Virus record (IMG/VR): IMGVR_UViG_3300028920_000048
Source: a virus
Direction: 5' to 3' (one strand)
DNA: 64,000 nt
Notes under the pieces: model-generated
Told to the model about the DNA's origin: nothing
The model's input: only the letters and a program-made list of their open reading frames with translations
The model's database searches: none
Shown here: positions 1 to 64,000 of the stretch, in pieces
Layout of the letters: the number at the start of each line of letters is the position of its first letter
Numbering within the stretch: position 1 is the first letter of the stretch
Position numbers and translations under genes: made by a program

Positions 1-1770
1 CACGGCGGCAATGACAACATCGAGCGAAACATCTTCAAAACTGGAGCAACCACACGCTTCCGAGCCGATATTCGTCTGACACGACAAAGCATCAACCCCC
101 GGACAACCATCCCACAAAATGACCGATGGTCTACCATAGGCCGCTGCAATACATGCCAGCCATGTACTAGGACCAATATAAAGACGAGAGAAAGCCACAG
201 CCTCACGGACAATACGCTGCTCCAAATAGCCACTCGCGCCAGAAACGCCATGTCCAAACGAAAAAACCAACCAACCGTTTGAAAGTAACCATCCAACAAG
301 CCTCGGCGCAACCCAGTCAGACCACCACTGCGGCAGACCGGACAACCATCCAGGCAACACGGCAACATCACGAGAAAAAAACTCCGACGGAATATCTAAA
401 GAGTCCATAGGCGGTTTCAAAACTGGTCTACATGGCACCGTTACACCAGCTTCAATACCTAGCAATCGCCCATACGCTTCAAACAACGACCCATCATACA
501 CATCTGGTAGATCAATCATGCCCGCACAAGACGAATCAACAAACTCAACACCTTTTATGAAATCTGAAAGCAATGAGCGAATCAAATCATCACCTGAGAC
601 TAGGCATAAACGACCAACCGACGGAACAACAGAAAGCGGAGCCGTCGCCAGCAAAGCCTTTGCCCTGTCCCTCGGAAGACGAACGACCCAAGCGTCGTCA
701 CCACGAGTCACATCAAGGCTCTGAACAAGCTCCGACGTGCCAGCACTTCTGTCCTCATGCACCAAATTGATCCTGCTCAACCTATCAATGCCATTAAGCT
801 TAGACTCCAAATCAGAAAGCTTCGCCAACGGATAGTCATTATACAAGGCAACCTCAACAAACAACCTCGCATCGGCTGGCGGCTCTCGAAGAGAAGCCAA
901 TCTGTACCACGACATAGCATCCTGAGTCTTTCCCATTGCTGAATACACGTACCCAAGCCCGCAATAAGGTTCTGCGAAACGATGATCTTCAGCCATCGCA
1001 CGATGAAACGCCCGTATAGCTTTCTCATACTGACGAAGCGTCAATTGACAACGACCAAGATACAAGAGTGCAAATAGCCTTTCTTCGGGCCAATCAGACC
1101 TGCTGACATACTGACGGTACATCTCCGCCGCTTTTTCCGGCTGATCGCCTTCACGATACGCATTGCCCAAATAAAAGCACGTTCGAGGATCTTGCCGCCC
1201 GCGCTCATAGTAATCCTTCTCCAGTATCGCAAGATTCCTTTGGACAGAACCAATCGTTTTCTTACCAGGCTTGTGATACACCTTGATGTCCTGACGGTAC
1301 ACCCTTGAATAACCCTGGGTCAACAAATACTCATGGCAGGCGTGCGTCTCATCAAAGACAATCCCACAATGGTTAGGAAACATTCTGACATGTTCCCATG
1401 CCACGCCCTGACTAACACACTGAAAGCTATATATCCTGTCCAAAGGTGAAGTTGCCCCAATTTCAACAATCTTGCCTGCACTCTCTGCATCGAAAACATC
1501 GTCACAATCGACCCAAATGACCCAGTCACCCACACACCTCTTGATCGCCTCATTCTTGGCTTTCCCGAACTCGAAGTCGCTAAAATGAGTATCCTGATCA
1601 AAGAACTCTGAGTCAAAGACATGTTGGGTGTAGTGTCTGGCAATCTCCTTTGTTGCGTCTGTGCTTCCGGTGTCAACAACCACGATGTCATCTGCGAAGA
1701 CTTTGACGCTTTCAAGACACCGAGCGATGTAATGCTCCTCATTCTTGGCAATGATCGCAACAGAGATCAA
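1..1770 (-). CDS. GT2 glycosyltransferase with TPR repeats and a C-terminal GT-B-like region (runs off the window edge; missing from the ORF track)
   Basis: Manual translation from TTG at 1770 (GAGG RBS upstream) is open to position 1: LISVAIIAKNEEHYIARCLESVKVFADDIVVVDTGSTD...WVIWVDCDD (GT2 with DxD), then TPR-like helices (FYLGNAYREGDQPEKAAEMY, EPYCGLGYVYSAMGKTQDAMSWY), then LYIGPSTWLACIAAAYGRPSV. Confidence 0.85.
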   Translation of the reverse strand, partial: MISVAIIAKNEEHYIARCLESVKVFADDIVVVDTGSTDATKEIARHYTQHVFDSEFFDQDTHFSDFEFGKAKNEAIKRCVGDWVIWVDCDDVFDAESAGKIVEIGATSPLDRIYSFQCVSQGVAWEHVRMFPNHCGIVFDETHACHEYLLTQGYSRVYRQDIKVYHKPGKKTIGSVQRNLAILEKDYYERGRQDPRTCFYLGNAYREGDQPEKAAEMYRQYVSRSDWPEERLFALLYLGRCQLTLRQYEKAIRAFHRAMAEDHRFAEPYCGLGYVYSAMGKTQDAMSWYRLASLREPPADARLFVEVALYNDYPLAKLSDLESKLNGIDRLSRINLVHEDRSAGTSELVQSLDVTRGDDAWVVRLPRDRAKALLATAPLSVVPSVGRLCLVSGDDLIRSLLSDFIKGVEFVDSSCAGMIDLPDVYDGSLFEAYGRLLGIEAGVTVPCRPVLKPPMDSLDIPSEFFSRDVAVLPGWLSGLPQWWSDWVAPRLVGWLLSNGWLVFSFGHGVSGASGYLEQRIVREAVAFSRLYIGPSTWLACIAAAYGRPSVILWDGCPGVDALSCQTNIGSEACGCSSFEDVSLDVVIAAV

Positions 1771-1773
1771 GCA

Positions 1774-2418
1774 TCACCTCTCGACCAACACACTCGTGAT
1801 ATTCACTTCCGTTTCACTCCAAGCCTTACGTATAATGTCCTCAAAATGACCCCACGCCAATGGCTCTGCCCGATTGTGGGCAAACCAATATGCCAATCCG
1901 GGCTTCGACAGAAGCCACAAATGCTCGTTCGGCTTGAAATGCCTCCAGTCCCGCAAAGACTCTGGATGCTCGGCACAAAACCACGACGGCAACTCAGGAT
2001 ATGAAATAAACGCCAAATCCCATTGGAGATCAAAAAGATAATCAATGTTCTTAAAGTGTTCAAGCACATCAGAAAGTACAACTAAATCCCAATAGGTATC
2101 CTCAAGTTCTTCCTTCGTGATCGACTCTCCACAAACATCATACGACACAATCGACTTAAAAGCCTTTTGACCTTGCATCATAAACTCGCCGTTGCCAGAG
2201 CCTATATCAACGACATGACATCTCTTCATCTCCCGAGAGCTAATATGAGATGCAAGCCAACCAATCCGAAGCCACGACATTGCAACGTCTGTGGACTGAG
2301 AAGCCTTATAGTCGTCATCGTATTCAAACGGCTCAGGATTGACCTGCCGCCACAAACTGGGCTTGGCTTCCTCATATACAGCGCCGTCAAGCTCGAATCG
2401 CCTGTCATCGTCAATCAT
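1774..2418 (-). CDS. Class I SAM-dependent methyltransferase
   Basis: VVDIGSGNG motif I and LVVLSDVLEHF motif; located in the glycan-modification cluster. Confidence 0.8.
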   Translation of the reverse strand: MIDDDRRFELDGAVYEEAKPSLWRQVNPEPFEYDDDYKASQSTDVAMSWLRIGWLASHISSREMKRCHVVDIGSGNGEFMMQGQKAFKSIVSYDVCGESITKEELEDTYWDLVVLSDVLEHFKNIDYLFDLQWDLAFISYPELPSWFCAEHPESLRDWRHFKPNEHLWLLSKPGLAYWFAHNRAEPLAWGHFEDIIRKAWSETEVNITSVLVER

Positions 2419-2419
2419 C

Positions 2420-2799
2420 CGATCAAACCCTGGTTTACCAAACCTGGAAAAACTTACCCAAGTTCAGAAGGGAGCCTCTCATCTCCCATAAAGAACGAGA
2501 AAACCTCTTCTCGTACTCCACCTGTACGACCAGTTGTAGGACAGGATTCGCCCAAGGGAGTCTCGCCCTTGCTAGTACCTATGGCAAGTCTTGAACTTGC
2601 TGCCAGTACCGGACCTGTGAGGTCGGCTTGTTTCGGTTTGAGAAAACAGTCCTCAAGCCACGAGTACGCCTTCTAAGTCAAAGCAGTCCCAAATTCTTCC
2701 TTCAAGGTTCAGCTTTGAGTTCTCTGACTCGTCCGACATAACCGTAAGATTTTCCAGATTTCTACAAGTTTTTATCTAGCTAATCAATCAGGCTCTTGA
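2420..2799 (-). ncRNA. Candidate structured non-coding RNA or leader (~380 nt, unassigned)
   Basis: No credible minus-strand ORF. Consecutive hairpins at 2470-2487, 2495-2514, 2521-2545, 2553-2571 and 2584-2600. Possible TTGATT-17-TAGAAA promoter near 2790-2760. Confidence 0.4.
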
Positions 2800-3630
2800 T
2801 CAGCACACATACTTATCATATTCCCGTTGAATGGTTTTGATACAATCCCTCGCACACTGGAGGTACTTTTCATGGTAGCCGTAGTTCTTTTCCATCGGCT
2901 CCATCAATCCACTCACATACGCCTCATCTTGCCAGTGTCCATGTAACATATAGACCGGCTCACCTTGGTGAGAATAAAGACCGTCATCGGTCTGTTTAAT
3001 GAACGTTTCTGGCTTCAACATCGTGTGGTGAATGTTCGTCCAAGAATAGGAACTAAGCCAGTACATCCGGGCTGACAAACCCATTGCCGCCGCAATCAGG
3101 TTAGGACAGCGCAAATCGTTTCCGCTCTGGTTAGTCCAAATTCTCTCCAAATAGTCATCAAACATGGAAGGATTGAAAAACGTCGGAACCGTACTAAATG
3201 TAGCGTGCACTTTCGAGAATCCATCAGGAACATCAATCCCGAACTCATCAAAATGATGCTGCTGAAAACGCAACATCGTGTTATCGGAGCACACAAGCAA
3301 AGTCCCGGCTTCTGCCATCCTGAAAATGTTGTCAATTGGTCGAATGAGCACCATATCAGCATCAAGCAAACCAACAACCTTGTACTGGCCGGCAAGTTGT
3401 CGAGCCAACTCAAACCTGAATGTCCGTATCCGGCGAAAGCTCGTATCGCACTCCGGCGCAAGCATGACATTGACAACCGCAATATCGTCAAACACGTCGT
3501 CGGGGAGGTCTCCTATCGTCGTTGCGTAAATTGCCGTATCCGGCATCCAAGTTGACAAGCTCTTGACCAACGCACGACCCTCGGCTTCGTATCCCCTCGT
3601 GACTGGGAAAATGAAAGCATAATCAGGCAT
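2800..3630 (-). CDS. GT-A fold glycosyltransferase (GT8-like)
   Basis: VGLLDADMVLIRPIDNIF DxD motif and C-terminal LHGHW; paralogous to 7081 and 7997. Confidence 0.7.
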   Translation of the reverse strand: MPDYAFIFPVTRGYEAEGRALVKSLSTWMPDTAIYATTIGDLPDDVFDDIAVVNVMLAPECDTSFRRIRTFRFELARQLAGQYKVVGLLDADMVLIRPIDNIFRMAEAGTLLVCSDNTMLRFQQHHFDEFGIDVPDGFSKVHATFSTVPTFFNPSMFDDYLERIWTNQSGNDLRCPNLIAAAMGLSARMYWLSSYSWTNIHHTMLKPETFIKQTDDGLYSHQGEPVYMLHGHWQDEAYVSGLMEPMEKNYGYHEKYLQCARDCIKTIQREYDKYVC

Positions 3631-4540
3631 CTACTGGCTCTCCGGTATCTTCATCTAGTTGCAATTCTGCCGTGTCTTCTTCTTGTTCTGACTCCGATTC
3701 TGGCTGCAACTCCGGCTCGGACTTTGCCATAATAGACCCCAACCAGCCGGAAACCGAACCATTGATATAGTCGCCCTTCAAGTCAACAATGGCAACCTTT
3801 TCCTTTGTATACGAAGAAATATCGTGTTCCTTCTGAAGGTAAAGCACCCTGTCAGGATACATCGACAGCGCCAAAGTCAAGGGACCGGAAGCAACACCAA
3901 TAAAGCATCGACACCGTTGAAGCAAGCCAATCAATGACGAAATCCTTGCCGAACAGCCCCGCACCGTGCTCGTAACACACGGGTATTTGACATTCATAGG
4001 ATTATGAAACATGTGTTGGTAATGCACCTCAATCGGCACAAGACCAGCACCAAGGATTTCATTCCATATCTGTCGTGCCGTGCGCTCATCACAATTGACG
4101 GACTGAGGCAATGCCGTGCCCTGAAAATGGACACCCACAAGCGGACTATCAAAGCTTGACAACTGCGCAAACTCTGACTTAATCTCCGCAGAATCAATGC
4201 CCAACTCCCGCTCACAACAATGTTCACTCTTGGTCACGCCAGAATTCTCAGCCATAAAGTAGTTCAACGAAAAAACCAAATCGTAAGCATCTTCATCCCA
4301 CTCCACCTTGCCGAAAATTTCTTCCTGACCGCTCTCGACGTACAGCGTGAAATCCACCTTCGGGTAAAGACGCACAAGCGCCTCATACGCCGGATAAAAC
4401 ATTATGGTATCGCCAAGACCGTGCCCGAAAAGAATCAGCACCTTTGCACCATCATAAAGGTGCTCAACCAGCTTCTTCTCCTTGAAGTCGTTAATCGCAT
4501 TGCTCTCTTTCGCCAACCGAGTATCTCCTTTCAACCTCAT
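3623..4540 (-). CDS. GT-B fold glycosyltransferase (GT9/heptosyltransferase-like)
   Basis: LILFGHGLGDTIMFYPAYEAL and FIGVASGPLTLA motifs; the real start may be TTG near 4516. Confidence 0.7.
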   Translation of the reverse strand: MRLKGDTRLAKESNAINDFKEKKLVEHLYDGAKVLILFGHGLGDTIMFYPAYEALVRLYPKVDFTLYVESGQEEIFGKVEWDEDAYDLVFSLNYFMAENSGVTKSEHCCERELGIDSAEIKSEFAQLSSFDSPLVGVHFQGTALPQSVNCDERTARQIWNEILGAGLVPIEVHYQHMFHNPMNVKYPCVTSTVRGCSARISSLIGLLQRCRCFIGVASGPLTLALSMYPDRVLYLQKEHDISSYTKEKVAIVDLKGDYINGSVSGWLGSIMAKSEPELQPESESEQEEDTAELQLDEDTGEPVDA

Positions 4541-5321
4541 AAGCCATCTCTACAACCATATTACGTCTTGACTCAATTGTATCAGGACACCGCACTGACT
4601 CTCCGTCCAGAAAAAGCCTTGAAGCTAGATTCAAGATTTCATCGTCGAAACCACAAACATACTCATCTTGGTCAATGTACTTCAACCACCTTGACATGAC
4701 CTTCATCTTGTTAGCCTGCCCATTATACTGTCTACGGTCGAAAGAACTTCCTCCGGCTTGCCCTGGCACCTTAAAAAGCCCATCGTTATTCGGACACTCC
4801 GGCAAACCGAGCCTCGCTTCTATGGAACGCCTATAGCCCTCTGAACTAAACCATCTGTTGTAGTTGATCTTCGCTGCCCACGACAAATAATCTGTGTCTT
4901 GGAGGAACTCTCTGGCGTAGACTTTCCAAAGCTCCGGCGGCGGCAAAGTAGGAGCCTGATTCCGGCTCGGCTTCGTCAATGTCTTCCACATCCTCAGCCG
5001 ACTGGCAAAAAGATTGAACGGGTCTCGAATCATTACAATACGGTCAACGCCAGCCGGACAACACAAGCCTGAAACCGCGTCGTGGACATCAAATTCACTT
5101 GAACTGAAATTGATATCCTCAAAACTTACCAAAGCCGCAAAACGATTATCACAACCGCTAAACCGCTCGCCGGGTATTCTACCGTTGTGATGATGCCACA
5201 AGCTCTTATCCCAATGCCAACCTACCCAATAAATGATCGCATGTTGCCCGCCACGACGCTGCCCAAGAAACAAGAAACAACGTTCATAAGTGGGAGTCGT
5301 CCTGTTCATCGCAAAAACCAT
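4491..5321 (-). CDS. Sulfotransferase-like P-loop protein
   Basis: LGQRRGGQHAII (5'-PSB-like) and MIRDPFNLFASR (3'-PB RDP..S-like) motifs; tandem paralogue of 5392. Confidence 0.55.
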   Translation of the reverse strand: MVFAMNRTTPTYERCFLFLGQRRGGQHAIIYWVGWHWDKSLWHHHNGRIPGERFSGCDNRFAALVSFEDINFSSSEFDVHDAVSGLCCPAGVDRIVMIRDPFNLFASRLRMWKTLTKPSRNQAPTLPPPELWKVYAREFLQDTDYLSWAAKINYNRWFSSEGYRRSIEARLGLPECPNNDGLFKVPGQAGGSSFDRRQYNGQANKMKVMSRWLKYIDQDEYVCGFDDEILNLASRLFLDGESVRCPDTIESRRNMVVEMAYEVERRYSVGEREQCD

Positions 5322-5391
5322 TCCTCAACTACCAAAGCCCTTATAGCAACCACCTGTCTGTTCTAAACCGCCCATATCCCCAACACAATTA

Positions 5392-6210
5392 CTACTCCGC
5401 TGACGATAAGGCTGTCCAGGGTGGGTATTTGGACTCAACCTCGAAAGCCATCTGCTCCACCAATTCCCGATGGGCGGTCACACTGGACGGGACTGATACC
5501 TTAAAACCATCCAGATACAAACGTGAAGCCATTGTTAAGACTTCTTCATCGAATGCCTTCACAAAGCCATCATCATTGAGAAAACCACACCATCTCGACA
5601 TCACCTGCATCTGATCCGCTTTCCCATCAAACTTGCGCTTGTCAAACGAACTTCCTTGACCCCAGTTCGTAACATCCTTCATCCCACGATCATTCAGCGT
5701 CAGTCCAAACTGCTCAGCAACGGACTGCCGGTAAGCCTTACATGAAAACCATTGATTGTAGCTAACAACAATCTTGTCCGGCAAATAACAGGTCTCACCA
5801 AGCGCCTCACGTGCGTACACCTTCCAGACGTCAACCGGAGTCATTTTCGTATTGGACTGAACACTTGCCCGATGCAAAGAATCAACCTTATAAATTTTCG
5901 ACCGACTCGCAAACATGTTAAACGGATCGCGGTGCATGAAAATCATGTGATTAGACACAGCATCGACACCACTCTCCTTAAAGAGTTCGGCAGGCTGACA
6001 TGACAGATTTCGGAAATCCCAGTCCTCAAAACTGATCAACATTACCGAGGCGTTTTTGTCCAGCTTCCGCCTCCCGACAGCCCTGCCCGGACGCCTGTTG
6101 TTGAAGTGCCGCCATTCATCGTCGTTCCAGTGTTTGAGCAACCAATTGATAATGCCGTGCTGACCACCACGACGCATCGAAAAGGTCAAAAACAACCGCT
6201 TAATCGGCAT
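5392..6210 (-). CDS. Sulfotransferase-like P-loop protein
   Basis: SMRRGGQHGII and MHRDPFNMFASR motifs; shares GSSFD.R...G.A..M.VMSRW with 4491. Confidence 0.55.
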   Translation of the reverse strand: MPIKRLFLTFSMRRGGQHGIINWLLKHWNDDEWRHFNNRRPGRAVGRRKLDKNASVMLISFEDWDFRNLSCQPAELFKESGVDAVSNHMIFMHRDPFNMFASRSKIYKVDSLHRASVQSNTKMTPVDVWKVYAREALGETCYLPDKIVVSYNQWFSCKAYRQSVAEQFGLTLNDRGMKDVTNWGQGSSFDKRKFDGKADQMQVMSRWCGFLNDDGFVKAFDEEVLTMASRLYLDGFKVSVPSSVTAHRELVEQMAFEVESKYPPWTALSSAE

Positions 6211-6258
6211 CCCAGCACCTCACCCTTCCAATGTTAATGTTCTGGAAACAGCCACACT

Positions 6259-6463
6259 GTCAACTACCGCCAGCACAAGGCATGGCGGCTTGCTCAATCC
6301 TACGAAGTAGGAGAGCATACGGGTGATTGACTGCACCCTGTTCCACTTACATGAGTGGAAAGAAAGTGATTATCTCTAATGTTATTTGCTGCATTTACAT
6401 CACTGTGCTCTGTATGACCACAACGAACATAAGACAACTACTGTCAATGCTCCAAGTTTGAGA
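6259..6463 (-). mobile_element. tnpB: IS200/IS605-family remnant: degenerate TnpB C-terminus plus right end encoding an omega-RNA scaffold
   Basis: Frameshifted SQTWS and VRCGHTEHSDVNAANNI (TnpB Zn-finger/RuvC-III DxNAA.NI). Followed by hairpins GGGTG-CAGTCAAT-CACCC, GCTC-TCCTAC/GTAGGA-TT-GAGC and CCGCCA/TGGCGG, ending GTAGTTGAC. Loop GTCAA can pair with terminal TTGAC. Confidence 0.75.
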
Positions 6464-7084
6464 CTATCTAATACGCCTCCAAAACCTGTAACCATGTCCT
6501 TTCATGCTCTTCTCACGATACGGCTTCCACTCGCCAGAAGCCTCCATATCGGCAAGCTCATCAAGCTGATCCTTTGTATCAGGATCATGTAAATACATCA
6601 AATCACAATACCGACGGGCATGTTTAATCGAATAAACCCTACCACTATCAGGTCCATCAACTAAACCAAGATCAAAATGCTCATCAAGATCGGCTGGTTC
6701 GCTATACCTGTTATCATGTTTAATTAGCTGGACTTGCTCGCCCATGCGTACCGTTTTACAAATACCAAACCAAACCGGATCGCACTCAATAGATACGATT
6801 CTCTTGATATTCTTCTCAAGCGCAAGAAGCTCAGTAGTCAATCCGGGACCATATTCGAGAACCGAACTAACTTGATGCTCCCGAACAAAAGCCACAAATT
6901 CGACCCAATGTCCACGATCTGGACGACCCGCTTGCCAAAGTATTCCAACGCCCTTCCCGGCAATAATCGAAGACATAGCCCGCTCAAGATAGTAGCGGCA
7001 CCTATTGCAAAGATTCCACGTAAATATTTGTTCTATCTTCGACTCATTAAAATCCAACTTGCACCAATCACAAATCATTATCAA
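6464..7084 (-). CDS. SAM-dependent methyltransferase-like protein
   Basis: VLEYGPGLTT motif I, RIVSIECD and LGLVDGP motifs. Confidence 0.55.
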   Translation of the reverse strand: MIMICDWCKLDFNESKIEQIFTWNLCNRCRYYLERAMSSIIAGKGVGILWQAGRPDRGHWVEFVAFVREHQVSSVLEYGPGLTTELLALEKNIKRIVSIECDPVWFGICKTVRMGEQVQLIKHDNRYSEPADLDEHFDLGLVDGPDSGRVYSIKHARRYCDLMYLHDPDTKDQLDELADMEASGEWKPYREKSMKGHGYRFWRRIR

Positions 7085-7983
7085 TCTCCCAATTGCGGAT
7101 TATGAACCGGACCCTTTTTCGTAAGCCACTCAATGCACCTTTTGAAACACTCAACGTTGTGCCGAGCATTTTCACGATAATGGTCCTGTTTCACATCCTC
7201 GACAAACTTTCTGCAAACACTTTCCATGTGCCATCTACGGTGTACAATGATCGCTCGCTCGTCTTTGTACGTAAGCATCGGTCGACCTTGATCATCTTCA
7301 GCCATGACCATCCTATCGAAATAATAGTCCGTAAAAACCCACAAATCATTGTTGAGCTGGATGACCCGCTCAGCCAGATTGTTCCGACAAACGGTCTTAA
7401 AAAGCGTCACCATGTCTCCGTAGGGCTCTTTCAAGCCCCATTCATAGACCTCTTCCATAAGCCACGCCCACTTGCTCGGAACGAAAAACAGTGGCATGTT
7501 GTGGAGCGAAGGACTGGCAGCACTACTCATCTTCTCCAAAGGCCAACTACCGTTGAGAATGTTCCGAAGCGGCACACCACGGGGATTTTGCGGCATAACA
7601 AGCTCGCCACTGCTGATCGCAAGTTCCATCTGCTTGTGGAAATTGCCCACAATAAACATATCAGTGTCCATAATCAGCACCGCATCATACTTGTCGGCAA
7701 TCCTCGGGATATACCTATACCGATAAAACCGTAGCTCCCATCCTGTCCGCTTGACTCCACTTTGGCTCTTTCTCTGCCTCTCAGAGTCCACAATATCAGG
7801 CCATCGTGTCAAAACCACACGATCAACAGCATCTAATTGGTCAAGATAGTCCGTTGGGACATCTTGATGCCCAATTAAGTGAATGTCAACGTCATTGTCG
7901 TAAGCCAATGCTCCGTTCACAATACAAGTTGTCAACGGGATCAACCCGTTCGAGAACGTTCCGACCAAAGCAAACCTTGCCAT
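7081..7983 (-). CDS. GT-A fold glycosyltransferase (GT8-like)
   Basis: RFYRY, VLIMDTDMFIV DxD motif and IVHRRW. Confidence 0.7.
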   Translation of the reverse strand: MARFALVGTFSNGLIPLTTCIVNGALAYDNDVDIHLIGHQDVPTDYLDQLDAVDRVVLTRWPDIVDSERQRKSQSGVKRTGWELRFYRYRYIPRIADKYDAVLIMDTDMFIVGNFHKQMELAISSGELVMPQNPRGVPLRNILNGSWPLEKMSSAASPSLHNMPLFFVPSKWAWLMEEVYEWGLKEPYGDMVTLFKTVCRNNLAERVIQLNNDLWVFTDYYFDRMVMAEDDQGRPMLTYKDERAIIVHRRWHMESVCRKFVEDVKQDHYRENARHNVECFKRCIEWLTKKGPVHNPQLGD

Positions 7984-7996
7984 TAAATTACTCCTT

Positions 7997-8887
7997 TTAG
8001 AAAAGCATACTGACGCTTTCCCACTTTACCAGACCATTATAATTGAACCAGTCCATCATTTTTCCAGCTATGACTCCACGTTTGCCTCTACGCTTTCGAC
8101 TCCAGTGAAATTTCCCATGAACAACACGAATACGACCAGCTTCACAAAACGCAAACGGCAAACCTTGCTTATCCACCCCAACTTCACCATTACCTAGCCC
8201 AAGACCCAACCACAAGTCCTTGTGAAGATGCACAACCTCGTCAGCCAACTCGTTCATCATAATCACATGGCTCACACCGACCATTTCATTGTAGCCAGTA
8301 TCCAGCGTGTACGCATACATCGAATCAAGCAACCAAGCCCATGATGAAGGAAAAATCACCGAATGACAAGAAAACGGACACACACCGGGCTTGCAAGCCT
8401 GAACAGGGTCAACAATATGGGTCCGATTAGGCTTCCACACTACCATGAATGGGACATCTGACGAGTCACACGCTGCATAGACATCCTTCAAGTCAGACAA
8501 AACAAAAGCATCACAATCGTAAATGGAAACCACATCATACGACCTCGCAAGCCACGCCGCATACTTGTAACGGCACGCCTGAACACACCAAAGCGGTCCA
8601 CGACGCAAACGCAATTCATCTTTCTCAATCAAACTATCATGACGAACAATATGCACACAGCCCAATGAGCGCAAAACCCGAAGATACATCTCCGGGAACT
8701 CTGGACTAACAAGTATGTGAATATCAATAGCCTTGCCATTGTACAGTAAACAACTATTCACAAAACTATTCAAGATTTCAGCAAAATCCGAAGTGGCCGT
8801 CACTACGGCAGCATAACGCCTACCTCGACTTGGTTCGTCTTCCCTTGTTCTTCTTTCTTCGCCTTCTCGGCTTTTTTTTTCTACCAC
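7997..8887 (-). CDS. GT-A fold glycosyltransferase (GT8-like); start uncertain
   Basis: CRYKY, SIYDCDAFVL DxD motif and VVHGKFHW; GTG start overlaps the upstream gene across an A9 run. Confidence 0.65.
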   Translation of the reverse strand: MVEKKSREGEERRTREDEPSRGRRYAAVVTATSDFAEILNSFVNSCLLYNGKAIDIHILVSPEFPEMYLRVLRSLGCVHIVRHDSLIEKDELRLRRGPLWCVQACRYKYAAWLARSYDVVSIYDCDAFVLSDLKDVYAACDSSDVPFMVVWKPNRTHIVDPVQACKPGVCPFSCHSVIFPSSWAWLLDSMYAYTLDTGYNEMVGVSHVIMMNELADEVVHLHKDLWLGLGLGNGEVGVDKQGLPFAFCEAGRIRVVHGKFHWSRKRRGKRGVIAGKMMDWFNYNGLVKWESVSMLF

Positions 8888-10118
8888 GTGATTGGTTCTT
8901 TTCCTTTATCCCTGATGCACTCTGCACAGTCTTCCTCTGCACAACAACCTTCGGCCTTTTGGCAATCTCGACATTGCTCACAGGTGAAATCTCATAGTTT
9001 AAGTTGTCCATATAAAACTTCACCAAGCGACAGACATCATCCGCAGTGATCATGTCCATACACTTGGCAATTGTTTGGCCTGTCGAAAGTTTTACAGGGC
9101 ACAAACAAAGCTCCTCATCCTTGTGGTCACCATCCCCAAGTGACATAACACGTGACTTCCAGCAACCACCAAGGTCACAGCACGGAAGAAGCCCACACGT
9201 GTGAATGAACTGTTGATTCGGTCCCTGCTGCCAGTGATTCGGTTCACGACCTCCAGCAATAACAATACAAGCTCTTGAATGTCTCTGAAACCTTGGGTGC
9301 GGCGGAACGGCGTACGCCAGCATCATGGGCAAACTCACTGGAGTAATAACACCCCAAGAATTGTAGACTAAGCGAATGAGCTGCCGCAAATCGGTCTGAC
9401 CCACCATGTTGATCAAATTCTCACCCTTTAGCTCCGGGTGCACATGATTAGGATGATCAAGACCAATCTGAACGAACGTCAACTCAGGGAACCGATCTAT
9501 GATCTTTTGGTAGCGATCAAAAGCCCACTGTTTCGCCGTGTAGTCCGTTTTGTAACCAGCATCAATAATCCAGTATGGCACATTACGCTTGACCTTCTCA
9601 AAGACGGCGCTGTACCAGAAATGCTCCTGTTCCCTGATATAGATAAAGCTCTGAAAAAATGTCGGAACAATCGGAAGCCGAAGCTTGGTCTGAAGATCAA
9701 TCATCATGCCATTAAGGTAGTGGTACGGCTTCTGATTGCTCTGGTGGATTGTATCGTACGTCATGTCAATCACCATGTCAACATCCGACTCGTGAAGCGG
9801 AGTAATATACGGATTGCCCTCGAAGATAGCAGGACAAGTGGTCCTTACATCGGTCAAAAACCGACCCGGATATGTCTCGTGAAGAGACTTCAAAGCAAAT
9901 GCCATGATCACGACATCGCCAGGTGACTGAAAGTTCTTGAGAATCAACTTCGCTTGCCCCTCTGCCGAAACGCCGCCCCCGCTTGACTGGCTGAAAGAAC
10001 TTGCCTGACACACTGTTTGATCAACAACAGCGCCGTCTATGACGGGCTTGACCAAATGCCAACCACTCTGAGGCTTAAACTCCTCAACTTCCTTCGGGAC
10101 AATAACAAGTTTGCTCAC
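8820..10118 (-). CDS. GT9/ADP-heptose transferase-like glycosyltransferase with Cys-rich C-terminus
   Basis: QSPGDVVIMAFALKSLHETYPG, KQWAFDRYQ, NMVGQTDLRQLIRLV and VITPVSLPMMLA. Start reassigned to GTG 10118, which overlaps the upstream stop (GTGA). Confidence 0.8.
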   Translation of the reverse strand: MSKLVIVPKEVEEFKPQSGWHLVKPVIDGAVVDQTVCQASSFSQSSGGGVSAEGQAKLILKNFQSPGDVVIMAFALKSLHETYPGRFLTDVRTTCPAIFEGNPYITPLHESDVDMVIDMTYDTIHQSNQKPYHYLNGMMIDLQTKLRLPIVPTFFQSFIYIREQEHFWYSAVFEKVKRNVPYWIIDAGYKTDYTAKQWAFDRYQKIIDRFPELTFVQIGLDHPNHVHPELKGENLINMVGQTDLRQLIRLVYNSWGVITPVSLPMMLAYAVPPHPRFQRHSRACIVIAGGREPNHWQQGPNQQFIHTCGLLPCCDLGGCWKSRVMSLGDGDHKDEELCLCPVKLSTGQTIAKCMDMITADDVCRLVKFYMDNLNYEISPVSNVEIAKRPKVVVQRKTVQSASGIKEKNQSRGRKKKPRRRRKKNKGRRTKSR

Positions 10119-11176
10119 CGTTTGTACCCCCACGGGAGTCCATACGGGCACACAAAGTTGACACCTCCCTCGGTCGCAGGATAAAGCCTCAGAATGCCCT
10201 TCCGCCAGCCTATTCTGCGGCGATCCCTGCAAATCTGGCAACTCTTCCTCGCCTCGCATTCATCAGTGTCAAAAAAGGAATCAACAGCAACGGACTCGAC
10301 GGTCGTCTTGGGAACCTCTGGCATCTCAATTGGCACAGACTCGACTTTTTGAGCCGAGTCAACAGTCCTTTCATCTGGGTGTAAGACAGAAACCGGCTGA
10401 TCAGCGCTCAACTCATCCAGACCGGCTTCGGCATCCAGCCGACCTCCGATTTTCAACTTCTCGGACAAATCTAACAAATGATCGTATACAGCCAGGTCAT
10501 TCACATCTCCGCCCTTTTCGTTGCTTTGCTTATCTGACGGAGGCACCGCAAAAACAGCACCAAAAAGAGGTCCAACTGAAGCACGAACACTGTCCAAAGC
10601 ATCTACCATCTTCAAGCCGACAAAAGCTTCATTGAGCAAATCATGCTTCCTGGCCATAAGCATGAGCTTTTGAATGACGACTGGAACAGACTCGCCGCCT
10701 TTCTCTGGCGGAACCATAAGCTGAGCGTGCAAAGCTGCTCGAAGCAACTTGACGGCTTCCCTCGGCGAAGCCACAAGCACATATCGGTCAAAAACATCAC
10801 CAATATCAGCCGGACAAGCAACCTGAGCCCGTGGTCCGCCTCCGGCGATGAAACGATCCCCCAAGAGCTTCTTGCAGTGATCAATCAACGACTGACAATT
10901 GAAAAGCGGCTTACTGTTCCATCCCCCGCCCGCACAAGCATCACAAAAGCCTTCCTCGACCTTGACATCAAATCCTACCGCCCTTGACAACAGACCACAA
11001 TGCGTCGAACCGTTATGCCAACGACGAAGTACAAACCGACACTTGGCAGCCGGTCCAGCCCCGGAAGCAAACGGATTGTCCCCCGAAGGCTGGACCTTGT
11101 TGCCCTCGTTTCGCACCTGCTCACCAATCTTAGCAAGCATCTTCATCTTGTCCTCATTACCCTGATTTTCAGCCAT
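10115..11176 (-). CDS. Hypothetical protein with Cys-rich segments (possibly fibre-associated)
   Basis: 353-aa ORF with good RBS; C-terminal CEARKSCQIC...FVCPYG. Confidence 0.6.
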   Translation of the reverse strand: MAENQGNEDKMKMLAKIGEQVRNEGNKVQPSGDNPFASGAGPAAKCRFVLRRWHNGSTHCGLLSRAVGFDVKVEEGFCDACAGGGWNSKPLFNCQSLIDHCKKLLGDRFIAGGGPRAQVACPADIGDVFDRYVLVASPREAVKLLRAALHAQLMVPPEKGGESVPVVIQKLMLMARKHDLLNEAFVGLKMVDALDSVRASVGPLFGAVFAVPPSDKQSNEKGGDVNDLAVYDHLLDLSEKLKIGGRLDAEAGLDELSADQPVSVLHPDERTVDSAQKVESVPIEMPEVPKTTVESVAVDSFFDTDECEARKSCQICRDRRRIGWRKGILRLYPATEGGVNFVCPYGLPWGYKR

Positions 11177-12416
11177 TCCTAAAGTCTCCGTTCAGAATCT
11201 CATCAACAACCGATGTCAAGCCATACTTCTCGGCAATCGACATAACCTGACTCACTATTGTACCTATTTCGTGACCGCCATTCTCACCAGAGAGCTTCGA
11301 CTGCTCCACAAAAACATTCTTAAGAAATTTCGACGCAACTTCACTGCCCGAACGCTCCAAGTGCTGTCTAATCAATTCGTCCACTTCATCCCAATCAACT
11401 GGCACAACTATCCTTACGTCACGCACTAATGGAACCACAACATCCTTATTTCCGCCTTGAAAACTAGAACTAGAACTAGAACTAGAACTAGAACTAGAAC
11501 TAGAACTAGAACTAGAACTAGATGAGCCACAAGCCTTAACCGGTGGAACTACGGCTCCCTTACCTCCAGCACTAGAACAGGGACAATTAAAAGGACTACC
11601 TGGAAGACCGGGAGAACTAGAAGGACCAGAACAATCATCAATGCCTACACATTCTTCATTTGAGCGATCTAAATAGACATAAAAACAATATGGATCAGCA
11701 TAACTATAATAAAGCCATGTATTATAAGTTCTACTAGATTCTTCACAGACTAAATTACTATAATAGGGACCACCCCAACTATCTGTATCACAATCATAAG
11801 TTGCAGCCCATTCATAAACACATCGACCTGAAGGACAAGGACAAGCACTCGGGTCTGGATCAAGTGGCACAAAACTCGGAGTAGACGAACACTGAATGGC
11901 ACTCTCACATGGTTCACCGCAGTAATAATAATAGTATTCACAAGCACTTGACGAATAAACTGGGTCTAGCCAACCTTCAGAACTAACACAAGAATCACAG
12001 CCCTGAATTAACCAACCCACAGGTATAAAAGAACTCGTTTGACAATCATAAATTGTCAGATACTGCCAAATACACCGATTTTCAGCACTCTCTGAAGAAC
12101 TAGAACTAGATGAACTACATGAACATTCCAGATTTTGAACTCTTGTGTTAAAGTCAGTAAACGGCGTCAACGTAATACAGCTTCCATCATAATCAATATC
12201 TCCGCCATCACTGTTGATCGTGCAATCGTCTCCTTCAAGTGCTCGCAAATAACCAACCCAATTCTTAAATTTGCCATAAGCATCTGCGACACACTCACCA
12301 CCTGCAATAAACGCAAGATCAGAACTAATAGAACAACAACTACAAGAAGCTCTAAATGCCTCCAAATCTGAAAAATAGCCGTTAATCTGCGCTCTGTGAG
12401 TTTTAACACATCCCAT
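11169..12416 (-). CDS. Cys-rich, poly-Ser, low-GC protein (putative fibre or receptor-binding module)
   Basis: Two related Cys/Trp/Tyr-rich repeats (RCIWQYLTIYDCQT and RCVYEWAATYDCDT), a 22-Ser tract and AT-rich codons. Confidence 0.65.
   Translation of the reverse strand: MGCVKTHRAQINGYFSDLEAFRASCSCCSISSDLAFIAGGECVADAYGKFKNWVGYLRALEGDDCTINSDGGDIDYDGSCITLTPFTDFNTRVQNLECSCSSSSSSSSESAENRCIWQYLTIYDCQTSSFIPVGWLIQGCDSCVSSEGWLDPVYSSSACEYYYYYCGEPCESAIQCSSTPSFVPLDPDPSACPCPSGRCVYEWAATYDCDTDSWGGPYYSNLVCEESSRTYNTWLYYSYADPYCFYVYLDRSNEECVGIDDCSGPSSSPGLPGSPFNCPCSSAGGKGAVVPPVKACGSSSSSSSSSSSSSSSSSSSSSFQGGNKDVVVPLVRDVRIVVPVDWDEVDELIRQHLERSGSEVASKFLKNVFVEQSKLSGENGGHEIGTIVSQVMSIAEKYGLTSVVDEILNGDFRNG
11462..11521. 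repeat. (AACTAG)x10 hexamer microsatellite encoding poly-Ser
   Basis: Ten exact tandem copies read directly. Confidence 0.95.
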
Positions 12417-12431
12417 AATCTGTCACACTCA

Positions 12432-13718
12432 TCAGAACCGAGGACAATCAGTCGTGTAGGTTATCGTGATCGTCTTAGTTATAGCATCGTAGCTGCAATT
12501 GAGCGAAACAACAAATGAATCACCAGAACCGGCAGAAGACGAACCACTGCAATTGATAGCAACCACTCCACTGTCGCCATCATCCCCCTGATTCCCCTGT
12601 GGCCCTTGCGGACCCTGCCCCCCATCATTGCCCTGTGGTCCTTGATCCCCTTGTGGTCCTTGATCCCCTTGTGGTCCTTGATTCCCCTGTGGCCCTTGAC
12701 TCCCCTGTGGCCCTTGCGGTCCTTGTGGCCCTTGACTCCCCTGTGGCCCTTGCGGTCCTTGTGGCCCTTGACTCCCCTGTGGACCTTGCGGACCTTGTGG
12801 ACCTTGCGGTCCTTGTGGTCCTTGTGGACCTTGCGGACCTTGCGGACCTTGCGGACCTTGCGGACCTTGCGGACCCTGCGGACCTTGCGGACCTTGTACC
12901 CCCGAAGCCCCAGTCGGTCCAGTCGGTCCAGTCGGTGCTGTCGGTCCAGTCGGCCCGGTCGGCGCAGACGCCTGAAGATACCAACCATCCGTTACAATAC
13001 TCGGCCTAACATCTTCTTGATTGTCAACATTATCTTTTACATCATCTTGCCAAGGAACGTTTCTGACAATTATGGGTTTCTTGAAAACAGGAACCGCGTC
13101 ATACCGACTCAAATCGCCCTGCGAGTAACTCAGCAATCCTCCAGACACAAAGCCATTAACAATCTCACCAGTCGCATAACACAATACACGCTTCGCATCA
13201 TCAATAGCTTTCAACTCATAATCAATAATACCCAGAGGGTAAATTGATGACTCACTATAAGTAAAGCTCGTATAGTCCTTATTAACATTTGTCCAGAACC
13301 ACATTCCAATCTGATTGGACACAGGATCATATATGAGTCTTGGAGCATATACCTCACGAAGTGGCCTCATTGATAATGGTAGTGAACCACTCTGTGTTGT
13401 GGCATAACATACAGTCCTAACACCACCAATCACTTCACCATCAACGACTCGGGCATACGTCAAAATTCGATCACTTTGTGACGGCCTATACCCAGCCGCC
13501 ATACTGTACAGATGTTTACCGGCAGGAAGACCAGCTGGCCCCGTTACGCCAGTCGGAGCCGCCTCAACAATATCCATACCATTACCACTGATACTTCCAG
13601 AGGCGTTATTTGTAATGTACTCAGGCGCAAAACACAGCAGTTCCCGACTGCTGACCATAATAACTTCACAGTTTCTTTCGATATGAAAAAATGTAACTGG
13701 ATTAGTTGGTGCTGACAC
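12432..13718 (-). CDS. Collagen-like tail fibre protein
   Basis: APTGPTGPT segment followed by a long Gly-X-Y run dominated by GPQ; lies downstream of the tail-tip genes. Confidence 0.8.
12570..12965 (-). repeat. 9-nt tandem repeats encoding (Gly-X-Y)n
   Basis: GGTCCGCAA, GGGCCACAA and related units read directly. Confidence 0.9.
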
Positions 13719-13726
13719 AACAAGTC

Positions 13727-14803
13727 CTACCTACAAAAAATAACGATCCTGATCGGTATGCCAACCCCACCAGTGTTGTACACGATAGCCTTGTGAGCAG
13801 CATCAACGACTCCGTCATCGGAGTACCCGACGATAAACTCACCCGCTTCTCCGTCAACAGACTGTCCATTCACCGCCCTGCGCTGAACTTCGCACCACAT
13901 GATCTCAAACTTCGACTCGACCTCGACAGGCGTCCCGTCCTTGCCGTTCGTGAACGTGTCAATCGCCACAACACACTTTGCGATACCTTTTTGGTTAGAC
14001 TTTTCAACCAAAGCATTCTTGCTAACGACCAACTCGTTAATGGCTCCCACAAGCGTCTGATTCTTGGTCAAAAGACTCTCATCACCGTCACCTGACAACA
14101 ACACTTGCAACCGCTCATCGGCAAACCTAAGCTCACCATCCGAAGCTATCGTTGGTGCACCCACACCACGCCTATCTGAGATAAAAACTACAGGTCCATT
14201 TTCATCTTCGCCGTCAATGTCAAACCTTAAGCCCTTCCTCACCGTCATATAATCCTGAACTTGCTCGACGCCATGAGGATTGGTCCAATCACCGGCATGT
14301 AAAGCCATGTTGTTGCTATAGACCTTGCCATCAGGATAAATATCCAATTCAACACTGTCAGGATTACGAAGGTCCAACACTGCCAAATACAAGACCAAAC
14401 CACGCTTGTTGTCCATTGGACGACGTGCATTCAACTCACGAAAATGTGACGGGTCTTCAGGCAACTTGGAGTTCCACTGAATATAGAGATGATGTTCAAA
14501 ACCCGGTTTCAAACCGCTCCAAACACACTGACTACTCCTATATACGAAACAACCGTTTACAATGCCCATCAAGGCAGGAAGAGGACCAGTTCCGCCCAAC
14601 AAAACTTCATACAAGCCAGTTTCATTATCCTTAAAGACATCAAAACCGCCTTCCTCAATCACACAACATCGAACGCCATGCGTAGCAGCACGAAGTTGGT
14701 TTTCTATGATCAAAGCCTTCTTCCGCTCCGACTTCGACGTAATAATTTCTCCATCAGCCGGATACGGAATACCGAAAAACGGTGTTTTCTTCTTGTATGA
14801 CAT
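13727..14803 (-). CDS. Putative tail-tip or fibre-anchoring structural protein
   Basis: ATG 14803 with GGAG RBS; position between hub and collagen fibre; HxxDWTNPH motif typical of fibre bases. Confidence 0.5.
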
Positions 14804-14808
14804 GATAT

Positions 14809-15027
14809 TCACTCCACCTTGCAGCGACCACCAACATGGCTCTCGCCGCAAACAAAAGAACCGCCAACATCCGACTTGTCTTCAACCACGATCTGATCTG
14901 CGGCACTGGTTGCCTTTACTTGAGAAAGCGTCTCGTGACCACGAATCGTTCCCTGCACAATCATTCGCTCGACCACGTTCATAAGAGGACCGAGCCCTGT
15001 TCTCGCAAACCCACTTCTCGACATCAC
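14809..15027 (-). CDS. Small hypothetical protein
   Basis: AAGGAG RBS directly after the upstream stop; fills the gap. Confidence 0.5.
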   Translation of the reverse strand: MMSRSGFARTGLGPLMNVVERMIVQGTIRGHETLSQVKATSAADQIVVEDKSDVGGSFVCGESHVGGRCKVE

Positions 15028-15036
15028 ATTCTCCTT

Positions 15037-17610
15037 CTAAACGACCGTATCGGCAAGTTCCAAATCAGTAGTCCAAGTTTTCGCCTGAAAGTCCAAATTG
15101 TGCGTAACGCTCACAATGGCTTGTGTGCCGGACCAACGATCGTACGGTTTGATTCTCGCATCTCCCCTGACCGTCGTCCTGCCTGAGAATCTGTAAATCG
15201 AAGAATCAATCCGCACCGCCTCTGCATAGTTCTGCATAATCGAACGACTAACAGCACCAGGAACCGCTTCAAGCTGAGGCCTCGACCACGGGATGTCCGG
15301 TGTCGTGCTCTGATTGATGGTCAAAATCTGAGGCTGAAGCGGCACTTTCAAGTCCGTCTCCGTTCCTCCAGTAACCTGCGAAAGACCAACAATCACAATC
15401 TCATTCCTGATATCATCAAAATCCGGCGTCCTGTCGATGGTCTGAATCTTCGAGTCAGGGTGCGAAAGCTGCCTTGCCGTATTGGCAGGATTGGACAGCC
15501 ATACCGGCATACCACTCGAATCCCTCTCGTAGAAGTAAATCCGACCGTCTCTGACCACGTAAGCGTGCTGAGCATAGCCCATGATCCCGTTAATGGCGTC
15601 CATAACACTCGTACCAGTCTTATAGTCCAGAACCGCAATCTCGATATCCTGAGAACTCGGCAAACGAAATGCTTCAGTTCCAGCATTCGGAGCGTAAGTG
15701 TAATCCGGCGTAATCCCGCCGTAACGACACAGGAAGTTCAAAGCATTCGCAAGCAAATAGCCATCAAAAAAAGGCGGTCTCACAAGCTTGATATCCTGCA
15801 TCTTCATTTCCAAGCCAACCAGCGGTATCGTCCAAACGTTGCTGTCAGCACTGTCTTGATCGGAAATACCCATTGCAAGACCTTGGAAAATCACTCCAGA
15901 AAAGGTCGACTCTCCGCCACTGGCAGAAATCGTTATAGCCCCTATGTCCTGTATAACACTGGCGTTGTAACCCGCCAAACCATACTTGTCGACCGTTATC
16001 GTCCCGCTCGAAGTCGAACCATTATCCGATATAGCGGTTGTCACCGACACAGACTGAATATACCTCGACCAACTCGCTGGAGTCGGGCCTCCAGGATCGC
16101 CTCCAACCCAGTCCAGAGCAAAACTCCCGTTGCCAGTCTTGCTCACGAAATCCCGCTCTTCCTCAGTGCGAAGAATATAGCCAAAAATTTCAGGACTGTA
16201 CCGATCCGCCTTCGGAGTCTCCAAAGACCAATTGATTACGGCGAACTTCCCACCCGGAGGAGCGTCCTTGCCGGTATCTGTCTCTATCGGAATAGCACCA
16301 GCCACAACCGGAAGACCATTATTAGTCCAAATAATGTAAGCATCATAACTATAAGTCGACTGGAACGTGTCCTCGTTAATCAGGAACCAAGTATCCCACT
16401 CAGCCGAAGGCCAGAAAAAACACGGCAAGTAAGCAAGCTCAACATGACAGTTGAGCGAACTGACTTGAACGTACGACCCGAAATCAACAATATTTCCAGC
16501 CGAAGGAACCAAAACATGAGCAGGACTGTCCAGATCAAAGTCCTCAACATATTGCGCAATGTCCAAGCCTTTCTTCTTCGGACAAAACTGACTTGAAACA
16601 TTCGTGACCAGTCCCGGAGTATCCTGAATGCCGCTCGCAATAACAATCCCGTTCCAGACAGGAAACGCAACGATCAAGAACGGAATCGTACCCGGCATCT
16701 TCTTACCTTGTGGCGGCTTCTCTTTAGACTGAGCATCGTTAAGCTGAACCTTTGTAGTCTGCCTGTCCGTGGATGGATCACCAGTGTTGGAGATCGTCAC
16801 ATCCAGCGCACCACCGTCCTGAAGCTTCATCACAATATCATCCCCAGCTTCGATGTACACTCGCCACGGGTTCTTCGCGGATTCCTCGGGAGGCGTACCA
16901 GACGGGAACGACGGAGTAACGTTCACCATTAGTGCAAACGCTCCGTTGCCGACCAGTTGACCATCCGATCCCGAACGCCAGTTGCCTTTCGGAACGTCAG
17001 CAATAGCGGGCTGAGATAAAAGAGCCCTTATGGTCGTCTGAGAAACACTATCATCCACATACGTTACCGAAGCGTATGACTCGCTCGTTTTCATGCTTCG
17101 CTTCAAAATTTGAGCAAGCTCGTCATCTCCCGCAGACGGAGCATTCAAAGTCCAATTAAAGCCATAGTACTGCGTCCCGTCCGTCGGGTGCCAAGTATAG
17201 GCAAAATACTTGCTCAGATTCGTCCAGCCATTCGCAATCAAGTATTGAGTTGGGATAATCAACTTTTGCAGAATCGACTTGCGGACACTCAAAACTGCCG
17301 ATGGGGCATACTGCAAACCTCCAGTTGTCCACGCTTCATCGGATATGAACTCACAAAGCGGCGAAGGAACGTCGGTATCAATAAGCAATGCAAAGAAGAA
17401 CGACCTCGATCCCTTATCACCCGGCTGAAAAACACTGGAACCGAAATCCAGAGCAATGTCACGCTCGCTGTCTCCGCCGTCCACAGTGGGTGGAGCATAG
17501 ATAAAAAATTCTTGCTCGTTGAAAATCACCCTTGTCCACAACACCCGAGTAATACTCGGGTCTGGCGGCGGGTCAATCGTATTACCTATTCCGACAGTCG
17601 GATTAGACAT
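15037..17610 (-). CDS. Tail tip or baseplate hub-like protein
   Basis: 857 aa immediately after the tape measure; C-terminal hub-like pattern (DIRNEIVIVG...GRTTVRGDARIKPYD...VTHNLDFQAKTWTTDLEL). Confidence 0.6.
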   Translation of the reverse strand: MSNPTVGIGNTIDPPPDPSITRVLWTRVIFNEQEFFIYAPPTVDGGDSERDIALDFGSSVFQPGDKGSRSFFFALLIDTDVPSPLCEFISDEAWTTGGLQYAPSAVLSVRKSILQKLIIPTQYLIANGWTNLSKYFAYTWHPTDGTQYYGFNWTLNAPSAGDDELAQILKRSMKTSESYASVTYVDDSVSQTTIRALLSQPAIADVPKGNWRSGSDGQLVGNGAFALMVNVTPSFPSGTPPEESAKNPWRVYIEAGDDIVMKLQDGGALDVTISNTGDPSTDRQTTKVQLNDAQSKEKPPQGKKMPGTIPFLIVAFPVWNGIVIASGIQDTPGLVTNVSSQFCPKKKGLDIAQYVEDFDLDSPAHVLVPSAGNIVDFGSYVQVSSLNCHVELAYLPCFFWPSAEWDTWFLINEDTFQSTYSYDAYIIWTNNGLPVVAGAIPIETDTGKDAPPGGKFAVINWSLETPKADRYSPEIFGYILRTEEERDFVSKTGNGSFALDWVGGDPGGPTPASWSRYIQSVSVTTAISDNGSTSSGTITVDKYGLAGYNASVIQDIGAITISASGGESTFSGVIFQGLAMGISDQDSADSNVWTIPLVGLEMKMQDIKLVRPPFFDGYLLANALNFLCRYGGITPDYTYAPNAGTEAFRLPSSQDIEIAVLDYKTGTSVMDAINGIMGYAQHAYVVRDGRIYFYERDSSGMPVWLSNPANTARQLSHPDSKIQTIDRTPDFDDIRNEIVIVGLSQVTGGTETDLKVPLQPQILTINQSTTPDIPWSRPQLEAVPGAVSRSIMQNYAEAVRIDSSIYRFSGRTTVRGDARIKPYDRWSGTQAIVSVTHNLDFQAKTWTTDLELADTVV

Positions 17611-17626
17611 CCTCTCCTACCTTATA

Positions 17627-19837
17627 TCAAGTCGAAGCACCAAACACATTACTCGTCACGCCGGGACTCTGAACGTACCGACGATCAAGCCTTGCAGCTA
17701 CTTCACTTATGAACCAGTTACCATTGAGCAAAACATCAGAAACCTTTGACCTGAACATTTCATTGTCAAATTCAACCAAAATGGTCGCTTGTCCGCTCAC
17801 TTCGCCACGCCCACTGACAGTAATCTGCTGTTCTCCTCCTCCACCGATACCAGCCGTGCCCTGTGCGCCCGGAGCAGTCATCGGCATAACAGGAGCCTCG
17901 GCACGACCGATCCCGCCTGCAACCGCACCGGCTGCCATGCCTCCGGTTACATCGGCAACATTCGCTCCCGGACCTCTATCGGCACGCTTCTCAGCTTTCG
18001 GCGGCATCGGGGCAGCAGCAACAGCCGCACCACCGCCGGGCTCTCCGCCAACAATAGCCGCCCCGCCAACTATGCCTTCATCCTTCCTAGCGGGACGAAC
18101 GCCTCCACGGACAACCCGGCGTGCAAAAGGACGACCAACTTCTTTACGCATTTCAGCTTCACGATCCGCCCTGTCCTTCATGGCGATCTTCTTCTGCTCC
18201 TCGGTCGTATTGGCAGTCTTGTCCAGCGCCTTGGCAGCACCTGCAACCGGAGCAGCCTTCGCAGGACCACCAATACCAGCCCCAGCCATGCGCTTGCGGG
18301 CAGCAGCCTTCGCCTGAGCCTGTTTGCGCCGAATGTCGTCAAGCGTCACCGTACGAACGTTGCCTTCTTCGTCCGTGACCGTCACAGAAGCCTTCGGACG
18401 ACCGGCTCCCTTCTTCAACACAGCCGCAACCCGTGCCTTCGATGCAGCTCTGGCTTCCGCACGCTTGCGCCGAAGGTCATCAAGCGTCAACTTGCGGACA
18501 TTCCCTTCCTCGTCCGCCGCAACGACAAAACCCTTCCCTGTCTTCCTCACCGGAGCCCTGAGAGTGGCAGCCGCCTTCGCTGCACCGGAAGCAGCACGAT
18601 CAACCTTCTTGACCTCAGCCTTCTCGGCTTGCCTCTCGGCACTCCTCTCCGCAACCGCCGCAGCTTTGGCTTTTCCTCTCGCCTCAGCCTTGACAGTTCT
18701 TTCAGCAGTTGCCTCCGCCGCCTTTTCGGCTGTCTTGGCAGCAGGAGCCGCCTTTGCGCCTGTAGCTTCCGCAGCACGACCAATCTCGCCACGAAGGACT
18801 TCAATACGCTTCTTGACCGACTCGTTGACAGCATCAACGGCAGCCTTCTCACCATTCAAAACGGTCACACGCTCGTCAATCGCAGCCTTCGCTTTTCCAG
18901 CGCCCGCTGCTTCACCTTGCCTTGCACCTTCAAGCTGCCGACCAGCTATGGCAGCCTGTTGTCCAGCCTTGTTCAATGCCTTAAGTCTGTCACTCAGCCC
19001 TTCAATTGCATCACCGGACTTGAGAGCTTCCAGCCTCGTACGTCTTTGCCCAAGACCTCCGCCAGGCATAAGAGCAGTTTGTCCTACGCCATAGCTTATG
19101 CCCTTTTGAGAAGCCTTTACATCCAGTTTCTTAGATTGACCCTGAGTACGCGGAATCGGACGACCGCTCTTATCATACACGACATTGACACCAAGGAACC
19201 GAGACGCCTGGGTTCTACCACCTCTCACACCAACAGACTCACGAATCTGACCAAACGCCATACCGGCCAATTGCTCAAATGCGCTCCTCTGGACACCAAG
19301 GAACCGCTTCTGAACCTTAAACTCCTGCTTGACAATCTCAAGCCGTTGTAATTCCATCTTCTCGGCAAACGCAGCACGATCAGCCGGGTCAGTCTTCTCA
19401 AAGGCAGCTTCCATAGCCTCGAGACCGACCTTCAAAGCACGAAGTCTCTCAATCTCCTTCCCGGCACTATCAGCCTGCAACTGAAGAATACGCTCATAGT
19501 TGCCGCCAATCTCTGTCAAGAAGTCAACTTGCTCATCAATCGTCGCCTGTTCAGCATCAATCAAAGTCATTCTGCGTTGAACTTCCGAATCGGCGAGTTG
19601 GACAACCTTCTCCTTTCTCTCCTTCTCAATCTCGGCCAGCTTGGCAATCTTCTTAGCATCAGCAGCGGCTTTCGCATCTTCTCGAAGACGCTTGGCTTCT
19701 AACGGCGAAATTCTGCGAGCCCCTTCAAGCATACTAATCTGCTTCTCAATCTCATCAGGAACCTTACCAAGCGATTCTTCAAGTTTCGACCTCAGTGTAT
19801 CGTATGCCCGAGACGTATTTCTGATAGCCTTAATCGT
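17627..19837 (-). CDS. Tape measure protein, C-terminal part (in frame after the TAG at 19838-19840)
   Basis: The track ORF 17627-19732 extends 35 open in-frame codons up to the TAG; Ala/Lys/Glu helical composition. Confidence 0.7.
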   Translation of the reverse strand, partial: TIKAIRNTSRAYDTLRSKLEESLGKVPDEIEKQISMLEGARRISPLEAKRLREDAKAAADAKKIAKLAEIEKERKEKVVQLADSEVQRRMTLIDAEQATIDEQVDFLTEIGGNYERILQLQADSAGKEIERLRALKVGLEAMEAAFEKTDPADRAAFAEKMELQRLEIVKQEFKVQKRFLGVQRSAFEQLAGMAFGQIRESVGVRGGRTQASRFLGVNVVYDKSGRPIPRTQGQSKKLDVKASQKGISYGVGQTALMPGGGLGQRRTRLEALKSGDAIEGLSDRLKALNKAGQQAAIAGRQLEGARQGEAAGAGKAKAAIDERVTVLNGEKAAVDAVNESVKKRIEVLRGEIGRAAEATGAKAAPAAKTAEKAAEATAERTVKAEARGKAKAAAVAERSAERQAEKAEVKKVDRAASGAAKAAATLRAPVRKTGKGFVVAADEEGNVRKLTLDDLRRKRAEARAASKARVAAVLKKGAGRPKASVTVTDEEGNVRTVTLDDIRRKQAQAKAAARKRMAGAGIGGPAKAAPVAGAAKALDKTANTTEEQKKIAMKDRADREAEMRKEVGRPFARRVVRGGVRPARKDEGIVGGAAIVGGEPGGGAAVAAAPMPPKAEKRADRGPGANVADVTGGMAAGAVAGGIGRAEAPVMPMTAPGAQGTAGIGGGGEQQITVSGRGEVSGQATILVEFDNEMFRSKVSDVLLNGNWFISEVAARLDRRYVQSPGVTSNVFGAST

Positions 19838-22800
19838 CTACACCCCAGACTCGTTAAAGTCAAGAGCACTACCAGCAAGCTCAGCAAGCAACGTTGAAGT
19901 GTCAGCAATCGCAGTCGGAGCTGCAACATCAAGACCCTTCCGGAGCACATCAGCTTGCTTGTCAATGTTCTCAAACGTATCAACAATTGCACGTGAAACC
20001 TCGCCCTCGGCCTTCGTAACAACATCAATCGCCTTCTCAACTTCACCACGAGCAGTTTCAATCTTACCAGCAATATCACCAATCTTGCCAAGAGGTGCAA
20101 GTGACTTCTCCAATCTTTTACGAATGTCATCATCAGCAATCTTACTAACTGTATCAGCTATGCCCTTGCGAGCTTTCTCCATCTCACCCGGAAGGTCTTG
20201 GAACTTACCAACATCCTCCCCTTCGAGCTTCTCGCCTGCGATATTCTTAGCTGAAAGCTTGGCAAACTCGACACTCTTCTTCTGAAGCTCTATAAACGCA
20301 TTACCCAACGCATCGGCAGCCTCTTTACCAATTTTTTTAATAAGACCTTCCTTGTTGATGTTAATAACTTTACCAAGTTCATCAATTGATGCTCTTGTGC
20401 CTTTAGCAACAGCAGCCGTAGCTTCCTTGGTGTTAGCAAGCTTCTCCTGCCACTTCTTCAGAAGCACTTCCCCCCTGACAATTTCATCCAAACCAGCTTC
20501 CAACCGTGCCGAACTGTTCTTCAACTCGGCATTGATCTGTTCTTCACCACGGCCAATAAAAGCATACGCATCAGCCCTAGCCGTAAGGATATCAGCCTGC
20601 CTCTGAGCCGCCTGAGCAGCCTTCGACTTGCCAATAGAATCAGCCACGGCTGCAATCTTACCAGTGAAGTCTTTCATGCCCTTAGCAAGCGACTCCGTGA
20701 TGTTGGCAGCCATCTTGGCTTCAAGAACAGCAACCTCTTGCAATCGGTTCATAGATGCTAAAATAGCTTCCCGCCTGGCAAGAGCAGCAAACTCTTTTTC
20801 CTTCTCAGTATAAAGTTTCTCCTCAGAAACAACAGTTGTCCTAGCAAGTTTCAACGCATCAACAAAGATTTTCTTGTTTCGCACAACGCTAATCTTGCCA
20901 ACACCACCAACTGCCTCAATCCTATTCTTCAGATCATTCACACTACGCTTAAAAGCATCAGTCCCTGTTTGTGCTGCTTTATCAAGATCAGCCAAAACAG
21001 ATTTCAACTCTAAACCAGCTCTAGTCTCACTAGAAGCCAAGTCCTTTGTAATCTTTTCTCTCTTGACATTCAGATCAACAAGCTTCGCCCTAATGCCATT
21101 TAGTCTAGCATTAGCAGATAATGCCTTTTGATTAAGCTTGTCATATTTTTTGAGCATCGACAAACGAGTGCCAAGTAAGTCTACACCTTCACCTGTCTGC
21201 TGATTAACCAAGGTATAAGTATCAAGAATCCTATCAGCAAAAGCCCTATACTTTTTCTTTGAAAAGTCAATCTTGTCGACATCTCCGCCCAAGGTTATAA
21301 ATGTCGTCCTGATTCCGTTAATTTCTCTATTCAGTTTTCCAGTGAACTGTTTCCCGAACTCTTTCTGAGACTCAAGTATGGCTTCCAAAACACTACCAGT
21401 TACCTCATCCAGTGTTTTATCAGCTTCTCGTTTTGTGTAAGAAGCCTCTCTCGCGGCTGCCTTCATTTGTTTAGCAAAACTGTTCCATTCTTTTTCAACC
21501 AAAGCAGCCTGCGTTTTCTGTTCTTGCACAGCATCAAGATATTTAGAAAGTTCATTCGTGATACTAAGCTTAGACCCAAGCTCATCAAGCTCAGCCTTGA
21601 CATTTTTAATCTGCTCACTTGTGTCCGTGCGAAGTTTTTCCAAACCATCCCAATCTATATGAACGACCTGCCCCTCAATCTTAACAAGAGCATCAAACTC
21701 CTTTTTGAAGTCCTTGGCCCGTTGCCCGCCCTCAACCGTCCACCGATCTACAGATTTAGCCACAGACTTTGCCGTAGCAACATTGGTTTTACCAACGGTT
21801 GACAGATTCTTCTGAATACGAGCATAGTCCATCGCAGCCGCACTTGTCGTATCCACAAAAGCCCCAAATGCAGACTCCAATTGTTGATCAAGATTCTTAA
21901 AAATCTGTTCGGCTGATACTGCACCAGCATCAACAGCAAGTTCAAGATCGGTCTGTCTCACCTTATTCTGAAGTTCAGCAAGCACAACACTTGGAATCTT
22001 ATCAAACTGGCCCACAAGCTCTGCCATTGCTTTACCAAACTCATTAGCCGCCTTCAACTCTGCCTTATGCAGTAACTCAAGACCAGTAAGCCTCATCGCC
22101 GGAGTAAGTGTGACATCTGTCATAAGCTCCTTACGCCACGTTTCAAGTCCTTTGGTCAAAATCATAAACTTGTCCGCTACGCCCACACTCGCCCTATCAA
22201 GTGCAAGCTGAAAACCTTTTGTAGTTCCCCCAAGTTGCGAAAGATTCTCTAAACTCAAACCAGCAACTTCTGCCTGCAAATCAGCAAACTGAACCTTAAT
22301 CGTTTTTGATGCGTTCTCAATCCCGCTCACAAGTCTACGAAGAGCCAAAGCACTTTGTTGCACAAGGCGTTGCCTTCTTTTTTCAGCTATTCCAAGTTTC
22401 ATTGTTATATTCTGAAGTTCGATCTGAGACTGTGTAAGTTGAATGTTCTGGAGTATTTCCTGCTTCCTGTTTTTGAAGTAATTACCACTCAAGACAATAT
22501 TCTGAATCAGCGACTCACCCCATGAAACAACCCAACCAGTGGCCCATGCTACTTGTTTGCCAGCCTCACGAAAAACATCAGCAACTTTACGAGCGCCATC
22601 TGCAACCCCAGTAATCTCTTTTCCAATCTCACGCCAGGCACTACTGTACATCGGAACATCCTTGCCGAAAACCTTAGTAGTCTGGTTCAAACCACGAGCT
22701 AGACTCATAGCTCCTTTTTCTATACCACGAAACGACCCAATACTTGCCGCCACTGCCCCACCAAGAACAGTCCCAATGAGTGTCCCAATGCCGGGCAAAA

Positions 22801-24448
22801 TCATAGTACCAACCGCAGCACCACTCGTGAGAGCAGCAGTAAACTCTGCAAGTGCGCCAGAAGCCTGTAAAAAACCACCAGATACTTCCTTTCCGGACTT
22901 AACAAGTTTTTCCCCGATTGACTCACTAATTGCACCAAGCAAACCAACACCGGCTGTTGCAATTGCCGGACCTGCGAAAAAGGCAACCTTCGTTCCAATT
23001 GTCGTTGCCATCTTGGGACCGCTTCTGGTGAAAGCAGACTTCAAAGCTGGAACAAAGCTCTTAACAAGACCCCCAGCAGTAGCTTTCGCTGGCAATGCGC
23101 CAGCCACCATACTGCCAGCCTTACCGGCTGGCAACGCAAGCGCACCAGGCAAGCCTCTAGCAGCAGCCACCCCAGATTGAGCAACACGACCCCCAATGGC
23201 AACAACTCTCGCTGTAGTTGGTATTACATTAGCACCAACTCTACCAGCACCACCAATCGCCGCACGCATACCAGTCGCAACGCCTCTGGCCTGGAGAGCA
23301 GTTACAACGCCTCTGACCACCGCACCAGTCGTAACTGCTCTGGCCACTTCACCACCAGCTCTACCGGCACCACCAACCGCCGTACGCATATAAGCCAAAC
23401 GCTTATTTGTGTCCGTAAGACGATCAACAGAATGACGAACACGATCAACAGCAGTTTCAACCCTTTTATTACTTCGACGAAAGGTCCGACCAAGTAAAAG
23501 ACCAGTTCCACTAACAACACCAAGTAAGGCACCAGCCATACCTGCTAGCTTACCAACACCACTTGCGATTCCGGCAACATGAGGAGACCAAGATGGCAAT
23601 GTATTTAGAATTACATCCTCAATTCGTTCCTGGGTGGCTTCCGCCGCCTGCATAGAATTAAGAATCTCTACATCACGCTCCATCCCAGGAACACCAACGC
23701 CAACACCGCCAAACAACCCAGCTTGTTGAAGCTCAATTACTGTTTGAATTTTGCCTTCTTTAGCCAAAGCAAAGAAGGCCGCTGCCTGATCATCAACACT
23801 CGCATTCAAGGTTAAATCGGTACTCAAGGTCGGTATCTTTTCGAGCAACCCGACATACTCTTTCAAGTTCTCAGTTTGGTCACCACCAAAAGTCGCCCGA
23901 AGTTTCTTAGCCACGAACACAAGCTCATTAACATTGGCAACACCTTTATCTGTCCCTTCAATCAAAACTTTTGAAAAATCTCGGAACTCCTTACGAGTCA
24001 TCCGAAGCTCACGACGGAATTGAGCAAGCTGTGCTGGACCTCCTGGCGCAATAAGCGTCGTTTTGGAAGCCTTAGCCATTTCAACCCTGTAAGTCTTCAA
24101 ATCCTTCAAACTAGACTTAACACCATCAAAAAACTTCTCAAATTTACTCAACACAAACGCAGCAGCGATACCTGCGGCAGTAAGTCCGGTAGCCGTCTTT
24201 CCGAGACCACCCGCAAAGTCGTCTGCGGCAGCAGCACCTTCGTGCATACGCTGACCAGCCAGTTTCAGAACACCAGTTTGGTGTTCGACCATGTCTGTAA
24301 ACCTCTTGCCGGTCTTTTCGGCATTTTCCGAGGCATCTGACACAGCCAAAACAGCCGCAGCATACTCGTTCACCGTCTCGGGGTCCGCTTCTGGAAACAT
24401 CTTTTCCAGTTCTTTACGGATGGCATCTGGATCGAACTCGCCTGCCAT
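19838..24448 (-). CDS. Tape measure protein, N-terminal part
   Basis: 1536 aa, helical, with Gly/Ala-rich hydrophobic segments; follows the chaperone genes. Confidence 0.85.
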   Translation of the reverse strand: MAGEFDPDAIRKELEKMFPEADPETVNEYAAAVLAVSDASENAEKTGKRFTDMVEHQTGVLKLAGQRMHEGAAAADDFAGGLGKTATGLTAAGIAAAFVLSKFEKFFDGVKSSLKDLKTYRVEMAKASKTTLIAPGGPAQLAQFRRELRMTRKEFRDFSKVLIEGTDKGVANVNELVFVAKKLRATFGGDQTENLKEYVGLLEKIPTLSTDLTLNASVDDQAAAFFALAKEGKIQTVIELQQAGLFGGVGVGVPGMERDVEILNSMQAAEATQERIEDVILNTLPSWSPHVAGIASGVGKLAGMAGALLGVVSGTGLLLGRTFRRSNKRVETAVDRVRHSVDRLTDTNKRLAYMRTAVGGAGRAGGEVARAVTTGAVVRGVVTALQARGVATGMRAAIGGAGRVGANVIPTTARVVAIGGRVAQSGVAAARGLPGALALPAGKAGSMVAGALPAKATAGGLVKSFVPALKSAFTRSGPKMATTIGTKVAFFAGPAIATAGVGLLGAISESIGEKLVKSGKEVSGGFLQASGALAEFTAALTSGAAVGTMILPGIGTLIGTVLGGAVAASIGSFRGIEKGAMSLARGLNQTTKVFGKDVPMYSSAWREIGKEITGVADGARKVADVFREAGKQVAWATGWVVSWGESLIQNIVLSGNYFKNRKQEILQNIQLTQSQIELQNITMKLGIAEKRRQRLVQQSALALRRLVSGIENASKTIKVQFADLQAEVAGLSLENLSQLGGTTKGFQLALDRASVGVADKFMILTKGLETWRKELMTDVTLTPAMRLTGLELLHKAELKAANEFGKAMAELVGQFDKIPSVVLAELQNKVRQTDLELAVDAGAVSAEQIFKNLDQQLESAFGAFVDTTSAAAMDYARIQKNLSTVGKTNVATAKSVAKSVDRWTVEGGQRAKDFKKEFDALVKIEGQVVHIDWDGLEKLRTDTSEQIKNVKAELDELGSKLSITNELSKYLDAVQEQKTQAALVEKEWNSFAKQMKAAAREASYTKREADKTLDEVTGSVLEAILESQKEFGKQFTGKLNREINGIRTTFITLGGDVDKIDFSKKKYRAFADRILDTYTLVNQQTGEGVDLLGTRLSMLKKYDKLNQKALSANARLNGIRAKLVDLNVKREKITKDLASSETRAGLELKSVLADLDKAAQTGTDAFKRSVNDLKNRIEAVGGVGKISVVRNKKIFVDALKLARTTVVSEEKLYTEKEKEFAALARREAILASMNRLQEVAVLEAKMAANITESLAKGMKDFTGKIAAVADSIGKSKAAQAAQRQADILTARADAYAFIGRGEEQINAELKNSSARLEAGLDEIVRGEVLLKKWQEKLANTKEATAAVAKGTRASIDELGKVININKEGLIKKIGKEAADALGNAFIELQKKSVEFAKLSAKNIAGEKLEGEDVGKFQDLPGEMEKARKGIADTVSKIADDDIRKRLEKSLAPLGKIGDIAGKIETARGEVEKAIDVVTKAEGEVSRAIVDTFENIDKQADVLRKGLDVAAPTAIADTSTLLAELAGSALDFNESGV

Positions 24449-24456
24449 GATTCACC

Positions 24457-25287
24457 TCACTGACTCGTCAACAGTATTTCCGACTCGAAGATCGTCAGTA
24501 CAACGTCGAGTATTGAACTGTTCAGAGCGTAAACCAGCTTGATACTAGCCTCGTCCAGCATTCCATTATCCTCACGATGTTTCAACGGGACTAACTCGCC
24601 TTTGTTGTCTCGCATGTCCCAAAACTTCAAGTGCCAAAAAATGAAGAAATCTCGCAAGCGCCACTTATCGACCACCATCTTGTCGACATCGGCTCTATAG
24701 TTTGCCGAACGACGCCGGTACTCAATCAGTTGCTCATACGTCGGCTGAGTAAACCCGAACGTATGCCGACAATGACCAAGCATTTCAAACTGGTTGAAGT
24801 CAACCTCAAGCGCTGCATTACTGACCGTCACAATCTTGCCGCTTGCCGGTGCATAGAGGATGTCAATGGCGATCTTATGCTCTTGCTTTTCCTCGACAAA
24901 GAACTTCGGGAACATTGACTCGACAACCTTTTCCTTGGTCGGAACGTTCGCTGCCGCCAGCCCATCACGGTTGACCGCAGACTCCTTCTCTCCAGCAAGG
25001 TCTTTCTCTTCCTGCTTCTCGTCCCTTGTTTCTGATGATGGAGAAGAACTTATCACCGGAGCATCTCCCTGGCTGGCTAGAGGCTTCTGCTCTGACTCCG
25101 GCTCCTTTGCAGACTCCGGCTCCTTTGCAGACTCCGGCTCCTTTGCAAACTCCGGCTCCTTTGCAGACTCCGGCTCCTTTGCAGACTCCGGCTCCTTTGC
25201 AGACTCCGACTGTTCCATAACTTCCTCCGGCGACGGAATGCTACTATCAACTCCCATCGGACCAAGCTGCATGTTTTTCTCGCTCAT
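24457..25287 (-). CDS. Tail assembly chaperone-like protein (paralogue 3) with AKEPES repeats
   Basis: Directly precedes the tape measure; shares F..PT.....R...W...L...NG.LDE pattern with 26094 and 26833. Confidence 0.55.
   Translation of the reverse strand: MSEKNMQLGPMGVDSSIPSPEEVMEQSESAKEPESAKEPESAKEPEFAKEPESAKEPESAKEPESEQKPLASQGDAPVISSSPSSETRDEKQEEKDLAGEKESAVNRDGLAAANVPTKEKVVESMFPKFFVEEKQEHKIAIDILYAPASGKIVTVSNAALEVDFNQFEMLGHCRHTFGFTQPTYEQLIEYRRRSANYRADVDKMVVDKWRLRDFFIFWHLKFWDMRDNKGELVPLKHREDNGMLDEASIKLVYALNSSILDVVLTIFESEILLTSQ
25094..25201. repeat. 18-bp tandem repeat x6 (GACTCCGGCTCCTTTGCA; one variant)
   Basis: Read directly; encodes (AKEPES)x6. Confidence 0.95.
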
Positions 25288-25305
25288 CTTTCTCTCCTTC
25301 ACGAG

Positions 25306-26097
25306 TCAAATAATAATGACGGCGTTGCTACCGCCACCTGCAAACGTCGCGTTTGCATCAAAAGTGTGTGTGTAAGTGCCCAATTCCGTCTGACCACCGA
25401 AGTTGTAGCCCTTGGCTGTTGTCTCACCGATCAGAATAAACGTACTTGTGAAAATCGAAACCGAACTGTGAGCCTGAAGTTGCTCCAAAGTTGTAACATT
25501 CAATGTGACATCCCATGCCCCGACACGTAAATATCGGGGATTGAGCGTGTCCTGGTTCACATAAACCGGAACTACATTCTGACTAATCGTCAAGTCCCAC
25601 TCACAAACATCTGTATTCCCAGACCACCAATACCCAAGCAACGTTTGATCCCGAATAAAATCATTCGGAACCGTATCCGACACAATAGGTCGATTAGCAG
25701 TCACAGAAATTGAAGCTTGAACAAACCCGCCCGGAGCACCATTCAAGGCAATCGAGTTCGCAAAACAAAAATACGTGCTCCCGTCGTGGCGCAAAACCCA
25801 CTCATCCTCGCCGTCATTGTAGCCAATACCGAAGCCATACCTTCGCTGAAACAGCCTACTCGTGTTGAACAAAGACATACACTCTTGAGTCACGTCAAAC
25901 CCGATTGTGCCCGTAAATGCAGACGTTCCATCCGCCAAAAGCACTCTCGATTCTGACTGCGTCGTTGGCGGCATTTCGACCATGTTACCATAGGGACGAC
26001 TAATCGCCTCGTTCAGACCGGCAGCCGTGACGAGCACCTGAACATCGTCAACCACACCGGAACCACCATAGCCGAGTCTTTTGGCTGTATCAGTCAT
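25306..26097 (-). CDS. Tail tube-like protein (paralogue 3)
   Basis: LGYGG N-terminus, GYWW and EWDLTISQNV...PRYLRVG; aligns by eye with 28551 and 29445. Confidence 0.55.
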   Translation of the reverse strand: MTDTAKRLGYGGSGVVDDVQVLVTAAGLNEAISRPYGNMVEMPPTTQSESRVLLADGTSAFTGTIGFDVTQECMSLFNTSRLFQRRYGFGIGYNDGEDEWVLRHDGSTYFCFANSIALNGAPGGFVQASISVTANRPIVSDTVPNDFIRDQTLLGYWWSGNTDVCEWDLTISQNVVPVYVNQDTLNPRYLRVGAWDVTLNVTTLEQLQAHSSVSIFTSTFILIGETTAKGYNFGGQTELGTYTHTFDANATFAGGGSNAVIII

Positions 26098-26855
26098 GGC
26101 ATTCTCACAACCTTGCCTCTGCTTGGTCTCACTTTGCCGCCAGCACCGGCAATCTTAGCCTTCGGAACCGAGGAATCACTGGCTTTGGACTGTCTTGAAA
26201 TATGAACGCCCTTCTGGTTGAGCATCACTTTCAAACGAATGTAGTCTAAATACGGCAGTTCTTCCAAGTCCTTCCTCGACAGCCCAAACTCGTCCCAAAA
26301 GTTACTCATACTGCAATAGAGCATAACAGCTTCACAAGGATTCTCAACACCACGAGCGTTCTTACCGAAAAGAAGAGCACATTGCCGATCAATCACAGCC
26401 GCTTCCTTCTTGGTCATGTCCAAACTTATCTCATACTTGTGGACCAAACCAGTCACAAGCGGACCCGGAAGCCTGCATACGCAACCGAAAGACTCATCTG
26501 TCAACCATCCAGTTTCCATATCACGATCAAGCGAAATGGGCAAACTCCACTCCAGCAACATTCTCCTCACGATCTGCCGACGCATCTCCTGAAGGTCTCG
26601 TATCAACTCCATCCTGTTCCGAACACTCACATAAGCCGTCGTACAGTCGGCGTCTATTCGACTATACTCACCGTATGTCATACCCTTAAAAACAGCCCAC
26701 ACAACCTCATCGCCGCCAGCCACCGGAACAAAACAATCACCAACTCGACCAACCTCAATCTCGACTCTCACCTTGCCAGTAGAGAATGGTTGCTCCCAAG
26801 GCTCGTACGGTCGCCCTGAAGGGTCTCTAATCTCAGCCATTAAATTCGAGGACAT
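26094..26855 (-). CDS. Tail assembly chaperone-like protein (paralogue 2)
   Basis: FKGMTYGE...RRMLLEWSL...GWLTDES; C-terminal FGLSRKDLEELPYLDY resembles frameshift-product chaperone domains. Alternative start at 26840. Confidence 0.55.
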   Translation of the reverse strand: MSSNLMAEIRDPSGRPYEPWEQPFSTGKVRVEIEVGRVGDCFVPVAGGDEVVWAVFKGMTYGEYSRIDADCTTAYVSVRNRMELIRDLQEMRRQIVRRMLLEWSLPISLDRDMETGWLTDESFGCVCRLPGPLVTGLVHKYEISLDMTKKEAAVIDRQCALLFGKNARGVENPCEAVMLYCSMSNFWDEFGLSRKDLEELPYLDYIRLKVMLNQKGVHISRQSKASDSSVPKAKIAGAGGKVRPSRGKVVRMP

Positions 26856-27357
26856 TGTTCATCCCCACAATGATCGCAGTCGTAATACTTGGAAACAGCT
26901 TCCGAACGATATTCCAGCTCTCATCGGCAAGCACACCGTTGACATGCAGCAACTTGTAGCGCGGACCAACATTCTCAAACGACCATGCCTTGATCAGCCT
27001 GCGAAGTTTGATCATGTTTAACCTGTCATTGTCCATGAAGTGCATTCGCCTATTCTCGTCAAACTGCATCGCCATCTTCCGAAGCTCGACCTCTTCATCG
27101 AAAGTCCACATCCTGAACTCGACCCAATGCTTTTCAACACCTTCTTGCTCCGAATCGGAGACGATCACATACCGACCGTCCTTGTTCACAAGCAAAAGCT
27201 CAACCTTGAATGTCGTCTCGGGCGTCACCTCATACTTGCCCGGTGTCGTCAGCGCCGTATCATCCAGCGAACCTTTTGTCTTGGCATGATGCTCGGCAAG
27301 CTGACCAGTCATTCCAACAGACTGTTCGTTCTTTTCATCTCTCGGTTCAACCTTCAC
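26833..27357 (-). CDS. Tail assembly chaperone-like protein (paralogue 1)
   Basis: EFRMWTFDEE...RRLIKAWSF...NGVLADES; GTG start with GGGAGG RBS. Confidence 0.55.
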   Translation of the reverse strand: MKVEPRDEKNEQSVGMTGQLAEHHAKTKGSLDDTALTTPGKYEVTPETTFKVELLLVNKDGRYVIVSDSEQEGVEKHWVEFRMWTFDEEVELRKMAMQFDENRRMHFMDNDRLNMIKLRRLIKAWSFENVGPRYKLLHVNGVLADESWNIVRKLFPSITTAIIVGMNNVLEFNG

Positions 27358-27380
27358 GCGCCAAACACCTCCCATGCAAG

Positions 27381-27442
27381 AAAAAAGGCACACAAGGATC
27401 GCCACGCAGCTATGTGCGCAGAGTCTCCGATCCTTGTGTGCC
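27381..27442 (-). terminator. Rho-independent terminator-like hairpin (15-bp stem)
   Basis: GGCACACAAGGATCG / CGATCCTTGTGTGCC followed by TTTTTT. Confidence 0.75.
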
Positions 27443-27519
27443 TTAGTCGCATATCATATTTCCCGCATGTCTACGCAGGACTCTATCATCTTATCAGCCC
27501 GACAAAGGCTGGGAAGTTA

Positions 27520-27879
27520 CTACTCGTCTTCGGCTGTCACTCTGTTCTTGATATACCAATCCAACTGCTTGCTCAGTGAAAGGTCTTTCTGTCCGTGGTC
27601 ATAGCGGAAGCTCTTGAGCTGGGAACCATCCCTGAACGTCACAAGTATATCACACTTGTCATAGCCCAAGTCTGGCTTGGGATACTTGTTGACCGCCTTC
27701 TCAAGTGCGGCGACAGTGGTGAACTTCTTACCAGCGAGGTCTGGCAAACCGCCTCTAATCGGTCCCTCTGCGAAGGTTATCTCAATCGACTTCAAATCCT
27801 TCAGCAGCTTCTTCGGGTCAGCCGCAAGCACTGCCCTTGCCATCGTCAGCAACCTTCTTGCAACTCTCAATCTGTCCAC
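27520..27879 (-). CDS. Leader-tagged small protein (putative head cargo)
   Basis: GTG start after AGGAG gives MDRLRVARRLLTMARAVLAA. Confidence 0.75.
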   Translation of the reverse strand: MDRLRVARRLLTMARAVLAADPKKLLKDLKSIEITFAEGPIRGGLPDLAGKKFTTVAALEKAVNKYPKPDLGYDKCDILVTFRDGSQLKSFRYDHGQKDLSLSKQLDWYIKNRVTAEDE

Positions 27880-27912
27880 CGGTAATCTCCTCACGTGTAT
27901 TCATACGCCTTC

Positions 27913-28539
27913 CTAAGAAATTGTCATTTTCACGTTGCCAAAATCTTTAGAAAGCATACGAACAGCAGCATCGCCAAACTTTTTGGCAGCATTCTTATCT
28001 TCAAAACTGTAAGAAAACTCATGATAATCTGGGGAAAATTGCATTCTCATCCCTCCCTGCTTCTTACCACCGGCTTTCTTCGCCAGATTATCCAGTTTGT
28101 TCTCCACATCATCTATACCATCATCATCTGAGGAGCGCCAACTTAATGTCACAACGAAAAAGTGTTGACTCAACACCGTCCTTGCTATCGCAAGTAACTT
28201 AGAAGCCAACTGCCGTTTTGACGCTTGACGAAATGTGGAAACTCTAACTCCCTTGATCATTGGCTTCAGCTTTTTGAGCAACATCTCAGAAGCCTCATAC
28301 TCAATGAGAGGCCAAACCTTGTTGTCGATCATTGCAGCAACACTCTTCAGGTCAACTTGCTTGGCATCGTCATCACCAGAAACCCAATCAACCCCAAACA
28401 CCTTTATGGCGTCCGCAATGTCCTGCGATCTGCGAAGCTGTAAGCCTACCAAGTTCGTCCAATCCTCAAAGGACATAGCCGCCCCCAAAACAACCCTCGC
28501 CATTCCAACAAGTTCCTTAGCAGTTCTCAATCTGTCCAC
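27913..28539 (-). CDS. Leader-tagged two-domain protein (putative head cargo)
   Basis: N-terminal MDRLRTAKELVGMARVVLGA and internal RQLASKLLAIARTVLS. Confidence 0.75.
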   Translation of the reverse strand: MDRLRTAKELVGMARVVLGAAMSFEDWTNLVGLQLRRSQDIADAIKVFGVDWVSGDDDAKQVDLKSVAAMIDNKVWPLIEYEASEMLLKKLKPMIKGVRVSTFRQASKRQLASKLLAIARTVLSQHFFVVTLSWRSSDDDGIDDVENKLDNLAKKAGGKKQGGMRMQFSPDYHEFSYSFEDKNAAKKFGDAAVRMLSKDFGNVKMTIS

Positions 28540-28550
28540 CGGTACTCTCC

Positions 28551-29429
28551 TCACGTGTATTTGACAAGCTCAAAAACAGCATAAGTCGCCGTCGCAGGAA
28601 CAATACTGCCTCCATCACGAATGGCGTCTTCCTTCGAGTCGATCCGAAGATCAGCACACTCCATCGTCGATCCCGCCAAGCTCACCACAAGACTGGCAAC
28701 CGTATCCGGGATCGAAAACGCGCCCTGAAGCGGAACACGGTCGTAGTTGAATGACACAGTCATCGGTCCAACAGCCAAATACCCAGGCTCCTGAACAGTA
28801 GAGTTCGCCTCGCAGAGGAAAAACTTAACCACCTCCTGAGAGAACTCAAGGCTCCAAGAAATGATACCATCCAGAACACCGTCTGCATCGACAGTTGTCC
28901 GCCAGTATGGAATCGGAACCGTATCAGACGAACAATTCAAAGCCTCAATGATCCCGCCAGTATCCAAAGCAGTCTTGAAGCCATCAACCTGACCGAGAAC
29001 GTTATTGAGATAGCAGTCACCAATCTCAAACGTGCCAACATCGAGCGCCGCGAATGCTAGACTGCAAGTCGTTGAACCACCCTCAGCAGCCGCCAAGCTG
29101 ATGCTGCTCCAAAAGCAGTTCTGATAAACCTGACTTGACGTGTACCGAGGATAAACCTCAACCTTCTTGGCGGTCTGACGGTCTAATATCCAAGGACCGA
29201 TTACTCCGGTCCAAAAATCAACGTTCAAATCAACCTCGACTGAGCCATCAAGCGTGGGCCAATCATAAACCCGAGACGATCTGACCCCGATCTCGTCGAC
29301 CGGGGTCTTGATCTGACCGCCATAACCAGCCGCAGATTCAATGGGCATCTCTTGATTTGGCACACTAGCCGAATTGCAGAGACACACATTGTCGTCAACT
29401 TCGACATAGCCCTCGTATCCGAGAGGCAT
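28551..29429 (-). CDS. Tail tube-like protein (paralogue 2)
   Basis: LGYEGY N-terminus, PIPYWRT and ISWSLEFSQEV...PGYLAVG. Confidence 0.6.
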   Translation of the reverse strand: MPLGYEGYVEVDDNVCLCNSASVPNQEMPIESAAGYGGQIKTPVDEIGVRSSRVYDWPTLDGSVEVDLNVDFWTGVIGPWILDRQTAKKVEVYPRYTSSQVYQNCFWSSISLAAAEGGSTTCSLAFAALDVGTFEIGDCYLNNVLGQVDGFKTALDTGGIIEALNCSSDTVPIPYWRTTVDADGVLDGIISWSLEFSQEVVKFFLCEANSTVQEPGYLAVGPMTVSFNYDRVPLQGAFSIPDTVASLVVSLAGSTMECADLRIDSKEDAIRDGGSIVPATATYAVFELVKYT

Positions 29430-29444
29430 AAGCGAACCTCAATG

Positions 29445-30602
29445 TTACGGACAAGCAGGCAACGTGCATGTTCCACCGGGAGCACCTGGAGTCGGCAAAG
29501 CACCAGAGTCATCCGACATGATGATCGGCGGCAACACGTTTCCACCAGTCGGGATACGACCGCCCATGCCTTTCAAAGTAAAAGCACGGTTCGTCACATC
29601 CGACTGCCCCTTCAGGCCGTAATCATCACCCTCAACCACAACAGCGGGCATTTCGATGTACACCGTGCTCAGACCAGCCCGTGTAATCGCAACACGAAAC
29701 ACGTCATCACACGCATACAGATACGGAGCAGAAAGCGTGTAACTACCACTTCCATCACCGGTAATCGGGTCATAAACACCCTCTTCGTGATAGAACGTGG
29801 CGTTACCACTTCCGTCAATGGCACCCTGAAGCACCGCCGTTGGCTCACGGTAACCATTACAGGTGTAAAGAACCACGGTGTTGTTGGCAATACTGACGCT
29901 CCACTCAACCGTCTCAATGTCAGTCTGAAACGGTGTATTAGGCGTCGTGAATGGCGTATAACCAGCACCAACCGCACCAATGTAGAGATTCGAGTTCGTG
30001 CGCCAATACGGAATCGGGTCGATATCGTTATTGGAGCAGTTCAACGGGTTTGTGGCCGCAAACGCAGTCGTACTTCCAGCCGTCCCGTGAACACCTGTAA
30101 CCTGCCGAATATAACTGTATTCGCAGTAATCTGGCGGATCATTGTCATCCGGGTCGCTCTCTTCACGTGTCAAAGCAACCACATTGATCGAACAAGTGAC
30201 AAACGATCCCTCACTCGTTGACATGTCCACACTTTGACAGAAGCAACCCGTCTTCAGAATGTTCTTCACCGTTGAACAGTCTCGGGTGTACTTATACACG
30301 TGCGCACCGTCAGGCGAGATAATCAGCGATTTCGGATAAGCCCGCTGACTGATCCCCCATTCCTCAACAACGTTCCAGAGCTTCGCACTACCCTGAAGAT
30401 CGAAGTCAATTGACCCCTCGTACCGAATAGCGTTGTTGGCATAGTGCGACGACGAACCAGCATTATACCAGCCTGCACCCCAAACCGAGTTGTTGTAAAT
30501 TGGCTCCAGAACAAGGTTGACAGACGCACCTGTAGCCAAAAACAGCGCCGTCGAGCCATCATTGGCGTAAAACTGCGCATAGCCTTGGTAACCCATGCCC
30601 AT
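29445..30602 (-). CDS. Major tail tube-like protein (paralogue 1)
   Basis: MGYQGY, PIPYWRT, EWSVSIANN...NG...P; Thr/Gly/Ser-rich beta composition; preceded by the candidate late promoter. Confidence 0.65.
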   Translation of the reverse strand: MGMGYQGYAQFYANDGSTALFLATGASVNLVLEPIYNNSVWGAGWYNAGSSSHYANNAIRYEGSIDFDLQGSAKLWNVVEEWGISQRAYPKSLIISPDGAHVYKYTRDCSTVKNILKTGCFCQSVDMSTSEGSFVTCSINVVALTREESDPDDNDPPDYCEYSYIRQVTGVHGTAGSTTAFAATNPLNCSNNDIDPIPYWRTNSNLYIGAVGAGYTPFTTPNTPFQTDIETVEWSVSIANNTVVLYTCNGYREPTAVLQGAIDGSGNATFYHEEGVYDPITGDGSGSYTLSAPYLYACDDVFRVAITRAGLSTVYIEMPAVVVEGDDYGLKGQSDVTNRAFTLKGMGGRIPTGGNVLPPIIMSDDSGALPTPGAPGGTCTLPACP

Positions 30603-30673
30603 CGGGACAATCCTCCTCTCACGAGAAATTCCAGCACGTCAGGGACGTAAGACGCCTCTATCTGTCAATCCCC

Positions 30674-30685
30674 ATATAAAAAAAA
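30674..30685 (-). promoter_or_regulatory. Candidate phage late-promoter motif (TTTTTTTTATAT)
   Basis: Variant of the T-rich TTTT(C)TTATA motif also seen at 43195, 53184 and 59091, each at an operon start. Confidence 0.4.
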
Positions 30686-30704
30686 TGTTCACTTCCAATC
30701 GAGA

Positions 30705-31247
30705 CTAACCAGGGTACCCTTCGTCCTCTTCAGAGTACAACTCAGGGTTTTCATCCAAATACCACTGGACATCATCATAAACAGCCTGTTCAATCGAGTC
30801 AGGGTCAAGCATCTTCAGGTCCATAATTCGCCCCTTCACCGGAACCGTGGTCTCTCCACCATAACCACCATAAACTGTGAAGGTACCCTTGTAATCCACC
30901 CGCGAGGCCAAACCACGTGGACCTTTGCCCTTCCGAACGATCCGGTATTCAATGCCTTCCACCTGCCCCGATCCAAAGCCTTGCCAGTCGGCAGACTCCC
31001 TGTGAGCCCACAATCCCGGAAAGCTCTTGGCTTGACCTGTCGGGACAAGATAGACAAAAGCCTCTACATGGCGTTTGTCCGGCTTACCCTTGTAGCCCTT
31101 CTTATCGAGAAGCGCCATCAAAAGTTCCTGCTTCTTGTCACCAAGCCACAGCTTAAACCGAGTGTAGCCCTTCGGCGTCCTCTCGCCAGTTCCTAAAACT
31201 TCCTTAGCAAGCCCTACCAATCTCTTCGCAAGCAGCAAACGATCCAT
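30705..31247 (-). CDS. Leader-tagged protein (putative head cargo)
   Basis: MDRLLLAKRLVGLAKEVLGT after AGGAG RBS. Confidence 0.7.
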   Translation of the reverse strand: MDRLLLAKRLVGLAKEVLGTGERTPKGYTRFKLWLGDKKQELLMALLDKKGYKGKPDKRHVEAFVYLVPTGQAKSFPGLWAHRESADWQGFGSGQVEGIEYRIVRKGKGPRGLASRVDYKGTFTVYGGYGGETTVPVKGRIMDLKMLDPDSIEQAVYDDVQWYLDENPELYSEEDEGYPG

Positions 31248-31261
31248 TTTCCAATCTCCTG

Positions 31262-32074
31262 TCATGTAACGCTAATGTCACGCTCTTTCTTGTTCCGAAC
31301 CGTTACGCGGTCTCCAACCGTGCCTTGGTCTCCGTTGAACACAGCACCTGTCACGTCGAGAAACCTGTCTGTCGCAGTCCCTACGTCAATCGAATCGCCC
31401 ACCACACTACCAGCCGGAACCGTGACAGCTATCGTCGTCGGTGAGTCATTCAAGTCCTTCACGCCAAGCAAGATATCAAGGTCTGCCGCCATGCCCGGTC
31501 CAATACCACCAACTACTTCGACCACAACACGCAACTGAGTTGCTGCAAAGTTCGACCCGCTCGCAAGATTGGTTTGAGCACCAGTGCCGTAATTGATGCC
31601 ATCCGTGAAGTCCAAGATCGGTCCAGCCAACACTTCCAGCGTGGCAAAAGTATCGTCACCCTCCGAAAACACATCAACAGCCAACATCCACTGACTGTTC
31701 TTAGCACACCAAAATACTTGATTGAAGTGATCGCTGACCCGCTCGTCCTTGACCAACAAATACTCGTCCCAGCCTCCGGTAAAGCCAACCCGAGCAAAAT
31801 GAGCGTCCATTGCACGAAGCACGTTCTGAAGATCAACAAATCCAGCCCGAAAAATCGTATTCAGGACAAAATCGTTGTCGGCGATCTCCGCCGGATTGAC
31901 CAACGGTATCTCAACGTCAGGATCGTCCGTCGCCGTTACAGACTCGAAGTAGAGCGTTCCAGCGTTGCCAGCACCGGTCAGATTGATGCTCTCAAAAGCA
32001 GTGCGAATCTGATCGTACTGATAGGCGATTCTGTCGGCAATCGCAAGAAGTGTGGCTGTGTCAATGATCGGCAT
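31262..32074 (-). CDS. Putative virion structural protein
   Basis: 270 aa, acidic and beta-rich, between tail-completion and tube genes. Confidence 0.55.
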   Translation of the reverse strand: MPIIDTATLLAIADRIAYQYDQIRTAFESINLTGAGNAGTLYFESVTATDDPDVEIPLVNPAEIADNDFVLNTIFRAGFVDLQNVLRAMDAHFARVGFTGGWDEYLLVKDERVSDHFNQVFWCAKNSQWMLAVDVFSEGDDTFATLEVLAGPILDFTDGINYGTGAQTNLASGSNFAATQLRVVVEVVGGIGPGMAADLDILLGVKDLNDSPTTIAVTVPAGSVVGDSIDVGTATDRFLDVTGAVFNGDQGTVGDRVTVRNKKERDISVT

Positions 32075-32376
32075 TACTTCAAATATCTCCGGTAGAACTT
32101 GTCCATCTGTTTTGCTATTTCGTTAAGAGCCTTTATCGAAAGCACAACCCTACCCCTGATCTCCTCAGTGTTGTCAACAACCGAATCTTGAAAACCTTCC
32201 TCGAACAAAGGAGCACCACCAAGCGACCGAATTCTCGCCCGCATTAAAGCATGATGACGGGCAAGCATTGTCAGTTTCGCCATGACTGGAATAGCTCTAA
32301 ACGTTTTCAACAAGTTGTTCACGGAACTTCTCAGCGCCATGAGACAATACCTCCAAATCAGCCCGCCAAAGCGCAA
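32074..32376 (-). CDS. Small hypothetical protein (start uncertain, possibly 32283)
   Basis: Fills the gap; its stop overlaps the next start. Confidence 0.4.
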   Translation of the reverse strand: MRFGGLIWRYCLMALRSSVNNLLKTFRAIPVMAKLTMLARHHALMRARIRSLGGAPLFEEGFQDSVVDNTEEIRGRVVLSIKALNEIAKQMDKFYRRYLK

Positions 32377-32524
32377 GCTCGGCCATCATTTTGAAGTAAA
32401 CTTGCTTCGCCCCTCCAAGATCACCAGCTTCCAAAGCCGTTTCAAGAGCGTCATACTTGTCCACAAAAACATCACCACGCCGCTGAGACTCGTTATAAAG
32501 CTTATTAAGATTTAGCAAAGCCAT
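32297..32524 (-). CDS. Small helical hypothetical protein
   Basis: ATG directly after the upstream TAG. Confidence 0.5.
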   Translation of the reverse strand: MALLNLNKLYNESQRRGDVFVDKYDALETALEAGDLGGAKQVYFKMMAELALWRADLEVLSHGAEKFREQLVENV

Positions 32525-33106
32525 CTATAGAACCTCGACTACCTTCGGAAGAACAATACTCGGAGAATCGAGCCCTATCGTGGTCACACGCCACTTGCTT
32601 TCCGGGAAAGGCTCGTGTACAAGAGCAAAATAAGAAAATTCAGCAACCCTGATCGTGCCGTCACGAGATGCAGAATACGACACATCCTCGGCAAGACTGT
32701 CCAGTATCCGAGTCTGGACAAGTCCATCTGTCGGAGTCCACCGACACTCGTTAATCACCTCAAGTTGCAAATTCTTCGGGTCACAAAGCAGATCAGCAAC
32801 GCACGTCGCCATAGTCGTGATATATTCCGCTGCGATCTCTTCGTCCTGACAAGTCACCGTAAGCACGAACCTAAAGCTGTAACGTGGTCTCTGAGCCCTT
32901 GTAGTCGCCCACTGATTCGAGCCACTTGTAGCCTCCATTTCCAGAGCAGGATACAAGTTCTGAGGCAGCGTCGGACGAATGCCCTCAAAGACATTCAAAG
33001 CCAAATCCGAGCCCACATAGTAATGAACAACCTCATCAATCGTATCCAGATTGCGTTCCAGCATCAAAATCAGAGTTTTGATAATATTGGACGGATTTGT
33101 ATACAT
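32525..33106 (-). CDS. Tail terminator or completion-like protein
   Basis: Size, position and the YPALEM...QWATTRAQRPRYSFRFVLTV pattern. Confidence 0.5.
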   Translation of the reverse strand: MYTNPSNIIKTLILMLERNLDTIDEVVHYYVGSDLALNVFEGIRPTLPQNLYPALEMEATSGSNQWATTRAQRPRYSFRFVLTVTCQDEEIAAEYITTMATCVADLLCDPKNLQLEVINECRWTPTDGLVQTRILDSLAEDVSYSASRDGTIRVAEFSYFALVHEPFPESKWRVTTIGLDSPSIVLPKVVEVL

Positions 33107-33115
33107 TTTTCGACC

Positions 33116-34699
33116 TCACAGTGCCTCAAGCATCTCTTCAATGTCGCCAATCGAGAACTCCACCACATCATCACCTTCCTCAAATTTCGTTTCCGCCACA
33201 AACACTCTGCTGCTCTTTCGACGACCCCTCGACTTGGTCTTCTTTTTCGGTGCTCTAGCAAGCGTCTTAATAAAGTCAACCGGATCGAACCGGACCACGA
33301 CCGACTTGCCATCCTGAGCAAAGATGTCCTCCAAGCTCCTATCAAGCTTGCCACCACTATTAAGATACTCCATGATCACAAGCGGATTGATGTAGCTCCC
33401 AATGGTTGTATCAATCGACTCATGGCTCATAACACTACTCGTGGCTTCTGCCGCCTTCGTCATGTGATCAACAATGATCTCAACAGCCTTCTGCTTCATC
33501 TGCTCAGTCGCCTCAGCCTTCAAATCGCCAAGTTGAGACAACAAGTCAGCCTTCAGCCGATTCACATCTTTCTTCAGGGCGTCATACATCTTCCTTGTTG
33601 CCCGAAGTTTGCGAAAGTCGCTGACCTCGACAAATTGTTTGAGCACCTTCTTGAAGTAGGCGTTCAAAGCGTCATGACTGATCCCCTTGCCAGACTTGGT
33701 GACAAAAATCGGGGCATCTGAAGACTGACCGGACAAGCCCTTGGCGTGCTCTGAAAGCGCATTCACGATATCCTTGTCCTTCAAGTCCGCCACGTTCACC
33801 GTACCCCACTTGCCAGTAAACTCAAGACGAACAAAGCTCTTCCTCACGAACTTGACATGCTTCTTAAGCAAGGTCAAAGCACCATAAGTCTGCAACTCTT
33901 TACCACCCTTAGTCTTAGCCTTTGTCTTGCCCTCTCCCCACTTGCCGCCACGAATGCCCGTCTGCGCCACAACAAGCGCCACAAGAGCCATAAGCCTCTT
34001 ACGCTCGTTTCCGCCGGTAAGATCAGCTTTCAACTTGGTAACCAAATCCTTCCAGTTCTGAATAAGCACTCCAAGTTGATGGGCTTTTTCCTGAGCTGTC
34101 TTTCCTTTGTTCCCGAAAACCTCGATCATACGGAGCAAACGACCATCCGGCGCTACTTCAGCCCCAAAAGTATTAGGAAACAACTTGAACACGTCCGGCA
34201 CATACCCCGACTCGTAAAGCTGAGTACGAGCTTCTTGTACCATATTTTCACGCACCTTCTTTTCCGCAGCACGCCGGATCGTCGCCTCGCCCTTCAACGG
34301 ATCAACATCAACACGCTTACCCTTGGAGTACGTCCAACCAAAAGCATTGTTCATTATCGCATTCTCGACGGTCCTCTTCTGCATCTCAGTCGTCGCATCG
34401 ACAAATTTGCTGATCTTCTTACTGCTTCGAGCCCGCTTCAAGAACTCAGCCCGAATCGCAAGCTCATTGCCCCTGACCTTGTTCTTGAACTTCGACAGCA
34501 CACTGGAAGCCAGACGACCAGCCGATCCGGTTGGTCCAACAAGCAACTTAAAAGCACTCATAGCTTCTTCACCAGTCGAAGCCATAGCCTGCTGCTGTTC
34601 CTGCCACTCACGCTCGTACTGAGCAACCTCATCGCTCTTGCGAGTTGCACAAACAAGACGATCTACAATGGCGGCACAATCTTGCATCTCAGTCTCCAT
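33116..34699 (-). CDS. Type IB DNA topoisomerase (catalytic core) with long helical N-terminus
   Basis: Catalytic R-K-R-H-Y set in order: TGIRGG, FTGKWG, SDFRKLRAT, MSHES, GSYINP. Confidence 0.8.
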   Translation of the reverse strand: METEMQDCAAIVDRLVCATRKSDEVAQYEREWQEQQQAMASTGEEAMSAFKLLVGPTGSAGRLASSVLSKFKNKVRGNELAIRAEFLKRARSSKKISKFVDATTEMQKRTVENAIMNNAFGWTYSKGKRVDVDPLKGEATIRRAAEKKVRENMVQEARTQLYESGYVPDVFKLFPNTFGAEVAPDGRLLRMIEVFGNKGKTAQEKAHQLGVLIQNWKDLVTKLKADLTGGNERKRLMALVALVVAQTGIRGGKWGEGKTKAKTKGGKELQTYGALTLLKKHVKFVRKSFVRLEFTGKWGTVNVADLKDKDIVNALSEHAKGLSGQSSDAPIFVTKSGKGISHDALNAYFKKVLKQFVEVSDFRKLRATRKMYDALKKDVNRLKADLLSQLGDLKAEATEQMKQKAVEIIVDHMTKAAEATSSVMSHESIDTTIGSYINPLVIMEYLNSGGKLDRSLEDIFAQDGKSVVVRFDPVDFIKTLARAPKKKTKSRGRRKSSRVFVAETKFEEGDDVVEFSIGDIEEMLEAL

Positions 34700-34794
34700 A
34701 GAACCAAAACGGCAACGGTCTTATATCGGGCACGTCATCCCACTTTTTCATGCCCGGCATGTAGAACTTTACCTCGTCCAGCATCTTCATCACC

Positions 34795-36276
34795 TCAAGC
34801 TGGAACAATCTCGCCACGCCCAGTCAACTTACCCGGAAAAATCAACTGAAACGTACCTTGATCCGTCTGGCGCACAATCGAGCCATCAACCGTGAAAACG
34901 TACCGATCAACCATTGGTCCGGCAATATCAGCACTCTTCTTTGAAGACGTAAAGAACTTTCCGGTCGGTATCCTTTCGCCGCCACGCCAAGCCTCATATT
35001 CATCATCGCTCATCCAACGATAGAGCTTTAATTTCTCTTCGCCAGCCTTTTGAGGCAATTTACCGCTTCTCATATACTCCACAAGATTGAAATAAGTCTC
35101 TTGCTTACTCCCCTCAGGAAAGAAATCCGGGTCTCCGACATCAAGCACGTCATCGACAACGAAATTGGAGCCCCGAGCAAACACCGTAAAGCCAGGAGCC
35201 ATAGAGCCTTTGCCCACCACGACATAAAACGTCGGATTTTTCATGGTATTTACAATGTCAATAGCCTCTCGATCCGGTCCTTTAACCTCAATCACGACAG
35301 TCTCAGAAGTACCCGTAGCCTTACAAAAGCGTCCTACCCGACTCAAAAGTTGCTTCAGAGCCTTCTTGATAAACTTCAACACAGCCTTGTCAAGCGTCTG
35401 CTTGGTCTTGACAAGCTCCGCATCAACATCCTTGATTGGTGTTGTTTTGTCGGAAATGAACCGCCCAATGTCAACAACCAGCATCGAAGACATCGAAACC
35501 AGATATCTTTCTCCAGCCTTGTACCGCTTGCTGTATTCTTTGAAGAGCTTGTTGCTGTCCTTAGCAATCCTTTTGAGCTTCGATACGTCATCGCCAGCCT
35601 TAGCAACTGCCGTCGCAATGGCAGTCAAATCAGTCTCGACTTGATCAGCAACATCGTCCGGCATCGGATCGTACCCCTTCTTCTCCGAAGCGATCTCCTT
35701 GCGAAGCTTCGCCCTGAAACCAGACAAGTCAAACGACCCACGACCACGCTCCTGACTCCTGAACAGCGAATATTCGTAACTGGAGAGCCTTTCCTCAAGA
35801 GCCGCTTCAACATCCGACATGTCGACCACGAACTTGCAGTCGCCGGTCACAATCCGTGAAGCACAACGAACCGGACCAAAAACTCCCGCTCCCTTAGTGA
35901 CCCTCACGATCACCTGCGAGACCGGAGTCCCTTTCACAAGGCGAAGCTTCATGCACATTCCAAAGCTCCTCTGAACCGAACTGGACCAATCGGAAAGGAC
36001 CGAAAGCACGTCACGAACGTCATGGTTATCAGCGTCCACAACGACCACAACCGACCCAAGCCTATCTGACATACCCGTTGACCTTGCTAGCTCAACACGA
36101 AGCCCATCAAGGCGTCCAATCTCCAACCTGATCGCCTTAATAATCTCCTTTTGGACATCACTCATGTCCATAGGCGGCTGTTTCGACACGTAACCCACAA
36201 GCAGTGACCTTGCAGCAACGAGGAGTCCTCTTGCGGCTGTCAAACGACCTCTGCATCTTTTGGCATATCGTGTCAT
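34795..36276 (-). CDS. Leader-tagged multidomain protein; C-terminus possibly ADP-ribosyltransferase-like
   Basis: GRLTAARGLLVAARSLLVG leader variant; C-terminal KLYRWMS...KFFTSS. Confidence 0.65.
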   Translation of the reverse strand: MTRYAKRCRGRLTAARGLLVAARSLLVGYVSKQPPMDMSDVQKEIIKAIRLEIGRLDGLRVELARSTGMSDRLGSVVVVVDADNHDVRDVLSVLSDWSSSVQRSFGMCMKLRLVKGTPVSQVIVRVTKGAGVFGPVRCASRIVTGDCKFVVDMSDVEAALEERLSSYEYSLFRSQERGRGSFDLSGFRAKLRKEIASEKKGYDPMPDDVADQVETDLTAIATAVAKAGDDVSKLKRIAKDSNKLFKEYSKRYKAGERYLVSMSSMLVVDIGRFISDKTTPIKDVDAELVKTKQTLDKAVLKFIKKALKQLLSRVGRFCKATGTSETVVIEVKGPDREAIDIVNTMKNPTFYVVVGKGSMAPGFTVFARGSNFVVDDVLDVGDPDFFPEGSKQETYFNLVEYMRSGKLPQKAGEEKLKLYRWMSDDEYEAWRGGERIPTGKFFTSSKKSADIAGPMVDRYVFTVDGSIVRQTDQGTFQLIFPGKLTGRGEIVPA

Positions 36277-36287
36277 GGCTACATAGT

Positions 36288-37271
36288 TCAGAACGTTACC
36301 ACAGCCTTGAATCCCTTAGCCCGAAAAATTATGTCCTTGCCCACTGGACGCTCGAAGGTGGAATTGATCTTGACCGTCTTTCCTACAAGTTTCTTGTCGA
36401 GCTTCTCAGCGGGTGAATAGTCCAACGACTCGCCAGGCTTCATTTTCACAAGTGACTCAACAATGTCGTGGTTGAGAAGAATATAAGCCCTCTGCTTGTA
36501 GCCCTTCGGCTGTCCAATCAGGGCAATCCTCGGATTCGCCACAATCGTCCAATTGTACTTAATAAACATTACCTTGACCGGCAATACCATCTTCACCTTC
36601 TCGCCCTCGGGGAAGTCATCGGCTTTGGCAACACCCTTCAGACGCTTGGCTTCATCCAGCATCTTCGTCCATGCGTTGTCGCTGATCTTGAAGCCTTCCT
36701 TCAATTGGTTAACAAATTTGCCCCAAAAGTCATGTCCATCAAGCTGCTTGATCACAAGAGAGACAGCCGACTTGTTCTTTGTAAACCACGCCTGGTCTTG
36801 CCGCTTGACCTCGGTCATGCGCTTTGCTTCTGATTCCGTAACGGACTTGTCCCTCGTAAACGTGGTCTCCGCCCTGTCCGGCTTGCCGTCCTTGAACTTG
36901 ATCTTGAACTCCAAGGCGACACCGTAAGGATCAATCCAGTAACCGTAGCCGTACACCGTCCGACGCCTTCCCATTCCAGCCACGCCGACATGGACAACCG
37001 CAGCCTTCAGGTCCGGCACAGACGGCTTGACCGAATTGGCAAGCTTCTCGTAGACAGTGCCCTTCTCGGAATCGAGATTGCGACCAGACGCCAAAGCCTT
37101 GAGGATGAAAGCGCCTTGCTTGTCAGACTTCCAAACCCCGTTGTTGGACTTGACCATAGACCGGAGCGACGGGAAGTAGTCGTTGGCACTGTCACGATAG
37201 ACCATCACAGACGCCGTGACAAGCTCACGAGCCATCTTGACAAGCTCTTCTGCAACTCTCAGTCTGTCCAT
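36288..37271 (-). CDS. Leader-tagged protein (putative head cargo)
   Basis: MDRLRVAEELVKMARELVTA. Confidence 0.8.
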   Translation of the reverse strand: MDRLRVAEELVKMARELVTASVMVYRDSANDYFPSLRSMVKSNNGVWKSDKQGAFILKALASGRNLDSEKGTVYEKLANSVKPSVPDLKAAVVHVGVAGMGRRRTVYGYGYWIDPYGVALEFKIKFKDGKPDRAETTFTRDKSVTESEAKRMTEVKRQDQAWFTKNKSAVSLVIKQLDGHDFWGKFVNQLKEGFKISDNAWTKMLDEAKRLKGVAKADDFPEGEKVKMVLPVKVMFIKYNWTIVANPRIALIGQPKGYKQRAYILLNHDIVESLVKMKPGESLDYSPAEKLDKKLVGKTVKINSTFERPVGKDIIFRAKGFKAVVTF

Positions 37272-37275
37272 CGCC

Positions 37276-37584
37276 TCACTCCCATTCAGTGTATTTGCCC
37301 ATCTCGTCCTCTTTCGTGACTTTCTTGGGCTTGTGGTCGTAAGTCATATTCAAAGGTGCTGAACTGCCATCCTCAAGGAAAACACGACCAGAAGAAAGCC
37401 GGTCGCTCTGCGACACGCTCTCTACTACGCCGCTATGGAGACCCTTGCCCGGAGTCCAGCCCCATATCCACACCTTCTCTCCAACCTTGGGCTTCTTGCC
37501 GTTGTCCTCGAAAGTTCCCTTACTGGCTCCAACCAAGTCACGAGCCATCTTGACAAGCTCTTCTGCAACCCTCAGTCGATCCAT
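37276..37584 (-). CDS. Leader-tagged small protein (SH3/KOW-like beta domain)
   Basis: MDRLRVAEELVKMARDLVGA followed by KPKVGEKVWIWG...SGVVESV. Confidence 0.8.
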   Translation of the reverse strand: MDRLRVAEELVKMARDLVGASKGTFEDNGKKPKVGEKVWIWGWTPGKGLHSGVVESVSQSDRLSSGRVFLEDGSSAPLNMTYDHKPKKVTKEDEMGKYTEWE

Positions 37585-37596
37585 TATATCACCTTT

Positions 37597-38085
37597 TCAG
37601 AAGTCAGGCTCCGGTTTGAATGGAGGTTGAAAGCCCGGTGGCAAAGTATGAGAAATGTTCGACTTCATCTGCTGGGCTGGCACCCGAAGCCGAACATTGA
37701 ACTGAATCATCCGGTTCAACTCTTTCTTGCTGTCCTCGACATACCGTTCGGCAACGTCAGTGGTTTGCTGTGCGAGCTGCTGGAACGTGCTCAACACAAG
37801 CAAACCAGCAGACCAGTACTGAGCCAACCTGCGAATATTGCCATCAAAATAGGTCTTGGTAGAGCCGTCCGGCTGAGCGCGCTTAATGGGTCGCAAAGGA
37901 GTCCAATAGAGCGCTTCCAGCATGGAGTCGATCTCTCGGTCAACTTTCTCCTGAAACTCCTCAACGAGTTGCATATTAACCTTACTTGCCCTGCCCTCTC
38001 CAATCTGAAGGATCATAACAATGTTCTTGATCTCCGTCCAATCGCCGCTGTAAAACTCTTGACCCGTCGTCGGGGAATTACCCAT
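37597..38085 (-). CDS. Head-tail connector-like protein (Mu gp36/DUF1320-like)
   Basis: EFQEKVDREIDSMLEALYWTPL...IRRLAQYWSAGLL pattern. Confidence 0.55.
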   Translation of the reverse strand: MGNSPTTGQEFYSGDWTEIKNIVMILQIGEGRASKVNMQLVEEFQEKVDREIDSMLEALYWTPLRPIKRAQPDGSTKTYFDGNIRRLAQYWSAGLLVLSTFQQLAQQTTDVAERYVEDSKKELNRMIQFNVRLRVPAQQMKSNISHTLPPGFQPPFKPEPDF

Positions 38086-38096
38086 ATCGTCACCGC

Positions 38097-38915
38097 CTAT
38101 GCAGGCTGAGGTTCAAGTTTCTGCTCCACAATAGCATCGTCCTTGGCTGTCCACTTCTTGAGCCGCTTGCCCAAAACCTTGTATGCCAACGTTCCGAGTA
38201 TAGCGCCAATGAACAGCCCCGTCGATGGACCGGGCCACGGAAACGACGCCCCAGTAACCATGCCAGTCGCAATCGCCACAAGCAACTTCATACCATCCTT
38301 GCCGCCAAACAGCTTTGCCAAGCTAAAACCGCCCGTCAAGGCAGCCAAAATGTAAGTCATGTCGAAGTCGAACTCGGGATGACCCACAAAGCTCTGATTA
38401 AACCAAAAATAGATCAACATGGCTCCTATCGCAATGCCAGCCAGATGCTTCGTCTTTGAGTGCTTCTGAAGCCAAACATCAAGGTATTCAAGCTCCTCGG
38501 TCGTCCATTTCCCAACTTTCGCCTCAGAGATATACTCTCCGATGGCGTCCAACAAAGTGTTGTACGCCTTGTAGCCCCTCTTGAGCAAATCAAACAGCTT
38601 CTTGAATGACCATTTGATCTTGCCGAAGAACTTGACCACCAACGAGTTCTTAAAGAGATTCACAACATCAACGATGGACTTCTGGGCAAGCTTCGCCATC
38701 GAAGAGAAGAACTTCAGCTTGCCCAGACCCGCCAAAATGCGTCTCGCCTCACGATGCTGTTTGAGCTGTGAGGCCACAAGCACACAAGAGCGGATCACAC
38801 CGTCATAGTGGGCAATCAGAATGTCACGAGGACTCCAACCGGTCGCCAACTGACACTCGATCAGATAGTCTTCAGCAACCGAGTCAGCTATCCCTGCCAG
38901 ACGAGCCCTTGTCAT
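38097..38915 (-). CDS. Protein with multiple C-terminal hydrophobic helices
   Basis: LAGIAIGAMLIYFWF, YILAALTGGFSLAKLF, LLVAIATGMVTGA and GLFIGAILGTLAY. Confidence 0.65.
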   Translation of the reverse strand: MTRARLAGIADSVAEDYLIECQLATGWSPRDILIAHYDGVIRSCVLVASQLKQHREARRILAGLGKLKFFSSMAKLAQKSIVDVVNLFKNSLVVKFFGKIKWSFKKLFDLLKRGYKAYNTLLDAIGEYISEAKVGKWTTEELEYLDVWLQKHSKTKHLAGIAIGAMLIYFWFNQSFVGHPEFDFDMTYILAALTGGFSLAKLFGGKDGMKLLVAIATGMVTGASFPWPGPSTGLFIGAILGTLAYKVLGKRLKKWTAKDDAIVEQKLEPQPA

Positions 38916-39219
38916 GCTTCACTCTCCTCGCAGTCTTTACACCTAAAACGCCCTTCACAAGCCTGTCAACCTTTGCATCTGGCAAAGTCTTCTTCAGGCT
39001 CGCAATGAGGTTCTTCAAGTCGTCTTCACTAGCTTGCACAACCACATCATACCGTCTGGACCTCGCCGTGACACTGCAACCACTCTCAGAATCGAAGACT
39101 TTAACGCCATCTAACTTGCTTGCCTTGACAGCCCTATGTATCTCACGACGAACCATCTCCATTGTCCTAATCTTGGACACAAGATCGCCGATTCTAGTCA
39201 CGTCATCACGGAAACCCAT
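38884..39219 (-). CDS. Hypothetical protein
   Basis: Contiguous ORF in the operon. Confidence 0.55.
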   Translation of the reverse strand: MGFRDDVTRIGDLVSKIRTMEMVRREIHRAVKASKLDGVKVFDSESGCSVTARSRRYDVVVQASEDDLKNLIASLKKTLPDAKVDRLVKGVLGVKTARRVKHDKGSSGRDS

Positions 39220-39222
39220 TGC

Positions 39223-39735
39223 TCAGTCCGTTTCGTTCTTTCCAGCATCCCAACCCTTGTCGATTTCATTGAAGAACTCTTTCTTCTTTTCTTCCGACAA
39301 GTCAGCCGGACTGTCAACGCCGTACTTCGCCAAAACACCCTCAAAATACTCACGATACTGCTTTTGTTTCTTACTCAACTTGGCAACGACACGCTTGGCG
39401 ACACGCCCAGCAATCCGATCAAAGCGTGAAGCCTGCTTGAAGATATTATCAAACTTCCTCTGCGTGCTCGGATCGGTCGGGATATATTCTTCGCCCCGAA
39501 GCTGCTTCAAAAGTCCAATAACCCGTGGCAACGCTTCCTTCTTGATAAGTCGACGAGGAATGGACTGCACCTGAAAACGCAACTCGTCACGGTCATCCAT
39601 CGACAAGTTCTTCGGATAGCCTTTAGCTTTCTTCAGCAACTCAATGATCTTGTCAACAGCCATCGTGGCAAGACGAAGCTCCCTTGCCATAAGCACCATA
39701 CTACCAAAGATTTCCTTCGCAATCCTACTAGCCAT
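39223..39735 (-). CDS. Two-domain small protein with leader variant
   Basis: MASRIAKEIFGSMVLMARELRLA; C-terminal YREYFEGVLAKYGVDSPADLSEEKKKEFFNEID. Confidence 0.65.
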   Translation of the reverse strand: MASRIAKEIFGSMVLMARELRLATMAVDKIIELLKKAKGYPKNLSMDDRDELRFQVQSIPRRLIKKEALPRVIGLLKQLRGEEYIPTDPSTQRKFDNIFKQASRFDRIAGRVAKRVVAKLSKKQKQYREYFEGVLAKYGVDSPADLSEEKKKEFFNEIDKGWDAGKNETD

Positions 39736-39750
39736 CTTGCACCTCCAGGG

Positions 39751-40521
39751 TCAAATCCATCTGTTCGGACGCCAACCTCGGGTCTTCCCGTAGTTGCAAC
39801 AGTTTCCACGACGACCAATGCCGCTCACAGCCGCATAATAGAAGCGAGTCGGCGGTGATAGGTAGTTTCCGTTCTTGAACTTCTCGTTCTCCAAAGTCTT
39901 CGCAGCACGTTCCTCGGCGTTACGCTTCAGCGTTTCCAAGATACTGATAATATCGCCACTGTCCTCAAGATTCGGCAGTGCAAAAATAAGACGACCATAC
40001 CAGAGAGCGAAGTCCTCTATCAATCGTTCCATCGCCATCGCAAAGGTTAAATCAGAGATCACGCCGTCCCAATAGTCGGGAGCAGTATCAATCGTATACT
40101 CAGTTGGCGCTCCAAGCGCTGATGTGTTGATAATGTCAACCACTTGATCTATCATGCCAGCCAGAATCACGGTCGGAAACCAGTTAATGTTATAGCTCAA
40201 ATGAACCGTATCAGAATCATTAACGGCAGCAATTAACTGCAATGTCCCGTAGACGTAATCGACAGAACCGTAAGCCGCCGAAGTGACAATGTCGCCGTTG
40301 TGTCGCACCACAATCGGAAAGGTCGGATTCCAGTTGCCGTACGTCGATTTCCACGTCACGTCATCGGGTTGAAGAGTCAGAGGCTCGTTGAAAGCATTGA
40401 CCTGACGGAAATGAACCATGCGAGGAGTCAGCAGATTGTCAACAATATGGTTAATCCTTGAATTGCTGCTCGCGCCTATTTCAATGTACGTGCCCGGAAA
40501 GACTGCCATGTAAGCCTCCAA
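39751..40521 (-). CDS. Neck or head-tail adaptor-like protein
   Basis: Position, beta-rich middle domain and helical C-terminus (IISILETLKRNAEERA). Confidence 0.5.
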   Translation of the reverse strand: MEAYMAVFPGTYIEIGASSNSRINHIVDNLLTPRMVHFRQVNAFNEPLTLQPDDVTWKSTYGNWNPTFPIVVRHNGDIVTSAAYGSVDYVYGTLQLIAAVNDSDTVHLSYNINWFPTVILAGMIDQVVDIINTSALGAPTEYTIDTAPDYWDGVISDLTFAMAMERLIEDFALWYGRLIFALPNLEDSGDIISILETLKRNAEERAAKTLENEKFKNGNYLSPPTRFYYAAVSGIGRRGNCCNYGKTRGWRPNRWI

Positions 40522-40815
40522 TCAAGAGCCAAGCGGAACACTCAGCCGTAACTCCCTGCCAACGTCCTCGACCTCCATGCCCCCATAATCACGAACACCG
40601 GCACGCTGAAGCAAACCCTCAGCAGCCGTCAAAACTTTGCCGGTATCCTTGCCCTTGCCCTTGTACTTGAAGACAGCGTAGTACTGATTGGAGTCGCCAG
40701 ACAGATAGTCAAAGTTGCGCTTCAAGATGGTCTTTAACTGCTCAACGTCAGCCTTGGTAGCCAAAACCATCTTCGCAAGCCTTACAAGCTTTCCAGCAAG
40801 CCGAATACGATCCAT
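40522..40815 (-). CDS. Leader-tagged small protein
   Basis: MDRIRLAGKLVRLAKMVLAT. Confidence 0.75.
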   Translation of the reverse strand: MDRIRLAGKLVRLAKMVLATKADVEQLKTILKRNFDYLSGDSNQYYAVFKYKGKGKDTGKVLTAAEGLLQRAGVRDYGGMEVEDVGRELRLSVPLGS

Positions 40816-40833
40816 CGGTGAACTCCCTTCAAA

Positions 40834-41184
40834 TCAAACATAACACATTTCAGCCAACAAACCGGTTTCCCTTGGAGGCGTTGTCTGCAAGCCACTTCGG
40901 TTGCAAGTTACACAACGCCAACACTGCTGGAACTCAGGGTCTTCCTCGTACCGCTTCTTGTTGCGAGTGCGGCTCTTCCGGTCATCTTCTTCCTTGTTTG
41001 CCCAGTAGTACTTGCGACGTGATTCACGCTGGCATAGCTTGCACCATTTAGCAAGACCATCTGGGAGGTTTCTATGCTTACCAAATTCAGACACTGGCTT
41101 GGAAACCTTGCACTTCGTGCATGTCTTCTCAAGAGCCACTTGTTGTAACTCCAGTATACATAAGGACTTACCTAGACGTAGCAC
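40834..41184 (-). pseudogene. Truncated HNH/EndoVII-type homing endonuclease (N-terminal zinc finger only)
   Basis: KTCTKCKVSKPVSEFGKHRNLPDGLAKWCKLC is the usual N-terminus of such genes; no intact nuclease core follows. Confidence 0.5.
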
Positions 41185-41441
41185 ATTGACTTCAAGTCCT
41201 TCAGACAGTTGCAGAACTTCTTGGCTTTGACCGTCCCACTACCACCAAAAAAAGAAGCCTTAAGATGTTCTATATCCTTATGTGGAACCGTAAAGACAAA
41301 GGTCAACCGCTTCCACCTGCTCGCCTTCGACTCGTCGTCCTTTTCCGTGCGCACAAGAGGCACATCGAGAGCACAGAGGTACGCAGCAAAATATATATCC
41401 GTGGTACTGTAAGGCACCATTTTGTCAGCATCAGTCGGCAT
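41172..41441 (-). CDS. DUF5659-like small protein
   Basis: YSTTDIYFAAYL...LTFVF pattern. Confidence 0.6.
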   Translation of the reverse strand: MPTDADKMVPYSTTDIYFAAYLCALDVPLVRTEKDDESKASRWKRLTFVFTVPHKDIEHLKASFFGGSGTVKAKKFCNCLKDLKSMCYV

Positions 41442-41456
41442 CTGTCATATCTCCTG

Positions 41457-41726
41457 TCAGTCTTGATTAACAAGCTTTGGCTCAGTGCCACGCCACGTCT
41501 TCTCCATGTGGCATCCGGCAGCTTCGTTACGCTTTGTCATTTCGCCGTTGAACTTTAGGAACTTCGTAGGCCAGCCTCCGCCCTTAAAATGAACTGCAAC
41601 CGACCCAAAATGCCTCTCACATTTCTTCCCACAGGAAGGGCAAGACGCCCGTTTGGGAGCCTTGCCAATCCTGTGGGACTGCTCAAAAACATGCTCACAG
41701 TCGGGACAACTGTATTCATAAATCAT
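41457..41726 (-). CDS. FmdB-family zinc-ribbon protein
   Basis: MIYEYSCPDC...CPSCG...HFKGGGW. Confidence 0.85.
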   Translation of the reverse strand: MIYEYSCPDCEHVFEQSHRIGKAPKRASCPSCGKKCERHFGSVAVHFKGGGWPTKFLKFNGEMTKRNEAAGCHMEKTWRGTEPKLVNQD

Positions 41727-42700
41727 CAGCCGTCGCCTCCCGTGTCAGTAGGCCGGGTTGCCCGCTTTGGACTCACTTTCCCCGCCACCTTTGGTCCTTT
41801 TTGGACCTGCCTAACGGGCACCCGCTTGATCTTCGCAGCAACCGGAGCCTTCGTCTGCTTCACAGCCTTACGACGTTTCTTAACCTTCTTGATCTTCCTC
41901 GGTGATCCATCACTGACCTGCGCCGTCGCCTTGGATTGACCCTTCTTGACGGCCCTCTTAACCACCTTCTCGGACTGCTTCCGAAGCTCCGCGTGCTCCT
42001 GCGGCGGTCTCACGGTCACTTGACCGGCGTTCATAGAGTCATAACCAGAAACACCCGCAAGGGAACCGTCATCTGTAACAACATCCATCTTCGCAGGAGT
42101 TGTCCGCATTTTCATTACACGCCTCTGCATCTCTACAACCGACTCAGGCTTACGCTTACCAGCGGATGTTTTCAGACGAGACTGACGCTCCGCCGGGCTC
42201 TCATCACCACGAATGATCGGGAGAGCCCTTGTGCCGGTATTCCCGGTCTTCGGCATACGATTCTTGCGCTCCTTCGTGTAACTGATGTCGATTGTCTCGC
42301 CCATCTCGTCCTCGTCAGACATGACAATCTTCATCCCGTCACGATTTTGAAGCTTCTCCAAATTGGTCCGCCGACGCTCCTCGGCAGTATCGTGAACCAA
42401 AGACTCACCGTCGATCTCAGCAGCCGCTTCATCAGACCACGGAACAACCCAATCGTTACGCTTCAAAATCGTCAAGTCCTTGGTCGTATCAAACTCACGA
42501 CCGTCGATGATAAGCCGGTTGTTCTCTTTGTCATGGACAATCTCAGTACCGGCCCGAAATGACTCCTTGATCCACCCAAGGTGCATGGACTGGATCAACA
42601 ACCAACGCTCCTGCTTCTGCACGACTTGCTCACTACTCATCTTTTCCTCCTTCATCCTTATGCTAGAACAAAAACCCACCACATGCGGGTCAACAAACAA
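41726..42700 (-). CDS. Hypothetical protein with basic low-complexity C-terminus
   Basis: Long ORF; likely start MSSEQ near 42640. Confidence 0.6.
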   Translation of the reverse strand: MFVDPHVVGFCSSIRMKEEKMSSEQVVQKQERWLLIQSMHLGWIKESFRAGTEIVHDKENNRLIIDGREFDTTKDLTILKRNDWVVPWSDEAAAEIDGESLVHDTAEERRRTNLEKLQNRDGMKIVMSDEDEMGETIDISYTKERKNRMPKTGNTGTRALPIIRGDESPAERQSRLKTSAGKRKPESVVEMQRRVMKMRTTPAKMDVVTDDGSLAGVSGYDSMNAGQVTVRPPQEHAELRKQSEKVVKRAVKKGQSKATAQVSDGSPRKIKKVKKRRKAVKQTKAPVAAKIKRVPVRQVQKGPKVAGKVSPKRATRPTDTGGDG

Positions 42701-42701
42701 C

Positions 42702-43073
42702 TCATATCAAGTTCCCCAAATCACCATACCGACGATTGCCAGTCGCAGCAATCAAAGTATCAACTTGAGCAGCCTCGGCATCGGTGAGAGGTATCTTCTT
42801 CAAGTCACGAGCGATTACACCCAAATTTTTCACGTCAACATACGTAGGTTCAATATCAGGATCACTCGGGGCACTTTTGAACGGATAAATACTGTTTTGA
42901 ATGAACCTCGTCTGAAGCCACGGACGAGTTCCCGTCTTGGTGGACTCATCCCAAAAGAACTTAATGAAGGACTCCACGATAGCCAACTCAGCAGCCGAGG
43001 GCAAATTGATCCTCATTGTCCGAGCAATCACCCACACCCAACGTGAATATTGCCAAACATCAGCAGAAGACAT
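42702..43073 (-). CDS. Small protein, paralogue of 62537-62896 (possible minor capsid protein)
   Basis: Shares WxYxRWV and VDTLIAATGNRRYGD. Confidence 0.75.
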   Translation of the reverse strand: MSSADVWQYSRWVWVIARTMRINLPSAAELAIVESFIKFFWDESTKTGTRPWLQTRFIQNSIYPFKSAPSDPDIEPTYVDVKNLGVIARDLKKIPLTDAEAAQVDTLIAATGNRRYGDLGNLI

Positions 43074-43194
43074 TTTCTAGCCTCCCTTCCTGAAAAAACC
43101 TTGACAGTCTCTTCAGCTACACTAGCGGTCTGTGATGCAGCCATATAACCTCGGCCTCCTCAGAAAATCAGAAATCGAGTCAATTCTACGGCAC

Positions 43195-43207
43195 ATATAA
43201 GAAAAAA
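43195..43207 (-). promoter_or_regulatory. Candidate late-promoter motif TTTTTTCTTATAT
   Basis: Just downstream of a terminator and upstream of the neck operon. Confidence 0.45.
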
Positions 43208-43223
43208 CAGAACACCAGTACAT

Positions 43224-43257
43224 AAAAAAAGCCCGCAGATCGCTTAAACCTGCGGGC
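43224..43257 (-). terminator. Rho-independent terminator
   Basis: GCCCGCAG/CTGCGGGC stem plus T7. Confidence 0.85.
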
Positions 43258-43286
43258 TCTACACACCTTACGTCATATCGGTTGGT

Positions 43287-43832
43287 TCACCTCGCCAACT
43301 GCTTTCCAAACTCCTCAAAGTCGTCCACGATCTCGTCATGTTCAGCTTCCGGTTCTTCCACCAAAACACGCTTACCATCGGTCCTGTCTTCAAGCTTGTA
43401 CTCGTCTACGCCTTGAATGGTGCCATATAAGAACGCCTTCATCCGTTCGATGTTGTCCTTGCCGATCTTGCTGACCGAAGCAGTCGGACCATAGCCCAAC
43501 ATAGCAGCGGCAACCACTTGCTGAATGAAATACCTGTGCTCAACAGGCACCTTCGCAACCAACTCCGCCGCCAACTCAGACTCAGTTAAAGCGGCAATGG
43601 AACCCGTATCAAGAAATGTCAACAACGTCTTACACGTCTCCTTGATTTTTGCCGCCTTTTCCATCACTGTATCAGCGCTCTGCATGTCCAAAGCCACGGA
43701 AACACCAATCTTCGCACTACCGTTCAGCCCGGCTCTTTGGACATTCATAGACACCTTCTTGTCGAAAGTACCAGTACAGCCCAAAGTTAAAACCAAACAA
43801 CACACAATTGCCAACAACACAATTTTCTTCAT
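43287..43832 (-). CDS. Lipoprotein
   Basis: MKKIVLLAIVCCLVLTLG-C signal peptide with lipobox. Confidence 0.7.
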   Translation of the reverse strand: MKKIVLLAIVCCLVLTLGCTGTFDKKVSMNVQRAGLNGSAKIGVSVALDMQSADTVMEKAAKIKETCKTLLTFLDTGSIAALTESELAAELVAKVPVEHRYFIQQVVAAAMLGYGPTASVSKIGKDNIERMKAFLYGTIQGVDEYKLEDRTDGKRVLVEEPEAEHDEIVDDFEEFGKQLAR

Positions 43833-43853
43833 CCTTTTCTGTCTCCAAAAAAA

Positions 43854-44528
43854 CTAAGACCACGCTCTCAACTGCCTAGACGACCAATACTCCCGCCAAT
43901 CAGGCAACTTGTCAAGCATCACTTTGCGCACCTCACTCCAGTTCACCGGTGCATAATCCCAACAGTCGATCCCAACATCCAAAGCCAAGTACTTCGGCTC
44001 GTCTGGCAAGTTACCATGATGATGCCCAAACAAGTTCCAAGACCCGTTGCCGAAGCCAGCCCATGACCGAAACGGTCTATGACACAAAGTCACCTTCGTC
44101 CCGCTCGGACACCTCAAGTCAATCGCCTTGCGCACACATACCAAACCGTCACGCTTGCCAACGAGAGACTTGTAGAACTTCAGATACGGCTTGTCGTGGT
44201 TGCCGCAAAGCAAGTGTATCTGACCGTTCAACCTGCTAAACAACTCCGTCAGCATCTCATTGCGCTTATCGCTCGACATGCGCTTGACCATCGCCACATC
44301 GCCGAGATGATAGACCCTATCGCCCGGTCTGACTCGATCATTCCAGTTATCAATCAAGTCCTCGGTCATCTCAGCAGCACGTTCGGCTCCTACAGCCCTG
44401 TCGACCCACCGCTGCTTACCGTCCTCGTCCACGTACACATCACCTTCCTCGCACCAAGGACGGTTGCAGTGCAGAATGATGTTGTCATGCCAAAAATGCG
44501 TATCCGCCGTAAACCACAAGTTAGTCAT
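43854..44528 (-). CDS. Calcineurin-like metallophosphoesterase
   Basis: ADTHFWH, HLGD, GNHD and GHHHG motifs. Confidence 0.85.
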   Translation of the reverse strand: MTNLWFTADTHFWHDNIILHCNRPWCEEGDVYVDEDGKQRWVDRAVGAERAAEMTEDLIDNWNDRVRPGDRVYHLGDVAMVKRMSSDKRNEMLTELFSRLNGQIHLLCGNHDKPYLKFYKSLVGKRDGLVCVRKAIDLRCPSGTKVTLCHRPFRSWAGFGNGSWNLFGHHHGNLPDEPKYLALDVGIDCWDYAPVNWSEVRKVMLDKLPDWREYWSSRQLRAWS

Positions 44529-44755
44529 CCGCTATTGGACCTCTTAACAAGAAACCACACGAAACCCCCAACCAACGCCCATGCGCCAGCCGGTACGCCC
44601 AGCGCACAAAACAGAAACGGAATAACGAAACGCCTGAAAATGCGTCCATCAAGCTCCATATCGCCATCACCAAACATGCAAAAGCCTTTGTAGAAGATCA
44701 AACCGATCCCCACAATCGACAACACAAACAGCGACCCTCCAACGATCATCAACAA
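44525..44755 (-). CDS. Small membrane protein
   Basis: Two hydrophobic segments. Confidence 0.5.
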   Translation of the reverse strand: MLMIVGGSLFVLSIVGIGLIFYKGFCMFGDGDMELDGRIFRRFVIPFLFCALGVPAGAWALVGGFVWFLVKRSNSG

Positions 44756-45522
44756 TCCGGGTGTGATTCTACATCCTCCTTCTCGATTTGATCTATTCTA
44801 CTCTCAACCGTGTCAAGAAGTTCCCTCAATTCCGCAACAACCTTCCCAACAACACCTTCGATCTTCTCAATCTCTTCGCCGGAACAGTACTTCGCCAATC
44901 GAGTGCGCTCCCTGTCATCCCCAAGCGCCCTATGAACCCCGGTCCACAAATCAAAAGCACTACGATAAACTTTTCGCTCCTGACCAAGCTTTGTTAGCCC
45001 ATCCCGACGACACTTCGCTTCCATCGTCATGAAGTCCTCACACAAGCTTCCGTCTGGGTGTTTCGGTCTACCAAGGCTCTTAATCACGTCCTCGGGCACA
45101 TAAGGGCAAACAAAACAATGTCCATCGTGCATGTGCGCCGTACAAGTTAACCCATCTCTGCCCAAAACCTGACACCCGCACCATAAGTCCTTGGCGGTCA
45201 AAGCCGGAAACGGCTGCTTGCGATCATCTTCATTGCTGTTGATAAACCGTAGGACATCGTACCTGCAAAGAGACTTCTCAATCCATTCTATCGCCCGACG
45301 ACGACCCATAAGACAAAGCACGACCAACCCGGTACTTGGCGACTTAACGATCCAAACCGTGGACCGCGCCTGAACAAGCTTGTCATAGACATCCCTGCCA
45401 TCCTTCGGCAACTGCTTGACCAACACCGGCCAATCGTGTTTTACCAACGAAAAAAGAGCATCGGCAAACCGATGCTCCATCTCCTGCTCGATGAACGGTC
45501 TTTTCGCATTCTCGGTCGACAT
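44749..45522 (-). CDS. Hypothetical protein (Cys/His cluster)
   Basis: Long ORF; CGC..CTAH..C..C motif. Confidence 0.55.
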   Translation of the reverse strand: MSTENAKRPFIEQEMEHRFADALFSLVKHDWPVLVKQLPKDGRDVYDKLVQARSTVWIVKSPSTGLVVLCLMGRRRAIEWIEKSLCRYDVLRFINSNEDDRKQPFPALTAKDLWCGCQVLGRDGLTCTAHMHDGHCFVCPYVPEDVIKSLGRPKHPDGSLCEDFMTMEAKCRRDGLTKLGQERKVYRSAFDLWTGVHRALGDDRERTRLAKYCSGEEIEKIEGVVGKVVAELRELLDTVESRIDQIEKEDVESHPDC

Positions 45523-45589
45523 TCAGTACTCACCTTTCGTCAATTACCACTAAGACAGACGATCAAACGAACTGACCAATCCTTGAGTA

Positions 45590-45680
45590 TGGCGGAGACG
45601 GGAGGACTCGAACCCCAATCCCTCATCAGGATCAATCGGTTTTCAAAACCGTCCCGGCACGCCCATCCGGTTCCGTCTCC
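45590..45680 (-). tRNA. tRNA-Ser(TGA) with non-canonical 8/4 (allo-tRNA-like) fold
   Basis: GGAGACGG/CCGTCTCC 8-bp acceptor, 4-bp T stem, AA connector, long V arm, G73, CCA; loop TT-TGA-AA. Confidence 0.8.
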
Positions 45681-45681
45681 G

Positions 45682-46173
45682 TTATTTTTTCTTGGCAACA
45701 AACTCTTTCAACATGCTGATGTTTCCCTGGGCCACATGCTCAATCCAGTCCATTTCGTCAACAGTTTCCGCCAGTTCAAAAGCCTGAAAATATAGCTTAT
45801 CGGCATAAGCACGTGCTCTGTTTCGTTTCTTGCGCTTCATCTCCTTCATCTCCTTCTTCAACCGCCGCAATTCCGATCTTTGTCTTTGTAGGACACTGGC
45901 TTTGTCATTGTGTTCCTTAATTCCATTCTCAGCCTCATTCCTGGTACGGAACACCGTTACTCCAGGTTTCAAAACATCGACCAATGCTCCACTATACATA
46001 ACGCCTTCCCGCGCTCCAGGAGGCACAAGCACACAACCCATTGGTCCGTCTTCTACCACTGCCTCCCTGAAGCTACGAATGCTGTATTGATCCTTAGCCT
46101 TGGGAGCCCACCACACGGTATCACCAATGTCCACATTCAGCTTACGCAAAACATTTTTTGCCCTGCTATTCAC
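45682..46173 (-). CDS. Hypothetical protein
   Basis: Intact ORF between tRNA genes. Confidence 0.6.
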   Translation of the reverse strand: MNSRAKNVLRKLNVDIGDTVWWAPKAKDQYSIRSFREAVVEDGPMGCVLVPPGAREGVMYSGALVDVLKPGVTVFRTRNEAENGIKEHNDKASVLQRQRSELRRLKKEMKEMKRKKRNRARAYADKLYFQAFELAETVDEMDWIEHVAQGNISMLKEFVAKKK

Positions 46174-46272
46174 GATCCCAAGCCTAATTTTTCAAGCTTG
46201 GAAAACTTATCCAAGCCTAAAAGGAAGCCTTTCTCTCCCTAACGAACAACATCAAACGATACCAAGCGAAAA

Positions 46273-46364
46273 TGGCGGAAAGGGAGGGATTTGAACCCTC
46301 GTGCCCCCTTTCGAGGACGCATGAATTAGCAATCCAGCCCGATTAGCCTCTCCGGCACCTTTCC
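46273..46364 (-). tRNA. tRNA-Ser(GCT)
   Basis: Canonical type II cloverleaf; loop TT-GCT-AA; GCCA end. Confidence 0.9.
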
Positions 46365-46378
46365 GTGATTGTCGAGTA

Positions 46379-46471
46379 TGGCGGAAGCGGTGGGACTCGA
46401 ACCCACAGCCCGTGGTTGCCCACGACCCACACGCTTTCCAAGCGTGCTCCTGATCCAGCCGGTTCGCTTCC
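46379..46471 (-). tRNA. tRNA-Ser(GGA), atypical (A8-A9, 6-bp anticodon stem)
   Basis: GCACGC-TT-GGA-AA-GCGTGT; long V arm; GCCA end. Confidence 0.85.
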
Positions 46472-46478
46472 GTGAATG

Positions 46479-46571
46479 TGGCGGAGGAGGTGGGACTCGA
46501 ACCCACAGCCCGCAGTTGCCTACGACCTACCTGTTTTCGAGACAGGCTCCTCATCCAGCCGGTTCTCCTCC
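46479..46571 (-). tRNA. tRNA-Ser(CGA), atypical; near-duplicate body of tRNA-Ser(GGA)
   Basis: GCCTGT-CT-CGA-AA-ACAGGT; GCCA end. Confidence 0.85.
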
Positions 46572-46579
46572 GCTCTCAT

Positions 46580-46882
46580 CTAATCCCTCTTGGGAACAAG
46601 ATCAAACCGACGTGACTTGAACTCTTCCAGTCGGATTTCCGGGCTGCTGGCGATCTCGAAAAGAGGAAACACGACCTTCTTTGGTTTCGGAATGAACACG
46701 AAATTATACGGATAGACAACCTTGTTCAACTCACGCCACAACCGTCCACACCTACGGACCCAATAATCACGTTCAGCCCGGTCTCTTGGAAGCAACACAC
46801 GAAGCGCCATTCCCAAAACCGACACACGTCTACCAAACCAAAGGATCATGTCTTTCTCTGCTTCAATGAAGTATATGTTCAT
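46580..46882 (-). CDS. Small protein carrying a 31-aa copy of a major capsid protein segment
   Basis: KPKKVVFPLFEIASSPEIRLEEFKSRRFDLV versus MCP KPKRVQFPLFEIASNPEIQLTEIKSRRFDLV; ATGA-coupled to the upstream gene. Confidence 0.75.
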   Translation of the reverse strand: MNIYFIEAEKDMILWFGRRVSVLGMALRVLLPRDRAERDYWVRRCGRLWRELNKVVYPYNFVFIPKPKKVVFPLFEIASSPEIRLEEFKSRRFDLVPKRD

Positions 46883-47376
46883 CTCTCCAAAACGTGCCAC
46901 GTCCAGCACTGCTCTCCGACATGCTCCGAACCTTCAATCCGAAAGCCATGTCTTAGGAACAACCTGATCGAGGCTTGGTTCATCGCCCAAATCCTCGCCA
47001 CGTGTGAACCCGGATACATCGCCAGTGCGAAGCTAAGCAACAAACTCCCGAAACCTTTACCCTGCTTGCCCTTGAAGACCGTAATGCCGGTGATGTAGTT
47101 AAACTTCCTTCGACCGAAAATCGACAGAAAACGCTTCAAAATATCAGCATCGTCCGTCTCCTCCATCGCCCGAAAAGCGGGCATCTTCATCCTCAAAACC
47201 TGAACATTCCCAATCCAGCAGTCGTCAGCCCCGACAAGAAGCCAACTATGAACACCCTCGTTGTATAACCGAAGATAAGAAGCTTCCGAAAACTGAGAAT
47301 GAGGCGGGTAACACTCCTTGTCTTGCTTCGACAAACGAGCCCAGTCGGAATCATTGTCCATCAGTGCGAAACGCAT
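46879..47376 (-). CDS. GNAT-family acetyltransferase
   Basis: ITVFKGKQGKGFGSLLL (motif A) and NQASIRLFLRHGF (motif B). Confidence 0.85.
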   Translation of the reverse strand: MRFALMDNDSDWARLSKQDKECYPPHSQFSEASYLRLYNEGVHSWLLVGADDCWIGNVQVLRMKMPAFRAMEETDDADILKRFLSIFGRRKFNYITGITVFKGKQGKGFGSLLLSFALAMYPGSHVARIWAMNQASIRLFLRHGFRIEGSEHVGEQCWTWHVLER

Positions 47377-47773
47377 CACGCCACCTCTCAGGCTGCATGG
47401 CAACAAATACAGTGTAACTGTCTATGTCCAAAAGACCGCCGCCGTCTGGATGAGGATCATGCACGACCTTGCCGTCACGACCGACGCAAGCGTGCATCAA
47501 ACCCCTCGGACTTGTGCCCGAAACGATGTAATAAGGACCAAACTCGCCATAAAGGCTAATCCAAGGAAACGGCTCTTCACAGCGAAAGTCGTGCAACCCA
47601 ACGCCGCAGTACCTCAAAAGCCACTCATTGCTGTCAGCAAACCACGTGTCGCTCGGGAAATCCACACAGAAGTTCGGCAAGTTACCAAGCGGAACTTCCA
47701 AGATTGAAGCCACGCAAGCTGCAAAACAGTCGCCCTTGCCGTCGCCAAACTTGGTCTGCATTACTGGCTTCAA
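47351..47773 (-). CDS. Papain/C39-like Cys-His peptidase-fold hypothetical protein
   Basis: GDCFAACVASIL...GLMHACV...HDPHP. Confidence 0.5.
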   Translation of the reverse strand: MKPVMQTKFGDGKGDCFAACVASILEVPLGNLPNFCVDFPSDTWFADSNEWLLRYCGVGLHDFRCEEPFPWISLYGEFGPYYIVSGTSPRGLMHACVGRDGKVVHDPHPDGGGLLDIDSYTVFVAMQPERWRDAFRTDGQ

Positions 47774-48318
47774 CAGGCTCGACTCCTCTTCTCCTTGTCT
47801 GTGAAGACACCCTCGCCGTGCATTCGTGTCAAGGCGATCTCATTTACCATCTGAAGTGCTTCAGTGCAACGATCTCCAAGGAAACGTGTGCCCTGAAGGT
47901 ACTTAAACAGTTCAAACATTTTTTCCCTGTTTTTGTCAGTTGCGACATCCTTCAAGACAGCCCGACACAGCCCAACCCGAATGATCTCAAGCAGGTTCTG
48001 GTGGACCTTTCGAGCCAGTTCATCCTTCGTCAAGCCCATGCACCAAACCTCGTCCATGCGCTTGTTTACGTACCACGGGCTGGTCTCAACGTTGTCAATG
48101 TCTATGAAGTGAATCTCGTCACTAATGTTGCGACGACGATGTACGTGCACCTGAACACGCCCGATGGGCAGAAGCGGCTCAACAACGTGGTACCGGAACG
48201 GGTCGCCCTCTTCATGGCGGCTCGGATGGTGCTGAGGACGGAGCCCAGCGACTTCCAACTCGCAGATCAAAACCGGCACAAACTCCTCAACGGTAAAACT
48301 CGTTTCACTCTTCTCCAT
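47770..48318 (-). CDS. Hypothetical protein
   Basis: Start moved to ATG 48318 (GGAGG RBS) to avoid overlap with tRNA-Pro. Confidence 0.55.
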   Translation of the reverse strand: MEKSETSFTVEEFVPVLICELEVAGLRPQHHPSRHEEGDPFRYHVVEPLLPIGRVQVHVHRRRNISDEIHFIDIDNVETSPWYVNKRMDEVWCMGLTKDELARKVHQNLLEIIRVGLCRAVLKDVATDKNREKMFELFKYLQGTRFLGDRCTEALQMVNEIALTRMHGEGVFTDKEKRSRAC

Positions 48319-48348
48319 TGTGCATTCCTCCATTTTTTGGTGAAAAGA

Positions 48349-48427
48349 TGATCGGAGTGAGAGGATTTGAACCTCCGATCCCTCGGCCCCCAGCCGAGTG
48401 CCCTGAACCAGACTAGGCCACACTCCG
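48349..48427 (-). tRNA. tRNA-Pro(GGG); 3' end reads A-TCA instead of A-CCA
   Basis: CGGAGTG/CACTCCG acceptor; CTCGG-CT-GGG-GG-CCGAG. Confidence 0.85.
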
Positions 48428-48433
48428 ATCCTT

Positions 48434-49048
48434 TCACAACTCATAGCCATAGAAACGAGCCCCACGCTGAAGCTCGGTCCACAGCACAGCATCGACCGCA
48501 TCACGGACGATCTCCTTGGTCACTTCGTACTTGGGTCTCCGAGTGTTCCGATCTATCGGCACAGCCGCAAACGCCTTCTGAATCGCATCGTCGCTTGCAT
48601 TACAACCAAAGACCTCCAAGATTCGAGGCAGCACTTTACCGATATCCTCGATCCTGTAAAAGAAAGACGAGCAACCAGAAGCAATCCTGTTCCAGTAGAC
48701 CCAGTAAAGCGTTCCAGCCACAACCAGCTCATCCCGAGTCTCAAGTCTGCCCGGAAGAGGCAACTGAAACCGCTTCCTGAGCACTCTATCTATGAACGCC
48801 CAACTCTCGGGTATCGCAGTCGTCATGGACTGGATCACGACTACAGGCTCACGAACTTGATGAAGCACCACGCCGAAGCGGTCAAACGGTCTTGCAGGAG
48901 CTTCGTACCATGAAACCTTGCCGTCGCCGCCCATACGAATCTCGTGCGGCATATCCAGCCCAATATGACAAAGCACATCCGAGATATATCGTGTCCCGCT
49001 CCTGCCACAACCTGTAATGAGGACTCTTGGCATGTTCCATTCTCGCAA
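48434..49048 (-). CDS. Sulfotransferase-like protein
   Basis: LITGCGRSGTRY (5'-PSB) and HQVREPVVVIQS (3'-PB); likely start ATG 49033. Confidence 0.7.
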   Translation of the reverse strand: MREWNMPRVLITGCGRSGTRYISDVLCHIGLDMPHEIRMGGDGKVSWYEAPARPFDRFGVVLHQVREPVVVIQSMTTAIPESWAFIDRVLRKRFQLPLPGRLETRDELVVAGTLYWVYWNRIASGCSSFFYRIEDIGKVLPRILEVFGCNASDDAIQKAFAAVPIDRNTRRPKYEVTKEIVRDAVDAVLWTELQRGARFYGYEL

Positions 49049-49049
49049 C

Positions 49050-49124
49050 TGGTGGACCCGACAGGACTCGAACCTGTAACCAACGGTTTATGAGACCGCC
49101 GCTCCGCCATTGAGCTACGGGTCC
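49050..49124 (-). tRNA. tRNA with CAT anticodon (probably Ile2, possibly elongator Met)
   Basis: GCGGT-CT-CAT-AA-ACCGT; acceptor GGACCCG has C4 and C5 as in TilS substrates; ACCA end. Confidence 0.85.
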
Positions 49125-49167
49125 GAGAAAAGATCACCAATCTAAGCCCATTATACTTCCGTCTTCA

Positions 49168-49740
49168 CTACCTTACATTGAAAACGGCAACCCCGTCCTG
49201 AAAGTCCTTCAGGTTGTATTTGGGGCTGTACTTCCCACGAAGGTAGTTCAGAAGGCTCTGCACCCTTTCGTCGTCGGGTGCCTTGAAGAACTGATCTGCC
49301 GGAGAGACGGCAAGCTTGGCGCTTGTCACGAACCGAGAACCCTTGTACTTGCCCAGCTTCAGCGACAGCTTGACCTTGAATCCCTTCTCCTCAAGGTCTT
49401 TGATAAGCATGTTCGCCAGCTTCTCGCCAGCTTGTTTCTCGGTCTTCTCCTTGAACTTCTTGGCTTGCTCGCGGACTTGCTGAAACGCACTCTCGAACAA
49501 CGACGCCCCCGCCGTTCGAGGTGCTCCAATCAAAAGTTTCGATGCTTCAAGCAATCCACGAGCAATGATCAGTTTCTCCACGGTCATTCTCCTATCAACC
49601 TGTCGTGAATGCTCCACGGGGACAAGCCCTGTGGCTTCTAGGTTGTCGCTTTCGCTCCAACCAAAGACTGCATTCCCAGTCTCAATACGTTCCTTGCGGC
49701 ATTCATCCACGAAGACGAGCCCCATAGTTTTCTGCGGCAC
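49168..49740 (-). CDS. Leader-tagged protein (probable start GTG 49581)
   Basis: AGGAG + 7 nt + GTG gives MEKLIIARGLLEASKLLIGAPRTA. Confidence 0.65.
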   Translation of the reverse strand: MPQKTMGLVFVDECRKERIETGNAVFGWSESDNLEATGLVPVEHSRQVDRRMTVEKLIIARGLLEASKLLIGAPRTAGASLFESAFQQVREQAKKFKEKTEKQAGEKLANMLIKDLEEKGFKVKLSLKLGKYKGSRFVTSAKLAVSPADQFFKAPDDERVQSLLNYLRGKYSPKYNLKDFQDGVAVFNVR

Positions 49741-49772
49741 ACATCATAACAGGTCTGGATATAGGAGAAAAA

Positions 49773-49907
49773 TGGCTTGCCCTGTCTGGACTCGAACCAG
49801 AACTTCCGGCATCGTATGCGCCAGCAGAATAGCCCATGCCCTTGGGTTGTAAACCGCCACGCACCCAATGTGGCGTCCGACGTGCTACCACTTACACCAC
49901 AAAGCAA
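49773..49907 (-). ncRNA. tRNA-like RNA (135 nt) with ~58 extra nt in the anticodon arm
   Basis: Intact D arm (GTGT-AAGTGGTA-GCAC), T arm (TCTGG-TTCGAGT-CCAGA), 8-bp acceptor TTGCTTTG/CAGGGCAA, G discriminator and CCA. Confidence 0.75.
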
Positions 49908-49914
49908 ATAGTCT

Positions 49915-49991
49915 TGGCTGGCCCGGCAGGACTCGAACCTGCAACCTCCTGATCCAGAGTCAGGCGTTCCGCCAAATTGAACTACGGACCA
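49915..49991 (-). tRNA. tRNA-Gln(CTG)
   Basis: T1-A72, CCTGA-CT-CTG-GA-TCAGG, GCCA end. Confidence 0.92.
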
Positions 49992-49995
49992 GTAG

Positions 49996-50069
49996 TGGCT
50001 GGCCCGTCAGGACTTGAACCTGAAATAGAAGGTCCAAAACCTCCTGTGTTGCCATTACACTACGAGCCA
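49996..50069 (-). tRNA. tRNA-Gln(TTG)
   Basis: GGAGG-TT-TTG-GA-CCTTC, GCCA end. Confidence 0.92.
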
Positions 50070-50111
50070 GTACGCTACGGTCAGTCTATTCGGTTATCAA
50101 TGAGCGCAAAT

Positions 50112-50186
50112 TGGGGTGACCAGCGGGAATCGAACCCGCATACCTCGGGCCACAGCCGAATGCCCTACCCTTGAGCGATGATCACC
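50112..50186 (-). tRNA. tRNA-His(GTG) with encoded G-1
   Basis: TTCGG-CT-GTG-GC-CCGAG; G-1:C73; CCA. Confidence 0.92.
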
Positions 50187-50195
50187 ACTCAAATT

Positions 50196-50272
50196 TGGTC
50201 TGGCTGGGCAGATTTGAACTGCCAATCCCGGCGTCCCGAACGCCGTGCCTTACCAAGTTAGGCCACAGCCAG
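50196..50272 (-). tRNA. tRNA-Pro(CGG)
   Basis: CGGCG-TT-CGG-GA-CGCCG; C1-G72, A73, CCA. Confidence 0.92.
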
Positions 50273-50346
50273 TTACACTTCTTTCAATTTCCACCACGCT
50301 TCTGCTGCATCTGAACTCACCGAAACAACTTACGTCCGCATGTTTT

Positions 50347-50388
50347 CTATGTGGGACTGTTTGTCAAACAAAAAACAGTCCCACATAG
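50347..50388. repeat. Perfect 16-bp inverted repeat (10-nt loop) between tRNA genes
   Basis: CTATGTGGGACTGTTT / AAACAGTCCCACATAG. Confidence 0.9.
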
Positions 50389-50406
50389 CGAACATCTCTA
50401 TCAAAA

Positions 50407-50483
50407 TGGTCGGAGTGACAGGATTTGAACCTGCGACCCTCTGCTCCCAGGGCAGATGCGCTACCAGACTGCGCTACACTCCG
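50407..50483 (-). tRNA. tRNA-Pro(TGG) with C33
   Basis: TCTGC-CC-TGG-GA-GCAGA; CGGAGTG acceptor; ACCA. Confidence 0.88.
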
Positions 50484-50491
50484 AGAATTTT

Positions 50492-50568
50492 TGGCGGGAT
50501 CGACGGGACTTGAACCCGCAAACATCCGCCTCGACAGGGCGGCGCTCTGCCAATTGAACTACGATCCC
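50492..50568 (-). tRNA. tRNA-Asp(GTC)
   Basis: CCGCC-CT-GTC-GA-GGCGG; GCCA end. Confidence 0.92.
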
Positions 50569-50611
50569 ACTTCACACTCATATATCAAAAAGCGTCGATT
50601 TTTCAAAAAAC

Positions 50612-50812
50612 AAAAAAAGCCCGTAACCGGCTAGCGGCTTCGGACTCTTATGTCGCTTGGCGTCCTTCGAGTTTGCTGTCAGACACCGTGGACCGAGACC
50701 ACGCCGCAGCCGGAACTATCCGGCTGGCAATCCGACGATGGACTCGATTGTGGTGATATCCTGACAGCGTTCATTCTCGTTGACTCCTCAACCTTGGGTT
50801 TTCATCCTACAC
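50612..50812 (-). ncRNA. Unassigned ~200-nt structured RNA with its own promoter and terminator
   Basis: Long-range helix GCTGTCAG/CTGACAGC, hairpin CAGCCGGA-TAGT-TCCGGCTG, and terminal GTCCG...CGGGC plus T7 terminator (50612-50645). Confidence 0.65.
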
Positions 50813-50817
50813 ACTGT

Positions 50818-50846
50818 ATTCTACACGATCACGGAGATTCTGTCAA
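50818..50846 (-). promoter_or_regulatory. Sigma70-type promoter
   Basis: TTGACA - 17 bp - TAGAAT. Confidence 0.85.
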
Positions 50847-50895
50847 GTCTTTTTTTGAATCAAGCTTCTTTTTCTTCCTGCACTTGCCAATCGCC

Positions 50896-51060
50896 CTATT
50901 TATAAGCTGTTAGTCGCAGAAAACCACGGGGCTCGTCCCCGTGGTAATTGACGACTTCAATAGCCTTACGGTCCTCTTCCTGGTATATTTTTGCAATCGG
51001 GCTCATAATAATGCGCCTCTCGTCGAATTCTTCCAGATCAGGAACATCAGACTTTTTCAC
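50896..51060 (-). CDS. Small hypothetical protein (54 aa)
   Basis: AAGGAG RBS and GTG start directly after the upstream stop. Confidence 0.5.
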   Translation of the reverse strand: MKKSDVPDLEEFDERRIIMSPIAKIYQEEDRKAIEVVNYHGDEPRGFLRLTAYK

Positions 51061-51061
51061 G

Positions 51062-52177
51062 CTATGACTCCTTTCGTTTTCCTGACGGCAAAGCCAAGCC
51101 ACCTCTATGACCAACAACGTAATATTCTCGCATTGGATTAACCACCCAATGATCATCTTGATCTTGTTGAACCCACCCAGCCGATGGAGCCGATGGTACT
51201 TGTCCAGGACGAAGAAGACGCCAAGACCCGCCACCTGCCTTATCACTAACATAAATACTACAACCAGCAGCCCACAACTTCGAGGCCCTCACTCTAAGCA
51301 ACGGACGATCCCCTACTGGCAAATCATGACCACGCTCGTCCGCCCAAAACCTTCCTCCAGGAACCGGACCCTTTACTATTCTCTTACGTCCCTTCGGCAC
51401 ACCCGGATAACGAACAAGCCAAAAATCCCCGGCCATTCTCTCTGTTCCCAAAACCAAAAACTTAGCAACTTTAAGCAACCGTCTCGCCAGTCTGACATTG
51501 CCGTCAAACACTTGACAAGCATCAAAAGCCTGAACAAAACCATACCGAACATCCATACGTTTTTTGAGGGCAACACCTTCTGGAGTCATCATTCCCCACT
51601 GAACATTAGCCTTACCATACTCGTCATAAAGTTTCTTCATCAAGGCTTCGCCAATGCCTATACGACGATAGTTTTTGTTAACGAAGATATAGTTGACATG
51701 AATCTTGCCATCAAACTCGGAGTATTCCACGTAACCAAGCACTTTCCTGTCCGCTGCACTTGTCGCAGTCATGCAAAGATCAGTCTGCCCGTGATGCGAG
51801 CCCGTCACCTCTTCGTTGAACACCGGAATTGGTTGACTTTCAACACTAGGCATGAACTTTTTCAAGGCGTTTACAACAGTTTGATCAGCTTTCCCATGCG
51901 GACGATGCTTCCCAATCATCGGACGACCACCCTTCCACGCTGCAATACCATTTCCGCCCATCCAAAGACCGTCCAACGTTTTCCCGTCCGTATAGAGCTT
52001 CTTACTCTCGGCTCGCTTGCCGCCCAAAAACGCCTCAAGCACCTTCTTATCGCCCTTTGTCAACCGCACAAAAGCTTTCCTATCCTCTAAAAACCTCAGA
52101 ACAAACTTCAATTGCCTCAGCAACGCCATCCAAAGGCTCATCATGTTCAAGAGCCAACCGACGCAAAATCCAATCAC
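51062..52177 (-). CDS. Multidomain protein with a GNAT acetyltransferase domain and an internal leader motif (start probably GTG 52069)
   Basis: VNYIFVNKNYRRIGIGEALM (GNAT motif A); NVRLARRLLKVAKFLVLGT between domains. Confidence 0.75.
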   Translation of the reverse strand: MIGFCVGWLLNMMSLWMALLRQLKFVLRFLEDRKAFVRLTKGDKKVLEAFLGGKRAESKKLYTDGKTLDGLWMGGNGIAAWKGGRPMIGKHRPHGKADQTVVNALKKFMPSVESQPIPVFNEEVTGSHHGQTDLCMTATSAADRKVLGYVEYSEFDGKIHVNYIFVNKNYRRIGIGEALMKKLYDEYGKANVQWGMMTPEGVALKKRMDVRYGFVQAFDACQVFDGNVRLARRLLKVAKFLVLGTERMAGDFWLVRYPGVPKGRKRIVKGPVPGGRFWADERGHDLPVGDRPLLRVRASKLWAAGCSIYVSDKAGGGSWRLLRPGQVPSAPSAGWVQQDQDDHWVVNPMREYYVVGHRGGLALPSGKRKES

Positions 52178-52427
52178 CAGTGCCCGGTCTATAAACGAGA
52201 ACCACAGAGGTATCCGACTCGTATTTATCTCCGATCAGCCACTCCTCTGGTTGCTTCTTTTTCGGCTTGGCTTTGAGATGAACAACAGAAACCCTACCGC
52301 CGTCAAGACCGACAAGTTCGGCTTCGACCTTCAAAGCCCGAAGCACCTTATCAACATCTGAAGGCGTGTCATCAACCAAATCCTTCGCAACGAATAGAAG
52401 AGCCCTTGCAGCCCAAATACGATCCAT
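52080..52427 (-). CDS. Leader-tagged small protein
   Basis: MDRIWAARALLFVAKDLV. Confidence 0.7.
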   Translation of the reverse strand: MDRIWAARALLFVAKDLVDDTPSDVDKVLRALKVEAELVGLDGGRVSVVHLKAKPKKKQPEEWLIGDKYESDTSVVLVYRPGTGDWILRRLALEHDEPLDGVAEAIEVCSEVFRG

Positions 52428-52438
52428 CTCGCCCTCAC

Positions 52439-53128
52439 TCAGAAATCAGAATTGAAAATGTTACGACCCTTAACACCATTCTTAAGCAGATAGCTCTTTT
52501 CAATTTTCATTCGACGCCACACCAGCTTCAAATCAGCCTCATTCTTATGCAGCCATACCTTCTTGCCCTGAAAAGACAACCAAGGATGATAAGACGTCTG
52601 AATCAAAAAACCTCGATCAAAAATCCTCGTGACGACTTTACGATCCAAAATCCACACCTCATCACGGATATAGACAATGACCCAAGCGTGCAAATTCGAC
52701 ACATGCTCCGGACCATTTGTGCCCACAACAAAACGAGCGTCATAACCACGCTTCCATAAAACACTATAGCACAAAAACATTGCCCAATCCTTACATATCC
52801 CACCACCATTTCGCACGAACTCTGTTGGCGTCATAATCTGAACAGGATACAAAGCCACAAAATTGAAATGAGCAAGCATAAAGTCCCTGGACTTCTGCAA
52901 CACGAAAATGTCATCCGCACCTGTGACATTAAACTCAAAACCATGCTTCTCCCAAAACTCATAATACGGACGATACGGACGCCTTGCATAACCGATCTCC
53001 CGCCCCCACCAATCGGCAAAAATCATCCGCCTCAGCATAACAGGCTCTTGCTCCTGCTCTTGCTGCGATACACAACCCATCACAAACACAACAAGCCACA
53101 AAAAACATGTTAAAGTGGCAATTTTCAT
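52439..53128 (-). CDS. Transglutaminase-like Cys-His-Asp lipoprotein
   Basis: Lipoprotein-type signal (LVVFVMG-C); GGICKDWA...LHAWV...WILD triad. Confidence 0.7.
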   Translation of the reverse strand: MKIATLTCFLWLVVFVMGCVSQQEQEQEPVMLRRMIFADWWGREIGYARRPYRPYYEFWEKHGFEFNVTGADDIFVLQKSRDFMLAHFNFVALYPVQIMTPTEFVRNGGGICKDWAMFLCYSVLWKRGYDARFVVGTNGPEHVSNLHAWVIVYIRDEVWILDRKVVTRIFDRGFLIQTSYHPWLSFQGKKVWLHKNEADLKLVWRRMKIEKSYLLKNGVKGRNIFNSDF

Positions 53129-53183
53129 AAGCCGTTGCGTCTCCTCTATAGACCATAAAACAAACTGTCTAGTACGGCAATAG

Positions 53184-53195
53184 ATATAAGAAAAA
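53184..53195 (-). promoter_or_regulatory. Candidate late-promoter motif TTTTTCTTATAT
   Basis: Same motif as 43195 and 59091, in an intergenic gap. Confidence 0.45.
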
Positions 53196-53208
53196 TCTAC
53201 GTCAAGCA

Positions 53209-55236
53209 TCACGGCTTCTGATACACCAGTATAGGTTCAAGGCGCACAGCCCCATCGAACACCGACTTGTACCTCATAGAGTGCGTGTCAACGTACCTGG
53301 CAACTTGACGCAATACTACCTGAGCATCATCAAGAAGCAAATACTTTCTGTCACCAATAGTCACATCAGCAATGTTCAGCACCAAATAACCACCAGATAC
53401 CAACAATCCAGCAGACTTAGTTATCAAACGCTCAAGAAACTTAACACGCCACTCATCATAAGTCGAATAACGGTTATGGCTTATACAATCATCGTCGCCA
53501 TACCACTCCTTCGTATAGTAAGGCGGAGACGTGAAAACCACATCATATTGTTCATCTCCAATATCCACATCCTCAAAAGCCCCGTACCTTATGTCCACCG
53601 TCTTTCCTGGAATATCCCTACTCAAAATGCACCGCATGTGCTTCAAGCCCTTCACCGTTTCCCCACAAGCATCTACACCTGTATAACTGCCAGCCTGCGA
53701 CACATAGAAGCCAAGCAACCGCCCCCCAAAACCAGCACACGGGTCTAACACGCTACCACCACTCGGACAGTACCTATCCCAAATCGCCTTAGCAATCGCA
53801 GGACGAAAATTGTACACACCACCAAATGACGAACGCATCTCATTTCGCAAAGCTGATGACGACACAGAGTCACGATACTTCAATGTCCTAACAACTGCCT
53901 TCTCAAGTAGCCCAACATTACCAAACACATTCAATGGACTCTTCCCGCCATTTCGATGAGCCCTCCATAACGACGGAAAAAAACACGCACAAACACTAGA
54001 ACCCGCATTGTAACCAGAATCTATTGGCTCATCCAAAATCACATCAGTCCCCCGAAGTCTCGCAACTTCAACTGCCCTGTCCTTTTTCTTCATCTTTGGG
54101 TAAGGAAATCCACGAATCTGCCACATTTTTGTTATCTTAGCAACCAAACACGAATCATCAGCATCAGATGCACCATAACGCCCAATCGAGCGATACACCG
54201 GTACAAGATCAACACAGGCGTTAAACGGAAGGCAAAAACGCAAACTAACGGGAACCTTGTACTGCATGGACTCATGTAGGTGCTCACCTATAACATCAAA
54301 AACTTTTTGCTTGTTATCCAACCACAAAATAACACCACCATCCGAACGCCACTGCACTCTCGTATCAAACGTAAACCGCCGGTTCAGACCATCAGCAATC
54401 AACTCAGCATCATCACGAAACGCATTGATACACAGTGTGAACCGCCCATCAAGACTGCAATCACTCAAATGTCCATCATCCATATACCAAACAGCCAACG
54501 AAAGAGGCGTTACATTGTCAATCATCCCTTCAGGAAATCTTTTCTTTCCACCCTCGGAATAAAACATCTCATAATATGGGACAAACACAGAATGAAAACA
54601 TGTCACAAAACACCTACCATGACAAACTCTATCATCACCAAGCACTTTTTCTGTTGCCCTCACGCGCTTAGAAAACGGTCTCAATATATCGCGTTTCCAT
54701 CTGAGATACAACTCCTGATTACAACTATGACCCTCTTTGAACCTCGCAACATCACCTGCCTTGCTGATATGCACATTCGCATCGCCAAGCAATGACCCAA
54801 CGACAATCTCGTGTTGACCCTGCGTCAGCGAGTTTGGCAAATCCGCTCGAATATGCTGCCCCTTCGACATTGCAACAATACCAAACTCCTTGAGCCGCGT
54901 CCGCACCAACATTCGACTACACCCAAACCGTTTTGCTAATCGACGCTCTCCCAAACCTTGATACAACTTCTCTAATTCACCCTTCGACACAGCATTGATG
55001 TCCTGACGTCCAGATCGTCTTGCCTTAGCAGCTATCCGATCACGAGCCTTTATCGTTACAATCCCATACTTCCTCCTGTAATAGCCAACAGCAACATCAG
55101 TCAACCCAAATCGCCCAGCAATCTCAGCATCGGATAACAACAACTCCTCGTACAGCTTTCTCAACACATCCTCCGCCAATCCGTGGTCCTTGTGTGTCCT
55201 CTTATCAGACATGGCATCTCCAATCAACTTAATCAT
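53209..55236 (-). CDS. Fusion of HTH repeats, LAGLIDADG endonuclease and amino-(N4/N6) DNA methyltransferase
   Basis: IVVGSLLGDANV and LAVWYMDDG (LAGLIDADG_2); VLDPCAGFGGRL (motif I) and VFTSPPY (motif IV). Confidence 0.8.
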   Translation of the reverse strand: MIKLIGDAMSDKRTHKDHGLAEDVLRKLYEELLLSDAEIAGRFGLTDVAVGYYRRKYGIVTIKARDRIAAKARRSGRQDINAVSKGELEKLYQGLGERRLAKRFGCSRMLVRTRLKEFGIVAMSKGQHIRADLPNSLTQGQHEIVVGSLLGDANVHISKAGDVARFKEGHSCNQELYLRWKRDILRPFSKRVRATEKVLGDDRVCHGRCFVTCFHSVFVPYYEMFYSEGGKKRFPEGMIDNVTPLSLAVWYMDDGHLSDCSLDGRFTLCINAFRDDAELIADGLNRRFTFDTRVQWRSDGGVILWLDNKQKVFDVIGEHLHESMQYKVPVSLRFCLPFNACVDLVPVYRSIGRYGASDADDSCLVAKITKMWQIRGFPYPKMKKKDRAVEVARLRGTDVILDEPIDSGYNAGSSVCACFFPSLWRAHRNGGKSPLNVFGNVGLLEKAVVRTLKYRDSVSSSALRNEMRSSFGGVYNFRPAIAKAIWDRYCPSGGSVLDPCAGFGGRLLGFYVSQAGSYTGVDACGETVKGLKHMRCILSRDIPGKTVDIRYGAFEDVDIGDEQYDVVFTSPPYYTKEWYGDDDCISHNRYSTYDEWRVKFLERLITKSAGLLVSGGYLVLNIADVTIGDRKYLLLDDAQVVLRQVARYVDTHSMRYKSVFDGAVRLEPILVYQKP

Positions 55237-55252
55237 TACCTACTACCATTCT

Positions 55253-55310
55253 ACCAAAAAGAGGCATATCACCAAAGAAAAACCCGGACCAAAAAGAGGC
55301 ATATCACCAA
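55253..55310. repeat. 24-bp direct repeat x2 (period 34)
   Basis: ACCAAAAAGAGGCATATCACCAAA at 55253 and 55287. Confidence 0.9.
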
Positions 55311-55373
55311 AAAAACCACCCTAGAAACTCGAACCCGTGGACTAACAATCAATACAGTCAATCACAGAAAACC

Positions 55374-55410
55374 AAAAAAAGGACCAAGCCCCGAGCAGAG
55401 GCTTGGTCCT
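55374..55410 (-). terminator. Rho-independent terminator after the major capsid gene
   Basis: GGACCAAGCC/GGCTTGGTCC stem plus T7. Confidence 0.9.
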
Positions 55411-55443
55411 ATAAATGACGTGTTACTAAGGACTTATGTCTAT

Positions 55444-56313
55444 TTACGTGCGGGTAATCTGGAGAACCTGAAGAGCGTAAGGGTTATAAGCCCCGATGCC
55501 CAAGTTCTCAAACATACTAAAGCCGATGAGCCTGTTCTTCGGATCATCTGCCGACAAAACCGTAAGTTCTGTGCGCACTGGAACGCGCCCGAAGAACTCG
55601 GGTTCACCGCAAACATACACGGTCCCCTCAGGAACAATACGACTGACGATCAACTTGGCACCCCACAGAATCGCCATCAAACCAGTGTTCAACAAGCGAG
55701 CCTGCGTCTCGATGTCAAGGGTATCGCGGTCCCACTTACGCAAGTCCGCATAATCCTTGGCATTAAGGAACACGTTGGCGACCCTCATGTCCGTCCTCTC
55801 GACGTTCGCAAAAGCGTCTGCCAGAGAATTGGCCGTGAGGTTTCCGGTCACCGGAATGATCGGATTCGGGTTCGTCGGATCAGCAGCCAGAGCATCCATA
55901 ACGGCGAAGACCTTGCGATCCTCTTCCGCCTGAATCTCGGACTTGCCGAGGTCGACCGAGCGCTCAACGAGATCGAACCGGCGAGATTTGATCTCAGTAA
56001 GCTGGATTTCCGGGTTACTGGCGATCTCAAAGAGAGGGAACTGCACCCGCTTGGGCTTCGCAACGGCGACGATGTTCTCGCCTTCCTCGCCGATCACGTA
56101 CGCCGTAATGTTGGGGTCTTTGTCGTAAATAGGCAGAGCGCCATCGGGCAGTTGCTCGACGTAAAACGCCTTACGACCCACGGACGAATAATCACGACGC
56201 CGCCTCAAAGGCTGGATCATACTCGCCGCAAGCCGCTGCCGACCGGCAGCCGTGCGGATGTACCGTGAAATAACACGGTTTTTCGTCTTATTGGAGACTC
56301 GTCTCCTTGCCAT
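55444..56313 (-). CDS. Major capsid protein (HK97 fold)
   Basis: Follows protease, scaffold and decoration genes and is followed by a strong terminator. Motifs (QRLAASMIQP, FEIASNPEI, PEGTVYVCGEPEFFG) resemble, from memory, Bxz1-like mycobacteriophage capsids. Confidence 0.9.
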   Translation of the reverse strand: MARRRVSNKTKNRVISRYIRTAAGRQRLAASMIQPLRRRRDYSSVGRKAFYVEQLPDGALPIYDKDPNITAYVIGEEGENIVAVAKPKRVQFPLFEIASNPEIQLTEIKSRRFDLVERSVDLGKSEIQAEEDRKVFAVMDALAADPTNPNPIIPVTGNLTANSLADAFANVERTDMRVANVFLNAKDYADLRKWDRDTLDIETQARLLNTGLMAILWGAKLIVSRIVPEGTVYVCGEPEFFGRVPVRTELTVLSADDPKNRLIGFSMFENLGIGAYNPYALQVLQITRT

Positions 56314-56382
56314 TTTCCGATCCTCCTCTCAGGACGTTTTTGGCGACACACTTAGCCCGCTCCGGCGGGCAAACAACAATTG

Positions 56383-56886
56383 TCAAATACGCTCATCAAG
56401 CCCCAATGTGGGCGAAGCCGTCGATGGAGCCTTCGTCACGATGCCGATAACCGTGCCTTCGGTACTAAGCTCGTTAGTCAAGAAGTTCTGTGCAGAGCAG
56501 TAAAGCTTCTCGCCAACGGCATACGTCAGGTCAGCAGTATCAGCAGCGTTTCTCGTCTCGTAAACATCGACCTCACATGACGACTGCCCTTTTACAATGG
56601 CGATCTTGTTCGACGCCACGGCGGGGCTGTTGTCAAAAGCCGCTCCGGCAGCATCATTGGCGAACAACCCAACGGGCATCAGCTCGTCAGTACACGGGAC
56701 CACAGTGTAGTCCAATCCGGCGCTCAAACCAGCGACGGAGCCACCGAGCACACCACGGGGCGTGTTGATGCTCAAAGTGTCGTTGGTGTTGACCCCATAA
56801 TTGGCCTTCGTGAAGCAGGTCTCATGCAGTTCGGGGATGCTGTCCATTTGAGCCCGAATCAACAGGAAAAGTGCCATACTTTTCAC
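56383..56886 (-). CDS. Putative head decoration protein
   Basis: Small Ala/Thr/Gly-rich beta protein directly upstream of the MCP. Confidence 0.65.
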   Translation of the reverse strand: MKSMALFLLIRAQMDSIPELHETCFTKANYGVNTNDTLSINTPRGVLGGSVAGLSAGLDYTVVPCTDELMPVGLFANDAAGAAFDNSPAVASNKIAIVKGQSSCEVDVYETRNAADTADLTYAVGEKLYCSAQNFLTNELSTEGTVIGIVTKAPSTASPTLGLDERI

Positions 56887-56927
56887 CTCCTAAGTCTGAA
56901 AGTAACACGCCGTCAACAACGACCCGT

Positions 56928-58253
56928 TCAGTCGTCAAACACATCGGAAACGTCGGGAACATCATCCCAAATCTTGCTAATGCTACGAATTTCGTCGTCC
57001 ACACCACCACTGTTGGCAAGACGGGCCTGCCCGCCCAACCGACGCACACCTTTCTTACCCTCACGACCCTTGGCCTTGCGGCTTTGCTTACGAGAAGACT
57101 TGCGACTCGACTTCTTCGCAACTGGCTCTTCCTCTTCGTCATCTTCGTCATCAACATCGCCGCCGAAAATCACGCTCAGAAGCTCGTCATCGGAAGCCGT
57201 CACGTCTTCGTCGTCTTCAGCTTCCTCGTCCTCATCCTGAGCTGCCTCGACTTCCTCTTCATCGTCATCATCTTCGTCGTCTTCGGCATAAAGAGAAGCC
57301 AGAAGCTCAGACTCTTCCTCGCTCATGTCGATCTCGTCACCAAGTCCAGCCGTCAACTCAATATCAAGCTCGTCTTCCTCTTCGTCTTCGTCTTCCTCTT
57401 CGTCTTCGTCTTCGTCTTGCGAACGACGAGACTTTGCCTTTTTCGACTTCTTAGAAGCAGTCTCTTCTTCGTCTTCGTCTTCCTCTTCCTCTTCGTCTTG
57501 CGAACGACGAGACTTTGCCTTTTTCGACTTCTTAGAAGCAGTCTCTTCTTCCTCTTCGTCGTCTTCATCTTCATCCTGCGAACGATGAGACTTTGCCTTT
57601 TTCGACTTCTTAGAAGCAGTTTCCTCTTCCTCTTCGTCTTCGTCTTCGTCTTCCTGCGCCGTCTCGACCTCTTCTTCCTCGTCGTCTTCGTCGTCTTCAT
57701 CTTCATCCTGCGAACGACGAGACTTTGCCTTTTTCGACTTCTTAGAAGCAGTTTCCTCTTCCTCTTCCTCTTCCTCTTCCTCTTCATCTTCGTCTTCCTG
57801 CGCCGTCTCAACCTCTTCCTCTTCAAGGTCTTCATCTTCATCGTCGTCGTCCTGCGCATACAACTCTTCCGTCGCAGCCCAACGCTTCAAGGCACTGTCA
57901 AGACGCCTATTGCCGAGACGCACGAAGTCCTTCGCCTGTTCCTCAACTACTTCGTCATCAGCCTTGTCACCCAAAAGCAACACAGCTAAACGAACGGACT
58001 TCTGAGCCGCCGTCCTGATTGCTGCAACCCTCGGAATACCAAAACCGATTTCGTCACGCTGGTCTTCCTTCCACTCGTGCCGAAGGTCCGGCAGAGGATG
58101 GTTAACCGTTTCCACGTAGTTGTCGTACTGATCACGAGTCTTGAAGCGACGACCCGGTTGATTCACAGTGCCGGGGTAGGGAATGGCGTCTTCGACAGCC
58201 TTGCGGTCCCTTGCGCGCCGCCTGTCCGTCAACCTGATTCTCTTTCTCGCCAT
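56928..58253 (-). CDS. Acidic scaffold-like protein with basic/acidic repeats
   Basis: ATG 58253 after GGAGG; four ETASKKSKKAKS(R/H)RSQDE blocks between poly-Asp/Glu tracts. Confidence 0.75.
   Translation of the reverse strand: MARKRIRLTDRRRARDRKAVEDAIPYPGTVNQPGRRFKTRDQYDNYVETVNHPLPDLRHEWKEDQRDEIGFGIPRVAAIRTAAQKSVRLAVLLLGDKADDEVVEEQAKDFVRLGNRRLDSALKRWAATEELYAQDDDDEDEDLEEEEVETAQEDEDEEEEEEEEEEETASKKSKKAKSRRSQDEDEDDEDDEEEEVETAQEDEDEDEEEEETASKKSKKAKSHRSQDEDEDDEEEEETASKKSKKAKSRRSQDEEEEEDEDEEETASKKSKKAKSRRSQDEDEDEEEDEDEEEDELDIELTAGLGDEIDMSEEESELLASLYAEDDEDDDDEEEVEAAQDEDEEAEDDEDVTASDDELLSVIFGGDVDDEDDEEEEPVAKKSSRKSSRKQSRKAKGREGKKGVRRLGGQARLANSGGVDDEIRSISKIWDDVPDVSDVFDD
57415..57760 (-). repeat. Four imperfect copies of a basic block within acidic tracts
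   Basis: CGAACGACGAGACTTTGCCTTTTTCGACTTCTTAGAAGCAGT repeated on the + strand. Confidence 0.9.
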
Positions 58254-58305
58254 CTTTTCACACCTCCGTAAGGCTTCTGGTAGATGGAACCGATTCAGAA
58301 CACCA

Positions 58306-59022
58306 TCACCTGCGGGCCGAAGCCACAACACGGCGAACCTGACTCGCAACTCTCTTGCTGTTCAGGTCGATCTGATCGGACAACTTGTCGATGCGAAGAG
58401 CAAGGTCAGCACGGCCATTCTTCTCAAGGTAGTTGGCAATGCCTTCCAGTTTAACAGACGCCTTCCGCATGGTGGCAACCTTCGCCTTGGCTGCCTGAAC
58501 AATGTCAACAGTTGGAACCTCATCGCCAAGTTCATCAGAAACTTCATCAAACGGCATCTCAATTTCATCCTCGATCCCGTAATCCGTCTCGCTTGACGTA
58601 ACGTCGTCTTCGTCCTCGTCCTCGTCTTCGTCCTCGTCTTCGTCGTCTTCGGCATACATGCCCATACTCTCAATGGCGAGGTCTTCCTCGTCCATCATCT
58701 CAACGTCTTCCTCGCCCATCATGTCGAGGTCGTCGTCCTGAGCATAGTCCATGCCCTCCATGTCCTCGTCCTCCCCTTCAAGCATGGCTTCAAGCTCATC
58801 GAGTTCATCCTGAGCATAATCCATACCCTCCATATCCTCCACATCCTCGTCCTGCCCCTCAAGCATGGCCTCAAGCTCGGCCAGCTCGGCATGGACATCA
58901 CGCTGTGCAACCCTGCGACGGCGACCACCAGAAGCCTTGCGACTTCTCTTAGAAATCACCTTGTCCAGCTTGTCGATCTCGGCGAGCAGAGCACGCCTTT
59001 GCCTCGCAGCACTTCTCCTCAT
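58306..59022 (-). CDS. Second acidic scaffold-like protein
   Basis: Duplicated ELEAMLEG.DED..MEGMDYAQD unit; basic termini. Confidence 0.7.
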   Translation of the reverse strand: MRRSAARQRRALLAEIDKLDKVISKRSRKASGGRRRRVAQRDVHAELAELEAMLEGQDEDVEDMEGMDYAQDELDELEAMLEGEDEDMEGMDYAQDDDLDMMGEEDVEMMDEEDLAIESMGMYAEDDEDEDEDEDEDEDDVTSSETDYGIEDEIEMPFDEVSDELGDEVPTVDIVQAAKAKVATMRKASVKLEGIANYLEKNGRADLALRIDKLSDQIDLNSKRVASQVRRVVASARR

Positions 59023-59090
59023 TTCTCTGTCTCCTTTTGTAGAAGAACGAGTGCGAAAACAGAACTTACTGCATTCACTAGAAAAAAGAT

Positions 59091-59100
59091 TATAAGAAAA
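59091..59100 (-). promoter_or_regulatory. Candidate late-promoter motif TTTTCTTATA
   Basis: Upstream of the scaffold-capsid operon. Confidence 0.45.
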
Positions 59101-59121
59101 TTATAAATTTCGCACCAAGCT

Positions 59122-62100
59122 TCAATCTAACGCACTCTGCACTATACGTTCTGCGATATCCGAAAGATGTTGACGGCGCAACTCTTCTCTGGCAAGCCGA
59201 ACTGCCATCATCCCCCCGCAATCCGCCACACGAAGCCCCCGAACCCTACTCGCATATCTCAAGCCACCACCCGTATATTCTCCAGCCGAAACAAGAACCG
59301 GCTGTGAATCTTCCCCAATAGAAACCAAGTGATTGATGACTGCACCGCGAAACGCCGGACTTTCAACCCATGAAGCTTCAATAAATCTCACAGATGTTGG
59401 ATCGCCAACTCGCTTCCCCGTGACGGGATCAATATAAGACCGGCCACAAAGCTCGGCAACAATCCGTCTGACGCCATTCTCGTCCTTGAAATACTCCCCG
59501 AGCTGATGTCTGACATGCTCGCACTCATCATTGTCGTCCAGAGACTCGTGCCCACACCTTGAGCATTGCAAAATCTCTGCAACGCAGTTATGCACAGCCA
59601 CGTCCCCAGCAATAAACGAGTGATCGCCAGCATCATTGACAACATGAAGATTGTTTACAAAATAACACCCACCCACGGGATCATTCGCTTTAACTCTGAC
59701 AAGCATATATCCATCAAAACACGAAATGCGTTCCTTCGACACTGGTTGTTGTCTAAATTTTCGTGTATAGCCTTCAAGTCGAATCGCCCAACTCTTACGT
59801 GTATTTACATGCCAGAAAGGCTTCCTGTCCTGCATTTTGTATGGACCCGAAACTGAAGCAGGCACACCAACGAAACGTAACATCGTCAAAACCTGTTGCG
59901 ACAAAAAAGGACTGGTCGACACCGTAGTAAAACGACTATCATCAACACGACAATGACCATCCCCATCAATGTAAGCTCCAATAATCTCACACAACGATTC
60001 ATCATCAAGAAGCAACACCTCCGAAGAAAACCGCTTCATATCACAGTGCTCACCACACATACTTTGCAACCAGACAGCCAAATCGCTATTATGCACTACA
60101 ACTCTTGTGCTCTTGCCACATTCACGATTTCTGGACTGTACGTACACTTTCTCTAGTTCAATACCTTCAGCATCAACACAAGACTTTACATCATCAACCA
60201 AATAACCTTCATCCTGCGAAAACGTAAACTCCACAGCCCGTGGCAAACTATGCTCATCTTTTTGAAGGTTCCCATCAGCCGCATACAATCCAAGCAGCCT
60301 ACAACGACTTTTCGCCCACACAGTACGCTCTTGCTCGGGACGACCAAGTGGAACAGCTACAAAATCTCCGACTCTAAGCTCTTCCGCCGCAACCCACTCA
60401 AATACCGGATGTTGCTCTTGCAAAACCGCAACAGATTGCACCTTGGGGTTTGTGTTGCAATGAGTCTGATAACAACTACTTGAACACCACTCTCTCATAA
60501 GTGTATCCAATGATCCCGCTCGTCCTCTTGGTAGTTCCTTACCACAACCCTTGCACTTGTCATAACCTCTCAAAGTCCAATACGGGTGCTCTTTAGTCAC
60601 ATAAGTATCTGGACGACCCACCAATGACAGCCTTCGCAATTCTCCATCCGAACACAAACGCCTACGCTTTGATTCAACCGTACCGACACCGCCAGTATGC
60701 GTAACCACGCTCGCCCCAATAGGGACATCTTCCACACACATCTGTGTGCCATCAGCAAGTCTCACAAGCGTACCATCAAGATGGCAGCCCATCGAAAGGG
60801 TGCTCAACTCCCCACTGGCAATGCGACGACACAAACCAATGTGAATACGATCTGTTTGGACAAGGATATCACAATACCAGACATTAGCCTTGCCGCCTTT
60901 CTTCCCCTCATAAACCACCGGACGAAGCACTGCGTCGATCACTCGACCCTTGCTCAATTCCGGGATTTGGACATGTTCATAGTAATTGTAAGCTCCGATG
61001 AAGGAGCGAAACGTCGACAACAATACCGGATTACTCCATGCGTTTGCATTGCTGTTGACAAGTTCATCACACGGAGACTTGATGTAGTAACCGTTGTCCT
61101 CGGTCTCTACAGAGCAAACAATCGTACAGTTATGCGTCGCCACACCTTCCACGACATAACTTTCATCTTCTTCAACCGAGAGATTATGAATATAACCTTC
61201 ATACTGGGAAACACCCTTTTTGTTGACCCTCGTAACGACTCGGCCAGCAACTTTCCGTCTACGACACACTTTGTCAGCGACAACAATCGTGGACTTGCCC
61301 ACCCAATTTTCAAAACCAAACTCCTCGGAGTTTTTAGCAATGAAAGACGGCATAATCTTCAACGTGTATTCTGTCCTCTTCCTATGCTTTGGTCTCCGAT
61401 ACAAATTCGACTCTATACCACAATTAGACGCAACGATTTGAGCCTGTTCCGCCAACGTCTGTGATACTGTCACGCCGCTATCGCCCCGAAACCAACATGC
61501 CAACAACTCTCTCTGTTCGGCCAAGTCCCAATCAAAAACTTCTCTGGCGATCCTTTTCCCATAACACTTAGAGCCTCCAAGAGCCAACAACTTATCTGCA
61601 AGCACCTTGTCCTTGACATCAATAACAACGCAATTAGAGTCGGGTCGCCTATCCGCAATGTGTGGTTTAGCACCGGTCAAACGCTCAAGAATACTGCACA
61701 CCTCAGTAACATATTCTTCTTCGTCCCCGGAAAACGCAAAGAAAATGCGATTAAATACACCATAATCACTCGCCTGCCTGCAAGACGTTTGCGAAACCCA
61801 ACCCTCGGCAAGATAATAGCCAAGCAATCTCGCCATGTCACTTCCAACATTGACCCCACAACTTTTGTAAATACCCAAAGCCACGTAATCGCCTACATCA
61901 AGGCAACATGAGTCCCGCCACTCAAAGGAATCCAAATCATGCCGAAACTGATCAAGTCTCTGTGCATAATCTGGACTATGCGGTGAACCATAAACCCTGT
62001 TCTGATGTCCAAGAACAAACGATCTTTTCCTCTTACAGTTTACGGACGCCCCGCAACCACAAACACAAGTCTTATGCACTTTGACTGCATAAAACGGGTG

Positions 62101-62511
62101 CTCTGGTGTAACAGAAACCGTATTTGGGACACCAGAGAACTTAAAATCAAACACGATACCGGAGTACGGTCGTTTCGAGATGGCTCGAACACGCCGTGAA
62201 GCTCCGGTATGAGAAATTACAAAATCGCCAACCTTTACTTCCTCAATGGCTTTATACGTCCCATCAGCCATAAGAACCCGCATTCCGGGAACAAAACAGT
62301 GTGTATAGAGATGGTCCCTGACCTTGATCTTGCCCCAATCAAGGTCAATGTTGCGCTGCGAAGCAACACGCTTGCCCTTAGAGCGAGAAATCAAACTCCA
62401 CTCCCGAGCCGGATCGTACAAGATATTGGCTACGGGGAGATTCAAAGAAAAAGTTCTGGACTTCCTTGCCGCCGCCAATTGACACGCACCACTTATGCAA
62501 CGTCTGGACAC
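59122..62511 (-). CDS. Prohead maturation protease with two inteins (339-aa extein)
   Basis: Extein motifs YYEH, LSMG-C, CxxC..C.H and FIEASWVESPAF; upstream of scaffold and MCP. Confidence 0.85.
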   Translation of the reverse strand: MSRRCISGACQLAAARKSRTFSLNLPVANILYDPAREWSLISRSKGKRVASQRNIDLDWGKIKVRDHLYTHCFVPGMRVLMADGTYKAIEEVKVGDFVISHTGASRRVRAISKRPYSGIVFDFKFSGVPNTVSVTPEHPFYAVKVHKTCVCGCGASVNCKRKRSFVLGHQNRVYGSPHSPDYAQRLDQFRHDLDSFEWRDSCCLDVGDYVALGIYKSCGVNVGSDMARLLGYYLAEGWVSQTSCRQASDYGVFNRIFFAFSGDEEEYVTEVCSILERLTGAKPHIADRRPDSNCVVIDVKDKVLADKLLALGGSKCYGKRIAREVFDWDLAEQRELLACWFRGDSGVTVSQTLAEQAQIVASNCGIESNLYRRPKHRKRTEYTLKIMPSFIAKNSEEFGFENWVGKSTIVVADKVCRRRKVAGRVVTRVNKKGVSQYEGYIHNLSVEEDESYVVEGVATHNCTIVCSVETEDNGYYIKSPCDELVNSNANAWSNPVLLSTFRSFIGAYNYYEHVQIPELSKGRVIDAVLRPVVYEGKKGGKANVWYCDILVQTDRIHIGLCRRIASGELSTLSMGCHLDGTLVRLADGTQMCVEDVPIGASVVTHTGGVGTVESKRRRLCSDGELRRLSLVGRPDTYVTKEHPYWTLRGYDKCKGCGKELPRGRAGSLDTLMREWCSSSCYQTHCNTNPKVQSVAVLQEQHPVFEWVAAEELRVGDFVAVPLGRPEQERTVWAKSRCRLLGLYAADGNLQKDEHSLPRAVEFTFSQDEGYLVDDVKSCVDAEGIELEKVYVQSRNRECGKSTRVVVHNSDLAVWLQSMCGEHCDMKRFSSEVLLLDDESLCEIIGAYIDGDGHCRVDDSRFTTVSTSPFLSQQVLTMLRFVGVPASVSGPYKMQDRKPFWHVNTRKSWAIRLEGYTRKFRQQPVSKERISCFDGYMLVRVKANDPVGGCYFVNNLHVVNDAGDHSFIAGDVAVHNCVAEILQCSRCGHESLDDNDECEHVRHQLGEYFKDENGVRRIVAELCGRSYIDPVTGKRVGDPTSVRFIEASWVESPAFRGAVINHLVSIGEDSQPVLVSAGEYTGGGLRYASRVRGLRVADCGGMMAVRLAREELRRQHLSDIAERIVQSALD
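59587..60786 (-). mobile_element. Intein 2 (400 aa) with LAGLIDADG endonuclease
   Basis: Begins CHLDGT after SMG and ends AVHN before C; LLGLYAADG and IIGAYIDGDG. Confidence 0.9.
61129..62298 (-). mobile_element. Intein 1 (390 aa) with LAGLIDADG endonuclease
   Basis: Begins CFVPG after YTH and ends ATHN before C; LLGYYLAEG and LLACWFRGDS. Confidence 0.9.
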
Positions 62512-62536
62512 GTCAATTACCTCGAACTTTGAACCA

Positions 62537-62896
62537 CTACGGGTGCGTAACGTCAGACCCGATCAGATTGGCTTTGTCGCCGTAACGCCTGTTGCCGGTT
62601 GCAGCAATCAGCGTATCAACGTAGCCCTTCTCCGCTGCGCTCAGGATCGGAATGACATACATGTTGCGCCCAATGTCGACGATCATCTTGCCAACGTCCT
62701 GAATGCTGCCGTACGCAGTACCAGACGGGTTCGTGGCTTTGTCAAGATCAACATCGAGCCACGTCCGAAGAGTCATCACATTGGTAATAAAAGCCCTCGC
62801 AGCCGTAAGTTCAACACCTGTAGCTGGGTTCAGCCGCAACGAACGCCCAACCACAACAACCCAACGGGCATATTCCCAATTGTCAATGCCAGTCAT
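62537..62896 (-). CDS. Small protein, paralogue of 42702-43073
   Basis: WEYARWV and VDTLIAATGNRRYGD. Confidence 0.75.
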   Translation of the reverse strand: MTGIDNWEYARWVVVVGRSLRLNPATGVELTAARAFITNVMTLRTWLDVDLDKATNPSGTAYGSIQDVGKMIVDIGRNMYVIPILSAAEKGYVDTLIAATGNRRYGDKANLIGSDVTHP

Positions 62897-62976
62897 GGCT
62901 TTCTCCTCTCAAGAGGTGAGAAGTGACCCGCCTATGGCGCAAACCACAGACGGATCACGAATAAACCCTCAGCCAC

Positions 62977-63228
62977 TCAGGCTGGCGTCCCGTTGTACTT
63001 GTTCGGGTTGTACGCAGACTTCAGACCCTTGTCCCGGTTCGTGTTCTTCCCGACATCCTCATCGCCAAGGAAGTCCTCATCAACCGTAGGCTGCGTCTTG
63101 CCGCCCTTCGCCGTGATCTCGAACGATCCGGCTGGCGTGGCAACTCTGTTCTTCTTGAAAAAACCGATTGCCTCGTCTTCACGAGTCCTTCCAGCAACAA
63201 CAGTTTGATACGCTTTAGAATACGCCAC
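62977..63228 (-). CDS. Small hypothetical protein
   Basis: GTG 63228 after GGAGGAG RBS. Confidence 0.6.
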   Translation of the reverse strand: MAYSKAYQTVVAGRTREDEAIGFFKKNRVATPAGSFEITAKGGKTQPTVDEDFLGDEDVGKNTNRDKGLKSAYNPNKYNGTPA

Positions 63229-63298
63229 TTTTATCTCCTCCCATGACGAACACAAAACTGCGAATCTGAAAACCTACCACAGTTTGACATCTATTCTA

Positions 63299-63664
63299 TC
63301 AGCCCTTTCCCGGAGGTTTGTAGCCCTTTGGTGTTGGAGTCGGAGCCTTACTCTTCTTCCCACCGGGACCGTACCACCTCAGCCAGCCACAAAGAGCCTT
63401 CGGGTCTTTGGCTCCCTTCTTCTTCGCATCTGCAATACACTCTTCCCAAGTCATATCCGCAGTTCGGAATGCAGCCGCTTTCTTGACCTTGGAAATCCTC
63501 TGTGTCCGCATCTTCTCGGCACACGCCGGACAAATCGCTTCCATCTCCTCAGCCGTTACATAATCCCTCGACTCGAAAGCACGCAACAACGCAACCGCAA
63601 GCTTTATACGACCACGCTTGGCATCGGCTGCAACACGAGTAAGCCTCGTCCTTCGTTTTTTCAT
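63299..63664 (-). CDS. Basic small protein with Cys pairs and a leader-like segment
   Basis: RIKLAVALLRA, ICPACAEKM, FRTADMTWEECI...ALCGWL. Confidence 0.65.
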   Translation of the reverse strand: MKKRRTRLTRVAADAKRGRIKLAVALLRAFESRDYVTAEEMEAICPACAEKMRTQRISKVKKAAAFRTADMTWEECIADAKKKGAKDPKALCGWLRWYGPGGKKSKAPTPTPKGYKPPGKG

Positions 63665-63679
63665 CTCTGCACTCCTGAA

Positions 63680-63994
63680 CTAGCTGCTGATGTTGGAGAA
63701 CTTCCACGCACCAGACTTGTATGCAGCATCGGCAACCTTGGTACTGACAATCCCGCTGCCGCTACCCTTGATCATGAAGTGAACCCAAACCTCACCAACG
63801 AAAGCTCCCTTCACAGGCTTCTTGCTCATCTGGACATCAATCCTCGCATGACTCGTCCCAACCTTCAACAGACCCATCTTCCTGATGTTATGCGAGAAGA
63901 TCACCTTATCGCCTTGATCGTTCGCAGACCAAACCATCTTGGCACGAAACGACTTGCCGAACGCATCGGTCAGTTCCTTGGTTTCAGCCTTCAT
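63680..63994 (-). CDS. Hypothetical protein (may begin beyond the window)
   Basis: Open to near the window edge; stop followed by the RBS of the next gene. Confidence 0.55.
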   Translation of the reverse strand: MKAETKELTDAFGKSFRAKMVWSANDQGDKVIFSHNIRKMGLLKVGTSHARIDVQMSKKPVKGAFVGEVWVHFMIKGSGSGIVSTKVADAAYKSGAWKFSNISS

Positions 63995-64000
63995 CTTGTC

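What the first reader, a model, noticed from the sequence alone, without database searches (positions are those of the whole stretch)
49773..49907. tRNA-like RNA with an 8-bp acceptor stem and a predicted pseudoknot in place of the anticodon arm
Seen: within the tRNA array, a 135-nt gene has normal D and T arms and G-CCA, but an 8-bp acceptor (8/5, 13 bp in total) and 80 nt between the D and T arms instead of about 23. The insert has a CGCCAC/GTGGCG hairpin whose loop TTGGGT is complementary to ACCCAA 7 nt downstream (H-type pseudoknot), and a distal hairpin with loop AT-ACG-AT. Removing 58 nt would give a 5-bp TCGGC/GCCGG stem with an ACG loop, but I found no bulge-helix-bulge and the insert is too short for a group I intron. 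Inference: a non-decoding tRNA mimic (nuclease or synthetase decoy, or a miniature tmRNA-like ribosome ligand), or a tRNA with an unrecognised small intron.
Basis: partly seen in the sequence, partly recalled or inferred. Interest (0 to 1): 0.78.

Follow-up and report, generated by a model that had tools for sequence, protein, structure and literature searches.

The report
Phage tRNA-shaped RNA carrying conserved insert
A jumbo phage from marine sediment encodes, inside its tRNA gene array, a 135-base RNA that keeps the upper half of a tRNA but carries a conserved 58-base insert where the anticodon arm should be; it most likely no longer reads codons, and it joins a little-studied group of odd phage "tRNAs" whose function is unknown.

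Summary
On the minus strand (49907..49773) lies a 135-nt gene, 7 nt after tRNA-Gln(CUG). It has an 8-bp acceptor stem, normal D and T arms, G-CCA, and 80 nt between the D and T arms.

It is not an assembly artefact. Contigs from two other runs cover it in two overlapping pieces that include both insert junctions. That related copy keeps every helix of the tRNA body, including a U-A to C-G double change in the eighth acceptor pair. It has no listed change in 50 assessable nt of the insert, against 12 changes in the other 74 sites (p about 0.001).

The predicted pseudoknot exists as sequence complementarity and is rarer than chance (p about 0.003). The relative breaks both of its stems, and an equally stable rod-like fold tolerates those changes. 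The structure is unresolved.

The tRNA-Arg(ACG)-with-intron reading is weak:
- A20 is missing, although 26 of 27 tRNA-Arg genes in related arrays have it.
- The body resembles tRNA-Gly/Gln.
- There is no bulge-helix-bulge and no Rfam ribozyme or intron match.

Best reading: a non-decoding RNA on a tRNA scaffold, processed like a tRNA. The closest precedents are T4 species 1 RNA and the "enigmatic introns" of Lak phage tRNAs. No RNA data exist. This scan has reported similar things on other phage DNA.

The parts
49773..49907 (-). Whole 135-nt tRNA-shaped gene. It starts 7 nt after the CCA of tRNA-Gln(CUG) and ends 33 nt before the next ORF.
   Evidence: Sequence. ARAGORN with introns allowed. 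Covered by contigs of three runs.
49900..49907 (-). Acceptor stem, 5' strand (RNA 1-8).
   Evidence: Pairs with RNA 124-131. In the relative U1>C matches A131>G, which is compensatory if the two short contigs are one lineage.
49777..49784 (-). Acceptor stem, 3' strand (RNA 124-131).
   Evidence: In the relative, G126>A turns U.G into U-A and A131>G pairs with C1.
49882..49897 (-). D arm (RNA 11-26): 4-bp stem, loop AAGUGGUA with G18 G19, and U where tRNA-Arg has A20.
   Evidence: Sequence. In the relative the U.G pair of the stem becomes C-G. A20 comparison.
49877..49880 (-). Helix I, 5' strand (RNA 28-31, UCGG): what remains of the anticodon stem.
   Evidence: Pairs with RNA 99-102. In the relative U28>C turns U.G into C-G.
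49810..49876 (-). Insert or payload (RNA 32-98) in place of the inner anticodon stem and loop.
   Evidence: Removing RNA 32-89 leaves 37 of 44 central nt identical to a tRNA-Gly(GCC) of a related phage.
49855..49875 (-).
   Evidence: Sequence. Its 3' strand is split by a 25-nt insertion in the relative.
49842..49847 (-). ACCCAA (RNA 61-66), complementary to loop UUGGGU (RNA 40-45): the proposed pseudoknot helix S2.
   Evidence: Sequence. p = 0.02 alone and 0.0026 together with S1. Weakened by G43>A in the relative.
49804..49858 (-). Conserved core (RNA 50-104). No change is listed in the relative in the 50 of these positions (RNA 50-74 and 86-104, with 44-49 beyond the core) that lie away from contig ends; RNA 75-85 could not be assessed.
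   Evidence: 0 of 50 against 12 of 74 changed sites, p = 0.0014.
49806..49824 (-). Alternative local hairpin CUGGCG / CAUACGA / UGCCGG (RNA 84-102), which shows UACG in a 7-nt loop.
   Evidence: Sequence. The cloverleaf with S1 and this hairpin evaluates to -34.5 kcal/mol, against -43.0 for the rod.
49785..49801 (-). T arm (RNA 107-123): 5-bp stem, loop UUCGAGU.
   Evidence: Sequence. In the relative A123>G gives U.G, so the pair is kept.
49773..49776 (-). Discriminator G132 and encoded CCA.
   Evidence: Sequence. All but one of the neighbouring tRNA genes also encode CCA; the exception is tRNA-Pro(GGG). The discriminator is A in the relative.
50818..50846 (-). Promoter-like site TTGACA-17-TAGAAT upstream of the tRNA array.
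   Evidence: Consensus scan, 11 of 12 matches. Function is inferred.
45455..45478 (-). Terminator-like 10-bp hairpin followed by a T run, downstream of the last tRNA of the array.
   Evidence: Consensus scan. Function is inferred.

Best explanation
This is a tRNA-derived RNA that no longer decodes. A gene of the tRNA-Gly(GCC)/Gln type in the phage's tRNA array acquired a roughly 58-nt insert on the 5' side of its anticodon loop, and its acceptor stem became 8 bp long.

Proposed mechanism:
- The RNA is transcribed with the array from the promoter at 50846.
- RNase P and the 3' trimming enzymes cut it out because its upper half (acceptor/T stack, D/T elbow, G-CCA) still looks like a tRNA.
- It accumulates as a stable 135-nt species.
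- The tRNA part serves as a processing and stability scaffold. This is the layout used in the engineered 'tRNA scaffold' method, which I recall from memory.
- The working part is the insert, whose sequence, not only its pairing, is conserved. It would bind an unknown protein or RNA partner.

Shown: the anatomy, selection on the scaffold helices, stronger sequence conservation of the insert, and loss of the tRNA-Gly and tRNA-Arg identity elements.

Inferred: transcription, processing, stability, and that the insert binds something.
For: - The gene sits 7 nt after a tRNA in a tightly spaced array and ends in G-CCA like its neighbours.
- In the related copy none of the 12 changes in the tRNA body breaks a pair. 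The changes are one double change (U1-A131 to C1-G131), four one-sided changes that keep pairs (positions 14, 28, 123, 126), and the rest in loops or the discriminator.
- No change is listed in 50 assessable insert positions, against 12 in 74 others (p = 0.0014).
- A20, the ArgRS determinant, is U here but A in 26 of 27 tRNA-Arg genes of related arrays.
- The GlyRS elements known from the literature (G1-C72, C2-G71, G3-C70, U73, C36) are absent from the sequence.
- Rfam's tRNA model does not match, even at E <= 10.
- Related phages carry other tRNA-shaped genes whose anticodon loop is replaced by 44 or 55 nt, and a four-paralogue family with different acceptor stems but a shared inner core.
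- T4 species 1 RNA is a precedent: a 139-nt stable RNA with a T arm, lying in a tRNA cluster.
Against: - There is no RNA evidence at all: no RNA run was listed.
- Only one related lineage was found. It was pieced together from two 218- and 251-nt low-depth contigs from different runs, and differences near contig ends are not listed.
- No partner or target was found. The window holds no antisense match of 10 nt or more on the mRNA strand.
- Removing 58 nt restores a tidy 5-bp stem and a 7-nt loop with U33, ACG and A37, and no other tRNA-Arg lies in the window. A spliced decoder therefore stays possible.
- The fold of the insert is unresolved.
Confidence: 0.5

Rival explanations
1. It is a working tRNA-Arg(ACG) gene split by a short 58-nt intron of the 'enigmatic' kind reported in Lak megaphage tRNAs. 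An unknown bacterial or phage pathway removes the insert and joins the halves.
For: - ARAGORN calls tRNA-Arg(ACG) with a 58-nt intron in the anticodon loop.
- Removing RNA 32-89 gives a perfect 5-bp stem and the loop AUACGAU, and leaves 37 of 44 central nt identical to a normal tRNA of a related phage.
- No other tRNA-Arg lies in the window.
- Lak phage tRNA inserts are also near-identical across genomes (PMC6784885).
- High conservation of the insert with diverged exons is what a mobile intron would show.
Against: - A20 is missing, although 26 of 27 tRNA-Arg genes in related arrays keep it.
- The 8-bp acceptor stem is unlike any tRNA-Arg listed there.
- The body is closest to tRNA-Gly/Gln, not Arg.
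- There is no bulge-helix-bulge at either junction.
- No group I or II intron or self-cleaving ribozyme matches at E <= 10.
- The splice point is ambiguous by 2 nt.
- A canonical-looking arm after some deletion is expected by chance in about a third of cases (my estimate).
- The relative carries a 25-nt indel inside the insert.
- No insert-free allele was found.
Confidence: 0.2
2. One reading: a tRNA mimic whose anticodon arm is replaced by an H-type pseudoknot (S1 33-38/48-53, S2 40-45/61-66) plus a distal hairpin. It would act as a decoy for a nuclease or synthetase, or as a ribosome ligand.
For: - S1 plus the loop complement occurs in only 0.26% of shuffles.
- By my rough nearest-neighbour sum, this fold is about as stable as the rod (for the nested parts).
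- The local hairpin shows UACG in a 7-nt loop, reminiscent of the tRNA-Arg(ACG) anticodon loop.
Against: - The relative has G43>A in the middle of S2 and a 25-nt insertion inside the 3' strand of S1, while ACCCAA is unchanged.
- tmRNA and Y RNA models do not match.
- The shuffle figure was computed after the motif had been noticed.
Confidence: 0.12
3. It is a decaying pseudo-tRNA: a duplicate tRNA gene disrupted by an insertion, with no function.
For: - Canonical identity elements are lost.
- Default tRNA detectors do not recognise it.
- Jumbo-phage arrays of this family hold many odd tRNA-like genes.
- The fold energies are ordinary.
Against: - All seven helix changes in the relative keep pairing, one of them by a double change.
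- The insert core is unchanged where about 5 changes would be expected (p = 0.0014).
- D-loop GG, the T loop and G/A-CCA are all intact.
Confidence: 0.12

Closest known systems
'Enigmatic' short introns in tRNA genes of Lak megaphages (Devoto et al. 2019, PMC6784885)
   Same: Phage tRNA genes in large arrays are interrupted in the anticodon region by short inserts that match no Rfam family. The inserts are nearly identical between related genomes, and no mechanism is known.
   Different: The Lak cases were typed with a tRNA scanner as known isotypes, and some have insert-free alleles. Here the isotype signals are lost (no A20, 8-bp acceptor stem) and no insert-free allele was found. The host group and the insert sequence are unrelated.
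Phage T4 species 1 and species 2 stable RNAs (rnaC, rnaD)
   Same: They are 139- and 119-nt stable RNAs encoded directly after tRNA genes in the phage tRNA cluster. rnaC ends in a T arm plus an acceptor-like helix. Their function is unknown.
   Different: There is no sequence similarity. As annotated, T4 rnaC has no D arm of tRNA type and no encoded CCA. The present RNA is a complete cloverleaf apart from the anticodon arm.
Engineered tRNA-scaffold RNAs (the Ponchon and Dardel method; recalled from memory, not checked here)
   Same: A foreign RNA is placed in the anticodon arm of a tRNA, so that the cell processes and stabilises it like a tRNA.
   Different: That is a laboratory design. Nothing here shows that the natural RNA is stable or that its insert is the active part.
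Bacterial tRNA-Sec and allo-tRNAs with long acceptor stems (8/5, 8/4, 9/3)
   Same: The acceptor stem has 8 bp. With the 5-bp T stem this gives a 13-bp stack, as in bacterial tRNA-Sec, and the discriminator is G.
   Different: There is no 6-bp D stem, no long variable arm (only 4 nt), no UCA anticodon, and no 7-nt anticodon loop in the favoured fold.
Group I introns in bacterial tRNA anticodon loops (tRNA-Leu UAA, tRNA-Ile CAU of Azoarcus, tRNA-Arg CCU)
   Same: An insert lies in the anticodon loop region of a bacterial-type tRNA gene.
   Different: 58 nt is far below the roughly 200-nt minimum, and no Intron_gpI match appears at E <= 10.

Membership tests
Canonical tRNA (Rfam RF00005) | Matches the covariance model at or above 29 bits. 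| tested here: not met
   No RF00005 match over 49773-49907 at the gathering score or at E <= 10. Insert-bearing tRNAs of relatives do match, at 51.8 and 43 bits.
Canonical tRNA (Rfam RF00005) | Acceptor, D and T arms and an NCCA end. | tested here: met
   Read from the sequence and drawn by ARAGORN. The pairs are kept in the relative.
Canonical tRNA (Rfam RF00005) | A 5-bp anticodon stem with a 7-nt loop in the primary transcript. | tested here: not met
   80 nt lie between the D and T stems. The only 7-nt loop on offer is CAUACGA, which has A where U33 should be.
tRNA-Arg(ACG) | A20 in the D loop (major ArgRS determinant in bacteria, from the literature). | tested here: not met
   U follows G18 G19 here. 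26 of 27 tRNA-Arg genes in related arrays have A there.
tRNA-Arg(ACG) | C35 and G36 in a 7-nt loop, with A or G at position 73. | tested here: inconclusive
   These are present only after a hypothetical removal of 58 nt. No RNA data exist.
Archaeal/eukaryal-type tRNA intron | Bulge-helix-bulge motif at the two splice sites. | tested here: not met
   No 3-nt bulge / 4-bp helix / 3-nt bulge arrangement places the bulges at RNA 31-34 and 89-92. Such motifs elsewhere in the RNA are as frequent in shuffles. A near-consensus bacterial-type promoter and a tmRNA in a related phage point to a bacterial host.
Group I/II introns and small self-cleaving ribozymes | Match to the Rfam models (Intron_gpI, group II, hammerhead, twister, pistol, hatchet, HDV-like). 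| tested here: not met
   None is listed at E <= 10 over 49650-50000.
tmRNA | tRNA-Ala-like end with G3.U70, a tag reading frame, and a match to RF00023. | tested here: not met
   The third pair is G-C. There is no tmRNA call from ARAGORN or Rfam. The tag reading frame was not examined.
Bacterial tRNA-Sec (8/5) | 8-bp acceptor stem plus 5-bp T stem. | tested here: met
   Sequence. The eighth pair covaries.
Bacterial tRNA-Sec (8/5) | 6-bp D stem with a 4-nt loop, a long variable arm, and a UCA anticodon. | tested here: not met
   The D stem has 4 bp with an 8-nt loop, the variable region is 4 nt, and there is no UCA loop.
Phage tRNA genes with 'enigmatic' short inserts (Lak type) | A phage tRNA-array gene with a short unclassifiable insert in the anticodon region, conserved between relatives. 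| tested here: met
   the description is in PMC6784885. The class is defined by description only.
Phage tRNA genes with 'enigmatic' short inserts (Lak type) | The insert is removed from the RNA. | not testable with these tools
   No RNA run holds the stretch. The passages of the Lak paper that I read gave no RNA evidence for removal either.

The most novel reading that the evidence does not exclude
Jumbo phages of this family may use tRNA genes as natural scaffolds for small functional RNAs. In this one the sequence-conserved insert would switch between a rod and a pseudoknot-plus-hairpin fold. The second fold exposes a UACG loop that copies the tRNA-Arg(ACG) anticodon loop. That loop would let the RNA soak up a host enzyme aimed at that tRNA, such as an anticodon nuclease of a defence system or the A34 deaminase TadA. 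This would be an RNA-based counter-defence carried in the tRNA array.
Probability: 0.12. Interest if true: 0.8.

Novelty: new variant of a known kind. Interest (0 to 1): 0.5.

Why it matters
Phage tRNA arrays are usually read as codon-supply or anti-defence spare parts, and standard tools skip genes like this one. Here there is evidence of selection, though from a single relative, that such a gene is kept, with the strongest constraint on the insert rather than on the tRNA body.

Similar objects occur in related jumbo phages, in Lak megaphages and in T4. Together they suggest that tRNA-shaped carrier RNAs are a recurrent and unexplained part of phage biology. If the inserts are removed instead, bacteria or phages would have a short-intron tRNA splicing route that nobody has described. 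Either outcome can be tested by expressing a few hundred bases in a laboratory bacterium.

Tried and rejected
Homologue searches that found nothing useful:
- blastn against GenBank phages.
- Four exact patterns from the insert in IMG/VR: searches found nothing, and one search gave three chance hits in coding DNA.
- One gapped pattern in JGI metagenomes, two chance hits in coding DNA.
- Two patterns in GTDB genomes, none and then 11 chance hits.
- BLAST of the element against 84 loci and 37 whole related virus records, which gave only T-arm matches.
- Neighbouring proteins as anchors. These gave relatives without tRNA arrays, or nothing.

Own genome: none is held.

RNA evidence: no RNA run was listed.

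Ideas considered and dropped:
- Known ribozyme or intron.
- Bulge-helix-bulge.
- An insert shaped like a tRNA top half, as in an earlier finding of this scan: I saw no T arm in the insert.
- A repeated mobile element: no second copy of the insert in the window or the loci.
- An antisense RNA against a gene in the window: no complement of 10 nt or more on the mRNA strand.
- A CsrA-type GGA loop or a CRISPR-repeat mimic: only loose resemblance by eye, not tested.
- Homology with the four-paralogue tRNA-like family of G037: only a short CNUACRA resemblance; no model was built.
- Searching the predicted-protein collection with a translation across the element: not done, because the gene caller placed no ORF there on the window's own contig.

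Full report
**What is there**

The window is a piece of a 101-kb phage contig from a marine-sediment metagenome. All genes run on the minus strand.

Between 50568 and 45590 lies an array of 12 standard tRNA genes with small ORFs in between. A near-consensus promoter-like site, TTGACA-17-TAGAAT, lies upstream at 50846-50818. A terminator-like hairpin lies downstream at 45478-45455.

The major capsid protein has about 150 relatives in IMG/VR at up to 90% identity. The complete ones are 300-390 kb, and arrays in this family hold up to 56 tRNA genes. One relative carries a tmRNA. Together with the promoter type, this points to bacterial hosts.

The finding is the 135 nt from 49907 down to 49773, which begins 7 nt after tRNA-Gln(CUG).

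**Check of the observation**

RNA position i corresponds to window position 49908 - i.
- Acceptor stem: RNA 1-8 with 124-131, 8 bp.
- D arm: RNA 11-26.
- T arm: RNA 107-123, 5-bp stem.
- G132, then CCA.
- 80 nt between the D and T stems.
- Hairpin CGCCAC/GUGGCG (33-38 with 48-53), whose loop UUGGGU is complementary to ACCCAA at 61-66.

Removing RNA 32-89 gives UCGGC/GCCGG with the loop AUACGAU. ARAGORN reports a tRNA-Arg(ACG) with a 58-nt intron only when introns are allowed and the threshold is lowered. That call is offset by 2 nt and leaves an A.G mismatch. Default ARAGORN and Rfam see nothing, even at E <= 10.

The stretch is not an assembly artefact. The probable source run covers it without differences. 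Two runs from another study hold short contigs of a related copy, one covering RNA 1-104 and the other RNA 56-135.

**What the related copy shows**

I treat the two short contigs as one lineage. This is an assumption: same study, different runs. The relative then differs at 12 positions of the tRNA body.
- None of the 12 changes breaks a pair.
- U1-A131 becomes C1-G131, which supports the unusual eighth acceptor pair.
- Positions 14, 28 and 126 turn U.G pairs into Watson-Crick pairs.
- Position 123 turns U-A into U.G.
- The other changes lie in the D loop, the variable loop, the T loop and the discriminator.

No change is listed in RNA 44-74 or 86-104, the 50 insert-side positions that lie far enough from contig ends to be reported. 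Zero of 50 against 12 of 74 gives p = 0.0014.

The insert does differ in two ways: G43>A, and a 25-nt insertion between RNA 49 and 50. The insertion looks like two extra copies of a roughly 12-nt unit, ACAUUGA....

The RNA is therefore under selection. Its tRNA body is constrained in shape and most of its insert is constrained in sequence. This argues against a dead pseudogene.

**Fold of the insert**

Two incompatible folds are possible.
It is statistically unusual: 0.26% of shuffles show a perfect 6-bp hairpin with a 6-nt loop-to-downstream complement. That figure was computed after the motif had been noticed.
- With the cloverleaf helices enforced, the minimum-energy fold is an irregular rod of about 25 bp that extends the anticodon stem. 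It scores -43.0 kcal/mol, against -34.5 for S1 plus a local hairpin without the pseudoknot term. My rough stacking sum puts the pseudoknotted fold within a few kcal/mol of the rod.

The rod's energy is ordinary for this base composition (z = -0.56).

The relative discriminates between the two. G43>A puts an A-C mismatch in the middle of S2, and the 25-nt insertion splits the 3' strand of S1. Both changes fall at unpaired positions of the rod (G43 and the G50 bulge). I therefore favour the rod, but one relative cannot settle it.

**Is it a tRNA-Arg with an intron?**

The evidence is mostly against this reading.
- In 26 of 27 tRNA-Arg genes from the related arrays, the base after G18 G19 is A20, the main ArgRS determinant. 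Here it is U.
- Those genes have 7-bp acceptor stems.
- The body is closest to tRNA-Gly(GCC) and tRNA-Gln genes of related phages.
- After removing RNA 32-89, 37 of 44 central nt match a tRNA-Gly(GCC) of record G028, with a compensatory A-U/G-C difference in the anticodon stem.
- In record G005 a tRNA-Gly(GCC) follows the tRNA-Gln pair at the position the element occupies here.

The gene therefore looks like a Gly/Gln-type tRNA that took up an insert next to its anticodon loop and then lost the GlyRS elements, rather than an arginine tRNA.

Other points against a spliced decoder:
- No bulge-helix-bulge lies at the junctions.
- No intron or ribozyme family matches.
- I estimate that about a third of random inserts would allow some deletion that leaves a 5-bp stem and a 7-nt loop with U33 and a purine at position 37. 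The tidy 'spliced' arm is therefore weak evidence.

Splicing by an unknown route cannot be excluded, because no RNA data exist.

**Context in related phages and in the literature**

The insert has no detectable homologue in the collections searched (see Tried and rejected). The type of object recurs, however.
- ARAGORN with introns allowed, and my own scan for T-arm/acceptor units longer than 98 nt, found oversized tRNA-shaped genes in several related arrays.
- Rfam's tRNA model itself matches two of them, with 44 and 55 nt in place of the anticodon loop: L107 13060-13169 at 51.8 bits and L108 2487-2597 at 43 bits.
- Record G037 has four tandem 128-139-nt paralogues. Their acceptor stems differ but they share an inner core with covariation, and none matches an Rfam family.

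Devoto et al. 2019 reported 'enigmatic' introns in Lak megaphage tRNAs that are identical across cohorts and unclassifiable (PMC6784885). T4 encodes the 139-nt species 1 RNA, which has a T arm, directly after its tRNA-Arg. Its function is still unknown.

Earlier notes of this scan describe comparable cases in other phages. I treat those notes as leads only.

**Most likely mechanism**

The RNA is made as part of the array transcript and cut out by the tRNA-processing enzymes, because its upper half is a good tRNA mimic. It persists as a 135-nt species whose active part is the conserved insert. What the insert binds is unknown, and the window holds no antisense target.

One speculative lead: the alternative local hairpin (RNA 84-102) shows UACG in a 7-nt loop, like the tRNA-Arg(ACG) anticodon loop. 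The RNA might therefore attract an enzyme that acts on that tRNA.

My odds are about 0.5 for the scaffold reading, 0.2 for a spliced tRNA, 0.12 for the pseudoknot mimic as proposed and 0.12 for a pseudogene.

**Verdict**

This is a real, selected and unannotated tRNA-derived RNA. It is a further and structurally distinct example (8/5 stack, unrelated insert) of the poorly understood insert-bearing tRNA-shaped genes in phage tRNA arrays. It is moderately interesting on its own. It would be more so as part of a survey of the class, or if RNA work showed either splicing or a bound partner.

Noticed in passing
L115:15303-16407 (IMG/VR record G037, a 393-kb phage): Four tandem 128-139-nt tRNA-like paralogues. 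Each has a paired acceptor stem of different sequence, a T arm, and a shared inner core (ATCGCACCTCG ... CCCGCGGTTCTTACAAGC) with compensatory changes. None matches an Rfam family.
   Followed up: partly
L107:13060-13169 and L108:2487-2597 (records G026 and G028): tRNA genes of related phages that pass Rfam's tRNA threshold (51.8 and 43 bits) but carry 44 and 55 nt where the anticodon loop should be.
   Followed up: partly
L110:8759-9050 (record G034): ARAGORN calls a tRNA-Arg(CCU) with a 194-nt insert. The size would fit a small group I intron, but no such match appeared among the Rfam gathering-score matches listed (150 of 158).
   Followed up: no
L108:248-318 (record G028): An HDV-like ribozyme (RF02682, 48.9 bits) lies directly beside a tRNA gene, like the 'theta' ribozymes reported next to phage tRNAs (recalled from memory).
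   Followed up: no
L105:12990-13334 (record G021): A phage-encoded tmRNA (RF00023, 141 bits) inside the tRNA array of a related jumbo phage. It supports a bacterial host for the family.
   Followed up: no
window 53209-55236 and 59122-62511 (minus strand): Two large genes carry LAGLIDADG and Hint domains: a DNA methyltransferase-like ORF, and a 1129-aa ORF that appears to contain an intein.
   Followed up: no
window 46879-47406 and 51062-52069 (minus strand): Two GNAT acetyltransferase-like genes, one inside and one just upstream of the tRNA array. GNAT enzymes that acetylate charged tRNAs are known toxins, so the placement may mean something.
   Followed up: no
window 49603-49743: The related copy lacks these 141 nt (47 codons) at the start of the ORF downstream of the element. 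The annotated N-terminus of that ORF is therefore dispensable or mis-called.
   Followed up: no
window 50273-50406: A 134-nt gap between tRNA-Pro(CGG) and tRNA-Pro(UGG), in an otherwise tightly packed stretch of the array. It has no tRNA call and was not examined.
   Followed up: no

Follow-up and report, generated by a model that had tools for sequence, protein, structure and literature searches.

The tRNA genes of phages are currently explained by codon-usage matching or by the replacement of degraded or cleaved host tRNAs, and the arrays are treated as constitutive cargo. Transcription attenuators respond to the level of charged tRNA and not to the amino acid alone, as in the his system. 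In E. coli, the pheST attenuator with its pheM leader controls a gene of the translation apparatus and responds to one charged tRNA. In the literature we found no account of leader-peptide attenuators located before tRNA genes. The attenuators of the amino-acid operons (ilvGMEDA for Ile/Leu/Val, thr for Thr/Ile, and trpL, hisL, leuL and pheL; compare PMC1183508) have the same plan of promoter, ORF and terminator as the locus reported here; they likewise form the mutually exclusive pairings 1:2, 2:3 and 3:4 that are predicted for it, with the position of the ribosome deciding between them. The multivalent ones among them (ilvGMEDA and thr) sense more than one amino acid, as the present element is predicted to do.

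The locus was found in a 64,000-nucleotide stretch of viral DNA (IMG/VR record IMGVR_UViG_3300028920_000048), which we call the window; all genes in it are on the minus strand, and GC skew is negative across the 64 kb. We consider that the element is probably a ribosome-mediated (leader-peptide) transcription attenuator, which would gate the phage tRNA operon. The window contained a promoter, an ORF with a ribosome-binding site, a run of cognate codons, and a terminator before the genes that would be regulated (Table 1).

Table 1. Coordinates of the leader element, the predicted competing structures and the tRNA array in the window, and of the leader cassettes in phage Bajun.
Feature	Position	Strand	Remarks
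A-run	50856-50850	-	just upstream of promoter
Sigma70-type promoter, TTGACA-17-TAGAAT	50818..50846	-	11/12 consensus match
Promoter hexamers	TTGACA 50846-50841; TAGAAT 50823-50818	-	spacer 17
Ribosome-binding site, GAGGAG	50784..50789	-	9 nt 5′ of AUG
Leader ORF	50679..50774	-	31 codons + stop; peptide MNAVRISPQSSPSSDCQPDSSGCGVVSVHGV
Regulatory run, codons 7-21	50712..50756	-	SPQSSPSSDCQPDSS; 14/15 codons read by downstream tRNAs
Hairpin 1:2	50675..50768	-	34 pairs, -48.0 kcal/mol; 5′ strand, regulatory codons; 3′ strand, region 2
Perfect long-range helix, 8 bp	50675-50682 with 50761-50768		within hairpin 1:2
Apical helix, 8 bp	50707-50714 with 50719-50726		within hairpin 1:2
Region 2	50676..50713	-	hairpin 3′ strand and candidate antiterminator 5′ half; pairs with 50671-50627
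Region 3	50627..50671	-	linker and terminator 5′ strand, loop, first 3′-strand bases
Intrinsic terminator, including U-tract	50606..50648	-	stem 50648-50616, 13 pairs, -16.8 kcal/mol
tRNA array, presumed controlled unit	45590..50568	-	12 tRNA genes with small protein genes between; order: Asp, Pro(UGG), Pro(CGG), His, Gln(UUG), Gln(CUG), odd tRNA-like RNA, Met, Pro(GGG), Ser(CGA), Ser(GGA), Ser(GCU), Ser(UGA)
Next strong terminator downstream of array	45478-45455		
Bajun leader cassettes	L089:14590-14860 and L089:11627-12008		homologues in L090-L095

The promoter is the sole match of at least 11/12 on both strands of the 64-kb window, and base shuffles of the minus strand gave about 0.4 matches at this level by chance. 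Transcription would start at about 50812-50810. The leader 5′ of the AUG is 38 nt, including the ribosome-binding site; the neighbouring 54-codon gene (51060-50896) has the start signal AAGGAG, followed by 7 nt and then GTG. The terminator ends 36 nt 5′ of tRNA-Asp, and there is no other promoter-like site in this gap. The whole 5-kb array is presumably one transcription unit. The commonest leader codons correspond to four tRNA-Ser genes; these are located 4-5 kb downstream, behind protein genes, and would have to lie on the same transcript as the leader.

Other repeats were also observed around the element. An inverted repeat at 50340-50395 (23-nt arms, 91% complementary, 10 nt apart) sits in the 134-nt gap between tRNA-Pro(UGG) and tRNA-Pro(CGG) and has no U-run on the minus strand. 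A hairpin at 50912-50956, CCACGGGG...CCCCGTGG and then TTTTCTG, is located within the 3′ end of the 54-codon gene and might serve the upstream late operon as a partial terminator; sequences of 24-30 nt similar to this hairpin were found at 49614-49637 and 49707-49736.

The 208-nt minus-strand transcript was predicted to fold at -82.6 kcal/mol (z -4.2), and none of 200 shuffles was equally stable. The overall fold comprises a long irregular hairpin (50768-50675), a small hairpin and the terminator, and in a 213-nt fold the GAGGAG was exposed in the loop of the small hairpin. Hairpin 1:2 has an apical loop of 4 nt, and none of its internal loops is larger than a one-sided bulge of 6 nt. The terminator stem contains a 1x1 internal loop and a 5-nt loop, and is followed by UUUUUUUGUUUUUU (U7-G-U6). 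Most of the structural claims of the original prediction, which was made from the sequence alone, were recovered here. It had named a TTGACA-17-TAGAAT promoter, which scored 11/12 and was unique at that score in 64 kb; an 8-bp perfect long-range helix, found at the position given in Table 1; an intrinsic terminator, whose -16.8 kcal/mol stem and U7-G-U6 tract bear it out; and a 31-codon ORF with a ribosome-binding site inside the paired region, which is present with GAGGAG 9 nt before the AUG. The extension of the helix by G-U pairs, also claimed there, fits the minus strand, because the opposite strand folded at just -68 kcal/mol (z -2.5). The two or three branch hairpins were not reproduced, and one long irregular hairpin was found instead.

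Twelve array tRNAs were counted (Asp, three Pro, His, two Gln, Met and four Ser), and they read 17 of the 31 codons of the leader ORF; for 11 of the 12 anticodons a cognate codon is present in it. The six array amino acids make up 0.25 of the phage's own proteins in the window, which gives a binomial P of 3.7e-4 for 17/31, and dinucleotide shuffles of the ORF gave P = 0.006 for the count and 0.003 for count and coverage together; these values are only descriptive, because the match was noticed after the sequence was read and no test was pre-registered. Codons 7-21 sample nine different array tRNA species. A 14/15 run was reached in none of 50,000 dinucleotide shuffles, and elsewhere on the minus strand only a poly-Ser tract near 11528 has such a stretch. 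No other stop-free stretch of 31 codons on this strand of the window has at least 17 cognate codons together with at least 11 tRNAs covered; the remaining minus-strand stretches rich in array amino acids are low-complexity repeats. Enrichment for array amino acids was absent from the other two frames of the leader DNA.

The second half of the peptide (GCGVVSVHGV; Gly, Cys, Val) arises simply from translation of the complement of the first half, and neither the leader peptide nor a plus-strand ORF across the region matched a Pfam or PHROG family. The ORF had been regarded at first as a possible confounder; its presence was confirmed, and since its codons match the downstream tRNAs, its role is now likely that of a sensor. 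Among the other products of the window are a poly-Ser tract, collagen-like repeats rich in Pro and Gln, and a protein rich in Asp and Met, which would be a plausible source of the tRNA demand.

Region 3 could pair alternatively with region 2 or within the terminator. The candidate antiterminator 2:3 (segment 50717-50627) was predicted at -41.0 kcal/mol with a z of -3.5; a helix of 11 bp, interrupted by one bulged U, forms its core. For the duplex of region 2 and the terminator 5′ half, the calculation gave -30.6, against -18.1 ± 3.2 for shuffles (z -3.9), a value that 2 of 1000 shuffles reached; the lower part of the 2:3 helix taken alone was no better than chance. When a ribosome was masked and the transcript was cut before the terminator 3′ strand, stalls at codons 7-8 and 14-17 gave the antiterminator as the best fold. 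With the masked ribosome and the complete terminator, equilibrium folding gave no switch to the antiterminator, and the terminator was favoured at almost every stall (P 0.55-0.95). The switch would therefore have to be kinetic, as the switch of the trp leader is.

The proposed mechanism is as follows. Host RNA polymerase would start at the strong promoter, and the nascent RNA would bear the 31-codon ORF, in which codons 7-21 demand Ser, Pro, Gln and Asp, that is, amino acids of the downstream tRNAs. When the ORF is untranslated or quickly translated, hairpin 1:2 would form, or re-form behind the ribosome; the terminator 3:4 could then fold, so that transcription would stop 36 nt before tRNA-Asp and an RNA of about 200 nt would be released. 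When charged Ser, Pro, Gln and Asp tRNAs are scarce, the ribosome would linger on the run and cover region 1, region 2 would capture the terminator 5′ half (2:3), and the polymerase would enter the tRNA array. The outcome would be a negative feedback fitting tRNA supply to demand. Since attenuators sense charged tRNA, the circuit would be a feedback on tRNA supply itself. For this scheme the ORF would be translated, the timing of ribosome and polymerase would matter, and read-through would presumably vary with tRNA supply. Transcription and translation would also have to be coupled in the host.

One natural variant of the element was available. It is the only homologue of the window leader that we found, and it came from a 2023 metagenome of another study as one 354-nt contig (X3; depth 2.7) across 50461-50810. 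Over the contig it differs from the window by 19 substitutions and two indels, and 11 of the substitutions are inside the element. Conservation of the ORF and stems can thus be judged in one variant only: the ORF is intact, and 0/68 bases of the 1:2 stems are changed, against 11/137 elsewhere in the element (Fisher p = 0.010). The only coding changes are Cys16 to His and an in-frame 3-nt deletion of Pro8. Histidine at codon 16 belongs to the array amino acids, so that the run now consists of 14 cognate residues with no interruption. In the terminator, two stem changes keep pairing (U-G to C-G and G-C to G-U), and the other three changes are in the loop or the internal loop. Two loop changes strike the 2:3 helix, where one pair is broken and one G-C becomes G-U, and the X3 antiterminator (-30.1 kcal/mol, z -0.4) is no better than shuffles. 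A 2:3 pairing that would exclude the terminator and be sequestered by 1:2 has z values of -3.5 and -3.9 and the expected geometry in the window and is at chance level in X3, so its significance belongs to the reference sequence alone; X3, being one low-depth contig, cannot decide whether the antiterminator is conserved.

We searched for further relatives in several ways. Exact 25-mers and 20-mers of the leader and a degenerate pattern for the peptide run had no match in IMG/VR, a leader 28-mer had none in the GTDB genomes, and in phage GenBank records the matches were only to tRNAs or distant pieces. The relatives of the GNAT gene (51062-52177) were only distant and N-terminal, and their loci had neither tRNAs nor the RNA. 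The 190-residue gene, used as a search handle, and a spurious 87-residue plus-strand ORF had no relatives, and the 54-residue upstream gene matched nothing but the contig of this phage itself, in two assemblies. For the capsid protein (55444-56313), IMG/VR contains 149 relatives, up to 90% identical, some of them on contigs of 250-470 kb. The element was absent from the best 80 of these 149 capsid-relative loci and from six loci of the GNAT search (86 in total), and it appears to be lineage-specific, because 80 related phage loci lack it. Beyond the capsid gene there is no synteny, and the genes that follow differ almost completely between phages. In the window, one 675-residue ORF (53209-55236) immediately after the capsid gene contains both LAGLIDADG endonuclease and DNA methyltransferase domains.

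Three capsid relatives contain tRNA arrays. In one of them (L007, 12290-12349), the promoter TTGAAA-17-TATAAT (11/12) is located directly 5′ of tRNA-Met with no leader. Sigma70-like promoters that abut tRNAs in this relative support the view that the window promoter is a tRNA promoter and that the leader of about 200 nt is an added control module. In another (L043, 15880-15948), a terminator hairpin with a 13-bp stem lies 8 nt before tRNA-Lys, and a 21-codon ORF, which is not enriched for array amino acids, ends in the terminator loop. In the annotation of Pseudomonas phage Psa21 and Sinorhizobium phage Phosso, tRNA genes are single or paired and scattered among protein genes, with no dense blocks.

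Since promoter and terminator bracket a discrete and very stable RNA, whose stem bases are kept in the X3 variant, the element might be a stand-alone small RNA, about 200 nt long and acting in trans, with the ORF incidental and the array read from elsewhere or by leaky read-through. This is unlikely, since it leaves unexplained the ribosome-binding site, the open frame through the hairpin, the 14/15 codon match and the complementarity of region 2 to the terminator; no Rfam family, candidate target or homologues were found for such an RNA. Terminated attenuator RNAs can act in trans, as is described for rnTrpL of Sinorhizobium (PMC6614838), and a function of this kind may coexist with attenuation. 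The terminated leader transcript of the window could likewise persist as a small RNA; unlike for rnTrpL, evidence of a trans target was not found in the window. The term "stand-alone" in the original prediction is probably wrong in function, because the ORF codons match the tRNAs and region 2 competes with the terminator; termination would nevertheless yield a transcript of about 200 nt. The idea favoured there, a 6S-like decoy for the host RNA polymerase, is hardly credible. What the element shares with 6S RNA (RF00013 and relatives) is only the size of about 200 nt and the high stability; a role in host takeover would be plausible, and none of the tools gave a result in favour of the decoy. 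Rfam's 6S models had no match at E values up to 10 on 501 nt (50500-51000), and the rod-with-bubble layout was not recovered, since the apical loop has 4 nt, an open-promoter-like central bubble is missing, and the 5′ and 3′ ends do not pair with each other to form a closing stem. The statement that no known family fits agrees with Rfam, where only tRNAs matched, at gathering scores as well as at E up to 10. In the search for a riboswitch or T-box there was likewise no match besides tRNAs, and the best of the non-tRNA matches lay on the opposite strand and scored 19 bits (E 0.47), where the cut-off is 60. The second reading offered at first, an attenuating leader for the tRNA operon, finds support here and can now be made specific, in that the codons match the tRNAs and the 3′ strand of the hairpin competes with the terminator.

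If the locus were an ordinary small-protein gene, the 31-residue Ser/Pro-rich peptide itself would be the product, and the ribosome-binding site, the AUG and a frame that stays intact in two variants despite an in-frame deletion would agree with this. We regard it as very unlikely: an ORF wholly contained in a -48 kcal/mol hairpin, as this one is, would be unusual among expressed genes, its second half is merely the complement of the first, the peptide has no Pfam or PHROG match, both amino-acid differences in X3 are non-conservative, and the tRNA match and the 2:3 pairing would stay unexplained. The region could also be a chance or decaying spacer, in which a tRNA promoter is followed by an unrelated hairpin and terminator (for example, an insertion remnant) with no regulatory logic. 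The high variability of the region downstream of the capsid gene, the lack of the element in 80 related loci and the chance-level antiterminator of X3 speak for such a spacer. It appears quite improbable, since it would take a coincidence of the codon run (0/50,000), the fold (z -4.2) and the 2:3 pairing (z -3.5 to -3.9), and since 0/68 stem bases changed while the flanks differ by about 8%. The leader-peptide attenuator is the reading that we prefer.

A similar design was observed in cultured phages of Caulobacter and Brevundimonas, of which we compared seven (Bajun, Gurke, Kabachok, CcrColossus, CcrSC, CcrRogue and Magneto). Brevundimonas phage Bajun (ON529858.1) shares only tRNA similarity with the window and contains two leader cassettes. 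The first has a 31-codon ORF, MTSYRQNVQNIRVVR... (MTSYRQNVQNIRVVRFNR...), inside a hairpin with the terminator next to it, and heads the tRNA block Tyr-Val-Ile-Val-Gln-Asn-Arg-Arg, which 19 of the 31 residues match (P = 3.7e-5). In the second, BAJUN_02440, annotated as a hypothetical protein of 42 residues, precedes Pro x3-Thr, Leu x3-His and Ser x2; 28 of its 42 residues match its tRNAs (P = 1.3e-7), and it looks like a leader peptide. The existing annotation of these cassettes is "terminator" or "hypothetical protein" at most.

The first Bajun leader was found with 70-77% identity in 36 records of Caulobacter and Brevundimonas phages, and the leader ORF, of 30-32 codons, is intact in all seven phages compared; in the CcrRogue record the leader is at 51649-51744. 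Blocks that include tRNA-Asn but lack tRNA-Phe go with a run of ...QN/NN..., and blocks with tRNA-Phe go with ...QF...; the run carries both Asn and Phe where both tRNAs are in the block. In the seven-phage alignment, 77 of 77 cells of 2:3 are paired and three pairs are changed on both sides, and eight pairs of 1:2 and 3:4 are changed on both sides; for 2:3 as well as for 1:2 with 3:4, shuffles never reached the observed paired share or covariation score. These counts come from related sequences, and they may be taken as indicative, not as proof, of the pattern expected of a real attenuator.

In some of these phages, CcrRogue among them, a tRNA-like sequence was seen by eye after the terminator (L090 at about 1740-1825, with equivalents in L092-L095). 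It has a GTA (Tyr) anticodon loop and a long extra arm, and it was called by neither ARAGORN nor Rfam, except for a weak tRNA match at L094:1806-1877. The phiCbK genome paper states that a Tyr tRNA is absent from these phages, and attenuators or leaders go unmentioned in it (PMC3556154).

On balance, we lean slightly towards the view that large phages regulate their tRNA arrays by demand, with multivalent leader peptides sampling the encoded tRNA species, and that these leaders form a widespread, unpublished class which includes those of the Caulobacter phages. If this is true, a phage would make tRNAs only when the host pool falls short, for example upon loss of host tRNAs or during the decoding of its own serine-, proline- and glutamine-rich fibre genes, and the array would be a self-adjusting supply circuit. 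The class can be tested at the bench, as the same layout is present in cultured Caulobacter and Brevundimonas phages, which infect a model bacterium. For annotation, short ORFs and terminators before phage tRNA blocks, such as BAJUN_02440, should be neither dismissed nor given the label "hypothetical protein".

Compared with the attenuators of the amino-acid operons, the element of the window has no sequence similarity and no match to an Rfam leader family. It lies in a phage and would control tRNA genes instead of biosynthetic enzymes; between four and six amino acids and between nine and eleven tRNA species are represented in its run, and its ORF, long at 31 codons, spans both strands of 1:2. 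Like pheST with pheM, it would be a case of leader-peptide attenuation of a translation-apparatus gene, whereas there a synthetase is controlled and a single amino acid is sensed. The cassettes of the Caulobacter and Brevundimonas phages have no sequence similarity to it and sense different amino acids (Tyr, Arg, Gln, Asn/Phe, Val and Ile), and in the Caulobacter phages the AUG is about 10 nt after the -10 element (near-leaderless), in contrast to the 38-nt leader with ribosome-binding site in the window. The plan, however, is the same: a promoter, an ORF of 30-32 codons in a hairpin with an early run spelling the next tRNA block, a spacing of about 31-33 nt between stop codon and terminator, and a first tRNA gene that follows closely on the terminator. 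If our reading is correct, classical attenuation, described for amino-acid and synthetase genes, would be extended to the tRNA genes themselves.
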